From Clostridia bacterium (GTDB lineage: Bacteria > Bacillota > Clostridia > Christensenellales > Aristaeellaceae), in the NCBI GenBank assembly GCA_045599485.1, contig JAZRWA010000101.1, forward strand, positions 1 to 16,190: a stretch of DNA of 16,190 bases, in the 5' to 3' direction. Positions 1 to 16,190 of the stretch are shown in pieces (positions within the stretch are counted from its first letter, which is position 1; every line of letters starts with the position of its first letter). The notes beneath the pieces were generated by a model. That model saw only the letters and a list, made by a program, of their open reading frames with translations. It made no database searches and was not told the origin of the DNA. Position numbers and translations under genes: made by a program.

Positions 1-620
1 GTCATCTTTTCGTAGGGGCTCACCCAGATCAGGGCCAGGCCCAGCGTAAGCACACACAGCAAATACCAGCCGATGAAGGACAGCTGCAGCATAAACAGCT
101 CCATGCGATGACCGCGCATCAGCTCCCGGCTGCGGTGCAGGGCATCCATCGCCGAGCATTCCGGCTCCTGACTCAGCACATACGGCACCATGGCGTAGGA
201 ATATGCTTTCATGATACCGGGAATGATCAACAACAGGGAGTACAGGGCAATGATGAGGCTGCTGATCAGATGGGCCAGGAAGCAGGTAACAAAATGGGTT
301 TTGAAAGCGTCAAACAGCTGCTCCACCCGCGCCTTTCCTCCGGCGGTGATGGTGGTGCAGATGTACATGGCTCCCACCGCCAGCGGGCCGCTGAGCAGCA
401 GCGAAGCGATGATCCCCAGCAGCGAGGTGTTGGAAAGATTCGTGGAAACGGTAAGTGTCACGGCATGGATGTTGCTTGGCACTTTGCGGGTCAGGGTGAT
501 CAGCGGAGAAGAGGTCAAAAGGCCCATCAGCAGCTGGGAGACAACAAGCGCCAGCAGCACCGTGGCAAACTGAGGCTTGAGCAGGCCTTTGGCACGGGTT
601 TTCCATTCGGCACGGTTCAT
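1..620 (-). CDS. DUF975 family integral membrane protein (C-terminal end runs off the window)
   Basis: Absent from the supplied ORF track because it has no stop inside the window. Hand translation from ATG (complement of 618-620) gives MNRAEWKTRAKGLLKPQFATVLLALVVSQLLMG... I checked codon by codon that there is no in-frame stop down to base 3. GGAG lies about 8 nt upstream. DUF975-like signatures: LLIIPGIMKAYSYAMVPYVLSQEP and SRELMRGHRMELFMLQLSFIGWYLL, plus several hydrophobic helices. Confidence 0.75.
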   Translation of the reverse strand, partial: MNRAEWKTRAKGLLKPQFATVLLALVVSQLLMGLLTSSPLITLTRKVPSNIHAVTLTVSTNLSNTSLLGIIASLLLSGPLAVGAMYICTTITAGGKARVEQLFDAFKTHFVTCFLAHLISSLIIALYSLLLIIPGIMKAYSYAMVPYVLSQEPECSAMDALHRSRELMRGHRMELFMLQLSFIGWYLLCVLTLGLALIWVSPYEKM

Positions 621-640
621 GATATACACTCCTTTTTGTT

Positions 641-680
641 ATAAAACAGCCTTCCGCCGCGCTTCATGCAGCAGAAGGCC
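641..680 (-). terminator. Candidate rho-independent terminator after the degenerate-receiver gene
   Basis: Minus-sense GCCUUCUGCUGC-AUGAAGC-GCGGCGGAAGGC forms a stem of about 12 bp (2 G.U pairs) with a 7-nt loop, followed by UGUUUUAU. It lies only about 25 nt before the DUF975 start, so read-through is possible. Confidence 0.45.
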
Positions 681-701
681 TTCTCCTCGGAAAAAAATGG
701 C

Positions 702-1094
702 TCACGATGGCAGCGGATACCACAGATTGTCCAGTTCGTTGCGGATCGCTTCCACATCCGGCATGCCCATGATCGAGCCGCTTGGGCGCAGCTTCATCAT
801 CAGTGCCTGAACGATGTATTCCTTCTGGTTGGCGAGCAGAATAAAGTTGGTATGGCTGTTTTGCCTGCGGATCTGTTCAATCATCGCAAAACTGTTGGTA
901 CCGGAGAGCGGTATCGCGGTGAAGACCACAGGACAGTCATGTGCCGAGGAAAAAGCAATGGCCTCGCCCGGCGACTCAAACGCTTTGGGCTCCGGTAATT
1001 CCGGCTGCTTTTTTCTCAGATACTTGAGGATGTCGACCACTTTGTGCTGCCGCTCGGCAACGTTGTCCACAACCAGCGTAAATTGGTCCTGCAT
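702..1094 (-). CDS. Stand-alone degenerate (pseudo-)receiver domain protein, paralog of the REC domain of the adjacent response regulator
   Basis: ORF 702..1115. I place the start at MQDQ (ATG 1094) because GGGAGGGGAG sits 5-8 nt upstream. It aligns along its length with the neighbouring RR receiver (VVFTAIPLSG vs VMFADIQMPV; HTNFILLAN vs RTNIVFVTG; both end in NL(W/R)YPLP). DD becomes DN, the acceptor Asp becomes Ala, the conserved Thr becomes Ala and the conserved Lys becomes Met. There is no output domain. Confidence 0.8.
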   Translation of the reverse strand: MQDQFTLVVDNVAERQHKVVDILKYLRKKQPELPEPKAFESPGEAIAFSSAHDCPVVFTAIPLSGTNSFAMIEQIRRQNSHTNFILLANQKEYIVQALMMKLRPSGSIMGMPDVEAIRNELDNLWYPLPS

Positions 1095-1117
1095 GCTCTC
1101 CCCTCCCTTCCACAACC

Positions 1118-1150
1118 ATCATACACTGCCAATCGCACCAAAAGTGTACC
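1118..1150 (-). promoter_or_regulatory. Activator-type promoter, site A: GGTACACTTTTGGTGCG + 10 nt + TATGAT
   Basis: Minus-sense read 1150->1118: GGTACACTTTTGGTGCG attggcagtg TATGAT. The -10 box lies about 24 nt upstream of the ATG at 1094 and no TTGACA-like -35 is present. Same geometry as sites B and C. Confidence 0.6.
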
Positions 1151-1204
1151 AAGAAGGAGAAATAGCAAAATAAGTTCTTCTTTTTTTCAGCTGTTTTTCT
1201 TCGA

Positions 1205-1996
1205 TCAGCCGAGGATATCCGCCAGAGTATCCTCCGCCCAGCTGTACTGGCTCATGTACTCGCCGTGGAAAGCGCGGATGGCATAAGCCTCGCCCTTTTC
1301 CCAATCATAATAATCACAGAAAAGCAGGTTAACATCCAGCGAATAGGTATTGAAGCCCTTGATGAACACTTCGCCCATGCCCACGCTCTGCAGCGTTTTT
1401 TTCAGGTCGGCGCAGCTTTTGCGCAGGTCGGCTTTGTTGTTCACCTCGTTGCTGTCATCCTCATAGATCACGGCACAGATCTCGTTGCTGTTCACCTGCG
1501 CGCCGTGGCGGTCCACCAGAAAAGCCAGCAGTTCTTTGGTCTTGTGTCGTTCAAAGTGTACAGGCCGCCCTTCCACATACACCTCAAAATTGCCAAAGCA
1601 CTGCACCTTCAGCTTTTGCGGCTGCTGCTTCACAGGCAGCGGATAGCGCAGATTCTGCATCTCCTGCGCCACCGCCTCGGCGGTAGCGGGCTTTTGCAGG
1701 TAGCCGCTGAAATGCAGCGCCATCGCTTCGACCGCGTAATCCTCATAATAACCGGTCACAAACACAATGTTGGTACGGGGATACAGCTTTTTGACTGCCT
1801 TGGCCAGCTCAATGCCCGTCATCACCGGCATCTGGATATCCGCGAACATCACATCGGGTTGATTCTTGCCTGCCCATTCCAACGCTTTGACTGAATTATC
1901 AAAGCAGGTCAGTTCACAGTCCGGTACCGCCTTCAGAATGGCTTTTTCCAGCAGCTTCAGCTGCATCTGCTCATCATCTACGGCAATGATCCTCAT
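1205..1996 (-). CDS. Two-component response regulator: REC + SARP/OmpR-like winged-helix DNA-binding domain with a short BTAD-like tail
   Basis: 263 aa. The REC domain has intact DD (AVDDE), acceptor Asp (FADIQMP), Thr (FVTG) and Lys (LQKP). The C-terminal part reads VQCFGNFEVYVEGRPVHFERHKTKELLAFLVDRHG...DLRKSCADLKKTL...YSLDVNLLFCDYYDW, matching the SARP-type wHTH pattern. GGAGG RBS. The start overlaps the kinase stop (ATGA). Confidence 0.9.
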   Translation of the reverse strand: MRIIAVDDEQMQLKLLEKAILKAVPDCELTCFDNSVKALEWAGKNQPDVMFADIQMPVMTGIELAKAVKKLYPRTNIVFVTGYYEDYAVEAMALHFSGYLQKPATAEAVAQEMQNLRYPLPVKQQPQKLKVQCFGNFEVYVEGRPVHFERHKTKELLAFLVDRHGAQVNSNEICAVIYEDDSNEVNNKADLRKSCADLKKTLQSVGMGEVFIKGFNTYSLDVNLLFCDYYDWEKGEAYAIRAFHGEYMSQYSWAEDTLADILG

Positions 1997-3318
1997 ACTT
2001 GTTCCTCCTTCGGAATGTGGATGGTCACAGTCGTGCCCTGACCGATCACACTGTCAATTTCCAGATAACCGTTCACCATTTCCTTGAGGCGGTAACGCGC
2101 GCCGTCCAGCCCGATGTGTCTGCGATCGTCTGTATGTTTGGCCGCAGGGTCAAAGCCGGGGCCGTCATCAATGATGCGCACCACATGCTCCCTGGCCGTT
2201 TCCTCCGCTGTGACACGCACGGTGGTGGGCTCATATTTGGCGCTGACGCTGTAGCGCACGGCATTTTCCACCAGCGTCTGTAACGTCAGGGCGGGGATGA
2301 CAAAATTCTTTGTCTGAATATCATACACAATGTTCAGCCGGTTGGGGAAGCGGCGCTTTTCAATGTTCAGGTACTGCTCCACATGGTTCAGTTCGATCTC
2401 AAAGGGGATGGGCAGCTTGCTGCCGATAAACTTAAGATTGCCGCGCAAAAAATTGGAAAACTCGTTGGTGGCGCGCTCCGCCTCGGCAGGATCCTCGGTG
2501 CACAGAAAGGCGATGGAGGACAGCGCGTTGTACAAAAAGTGCGGCTGGATCTGCGACATCATCAATTCCATTTTGGTCTCGGTCATCTCGGCTTCCCTGC
2601 GGGCCAGCAGCGCCTTGTTTTCCAGCAGGCGCTCCCCCTGCGCGTTGTCGATGCGCGTATAGATCAGCATAAACGCCAGACCCGACACGATGCAGCCGCT
2701 GGAAAAATCGCAAAAAACATCCAGCACAAAGAAGGCAGTCGGCACGATGATGTAGCCAAGCATCAGCAGCAGCTCATTGAGCGGCATCACGCGGTGGTTT
2801 TTGATCAGCTCCACAGCAGCAACCACCGACCAGATGCAGCTGACGGCAAAGGCCAGCGGATACACTTCCGTCATGGCCTCCACGCCATAATCCTTCGTGC
2901 TGACCATCCATTCCCGGTTGAGGGAGAAAAACATCAGCACAAGCGCTGCCGCGCCGACCAATGCCACTGTTTTCAGATAGTTTTTTTCATTTTCCGGGCG
3001 CGTATGCACCTCGCGATGCGCAAGCGCGTAAATATAAGTGCGAACATACCAACAATACGCCGCGGCCGCCAGATAAGAAAACAGATACTCCAGAAAGATC
3101 AGCGTGACAAACAACGCGCGGGGATACACACCGGGCTTCCACAGCCACTCCAGCAAAGCGATCAGCTGCAGACCCGTCACCATCCCGCACTGCGAAATAA
3201 ACGGCGTGGACATCATCGTTTTGCTCTTTTTTGCCAGGCTGGAGATCAAAAGAATGAGCATATAGAGAAAGCTGACGCCCAGCATGGCGGCGTTCAGCAT
3301 CTCGCCCTGATACTGCAT
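1993..3318 (-). CDS. Sensor histidine kinase, LytS/YehU-type (His_kinase PF06580-like + HATPase_c) with a polytopic membrane N-terminal sensor
   Basis: ORF 1993..3375. The start is moved to MQYQ (ATG 3318) because GAGGAG lies 7 nt upstream and the longer ORF would overlap the predicted -10 box. There are about 6-7 TM helices, then the MSQIQPHFLYNALSSIAFLC signature and the ATPase motifs (LQTLVENAVRYS, IIDDGPGFD, GIGLDG...). No HAMP domain or large extracytoplasmic domain. Confidence 0.9.
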   Translation of the reverse strand: MQYQGEMLNAAMLGVSFLYMLILLISSLAKKSKTMMSTPFISQCGMVTGLQLIALLEWLWKPGVYPRALFVTLIFLEYLFSYLAAAAYCWYVRTYIYALAHREVHTRPENEKNYLKTVALVGAAALVLMFFSLNREWMVSTKDYGVEAMTEVYPLAFAVSCIWSVVAAVELIKNHRVMPLNELLLMLGYIIVPTAFFVLDVFCDFSSGCIVSGLAFMLIYTRIDNAQGERLLENKALLARREAEMTETKMELMMSQIQPHFLYNALSSIAFLCTEDPAEAERATNEFSNFLRGNLKFIGSKLPIPFEIELNHVEQYLNIEKRRFPNRLNIVYDIQTKNFVIPALTLQTLVENAVRYSVSAKYEPTTVRVTAEETAREHVVRIIDDGPGFDPAAKHTDDRRHIGLDGARYRLKEMVNGYLEIDSVIGQGTTVTIHIPKEEQV

Positions 3319-3365
3319 AGAAACACTCCTCGGTCCGTCAATGACAGGCAAAGCGCCCGATACAC

Positions 3366-3394
3366 AGTATAGCATAAAACCGCGCCCATCGTAA
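3366..3394 (-). promoter_or_regulatory. Candidate sigma-A promoter of the kinase-regulator operon (extended -10)
   Basis: Minus-sense TTACGA (3394-3389), 17 nt, then TGcTATACT (-10 at 3371-3366). The 8-nt direct repeat CGCGGTTT occurs twice (complement of 3393-3400 and 3377-3384) across the -35/spacer. Confidence 0.4.
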
Positions 3395-3430
3395 ACCGCG
3401 ATTGTTTCTGTCCTTTGGATAAATCTTTTG

Positions 3431-3468
3431 TCAAAAATCAGAAAAGCCCGCCGAAAAAATCAGCGGGC
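3431..3468 (-). terminator. Rho-independent terminator after the hdeD-like gene
   Basis: Minus-sense GCCCGC-(11 nt)-GCGGGC followed by UUUUCUGAUUUUU, about 18 nt downstream of the stop at 3486. Confidence 0.55.
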
Positions 3469-3485
3469 AAAATACCGTCAGGCAG

Positions 3486-4076
3486 TCATTCCTGCACAGC
3501 AAAGGCACGGAAGATCAGGTTGACGCCGATGATGACGGCATCCACACCGATATACATGCCGATGGTGATCATGGTGGCAAAGGGATGCATGAAGCTGATC
3601 ACGCCCAGCGCGACCATCAGAATACCCATCGCCAGCGAAACGCCCCAGTGACGGCTGAACTCACGCAGCATGGCCCGGGCTTTGCGTTCTTCGGAAGTGA
3701 CAGCCTCATATCGTTCGGCGTCCTTGCCCGCCGAACGCTGCTCAAACGCTTCAAAAATACGGACAGCGCCGGAAAAAACCAGCCACAGGGCCACAAAAGT
3801 GGCATATGCGGCTGCCAAGCCCAGCTGAAGCGCCCAGGAGCCCAGCAGCATCACGCCCAGAATGCCCGACAGGATACCGTTTGCCAGCAGCAGCCACGAA
3901 ACGCCCTGCCTGCGTCCCCGCCACCAGGCTGCCACACAGCAAACGGCTTCCGCCAGCATGGCAATGCCCATCAGGGTCGGGATCAACGTATACGCATCCA
4001 GGGGCAGCGTCATACAGCGGATGCCAAAGCCGATGGCCAGCAGACCAAACAAAAAGGAAAGCAGACCGATGATCAT
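3486..4076 (-). CDS. HdeD/DUF308-like polytopic membrane protein
   Basis: 196 aa with an AGGAGG RBS 8 nt upstream. It has six hydrophobic helices with repeated G-x3-I/L-x2-G spacing (GILSGILGVMLLG, AMGILMVALGVISF) typical of DUF308, and a charged central loop. Confidence 0.6.
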   Translation of the reverse strand: MIIGLLSFLFGLLAIGFGIRCMTLPLDAYTLIPTLMGIAMLAEAVCCVAAWWRGRRQGVSWLLLANGILSGILGVMLLGSWALQLGLAAAYATFVALWLVFSGAVRIFEAFEQRSAGKDAERYEAVTSEERKARAMLREFSRHWGVSLAMGILMVALGVISFMHPFATMITIGMYIGVDAVIIGVNLIFRAFAVQE

Positions 4077-4110
4077 TGTTTCTTCCTCCTGACAAATCGC
4101 AATACTCTGT

Positions 4111-4908
4111 TTATACCAGATAACGGGCTCTGAACTGTTTCTTCAGTGACTCATCCACGCCAAGTCCGTGCTCCAGAAAGGCGTCCATTGAGCCATACTG
4201 TTTTTCGGCCTCGTCCCACGCCGCCCGCAGATATTCCTCCCGCGCTTCCACCATCGCGCGGCCCGCGTGCGCCAGCTTCGTGTTTTTCGACAGCTTCTGC
4301 AGCATCGCCAGCATACCGGCAATTTCATCCTTCAGGCACTCGTTGGTAAACAGATAGTCCCGCAGGATATCCTCCTTGCTGACCCCCAGCACAAGCTGCA
4401 CCAGCACCGCGCCCCAACCACAGCGGTCTTTTCCGAGGGTGCAATGCCACAGCACCGCGCCATCCTCCACGGCCATGATCGACCGCAGAAAACGGCTGTA
4501 CTGCGCCCTGGAATACGCTGTCCGCACAAAATCGCGGTACAGATCACACATGGCCCGGCTGCCGGCCGCGTCGCTGTCTGCCGCTTCCATCTGCTTCATT
4601 CCCTGCTCGGAGCGGTCCTTTTCCCAGCTGAGCAGCGTCGAATCATCTATGATCGACAGGTGCTTGTATTCACACCCGCCCACGGAAGGTTCCGGCTTTT
4701 CCGCCGCTTCCTTCGGGTTTCTGAAATCCACGATCAGGCGCAGCGGTATGCTTTCAAGCAAGGCGATGTCATTTCCGGAAGCCTGATACAATTGCTCGCT
4801 GCGCAGCAGCAGACCGCTGCGGATGTGCTTTCCCTCCGCGCCGGTCATGCCGCCCAGATCGCGCAGGTTGTGCAGCTTCTCGCCGCGCAGGGGTTGACTT
4901 GTCATCAT
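4111..4908 (-). CDS. Protein-tyrosine phosphatase, Y_phosphatase3 (PF13350-like) family
   Basis: 265 aa. N-terminal NLRDLGG...IRSGLLLRSEQL...LIVDFRNPKE and the CX5R P-loop WHCTLGKDRCG. It is separated by only 34 nt from the hdeD-like gene, so they are probably co-transcribed. Confidence 0.85.
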   Translation of the reverse strand: MMTSQPLRGEKLHNLRDLGGMTGAEGKHIRSGLLLRSEQLYQASGNDIALLESIPLRLIVDFRNPKEAAEKPEPSVGGCEYKHLSIIDDSTLLSWEKDRSEQGMKQMEAADSDAAGSRAMCDLYRDFVRTAYSRAQYSRFLRSIMAVEDGAVLWHCTLGKDRCGWGAVLVQLVLGVSKEDILRDYLFTNECLKDEIAGMLAMLQKLSKNTKLAHAGRAMVEAREEYLRAAWDEAEKQYGSMDAFLEHGLGVDESLKKQFRARYLV

Positions 4909-4925
4909 GTGCTTTCTCTTCCTTG

Positions 4926-4964
4926 TTTTGATCGAAAAGGACCCCGCGGTGTCCCGCAGGGCCC
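4926..4964 (-). terminator. Strong hairpin / rho-independent terminator between the secreted-protein gene and the phosphatase gene
   Basis: Minus-sense GGGCCCUGCGG-GACA-CCGCGGGGUCC (11 bp including 2 G.U pairs) followed by UUUUCGAUCAAAAC. Confidence 0.6.
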
Positions 4965-4988
4965 TTTGTACCGGACCGGTATTTGATC

Positions 4989-5516
4989 TTACTTGCCGGT
5001 GTAGACAAAGTCCATATCGGACAGCACCTTCATGGCAACGGCAATGTCGTTCTCGCTCACGATCTCGCCGTCATTGGCCACGATCAGCATATCGATCATG
5101 TAGCCGTGATACAGGGTGACCAGCTCAGCGTAATCGATGACAGCGCTGTTTTCGTTGAGCAGGATCACATCGGTTTCAAACTCGGTCTTCAGCCAGGTCA
5201 CATTGGCATCATGGTAGTCTTCCATCAGGCTCAGAGTGAAGGCTTCCTGATCGGCTTCCTCCATGTCGTTGAGGCGCTCCAGATCGGCATACTCGTCATC
5301 CGGGCAGATCAGCAGCGTCAGCTGGGGGGCGTTTTCCTTGCTCATGCGGATGAGCTTGTACATGCCGTTGTCTTCGACGGTCACTTCATAGTCCGCGGGG
5401 AAAACCATGTTCAGGGTCAGGTTGTTGTCGTACACAACAGGGGTCTTGGCGGTTTCAGCCAGGGCGATGCCCATCAGCATCATGACAGCCATAACGATAG
5501 CAAGCAGCTTTTTCAT
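4989..5516 (-). CDS. Secreted hypothetical protein (Sec signal peptide)
   Basis: ORF 4989..5543. The start is placed at MKKLLAIVMAV (ATG 5516) because AGGAGG lies 8-9 nt upstream. The signal peptide ends in IALA/ETAK. The mature protein is acidic and I recognise no domain. Confidence 0.75.
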   Translation of the reverse strand: MKKLLAIVMAVMMLMGIALAETAKTPVVYDNNLTLNMVFPADYEVTVEDNGMYKLIRMSKENAPQLTLLICPDDEYADLERLNDMEEADQEAFTLSLMEDYHDANVTWLKTEFETDVILLNENSAVIDYAELVTLYHGYMIDMLIVANDGEIVSENDIAVAMKVLSDMDFVYTGK

Positions 5517-5552
5517 AGCGATTATCCTCCTATATCCATCCATTCGGGGTGA

Positions 5553-6236
5553 TTACTGGGCAGCGCCGACGGCTTCGGGCTCGTCGATGTTGAACAGCAG
5601 CTCCAGAATCGCGGCTTCCACATCCTCATTCAGCTCCAGCAGGGGGTTAACGTTGTTGGTCAGGATGAAGCCCACATGGCCGTCCGCCAGATCCAGCACC
5701 TGAGACCAGGTCTTGCTCTGAGCCAGCACCAGCAGCTGTTCACCAGCCAGGTACTGAGCAGAATAACGGGCGCTGGTGTTGGGGATCCAACGCAGATGCA
5801 CATAGTTGGAAGGACGGGAAGTCACAACTTCAGCCAGTACGGGATATTCCAGGGGCTTGATCTGGCGCACGGCGGCATCCACATCCTCATAGGTGGGGCC
5901 TTCGGGCTTTTTCCAGGGGCCGGGGTTCTTGGTCACCAGGAAGGACTTGGCAACCCACATGTTGGTGCTGTTGCCGGCCTTCTTCCACAGGTTTTCATCA
6001 TAGGGACGAACCAGGCACCAGTCGCCGTGGGTATCGATCACTTCTACCTGAGTACCATAGGGCAGCTGGAAGAAAACTTCATTGTCGCTGCCGGGGCCGG
6101 AGCGCACGTTCAGGGGCTTGCCGTTGCCGGTCTTGACAAAACGGGAATTGGGGTTGCTCACGGCAAAGGCCATGGTAGGCATCAGCATGGCGGCGATCAG
6201 GGCCATAAGGAGCAAAACGGAAAGGGTGCGTTTCAT
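5553..6236 (-). CDS. Secreted protein with two bacterial SH3 (SH3b/SH3_3-like) domains
   Basis: ORF 5553..6245. The start is placed at MKRTLSVLLL (ATG 6236), with AGGAGG 9 nt upstream. Signal peptide ...TMAFA/VSNP. The first SH3b-like unit is KPLNVRSGPGSDNEVFFQLPYGTQVEVIDTHGDWCLV and the second is YVHLRWIPNTSARYSAQYLAGEQLLVLAQSKTWSQVLDLADGHVGFI. No catalytic domain seen. Confidence 0.8.
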   Translation of the reverse strand: MKRTLSVLLLMALIAAMLMPTMAFAVSNPNSRFVKTGNGKPLNVRSGPGSDNEVFFQLPYGTQVEVIDTHGDWCLVRPYDENLWKKAGNSTNMWVAKSFLVTKNPGPWKKPEGPTYEDVDAAVRQIKPLEYPVLAEVVTSRPSNYVHLRWIPNTSARYSAQYLAGEQLLVLAQSKTWSQVLDLADGHVGFILTNNVNPLLELNEDVEAAILELLFNIDEPEAVGAAQ

Positions 6237-6316
6237 AACAATCATTCCTCCTGAAAATCTTTCGTATTGATATCGTCAGCCGTCGTTTGCGGTGGCTTTA
6301 TCAATCTGACAGTGCC

Positions 6317-6349
6317 AGTATAACAGGTCAGGTGTACCAAAAGCGTACC
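6317..6349 (-). promoter_or_regulatory. Activator-type promoter, site B: GGTACGCTTTTGGTACA + 10 nt + TATACT
   Basis: Minus-sense read 6349->6317: GGTACGCTTTTGGTACA cctgacctgt TATACT (TGt gives an extended -10). It lies about 80 nt upstream of the ATG at 6236 and is preceded by an A/T-rich tract. Confidence 0.6.
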
Positions 6350-6394
6350 TGTAAAAATCAAAAAATGCATTTTTCAATATTTTTTATTTTTTTC

Positions 6395-6434
6395 AGACAG
6401 CAAAAAAGCAGACCCCGCAGCAACGCGGGGTCTG
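6395..6434 (-). terminator. Rho-independent terminator of the amidohydrolase operon
   Basis: Perfect 11-bp stem GCAGACCCCGC / GCGGGGUCUGC (6408-6418 and 6424-6434), followed on the minus strand by UUUUUUGCUGUCUGAAAAAAAU. Confidence 0.85.
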
Positions 6435-6465
6435 CCGATCCGGGATGACGGTTTGTTTCGGACGG

Positions 6466-6762
6466 TCAGCTGTCCTTTTTGCCAAAGCGCAGGCTCATGC
6501 TGGCCAGGCGGCCCGCCAGCAGCCGGCTGTAGCGCTTGCCGGAGCGCTCCTGCAGCAGGTAACGGACCAGGGTATCGGCAAAGAACCAGAATACGATGTA
6601 GAAAAACTCGTGTGCGATGTCGATCACAAAATGCGCAAAGGTCAGAAACACGCCCATGCCGACGCAGCCGGCGATCATCCACAAAAAGTTTCTGAACGCG
6701 GCATTTTCCTGTTCTTCCGCCTCACCCAGGGCATAGAGCATATCGGTCCTGACGGTCGTCAT
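6466..6762 (-). CDS. Small membrane protein (2 predicted TM helices), hypothetical; possibly the C-terminal part of a TAG-interrupted gene
   Basis: 98 aa with hydrophobic stretches FLWMIAGCVGMGVFLTFAHFVI and FFYIVFWFFADTLV and a basic tail. The RBS is weak (AGGAAAG). It is in the same frame as 6805..7044, with no other stop between them. Confidence 0.55.
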   Translation of the reverse strand: MTTVRTDMLYALGEAEEQENAAFRNFLWMIAGCVGMGVFLTFAHFVIDIAHEFFYIVFWFFADTLVRYLLQERSGKRYSRLLAGRLASMSLRFGKKDS

Positions 6763-6804
6763 GATGCTTTCCTGCTGCTGTTTGGAAAACTCGGGGCCGT
6801 CGAT

Positions 6805-7044
6805 CTACAGCACAATGCCGTATTCATCGGGAATAAAACGGATGATGTCCAGGATATACGCCTGAAAATCCGGGTTCAGCGTTTCGCAGCCCTCCACACT
6901 GTAGGGGCTGATGATGTCGCTGTAATCGCGGACGCGGCAGGGAATGATCGCCTGATCGCCTTCCAGAAACGTATGCCGCACCATCTGATCCAGATTGGCC
7001 TTTTTATGCAAAAAAGCGCTGCGGTTTTGGGCTTTCCAGTTCAT
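6805..7044 (-). CDS. Small soluble hypothetical protein (79 aa) ending in the only TAG stop in the window
   Basis: ORF with a GAAAGG RBS about 9 nt upstream, 35 nt downstream of the amidohydrolase stop. Stop = TAG (complement of 6805-6807). The frame continues open into the 6466..6762 ORF. Confidence 0.55.
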   Translation of the reverse strand: MNWKAQNRSAFLHKKANLDQMVRHTFLEGDQAIIPCRVRDYSDIISPYSVEGCETLNPDFQAYILDIIRFIPDEYGIVL

Positions 7045-7079
7045 GATGTCGTGCCTTTCTGCCGTTATACGGTGCGTTT

Positions 7080-8705
7080 TTATGCCTGATAAACGGCCTG
7101 TCCGTCCACAATGGTGGCCACAAGCTTGGCCTTGGCAATGTCACGCACATCGGTATAGTGGATAAAGTCGCGGTCATACACCGAGGCGTTGGCCACCTTG
7201 CCGATGACCAGCGTGCCCAGATGATGCTCCTGACGGAAAAGATACGCCACGTTGGTGGTCATCGCCAGCAGGGCCCGCAGGGAGCTGATGCCTTCCTCCG
7301 CCACCATGGTGGAGCGCGGTCCCGCCTCGGGGTTCTGACGTTTCACGGCACAATACACAGACTTGGGCACATTCATTTCGGAGGACACAGGATAATCGGT
7401 ATGGAAGCAGATGTTGGCGCCGGCATCCTCAAAGGACTTGAGCGGGTAGCTGCTCCAGGCACGGTCCTCGCCGATATATTCGATCTCCTGCTTGAAATAC
7501 AGCGGGCTGATGGGCGCCCACAGGGGAGCCACCACAGCGCCCACATTGTAATCGCCGCAGCGCTTGATGTCCTCGGGACGGATCAGCTGCAGATGCGCCA
7601 GCGAGTTGCGGGCATTGAAGTTGCAGGTCTCCTCCTGTACCGCCTGATAGGCGTCCAGCATCAGCTTGGAAGCGCCGTCGCCGATGGAATGCGTATGCAC
7701 ACTGAAGCCCGCCTCGTTGGCGGAGCGCACCAGCGCGATCAGCTTGTCCACATCCTTCATATTGCACACGCCGCGGTAGCCGGGCTGGTCATCATAGGGC
7801 TCCAGCAGGTAGCCGGTATGTGCCTCCACCACGCCGTCCAGCACCATCTTCTGACCGGCGATATGGAAATATTCCGAATCGTATTTGGCGGCTTCCTCCC
7901 GGAGGATCTCGCCGATCCTTTCCGGAGCGGACGCGGCATAGGGCATGTTGATGGGGAAGGCAAAGGTACGCAGCTTCCACTTGCCCTCGGCCACCAGCTC
8001 GGCATAGGCGTCCAGGGAGCCGGGATACATATCCGCCAGCGCTTCGCCCACCGCGGTGATGCCCTGTGAAAAAGCAAACTGCTGCCAGCACAAAAGGCCT
8101 TCCTTCAGTTCCTCCTTGGTGATGGGGAAGGCGTTGCGCGGCACCGTGGTGCCCTGCTCGCAGACCACACCGCTGGGCTCGCCGTTCTCATCGGCATGGA
8201 CCTGCGCCTCGCCCAGCTCTTTCACCGTCTCGGCGGTATAATGGCAGGCCTTGAGCGCGGCGGTATTCAGCCACATGGAGTGACCGTCGATGGAGGTCAG
8301 CACCACCGGCACATCGGGAGCGACGGCATCCAGCATCTGACGGGTGGGCTCCTCATGCTTTTCCCAGCCCGCACCGCGGTAGCAGGCACGGCCGGGATGC
8401 TCTTCAATAAAACGGCGTACCATCTCCACGTATTCCGGCATGCTCTTGCCGGGAACCAGGTTGCATTCAAAAGCCAAACGCTGGCCGGCCATCAGGCCAT
8501 GGGTGTGGGCATCCATAAAGCCGGGATAGACCACATTCTCGCCATAATCCTGCACACAGGTGGTGTCATCCTTCATGGTCATGGCCACCTCGCGGCTGCC
8601 GATATAGGCGATCAGACCGTCCTTGACGGCCATGGCCTCCGCCGTGGGTCGGTCGGTATCCAGGGTCACGATCCTGCCCAAAATAATCTGATCTGCTTTC
8701 ATCAT
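7080..8705 (-). CDS. Metal-dependent amidohydrolase, Amidohydro_3 (YtcJ-like) family
   Basis: 541 aa. The N-terminal beta-sandwich (ILGRIVTLD...AMAVKDGLIAYIG) is followed by the PGFMDAHTH metal-binding HxH motif, later HTHSIGD and a C-terminal FHTDYPV. GAGAGGA RBS. Confidence 0.9.
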   Translation of the reverse strand: MMKADQIILGRIVTLDTDRPTAEAMAVKDGLIAYIGSREVAMTMKDDTTCVQDYGENVVYPGFMDAHTHGLMAGQRLAFECNLVPGKSMPEYVEMVRRFIEEHPGRACYRGAGWEKHEEPTRQMLDAVAPDVPVVLTSIDGHSMWLNTAALKACHYTAETVKELGEAQVHADENGEPSGVVCEQGTTVPRNAFPITKEELKEGLLCWQQFAFSQGITAVGEALADMYPGSLDAYAELVAEGKWKLRTFAFPINMPYAASAPERIGEILREEAAKYDSEYFHIAGQKMVLDGVVEAHTGYLLEPYDDQPGYRGVCNMKDVDKLIALVRSANEAGFSVHTHSIGDGASKLMLDAYQAVQEETCNFNARNSLAHLQLIRPEDIKRCGDYNVGAVVAPLWAPISPLYFKQEIEYIGEDRAWSSYPLKSFEDAGANICFHTDYPVSSEMNVPKSVYCAVKRQNPEAGPRSTMVAEEGISSLRALLAMTTNVAYLFRQEHHLGTLVIGKVANASVYDRDFIHYTDVRDIAKAKLVATIVDGQAVYQA

Positions 8706-8822
8706 GGTGATATCCTCTCATTTTTGGTTTCATTGACTGGATTTTGCTGCGCACGTTTGTTTTGCCGCACAATACGCAGTAACTTTTATGCTGCGTTCCG
8801 TCTGATACAGAACGCCAAGGAT

Positions 8823-8855
8823 AATATACCACAAAATGCGTACTGAAAGTGTACC
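8823..8855 (-). promoter_or_regulatory. Activator-type promoter, site C: GGTACACTTTCAGTACG + 10 nt + TATATT
   Basis: Minus-sense read 8855->8823: GGTACACTTTCAGTACG cattttgtgg TATATT (TGTGg matches the TRTGn -16 element). It lies about 118 nt upstream of the ATG at 8705, with an A-tract (GACAAAAAAAGAAAAA) immediately upstream. Confidence 0.6.
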
Positions 8856-8907
8856 GGGCAAAATTTTTCTTTTTTTGTCCTGATCCCCATCTGACTCCCG
8901 GAGCGTT

Positions 8908-8927
8908 CTTTGCTTGCACTTTGCTTG
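8908..8927 (+). repeat. Tandem direct repeat CTTTGCTTG x2 with 11-bp periodicity, overlapping the -35 of the plus-strand operon promoter
   Basis: CTTTGCTTG at 8908-8916 and 8919-8927, separated by CA. Confidence 0.7.
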
Positions 8928-8954
8928 ATTTTGTTCGGCAGGCTATGCTATAAT
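8925..8954 (+). promoter_or_regulatory. Sigma-A type promoter of the PLC-like/ThyX-like/MFS/comFC operon
   Basis: TTGATT (8925-8930), 18 nt, then TATGcTATAAT (TRTGn + TATAAT at 8949-8954). The ATG is 33 nt downstream, preceded by an AGGAGGG RBS. Confidence 0.65.
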
Positions 8955-8986
8955 ATCATGAATAATTATGGCAGGAGGGAAGCGGC

Positions 8987-9955
8987 ATGCCGGATATCCT
9001 GGCACACTACTGTCTGGGCGACCGCGTTTTGCGCGCGATGGCGCCGCAGCTGCAAAAAAACATCCACCGCGGGCTGTTCGATCTGGCCACGCTGGGCCCC
9101 GACCCCTGGTTCTCCTACCGTTTTTATCTGCCCTCCAGGCAGGAAGGCAAGCCCGCCCGCGGCGGGCAGATGCACAACAGAAAGACCGGTGCTTTTCTGA
9201 CCGTGCTGTGCCGTGAAGCACAGCAGAGCGCCGAAAAGGATCTGCTTTTTTCCTATCTTGCCGGTTTTTTGTGTCATTACGCGCTGGACAGTGCCGCCCA
9301 CCCCTACATCATTTACCGCACGGGGCACTATGACGGCACCGAGGCGACACGGATGTATCGCGGCAACCACACCTATCTGGAGCGCGCGCTGGACCTGCTG
9401 GTCATGAAAAAGGAAAACCTGCCCGCCCGTCCCATCCTGAAAAAGGTGTTGTATATGCGCCGTCTGCCGGACGGCGTCCGCGCCGGGCTGGACAGCGTTT
9501 TCAAGGCCGTCTACGGCTGGGAAAACGCCGCCGCCGATATGGACCGCTGCATCTTTTCACAAAGATTGTTTTATCTTCTGATGCAGGACCGCACCGGCCT
9601 GCTCGATCGTCTGCTGCGCCGTGTGGATAACGGCAAAAGCAAAAATGACCTGACCTCGCTGTGTTATTACGGCAAGGAACGTCCGCACATCGACGTTGCC
9701 AATGCGGCACACAATGAGTGGACACATCCCTGCGACGAGAACGAGGTCAGCCGTGACTCCTTCTTTGACCGCATGGATCAGGCTGCAGGGCAGGCGGAAA
9801 AATGGATCGCCGCGGCCGCCCGGTGCATCTACAACGGTGAAGCGATCACCGAAAACATGTTTGAAAACCGTTCCTACGAAACGGGCTTTGACTGCGAAGA
9901 CAGCCGGCATACACGGACGCTTTGCTGCAAGCCTTTCAACATCAAGGAGAAATAA
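8987..9955 (+). CDS. Zinc-dependent phospholipase C / P1-nuclease superfamily protein
   Basis: 322 aa. N-terminal MPDILAHYCLG, then LGPDPWF, QMHNRKTGAF and GFLCHYALDSAAHPYI, the His/Asp pattern of the cytoplasmic Zn_dep_PLPC-like family common in Firmicutes. No signal peptide. Confidence 0.75.
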   Translation: MPDILAHYCLGDRVLRAMAPQLQKNIHRGLFDLATLGPDPWFSYRFYLPSRQEGKPARGGQMHNRKTGAFLTVLCREAQQSAEKDLLFSYLAGFLCHYALDSAAHPYIIYRTGHYDGTEATRMYRGNHTYLERALDLLVMKKENLPARPILKKVLYMRRLPDGVRAGLDSVFKAVYGWENAAADMDRCIFSQRLFYLLMQDRTGLLDRLLRRVDNGKSKNDLTSLCYYGKERPHIDVANAAHNEWTHPCDENEVSRDSFFDRMDQAAGQAEKWIAAAARCIYNGEAITENMFENRSYETGFDCEDSRHTRTLCCKPFNIKEK

Positions 9956-10531
9956 ATGCAGATCGTAGATCATGTAAGTGTATTTGGCCTGGAGGAAAGC
10001 ATCCGCGGCGCCAAATTTCCCATGTCCGTGGATGTCGATAGCCTGAGCGGCGACCTCACCAAGGGCATTTCCAATCTGGCGACGGTACCCACCGGCACCG
10101 GTCACGATCAGTGGCTGACGGGTGTGATCGTGCAGTTTGACCTGACCTTTTCTAACAAAGCCTGGGTGGAAGCGGAGCGCTATCATTTTCTGGACTTTGT
10201 ATCCAGCCAGAGCACGATGCACCGCATCACGCGGCTTGACCCCGCGCGCCAGTGCAACGACTATGTGGACAGCCGCATCATCGACATCCTGCGGGAAAAG
10301 ATCGCCGTGTACAACGCCGATCAGACCCCCAAAAACTACCTGCACGTACTGTACAACATTCCCAGCGGCTTCAGACTGACGGCGCGCATGACCACCAATT
10401 ACCGCCAGCTGAAGACCATTTATCAGCAGCGCCGTACCCACCGTCTGCCCGAATGGCGGGAATTCTGCCGGTGGATCGAAACGCTGCCCGAAGCACAGCT
10501 GATTACAGGCGGCGCGGCAAGCGAAGCCTGA
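9956..10531 (+). CDS. Short ThyX (Thy1)-fold protein with a degenerate active-site motif; function unknown
   Basis: 191 aa. The ATG directly abuts the upstream TAA (TAAATG) and AAGGAG lies 6 nt upstream. By eye it is collinear with ThyX: GHDQWLTGVIVQFDL vs GHETPFEHIVFTFHV; AERYHFLDFVSSQS in place of the RHRxxS...SxRY motif; TTNYRQLKTIYQQRRTHRLPEWREF vs [25 protein letters not shown]. Confidence 0.5.
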   Translation: MQIVDHVSVFGLEESIRGAKFPMSVDVDSLSGDLTKGISNLATVPTGTGHDQWLTGVIVQFDLTFSNKAWVEAERYHFLDFVSSQSTMHRITRLDPARQCNDYVDSRIIDILREKIAVYNADQTPKNYLHVLYNIPSGFRLTARMTTNYRQLKTIYQQRRTHRLPEWREFCRWIETLPEAQLITGGAASEA

Positions 10532-10553
10532 TGATGAACGCGGAGGCATAAGT

Positions 10554-11858
10554 ATGAAAGGCAAAACCAAGCGTTTTTCCCGTGCGGAATGGTCCTGGAT
10601 CTTCTATGACTGGGCCAACTCCGTCTACGCCACCAACATCATGGCGGCGATCTTCCCCATCCTGTACAACAAGATCGCCGATCCCACCGGCAGTCAGCTG
10701 TACGGCTATGCCGTGTCGCTGGCCAACCTGGCGGTGGCGGCGCTGGCGCCCTTCCTCGGCTCCATTGCCGATTTCCGCGGCATGAAAAAAAAGCTGTGGT
10801 TTGGCTTTATGCTCATCGGCGCTGTCTTTACGGGTCTGATGGGTCTGGTAGGCAGCTGGCAATTGATGCTGGTGGGTCTGGTCATCAGCCGCATCGGCTT
10901 CTCGGGCTCCTGCCTGTTCTATGACAGCTTCCTGACCGATGTCACCACCGCCGACCGCATGGACAAGGTCAGCACCTGGGGCTACGCCATGGGCTACATC
11001 GGCGGCAGCACCATCCCCTTCCTCATCTCCATTGCCGTCATGCTGGTGATGGACATGAACGAGCTGTCCATGCGCCTTGCCGTGCTGATCGTGCCCGTTT
11101 GGTGGCTGGTGTTCTCCGTGCCCTTCATGAAGCACGTGCATCAGATCAGCTACGTCGATACGCCCCGCAAGGAGCTGATCGGCTCCGCGTGGAAGAATGT
11201 GTGGGTCACCGCCCGCCAGATCATCAAAAACAAGGCGGTCTTCTTCTTCCTGGCGGCATACTTCTTCTACATTGACGGCGTGGACACCATCATTTCCATG
11301 GCCACCAACTACGGCGATACGCTGGGACTGGGCACCATCGGCATGGTGCTGGCGCTGCTCGTCACGCAGATCGTGGCCATGCCCTGCTCCATCCTGTTTG
11401 GCAACTGGAGCCGCAAGCTGGGTGCTTTGAAGCTGATCACCGCGGCGGTCATGATGTATGCTTTCATCACCGTGGTGGGCTTTGCCATGGGCTTCACGGT
11501 GGACTTCCACGACATGCTGGGTCTGACCGCCGAAGCCGCGCTGACGATTGGCAATGTTCTGTTCTGGATCCTGGCGACGCTGGTAGGCACCGTGCAGGGC
11601 GGCATTCAGGCCCTGAGCCGCAGCTACTTCGGTCAGCTCATTCCGGCTGAACGCAGCGGCGAATACTATGGCTTTATGGATATCTTCGGCAAGTTTGCCT
11701 GCGTCATCGGCCCCGCGCTGTACGAGCTGGTGTACGGCCTGACGCAGAAGGCCTCCTTCGGCATTCTGTCGCTGATCCTGCTGTTTGTGCTGGGCGGCGT
11801 ATTCCTGCTCATCGGCAAGCCTTACTTCAAGGCTGTTGAGCACGAACGTGTCGGCTGA
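10554..11858 (+). CDS. MFS transporter, UMF1 / Atg22-like family
   Basis: 434 aa. The N-terminal signature WSWIFYDWANSVYATNI is typical of UMF1. About 12 TM helices. GGAGG RBS 7 nt upstream. Confidence 0.85.
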   Translation: MKGKTKRFSRAEWSWIFYDWANSVYATNIMAAIFPILYNKIADPTGSQLYGYAVSLANLAVAALAPFLGSIADFRGMKKKLWFGFMLIGAVFTGLMGLVGSWQLMLVGLVISRIGFSGSCLFYDSFLTDVTTADRMDKVSTWGYAMGYIGGSTIPFLISIAVMLVMDMNELSMRLAVLIVPVWWLVFSVPFMKHVHQISYVDTPRKELIGSAWKNVWVTARQIIKNKAVFFFLAAYFFYIDGVDTIISMATNYGDTLGLGTIGMVLALLVTQIVAMPCSILFGNWSRKLGALKLITAAVMMYAFITVVGFAMGFTVDFHDMLGLTAEAALTIGNVLFWILATLVGTVQGGIQALSRSYFGQLIPAERSGEYYGFMDIFGKFACVIGPALYELVYGLTQKASFGILSLILLFVLGGVFLLIGKPYFKAVEHERVG

Positions 11859-12571
11859 TGCTCCGTCAGATCCTTCAGGCGGTGGATGCCGCGCTGCTTC
11901 CGCACGCGGCCAACTGTCTGGTATGCGAAGATCCCCGCCGCGCGGATGATAAATATTGTCTGTGTCCCGACTGCCGGGCGCAGCTGCTGAAGCTGCGCCT
12001 GACGGAAGGCCTGTGCCCCCGGTGCATGACGCCCATGAACGGACGCGGTGAATGCCGCTACTGCAAAACAGGCGGCATGGAAGGGCTGCGGGCGGGATAC
12101 GGTGCCTATGTGTACGCGCCTCCCGCCAACACGCTGGTCAAAGCGTTGAAATTCGGTTATACCGATGAGGCGGCGGAGGCGCTGTGCGCTTTTCTGCCGA
12201 TGGTCTTTCCCGCACAGGAATATGACGCGCTGGTGCCCGTGCCGCTGCATCCGGCCCGCGAGCGCCTTCGCGGCGTCAATCAGGCGGAGCTTTTGTGCCG
12301 TCTGACTGCCCCCCGGGTGGGTCTGCCCGTGCTGCCGCTGCTGCGCCGGGTACGCAATACCCGCCCGCAGGCGCGCATGGATGCAGCACACCGGGCCGGC
12401 AACCTGCGCGGCGCCTTCGCGGCGGACCCCACCGCCGAGGGGCTGCGTCTATTACTGGTCGATGATGTCCGCACCACCGGAGCCACGGCACGCGCCTGTG
12501 CCGATGTTCTGACCGCCGCCGGGGCCAGATACGTTTCCATTCTCACCCCCTGCATTGCCGTTAAACCGTAA
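11858..12571 (+). CDS. comFC: ComF family protein (ComFC-type phosphoribosyltransferase-fold with N-terminal zinc finger)
   Basis: 237 aa. There are four CxxC pairs (CLVC, CPDC, CPRC, CRYC) and then the PRTase loop LLLVDDVRTTGAT. The start overlaps the MFS stop (TGATG), suggesting translational coupling. Confidence 0.8.
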   Translation: MLRQILQAVDAALLPHAANCLVCEDPRRADDKYCLCPDCRAQLLKLRLTEGLCPRCMTPMNGRGECRYCKTGGMEGLRAGYGAYVYAPPANTLVKALKFGYTDEAAEALCAFLPMVFPAQEYDALVPVPLHPARERLRGVNQAELLCRLTAPRVGLPVLPLLRRVRNTRPQARMDAAHRAGNLRGAFAADPTAEGLRLLLVDDVRTTGATARACADVLTAAGARYVSILTPCIAVKP

Positions 12572-12606
12572 ATTTACATTTTTGCTCCTGCTGCCGCCGG
12601 GCAGCC

Positions 12607-12617
12607 TGTGCTATAAT
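12607..12617 (+). promoter_or_regulatory. Extended -10 promoter (TGTGcTATAAT) for the 12652-14221 operon
   Basis: A TRTGnTATAAT match with no good -35 at 17-18 nt. The 19 nt GGCAGCCTGTGCTATAATA (12600-12618) are 17/19 identical to 8937-8955 in the other plus-strand promoter. Confidence 0.5.
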
Positions 12618-12651
12618 AAATAAAAAGCAACGTTAAGAAAGGATCTCACCT

Positions 12652-13737
12652 ATGAGCGAGGATCGCCGGAGATATTCCGATTCGCCGATGGCGCAGTTTA
12701 AAAATTACCGCAGAAGGGATGGCAGCTACCACGAAGCGGACGAACGCCGTCCCCGCCGCAGCCCCGGCCGCCGCAGTCAGCATCTGCTGCAGCTGATGTT
12801 TACGGCCGTGCTGCCGCTGCTGTTTATCGTCAGCCTGATCCTGGGCTATACCGAGCCGAATCTGGTGTTTCTGGCCCTGTCGCTGATCTGCCTGCTTTGG
12901 ATGTGGGCGGCTCAGGCGTTTGTCCCCCAGGCCCGCCCCACCATCACGCTGCTCTATATCGCCATGATGATCGTATCGGCGGCCTCGGTGCTGTGGTTCA
13001 CCACGCCGCTGATCAAGCCGGCGGCGGTACAGAATCCTGCCGACAGCACTGCGTCCTCCTCGCTGTTCAGTCGCGATGTGACGGCCAGCGATGTCAGCGC
13101 TCTGGCAGCCGCCAACCCCACCAGCAATGTGGCGCGTCCCACCGCTACGCCGGACAGCAAATCCGAGGCGCAGGGCCGTCTGGAAATGTTCATGGCCGCC
13201 TGGATGAATCAGGATGAAGAGATGATGCTGGCTTACTGCACGCCCGCCTGGAAAAACAGCCAGGCCGACCCGCTGCACGCCATCTTTACCATCCGCGGCA
13301 TCAGCGTCCCCATCGATTACACCATCCTCAACGTCGCCGGCGATGAATCCTACGACAGCCGCACCATCACCATGCGTGCCGAGATCGACAAGGGCACGGG
13401 CTCCTCGCCGGTCACCTATCAGTACGATGTGCTGATGATCCGTGTCAACGGCGTATGGTATATCGATCCCAACTCGCTCTCCTCCCATACCGAAATCAAG
13501 GTGACCCCGGTGCCGACGCCCGTGTACACGCTGATCCCCACGGCAACGCCCGACCCCAATCAGACCTTGTACTATAATCCCGACGGCGGCACCCAGTACC
13601 ATGCCAGCAACGAGTGCAGCAAGGTCAGCACCAAGTACAGGCCACTAAAGGGCAGCTTCAAGTATTCCGAGCTGAACGACGCCGCCTATCGTCAGCTGCT
13701 GCCCTGCACCTCCTGCAACGCGCCAAACCGTCAGTAA
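12652..13737 (+). CDS. Membrane-anchored hypothetical protein: basic cytoplasmic N-terminus, ~3 TM helices, NTF2-like-looking extracytoplasmic domain, Pro/Thr linker, C-terminal Cys-containing module
   Basis: 361 aa. The Arg-rich N-terminus is followed by the helices LMFTAVLPLLFIVSLILG, LVFLALSLICLLWMWAA and LLYIAMMIVSAASVLWF. The C-terminus reads YYNPDGGTQYHASNECSKV...LPCTSCNAP, resembling the YY-x-x-G-x-YH-x-x-x-C...C-x-x-C module seen at the ends of many clostridial surface proteins. Confidence 0.75.
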   Translation: MSEDRRRYSDSPMAQFKNYRRRDGSYHEADERRPRRSPGRRSQHLLQLMFTAVLPLLFIVSLILGYTEPNLVFLALSLICLLWMWAAQAFVPQARPTITLLYIAMMIVSAASVLWFTTPLIKPAAVQNPADSTASSSLFSRDVTASDVSALAAANPTSNVARPTATPDSKSEAQGRLEMFMAAWMNQDEEMMLAYCTPAWKNSQADPLHAIFTIRGISVPIDYTILNVAGDESYDSRTITMRAEIDKGTGSSPVTYQYDVLMIRVNGVWYIDPNSLSSHTEIKVTPVPTPVYTLIPTATPDPNQTLYYNPDGGTQYHASNECSKVSTKYRPLKGSFKYSELNDAAYRQLLPCTSCNAPNRQ

Positions 13738-13750
13738 GGGGAGCCGCACG

Positions 13751-14221
13751 ATGAAAAAAGTGATTTGCCTGCTCACCGCCCTTTTGCTGCTATGCTGCGG
13801 TGCTGCGGCAGAGGAGACGCTGACGCTGGGGCCCACGGGGCTTCAGTGGCAGCTGCCCGAAGCATATGAGGCCGTGGAACTGAGCGAATATCAGCTGCGT
13901 CAGGGACAGGTGGCCTATCTGCTGAACAGGGATGACCTTATCATTCTCTACCTGACCAAGCAGGAAGAAAAAACGCTGGACGAGGCATTGTATGACTATG
14001 TGCGGGACGGTTCGCTGGAAAGCGGCGAGCTGGGCACCTATGCGGACCACCGTTTTGTGTACAGCCTGCACGAAGCCGAAAACGAAGCCGGTCTTTGGCA
14101 CATCGCTTTTGTGCTGAGCTTGCATGACAGCGTGCAGATCACCTTCGCCCTGCGCTCCCATGAACCGGTCACCGCGGAGCGCATGACATCCCTGCTAAGC
14201 AGCCTGACTTTGGCGGAATAA
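13751..14221 (+). CDS. Secreted hypothetical protein (signal peptide)
   Basis: 156 aa with an AAGGGGAG RBS. MKKVICLLTALLLLCCGAAA/EE looks like a signal peptidase I type peptide and is not a canonical lipobox. It starts 13 nt after the upstream gene. Confidence 0.7.
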   Translation: MKKVICLLTALLLLCCGAAAEETLTLGPTGLQWQLPEAYEAVELSEYQLRQGQVAYLLNRDDLIILYLTKQEEKTLDEALYDYVRDGSLESGELGTYADHRFVYSLHEAENEAGLWHIAFVLSLHDSVQITFALRSHEPVTAERMTSLLSSLTLAE

Positions 14222-14235
14222 CCCATTGCACTTTC

Positions 14236-14267
14236 GGGGGCGGCAGCGCCGCCCCTTTTATTGTTTT
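14236..14267 (+). terminator. Rho-independent terminator
   Basis: GGGGCGGC-AGC-GCCGCCCC (14237-14255) followed by TTTTATTGTTTT. Confidence 0.85.
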
Positions 14268-14281
14268 CAAGAGAGAAAAAC

Positions 14282-15082
14282 ATGCTGAAATACAAGGATG
14301 AGATCGCGGGCAACACCGATACAGGGCTGCTCAAATGGCTGGCACTGATCTTTATGATCATCGACCATGTCGGCGTACGCTTTTGCGGCAACATGCTGGA
14401 AATGCGTATTCTCGGACGTATCGCCTTTCCGCTGTACTGCTGGTGCATCGTGGTGGGTGCCTGTCACACGCGCAGTATGCCGCGCTATGCCCTGCGGCTG
14501 CTGATCGCGGCAGTCATCTCCCAGCCGCTGTACATGCTGGGCATGCATCATGCCTGGCGGAACGGCAATGTCTTTTTTACGCTGCTGCTGGGGTTGATGG
14601 GCATCTGGGGCATGCGTGAAAACAGGTCGGGCTCCCGCCTGTGGGCACCTGCGGCGGTGCTGCTGATGACATCGGTATACAGCACCGATTACGGCTGGAA
14701 GGGCGTGCTGCTCATGATGCTTTTGTATCTGGCAAGGGAACGCCGCGGCGCCATCGCCGCCGTAATGATCGCCTTCTGCGCCTTCTGGGGTCAGGGCACC
14801 ACCGCTGTCAATGCCCTTTTCGGCATGAAGCTTTCGCGCATTCCCTATCTCGGAGACTTTTTTGCTCTCAACTTTGTATCACCCTTTTTGCACCTGCAGG
14901 CCATGGCGCTGCTGGCACTTCCCCTGATCCTGATCCGAAATAAACGCCGCACCCACTTCCCCCGCTGGGCGGCCTACGCGGCTTACCCCGCGCACCTACT
15001 GATCATCTGGCTGATTCAGCTGCTGACAGGCATGCTGACCCTTCAAAGCGCGTTGCCCGTGCTGTTCCCCTTCCTGTCGTGA
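14282..15082 (+). CDS. TraX family membrane protein
   Basis: ORF 14261..15082. The start is moved to MLKYK (ATG 14282) because the first ATG lies inside the terminator T-tract. The signature LLKWLALIFMIIDHVGVRF and multiple TM helices are typical of TraX (PF05857-like). Confidence 0.75.
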   Translation: MLKYKDEIAGNTDTGLLKWLALIFMIIDHVGVRFCGNMLEMRILGRIAFPLYCWCIVVGACHTRSMPRYALRLLIAAVISQPLYMLGMHHAWRNGNVFFTLLLGLMGIWGMRENRSGSRLWAPAAVLLMTSVYSTDYGWKGVLLMMLLYLARERRGAIAAVMIAFCAFWGQGTTAVNALFGMKLSRIPYLGDFFALNFVSPFLHLQAMALLALPLILIRNKRRTHFPRWAAYAAYPAHLLIIWLIQLLTGMLTLQSALPVLFPFLS

Positions 15083-15112
15083 CCGTATCGCTGTTTTGCT
15101 TTTGTTTATGGT

Positions 15113-15141
15113 TTGACAAGCGGAATAAAGACGGATATAAT
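15113..15141 (+). promoter_or_regulatory. Consensus sigma-A promoter of asnA
   Basis: TTGACA (15113-15118), 17 nt, then TATAAT (15136-15141). GGGAGG RBS 8 nt before the ATG at 15180. Confidence 0.8.
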
Positions 15142-15179
15142 AAGCTGACTGATTTTGATTTACTGCGGGAGGTAATAAC

Positions 15180-16190
15180 ATGAGCCGCATTGTGATTCCG
15201 GAGGATTATCGCTCCAAGCTGTCTTTGTATGAAACACAGGAAGCGATCTCGCTGATCAAGCAGACATTTGAAAAGTCCATCAGCACGGCACTCAACCTGA
15301 AGCGCGTATCCGCGCCGCTGTTTGTCGATGCCATGAGTGGTCTGAACGACGACCTAAACGGCGTGGAACGCCCCGTCAACTTCAACATCAAGGAAACAGG
15401 CCGTGAAGCACAGGTGGTGCATTCTCTGGCCAAGTGGAAGCGCCAGGCGCTGTATGATTACGGCTTCCCCCGCGGCGAAGGTCTGTACACCGATATGAAC
15501 GCCATCCGCCGCGATGAGGAAATGGACAACCTCCATTCCATTTACGTAGACCAGTGGGACTGGGAAAAGGTCATTGACGAATCCCAGCGCAACCTCAAGA
15601 CCTTGAAGGACGCCATGACCCGCATCGTCACGGCAGTGTGCTGCACGCTTGATTTCCTCAAGTGGCAGTATGACCGTCTGGATGTGCAGCTGTGCCGTGA
15701 CATCAGCTTTGTCACCACGCAGGAGCTGGAGGACATGTACCCCGATCTGACGCCCCGTGAGCGCGAGAACCGTTTTGTGAAGGAGCATCGCACCGCCGGC
15801 ATTCTGCAGATCGGCAACGCGCTGCGCGGCAGCGGCAAGCCGCATGACGGCCGCGCTCCCGACTATGACGACTGGAACCTGAACGGCGACATCATGTTCT
15901 ACGATGATGTGCTGGACTGCGCGCTGGAGATCAGCTCCATGGGCATCCGCGTCTCTCCCGAAGTACTGACGGAGCAGTTGAAAAAGGCCGGCTGTGAAAA
16001 CCGTGCCGAGCTGCCCTTCCACAAAAAGCTGCTGGCGGGCGAGCTGCCCTACACCATGGGCGGCGGTATCGGTCAGAGCCGTCTGTGCATGCTGCTGCTG
16101 GGCAAGGCGCACATCGGCGAGGTGCAGTGCAGCCTGTGGGACAACGATACCCGTGAGACCTGCCGCCGCAACGGCATCATCATACTGTGA
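15180..16190 (+). CDS. asnA: Aspartate--ammonia ligase (asparagine synthetase A)
   Basis: 336 aa, complete, with the TGA stop at 16188-16190. Class II aaRS-like AsnA signatures throughout: YETQEAISLIK, RVSAPLFV, VHSLAKWKR, IYVDQWDWEKVI, SSMGIRV, GGGIGQSRLCMLLL. Confidence 0.95.
   Translation: MSRIVIPEDYRSKLSLYETQEAISLIKQTFEKSISTALNLKRVSAPLFVDAMSGLNDDLNGVERPVNFNIKETGREAQVVHSLAKWKRQALYDYGFPRGEGLYTDMNAIRRDEEMDNLHSIYVDQWDWEKVIDESQRNLKTLKDAMTRIVTAVCCTLDFLKWQYDRLDVQLCRDISFVTTQELEDMYPDLTPRERENRFVKEHRTAGILQIGNALRGSGKPHDGRAPDYDDWNLNGDIMFYDDVLDCALEISSMGIRVSPEVLTEQLKKAGCENRAELPFHKKLLAGELPYTMGGGIGQSRLCMLLLGKAHIGEVQCSLWDNDTRETCRRNGIIIL

Follow-up and report, generated by a model that had tools for sequence, protein, structure and literature searches.

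Paired GGTAC-type units in place of the -35 element as predicted operator sites of a SARP-like response regulator in a Clostridia bacterium

Three minus-strand promoters within a 16,190-nt stretch of Clostridia DNA (hereafter the window, taken at its full length) carry a box of two similar hexamers, set 11 bp apart, at a fixed distance from the -10 element. On the strength of sequence comparison and structural modelling, these boxes are very probably operator sites of the response regulator encoded in the same window (1205–1996, minus strand), which would act as a box-binding activator. The regulon reading extends to three transcription units within the window.

Exact matches to the degenerate 17-mer GGTACRCTTTYRGTRCR were found on the minus strand at 1150–1134, 6349–6333 and 8855–8839, referred to here as sites A, B and C. 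Site A (1150 to 1118) reads GGTACACTTTTGGTGCG attggcagtg TATGAT, site B (6349 to 6317) reads GGTACGCTTTTGGTACA cctgacctgt TATACT, and site C (8855 to 8823) reads GGTACACTTTCAGTACG cattttgtgg TATATT. The respective units are GGTACA-CTTTT-GGTGCG (1134–1150), GGTACG-CTTTT-GGTACA (6333–6349) and GGTACA-CTTTC-AGTACG (8839–8855). The -10 hexamer of site A (TATGAT, 1118–1123) lies 10 nt past the box; those of sites B (TATACT, 6317–6322) and C (TATATT, 8823–8828) have an extended -10 motif just 5', TGT and TGG respectively. An earlier sequence-only reading had described a 17-mer with 12 of 17 positions invariant, followed by 10 nt and a TATNNT hexamer, and this description proved exact at all three sites. 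The same reading reported the absence of a -35 element, and indeed none of the six TTGACA positions is matched at a spacer of 16, 17 or 18 nt. An A-rich stretch lies upstream of every one of the three sites, as had also been noted, and their intergenic placement was borne out, with sites A, B and C facing, respectively, the minus-strand genes at 702–1094, at 5553–6236/6245 plus those downstream, and at 7080–8705 plus those downstream. The site A box starts 55 nt past the stop codon of the regulator gene, a position that is likewise occupied in 24 related loci, and a transcription start predicted near 1111 would leave 17 nt of leader, including a GGAGG ribosome-binding site, ahead of the ATG at 1094.

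The three sites are the sole exact matches to the 17-mer in the window, in keeping with the uniqueness originally claimed for them. When up to three mismatches were allowed, four matches were obtained against 0.42 expected, a number reached in none of 200 shuffles; the fourth (14374–14390, plus strand) has three mismatches and lacks a -10. Since the degenerate 17-mer was derived from the three sites themselves, an independent weight matrix of 33 nt was built only from 17 GGTAC-type sites of other organisms. Sites B, C and A scored 43.5, 36.9 and 30.9 bits with this matrix, compared with 3.8 bits for the next best window position on either strand. The notion that the sites represent a chance resemblance, or the remnant of a promoter duplication, with no shared regulation, draws on the fact that the earlier consensus came from only three window sites. 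Against this, a matrix from other organisms picks exactly these three, every other position scoring at least 27 bits less, the flanks are unrelated, and orthologous targets in other genomes carry the box, such that the probability of this explanation is vanishingly small. Indeed, in an alignment of the three site regions with five relatives' sites, identity is limited to the box and the -10, and the site regions are therefore not duplicated promoter segments; duplication as their origin was rejected because the flanks do not align. No Rfam match to a structured RNA was obtained in the leaders or elsewhere in the window.

The regulator is a protein of 263 amino acids, comprising a receiver, in which D7/D8, D53, T81 and K102 are intact, and a SARP-like winged-helix domain (residues ~126–263). 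Pfam recognises the receiver alone (PF00072, E = 4.7e-21), the closest named relatives of which are BtsR and LytR and the residues D53, T81 and K102 of which are invariant among 48 homologues. The C-terminal domain is without a match: PF00486 (Trans_reg_C) was not found in the regulator, and has a precomputed match in just 2 of the 120 homologues listed, BTAD (PF03704) gave no match to the regulator even at E ≤ 1, and PF04397 (LytTR) gave no Pfam match. The AF2 model of the C-terminal 138 residues (pLDDT 95.3) has as its top six PDB matches structures of AfsR (8HVR, 8K60) and EmbR (2FF4, 2FEZ), with query TM-scores of 0.70–0.75 over ~160 columns, whereas OmpR/PhoB-type DNA-binding domains align over ~85 columns only, with TM-scores around 0.5. 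EmbR was also the top match (E = 0.003) in a profile search of the domain against PDB sequences, in an alignment that takes in the winged helix and the helix next after it. For the full-length model (pLDDT 88.9), structural alignments with regulators of the OmpR/PhoB family extend over ~230 columns, and those to PrrA, DrrB, DrrD, KdpE, VanR and RpaA have E values of about 1e-9. The original description of the protein as a SARP/OmpR-like regulator is thus upheld by its nearest structural and profile matches. It was also said to be the only winged-helix regulator of its class present, and among the remaining open reading frames of the window Pfam detects no DNA-binding domain.

The type of partner kinase, and the name 'LytT family' that JGI gives to several homologues of the regulator, hint at a LytTR protein. 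This assignment was rejected; the absence of a PF04397 match, together with the confident model of a different fold, a winged helix, indicates that the label is wrong for the DNA-binding half. C. difficile CdtR was similarly discarded as a characterised relative, being described in the literature as a genuine LytTR protein. The LytTR systems (LytT/BtsR, AgrA, ComE, VirR) do resemble the present one in having a LytS-type kinase and a similar receiver, and regulators of the LytTR family also bind direct repeats beside promoters, but the output domain here is an alpha/beta winged helix as opposed to the beta-fold LytTR domain. With the OmpR/PhoB family the regulator shares the combination of receiver and winged-helix effector, but differs in lacking a match to PF00486, in having an extra SARP-like helical extension past the wing, and in a partner kinase of the PF06580 plus HATPase_c type rather than HisKA (PF00512).

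The similarity to SARPs (AfsR, ActII-ORF4, DnrI, RedD and M. tuberculosis EmbR), among which AfsR and EmbR are the best structural matches, extends to the promoters, which follow the same grammar: the direct repeats have a period of 11 bp, the 22-bp box lies across the -35 and spacer region at a short, constant distance from the -10, and the -35 itself is poor or absent. In SARP promoters the repeats are spaced by 11 or 22 bp and the 3' one lies 8 bp from the -10, and the 22-bp afs box has its centre at -29.5 (PMC10936776); the pho box consists of two 11-nt units bound head-to-tail (PMC4415409). The pho-box or SARP-like arrangement proposed in the sequence-only reading, with an 11-bp period and a box over the -35, agrees with both sources. 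Here the box would occupy positions from about -39 to -18 (-40 to -19 in the afs box), and the distance from the end of its 3' hexamer to the -10 is 10 bp, or 9 bp counting a heptamer, as against 8 bp in SARPs. Arrays of three to five units exist in relatives, like those of some SARP promoters. The pho box, for its part, shares the arrangement of two 11-nt units, each with a conserved and an AT-rich part, placed head-to-tail where the -35 would be. Differences from SARPs are found mainly in the protein and its setting. A phospho-receiver is attached to the DNA-binding domain, and the partner is a LytS/YesM-type membrane kinase, whereas the known SARPs either stand alone or are joined to NOD/TPR domains. 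Only ~40 residues, forming three short helices, follow the winged helix in the model, in place of the ~150-residue all-helical activation domain of SARPs, and the Pfam BTAD and Trans_reg_C models miss the present domain. Finally, the hosts of the regulator family are gut and rumen Bacillota as opposed to actinomycetes, and the targets are not antibiotic gene clusters.

The recurrence of the promoter layout was examined in a comparison set of about ninety related loci, of which the family scan covered 80 genome loci with homologous regulators; the best relative in the genome collection is only 59% identical. The shared layout, namely a pair of similar hexamers at an 11-bp distance, CTTTT between them, then 10 nt and an extended -10, occurs ~15-fold more often in the 80 genome loci than in shuffles. 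A strict scan gave 50 sites in 32 loci against 2–6 in shuffles; by score, 87 sites were obtained at ≥14 (7 and 3 in shuffles) and 50 at ≥15 (0 and 1), although at a stringent threshold only 41 of 81 loci have a site. The location of the sites follows that of the regulator gene: of 75 non-redundant sites, 25 fall no more than 200 nt past its stop codon on the same strand, where 0.53 would be expected (~47-fold), and 59 of the 75 share its strand. Two features that were not used in site selection, the TG of the extended -10 (T in 31 and G in 26 of 45 family sites) and a T just 5' of unit 1 (39 of 45), mark the sites as real promoters, and a -35 match was absent from the 45 family sites in every register. 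Promoter association in related genomes, which had been put forward as a check on the motif, is seen near homologous regulators at a frequency far above that in shuffles. Genes behind the boxes across the family include those for very large surface proteins, pilin-like proteins, a diguanylate cyclase, an MscS channel and a SpoIIE-type phosphatase.

Loss of the motif upstream of orthologues in relatives that retain the two-component system had been set beforehand as grounds for refutation. In relatives with regulators 73–82% identical to that of the window, GGTAC boxes precede the pseudo-receiver, the amidohydrolase, the 192-aa membrane protein and the kinase operon, and the box is hence kept. 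One such locus (L081, regulator 79% identical) has boxes before the kinase and the pseudo-receiver, and another (L138, 73%) before the pseudo-receiver and a 929-aa protein. In a third (L137, 82%), boxes precede the amidohydrolase, and the 192-aa gene followed by kinase and regulator, the orthologues (45% identical for the amidohydrolase and 87% for the 192-aa protein) each standing after their own GGTAC box. An unlinked contig (L091) has divergent GGTAC boxes, and the genes behind them are orthologues of DUF308 (75% identical) and Y_phosphatase3 (68% identical). Orthologous targets in close relatives thus keep the box despite rearrangement. Conversely, the kinase–regulator operon of the window has no box of its own, unlike those of L081 and L137, and no degenerate box was found upstream of the window's kinase gene by motif and matrix scan.

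As regulator identity falls, the unit drifts from GGTAC to GGTGC (64%) and GGAGC (62–65%) with its geometry unchanged, and among systems the variants include GTTGC, GTGGC, GGTGC, GTTAC, GCCGT, CCGAC, ACTGG, GTCAC, GTCCG, GGAGC and others. The hexamer is common to both half-sites of a site, which change together, and to all sites of a locus, and paralogous systems within one locus use different boxes (L047, L051, L060). Hexamer distance correlates with recognition-helix distance (r = 0.54), and the partial correlation given receiver-domain distance is 0.41, a value reached by 0 of 2000 permutations, with a reverse partial of 0.04, in a Mantel-type test that removes shared ancestry only in part. 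The relation is not one-to-one, since GGTAC boxes on other metagenome contigs lie near regulators with quite different recognition helices. Taken as comparative evidence, these data support a hexamer specificity that would behave like an operator code.

A scan of metagenomes for the exact box returned 52 matches. Seven of the stretches (L088, L091, L092, L104, L108, L119 and L124) hold a regulator or kinase homologue or orthologous targets, and about a dozen of the matches represent one recurrent marine sequence with the regulator not in view. Such GGTAC-type boxes, on contigs with no regulator homologue visible in the fetched stretch, could point to an alternative sigma factor or an unlinked transcription factor as the reader of the box in place of the neighbouring regulator. 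We consider this highly unlikely. The hexamers lie 11 or 22 nt from the -10, which is no workable -35 distance, and they vary by system within a constant geometry, which points to paralogous DNA-binding proteins and not to one sigma factor; a promoter for an alternative or ECF sigma factor was rejected on the same two grounds. Furthermore, the regulator and kinase are the only consistent neighbours of the boxes, which are enriched ~47-fold just past the regulator gene, and no rival DNA-binding protein is recognised by Pfam among the other reading frames of the window.

The kinase gene (1993–3375, minus strand) overlaps that of the regulator by 4 nt and encodes a protein of 460 amino acids, with a polytopic membrane N-terminus of ~250 residues followed by PF06580 His_kinase (LytS/YesM type) and HATPase_c domains. 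Pairing of a PF06580-type kinase with the regulator is also found in relatives, and in 59 of 81 loci the gene immediately preceding that of the regulator codes for a kinase homologue. The target of site A (702–1094, minus strand) is a 130-aa paralogue of the regulator's receiver without an output domain, closed by a terminator-like hairpin (648–680, minus strand). It had been called a degenerate receiver, and the phospho-acceptor Asp is indeed missing: in the alignment, Ala replaces D53, Ala replaces T81 and Gly replaces K102, and the Pfam Response_reg match (E = 6.9e-4) is below the curated cut-off. Orthologues of this pseudo-receiver come after the regulator gene in L081, L082–84 and L138. 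Unit B (3486–6245, minus strand) comprises four genes, for a secreted SH3b protein (5553–6236/6245), a 184-aa protein of unknown function (4989–5543), a tyrosine-phosphatase-family protein assigned by Pfam to Y_phosphatase3 (4111–4908) and a DUF308/HdeD-like membrane protein (Pfam; 3486–4076); a terminator-like hairpin (3446–3468, minus strand) separates it from the kinase–regulator operon. Unit C (6466–8705, minus strand) has two, for an Amidohydro_3 enzyme (Pfam; 7080–8705) and a 192-aa membrane protein (6466–7044) with an in-frame stop at 6805–6807, and is closed just upstream of site B by a strong terminator-like hairpin of 13 pairs (6407–6436, minus strand).

In the proposed mechanism, the membrane kinase would phosphorylate the regulator at D53, and the phosphorylated protein would bind head-to-tail as a tandem pair, with one winged-helix domain per 11-bp unit. 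Some proteins are natural fusions with two tandem copies of the SARP-like domain per chain, which fits one domain per repeat unit. The variable hexamer, here GGTACR, would be contacted by the recognition helix, and the wing would probably meet the invariant CTTTT tract in the minor groove. With a transcription start 7 nt past the -10, the 22-bp box would cover the interval given above, thereby taking up most of the spacer as well as the position of the missing -35. SARPs act by 'sigma adaptation', and PhoB likewise positions polymerase at pho boxes. By analogy, a phosphorylated tandem dimer most likely replaces -35 recognition, with the bound regulator recruiting or positioning sigma-A RNA polymerase held at the extended -10. 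The polymerase contacts of AfsR are not simply transferable, because all that is left of the SARP activation domain is a short helical stub. Switched on would be the non-phosphorylatable pseudo-receiver, which most likely modulates its own regulator by feedback; the secreted SH3b protein with the 184-aa, tyrosine-phosphatase-family and DUF308 proteins; and the Amidohydro_3 enzyme with the small membrane protein.

That same stub, the overlap of the box with the core promoter, and the TGn-TATAAT of many family sites, which is functional without a -35, could instead be accommodated by a repressor that binds the boxes and blocks RNA polymerase on promoters driven by the extended -10. This is unlikely. 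The -10 spacing is that of the window to the base pair at 69 of 75 sites from very divergent systems, albeit under a score that docks 26- and 28-nt offsets one point and so favours 27, and such fixed spacing speaks for contact with polymerase, where a steric block would not require it. The -35 is wholly absent in all registers, the structurally closest proteins of the same geometry (SARPs, and PhoB at pho boxes) are all activators, and boxes before the system's own operon in relatives correspond to the usual positive autoregulation.

With activation by the regulator as the preferred reading, the odds lean slightly towards the locus being an instance of a large and so far undescribed Bacillota class, in which a LytS-type kinase and a receiver-minimal SARP-like regulator would be joined to an invariant promoter frame, with a private hexamer for each paralogous system and regulator–promoter pairs insulated from one another. 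The frame would consist of a T-rich tract, hexamer, CTTTT, hexamer, 10 nt and extended -10, some variants having a pseudo-receiver feedback partner and others two DNA-binding domains fused per chain. The family numbers at least 1,378 output-domain clusters at 50% identity and at least 574 loci among species-representative genomes. Literature searches on a receiver–SARP regulator in Firmicutes, the kinase–regulator pairing and the box sequence returned nothing relevant; subscription journals were thinly covered, and 'undescribed' is provisional.

For thousands of regulators of gut and rumen Firmicutes, labelled 'response regulator' or wrongly 'LytT family', the output domain gains a fold, a DNA-recognition grammar and predicted targets. 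Because the place of the box is fixed, usually starting right past the regulator gene, the regulon of each system becomes readable from the sequence of uncultured organisms. The series of hexamer and recognition-helix variants within one rigid promoter frame provides material for a winged-helix recognition code, and could yield orthogonal switches for anaerobes. The findings suggest that SARP-style activation, with a box in place of the -35, is not confined to actinomycetes, and that it can come under phospho-control. If true, SARP-type sigma adaptation would reach from actinomycete antibiotic clusters to phosphorylation-controlled switches in gut anaerobes.

On re-reading the minus strand, the three two-unit GGTAC boxes described in the sequence-only reading proved exact: site A (1150->1118) reads GGTACACTTTTGGTGCG followed by 10 nt and TATGAT, site B (6349->6317) GGTACGCTTTTGGTACA, 10 nt and TATACT, and site C (8855->8823) GGTACACTTTCAGTACG, 10 nt and TATATT. 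A recount gave the same 12 invariant positions of 17 and pentamer starts 11 bp apart, a TTGACA-like hexamer is indeed absent at 16-18 nt spacing, each site is preceded by an A-rich tract, and the sites remain the only exact matches to the degenerate 17-mer in the window. When up to three mismatches are allowed, the 17-mer occurs four times, against 0.42 expected, and none of 200 shuffles reached four. Since this test is circular, the pattern having been derived from sites A-C themselves, an independent 33-nt weight matrix was built from 17 GGTAC-type sites, all from other organisms. With this matrix, site B scored 43.5, site C 36.9 and site A 30.9 bits, the best remaining position of both strands reaching only 3.8. 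Comparison of their flanks revealed no mutual alignment, which rules out duplication of a single promoter segment as their origin.

Between 8705 and 702, every gene lies on the minus strand. In order of transcription, box C is followed by an Amidohydro_3 gene (8705-7080), a gene for a 192-aa membrane protein (7044-6466) and a terminator; box B is followed by genes for a secreted SH3b protein, a 184-aa protein without known function, a Y_phosphatase3 protein and a DUF308/HdeD-like protein, and a terminator. The kinase gene (3375-1993), whose product begins with a polytopic membrane region (∼250 residues) ahead of its PF06580 His_kinase and HATPase_c domains, and the regulator gene (1996-1205) lie between that terminator and box A, behind which are the gene for a 130-aa receiver-like protein (1094-702) and a further terminator. 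DNA-binding Pfam domains are absent from every other ORF, leaving the regulator the sole candidate of its class in the window, as had been proposed; in the source genome the regulon may extend beyond these three units.

Three further features were observed in this region. The 192-aa gene (6466-7044, minus) has an in-frame stop at 6805-6807 ('EYGIVL*IDGP') where the 87% identical gene at L137:3204-3782, L-numbers denoting fetched genome or metagenome loci, encodes Glu ('EYGIVLEIVGP'), the stop being either a sequencing error or a nonsense mutation that has turned the gene into a pseudogene. The amidohydrolase leader (8706-8822, minus; ∼110 nt) contains two short hairpins (GCGTTC...GAACGC and CGCAG...CTGCG) and has no match in Rfam. 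Divergent from site C, a near-consensus sigma-70-type promoter with an extended -10 (8925-8954, plus; TTGATT-18-TATAAT with TG) faces the gene for a Zn-dependent phospholipase-C-like protein (8987-9955, plus), which is probably outside the regulon, because that strand has no box.

Next, the nature of the regulator was considered. Against Pfam and NCBIfam the receiver is the sole domain recognised, with BtsR and LytR as its nearest named relatives, in agreement with the kinase type, and nothing in Pfam matches the C-terminal 138 residues even at E <= 1. A full-length model (48 homologues; pLDDT 88.9) aligns over ∼230 columns to the OmpR/PhoB-family proteins PrrA, RpaA, DrrB, DrrD, VanR and KdpE. 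For a model of the C-terminal region (pLDDT 95.3), the six best PDB matches are to the SARPs AfsR (8HVR, 8K60) and EmbR (2FF4, 2FEZ); these align over ∼160 columns at query TM-scores of 0.70-0.75, as opposed to only ∼85 columns and TM-scores around 0.5 for ordinary OmpR-type DNA-binding domains. EmbR also came first (E = 0.003) when a profile of the domain was compared with PDB sequences, the match taking in the winged helix plus the helix immediately after it. These structure and profile matches bear out the SARP/OmpR-like assignment of the sequence-only reading, and indicate that the domain, as modelled, is a SARP-like winged helix with a mere stub (∼40 residues) of the SARP activation domain. 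A LytTR identity was rejected on the same grounds, despite the 'LytT family' names that JGI attaches to several homologues.

The occurrence of the box in the wider family was examined by scanning every position of 80 fetched loci with the hexamer sequence left free, scoring two mutually similar hexamers 11 bp apart that flank a CTTTT-like spacer and have a -10 at an offset of 26-28 nt. The strict scan returned 50 sites in 32 loci, versus 2-6 in shuffles; at a score >=14 there were 87 sites versus 7 and 3, and at >=15, 50 versus 0 and 1. With overlaps collapsed, 75 sites remain in 41 of 81 loci (the window counted). Like site A, 25 of them (24 loci) lie <=200 nt beyond the regulator stop codon on the same strand, versus 0.53 under uniform placement, and the regulator's strand holds 59 of the 75. 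The 10-nt distance to the -10 is identical to that in the window in 69/75 sites, a count that leans towards the 27-nt offset because the score docks the other two by one point. Features not used in site selection also recur, namely a T before unit 1 (39/45 sites), a weaker CTT after unit 2 and an extended -10 TG (T 31/45, G 26/45). In all registers, the expected place of the -35 at the family sites reads CRCTTT (TTGACA match 0/6). The kinase gene is directly upstream of the regulator gene in 59/81 loci. Approximately half of the related loci have no site at the stringent threshold, possibly reflecting deviant spacers (e.g. GGTTT), truncated contigs or unlinked targets. Separately, some dozen marine metagenome contigs (L085-L087, L096, L100-L103, L107, L123) share a recurrent 'ggtacaccaatacGGTACACTTTC(A/G)GTACAcaaaatttccTACATTcaatctatcata' that fits the box pattern; no regulator homologue was seen on their fetched stretches.

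Retention of the motif before orthologues in relatives with the two-component system had been named beforehand as a refutation test, and boxes were found in L081, L137, L138, L082-84, L139 and L140. In L081 (79% regulator identity), GGTACG-CTTTT-GGTACG lies upstream of the kinase, and the gap from regulator to pseudo-receiver contains 3-4 GGTAC units. L137 (82%) has two divergent GGTACA-CTTTT-GGTACA boxes, the first facing an Amidohydro_3 gene 45% identical to that of the window and the second a gene 87% identical to window 7044-6466, then the kinase and regulator. L138 (73%) carries four units before the pseudo-receiver (57% identical to the window's) and five before the gene for a 929-aa protein. 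GGTGCA-GGTTT-GGTGCA occupies the interval between regulator and pseudo-receiver in L082-84 (64%), and 3-4 GGAGCA units the same position in L139 and L140 (62-65%). On an unlinked metagenome contig (L091), divergent DUF308 (75% identical) and Y_phosphatase3 (68% identical) genes each have their own GGTAC box and TATACT -10. The association of the box with pseudo-receiver, amidohydrolase, 192-aa, phosphatase-family and DUF308 genes thus outlasts gene rearrangement, and little besides a shared regulator could readily account for it. The longer arrays (L138:3256-3300 and 3908-3960; L081:10809-10850; L139 ∼10920-10965; L140 ∼4210-4250) keep a strict 11-bp period; the presence of two units at the window sites versus 3-5 in close relatives suggests that cooperativity may be graded between promoters.

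The hexamer itself differs by system (GTTGCA, GTGGCA, GGTGCA, GTTACG, GCCGTA, CCGACA, ACTGGA, GTCACG, GTCCGT, GTAACA, GGTATA, GGAGCA), with the same hexamer in both half-sites of a site and in all sites of a locus; where two paralogous systems share a locus (L047, L051, L060), each has its own box type behind it. Regulators grouped by similar recognition helices have a hexamer in common: GTGGCA for ...EEDHKSYLRNLIADI, GTAACA for ...DVKNSSYLRQL, GTTATA or GGTATA for ...DDNTGxYLQKLKKDL and TTGGAC for ...YDRSxQKxxDVIVRSL. Among 40 regulator-box pairs, distances between hexamers correlate with those between helices (r = 0.54); given receiver-domain distance the partial correlation is 0.41 (0/2000 permutations as high), with shared ancestry not fully removed, and in the reverse direction it is 0.04. 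Hexamers and helices do not correspond one-to-one, as GGTAC boxes also occur near regulators with other helices on further metagenome contigs. The correlations nevertheless support the regulator as the probable reader of the hexamer.

In SARP targets, direct repeats are spaced by 11 or 22 bp, and 8 bp separate the 3' repeat from the -10. Two protomers occupy the 22-bp afs box (-40 to -19, centre -29.5) side by side, and this dimer offers sigma region 4 an alternative docking surface, which is termed sigma adaptation (PMC10936776). In the pho box, a conserved part and a less conserved one make up each of two 11-nt units, which are occupied in head-to-tail fashion (PMC4415409). If a start 7 nt after the -10 is assumed, the two 11-bp units examined here span -39 to -18 (centre -28.5), and the predicted starts fall near 1111, 6310 and 8816 on the minus strand. 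The likeness noted in the sequence-only reading therefore stands, the geometry matching the two activator classes of the regulator's fold that are best understood, and on this basis the phosphorylated regulator is proposed to bind the box as a tandem pair. The recognition helix, at residues ∼183-200, would read the hexamer, the invariant T-tract would probably lie opposite the wing, and the pair would substitute for -35 recognition by sigma-A polymerase held at the extended -10. Binding could feasibly act by plain occlusion instead, with the regulator a repressor at the boxes. However, spacing is exact to the base pair across very divergent systems, the -35 is wholly absent, and boxes precede the relatives' own operon; these observations favour activation by contact and make repression improbable.

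The pseudo-receiver gene is itself behind a box (site A). Its product (1094-702, 130 aa) aligns to the regulator's own receiver, NLxYPLP linker motif included, and is degenerate as previously recognised, D53, T81 and K102 being replaced by Ala, Ala and Gly, respectively; judged from these residues, the usual phosphorylation cannot occur. The L081 and L082 orthologues likewise lack the Asp, and stand-alone receivers occupy the same position in two unrelated paralogous systems (L047, L051). The most economical reading is that the pseudo-receiver would serve as a feedback partner, pairing with the regulator's receiver or with the kinase.

By analogy, the regulator would work like a SARP or PhoB activator. 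However, it lies outside the SARP family in the strict sense, having neither a complete activation domain nor a Pfam BTAD match, and differs in its receiver fusion, host phylum and targets. By sequence criteria it is also outside the OmpR/PhoB family, since PF00486 gives no match and its partner kinase is of the PF06580 type, nor does it belong to the LytTR regulators. No account of such a regulator, its pairing with a LytS-type kinase, or the box was found in the literature, coverage of which was incomplete, and all three are provisionally considered undescribed.

The family appears large. A search with the output domain alone matched 2,129 cluster representatives (50% identity) at E <= 1e-3 (1,378 at E <= 1e-10), mostly proteins of 255-275 residues with the domain at ∼125-260 and the same receiver-plus-domain architecture. 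Two peptide patterns from the domain gave at least 574 confirmed loci in species-representative genomes, the hosts among those listed being mostly Oscillospiraceae, Lachnospiraceae, Ruminococcus, Erysipelotrichaceae and other gut or rumen Bacillota. In some homologues a single chain contains the SARP-like domain twice in tandem, with a receiver in P0121, P0122 and P0125 (416-428 aa) and without one in P0124 (323 aa). These look like natural 'covalent dimers' that would suit a two-unit box, and, with or without receiver, fit one domain per repeat unit.

Targets across the family are varied. Directly behind the regulator-proximal box there is often a gene for a secreted protein of very large size, 800-1970 aa (L006, L025, L027, L034, L035, L037, L058, L064); a Pfam scan of six (L006, L025, L027, L034, L058, L064) revealed Listeria-Bacteroides repeats, MBG, YDG, Big_2 or MAM in L025, L027, L034 and L058. 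A Cache-HAMP-GGDEF protein, an MscS channel and a SpoIIE-type phosphatase are further targets. Lachnospiraceae GTTGCR boxes (L012, L020, L032, L047, L060) precede genes for signal-peptide proteins of ∼145-157 aa, one of which (L012:3319-3747) has PF18895 T4SS_pilin and TrbC/VirB2 matches, and some systems of this regulator family may therefore control conjugation-type pilins.
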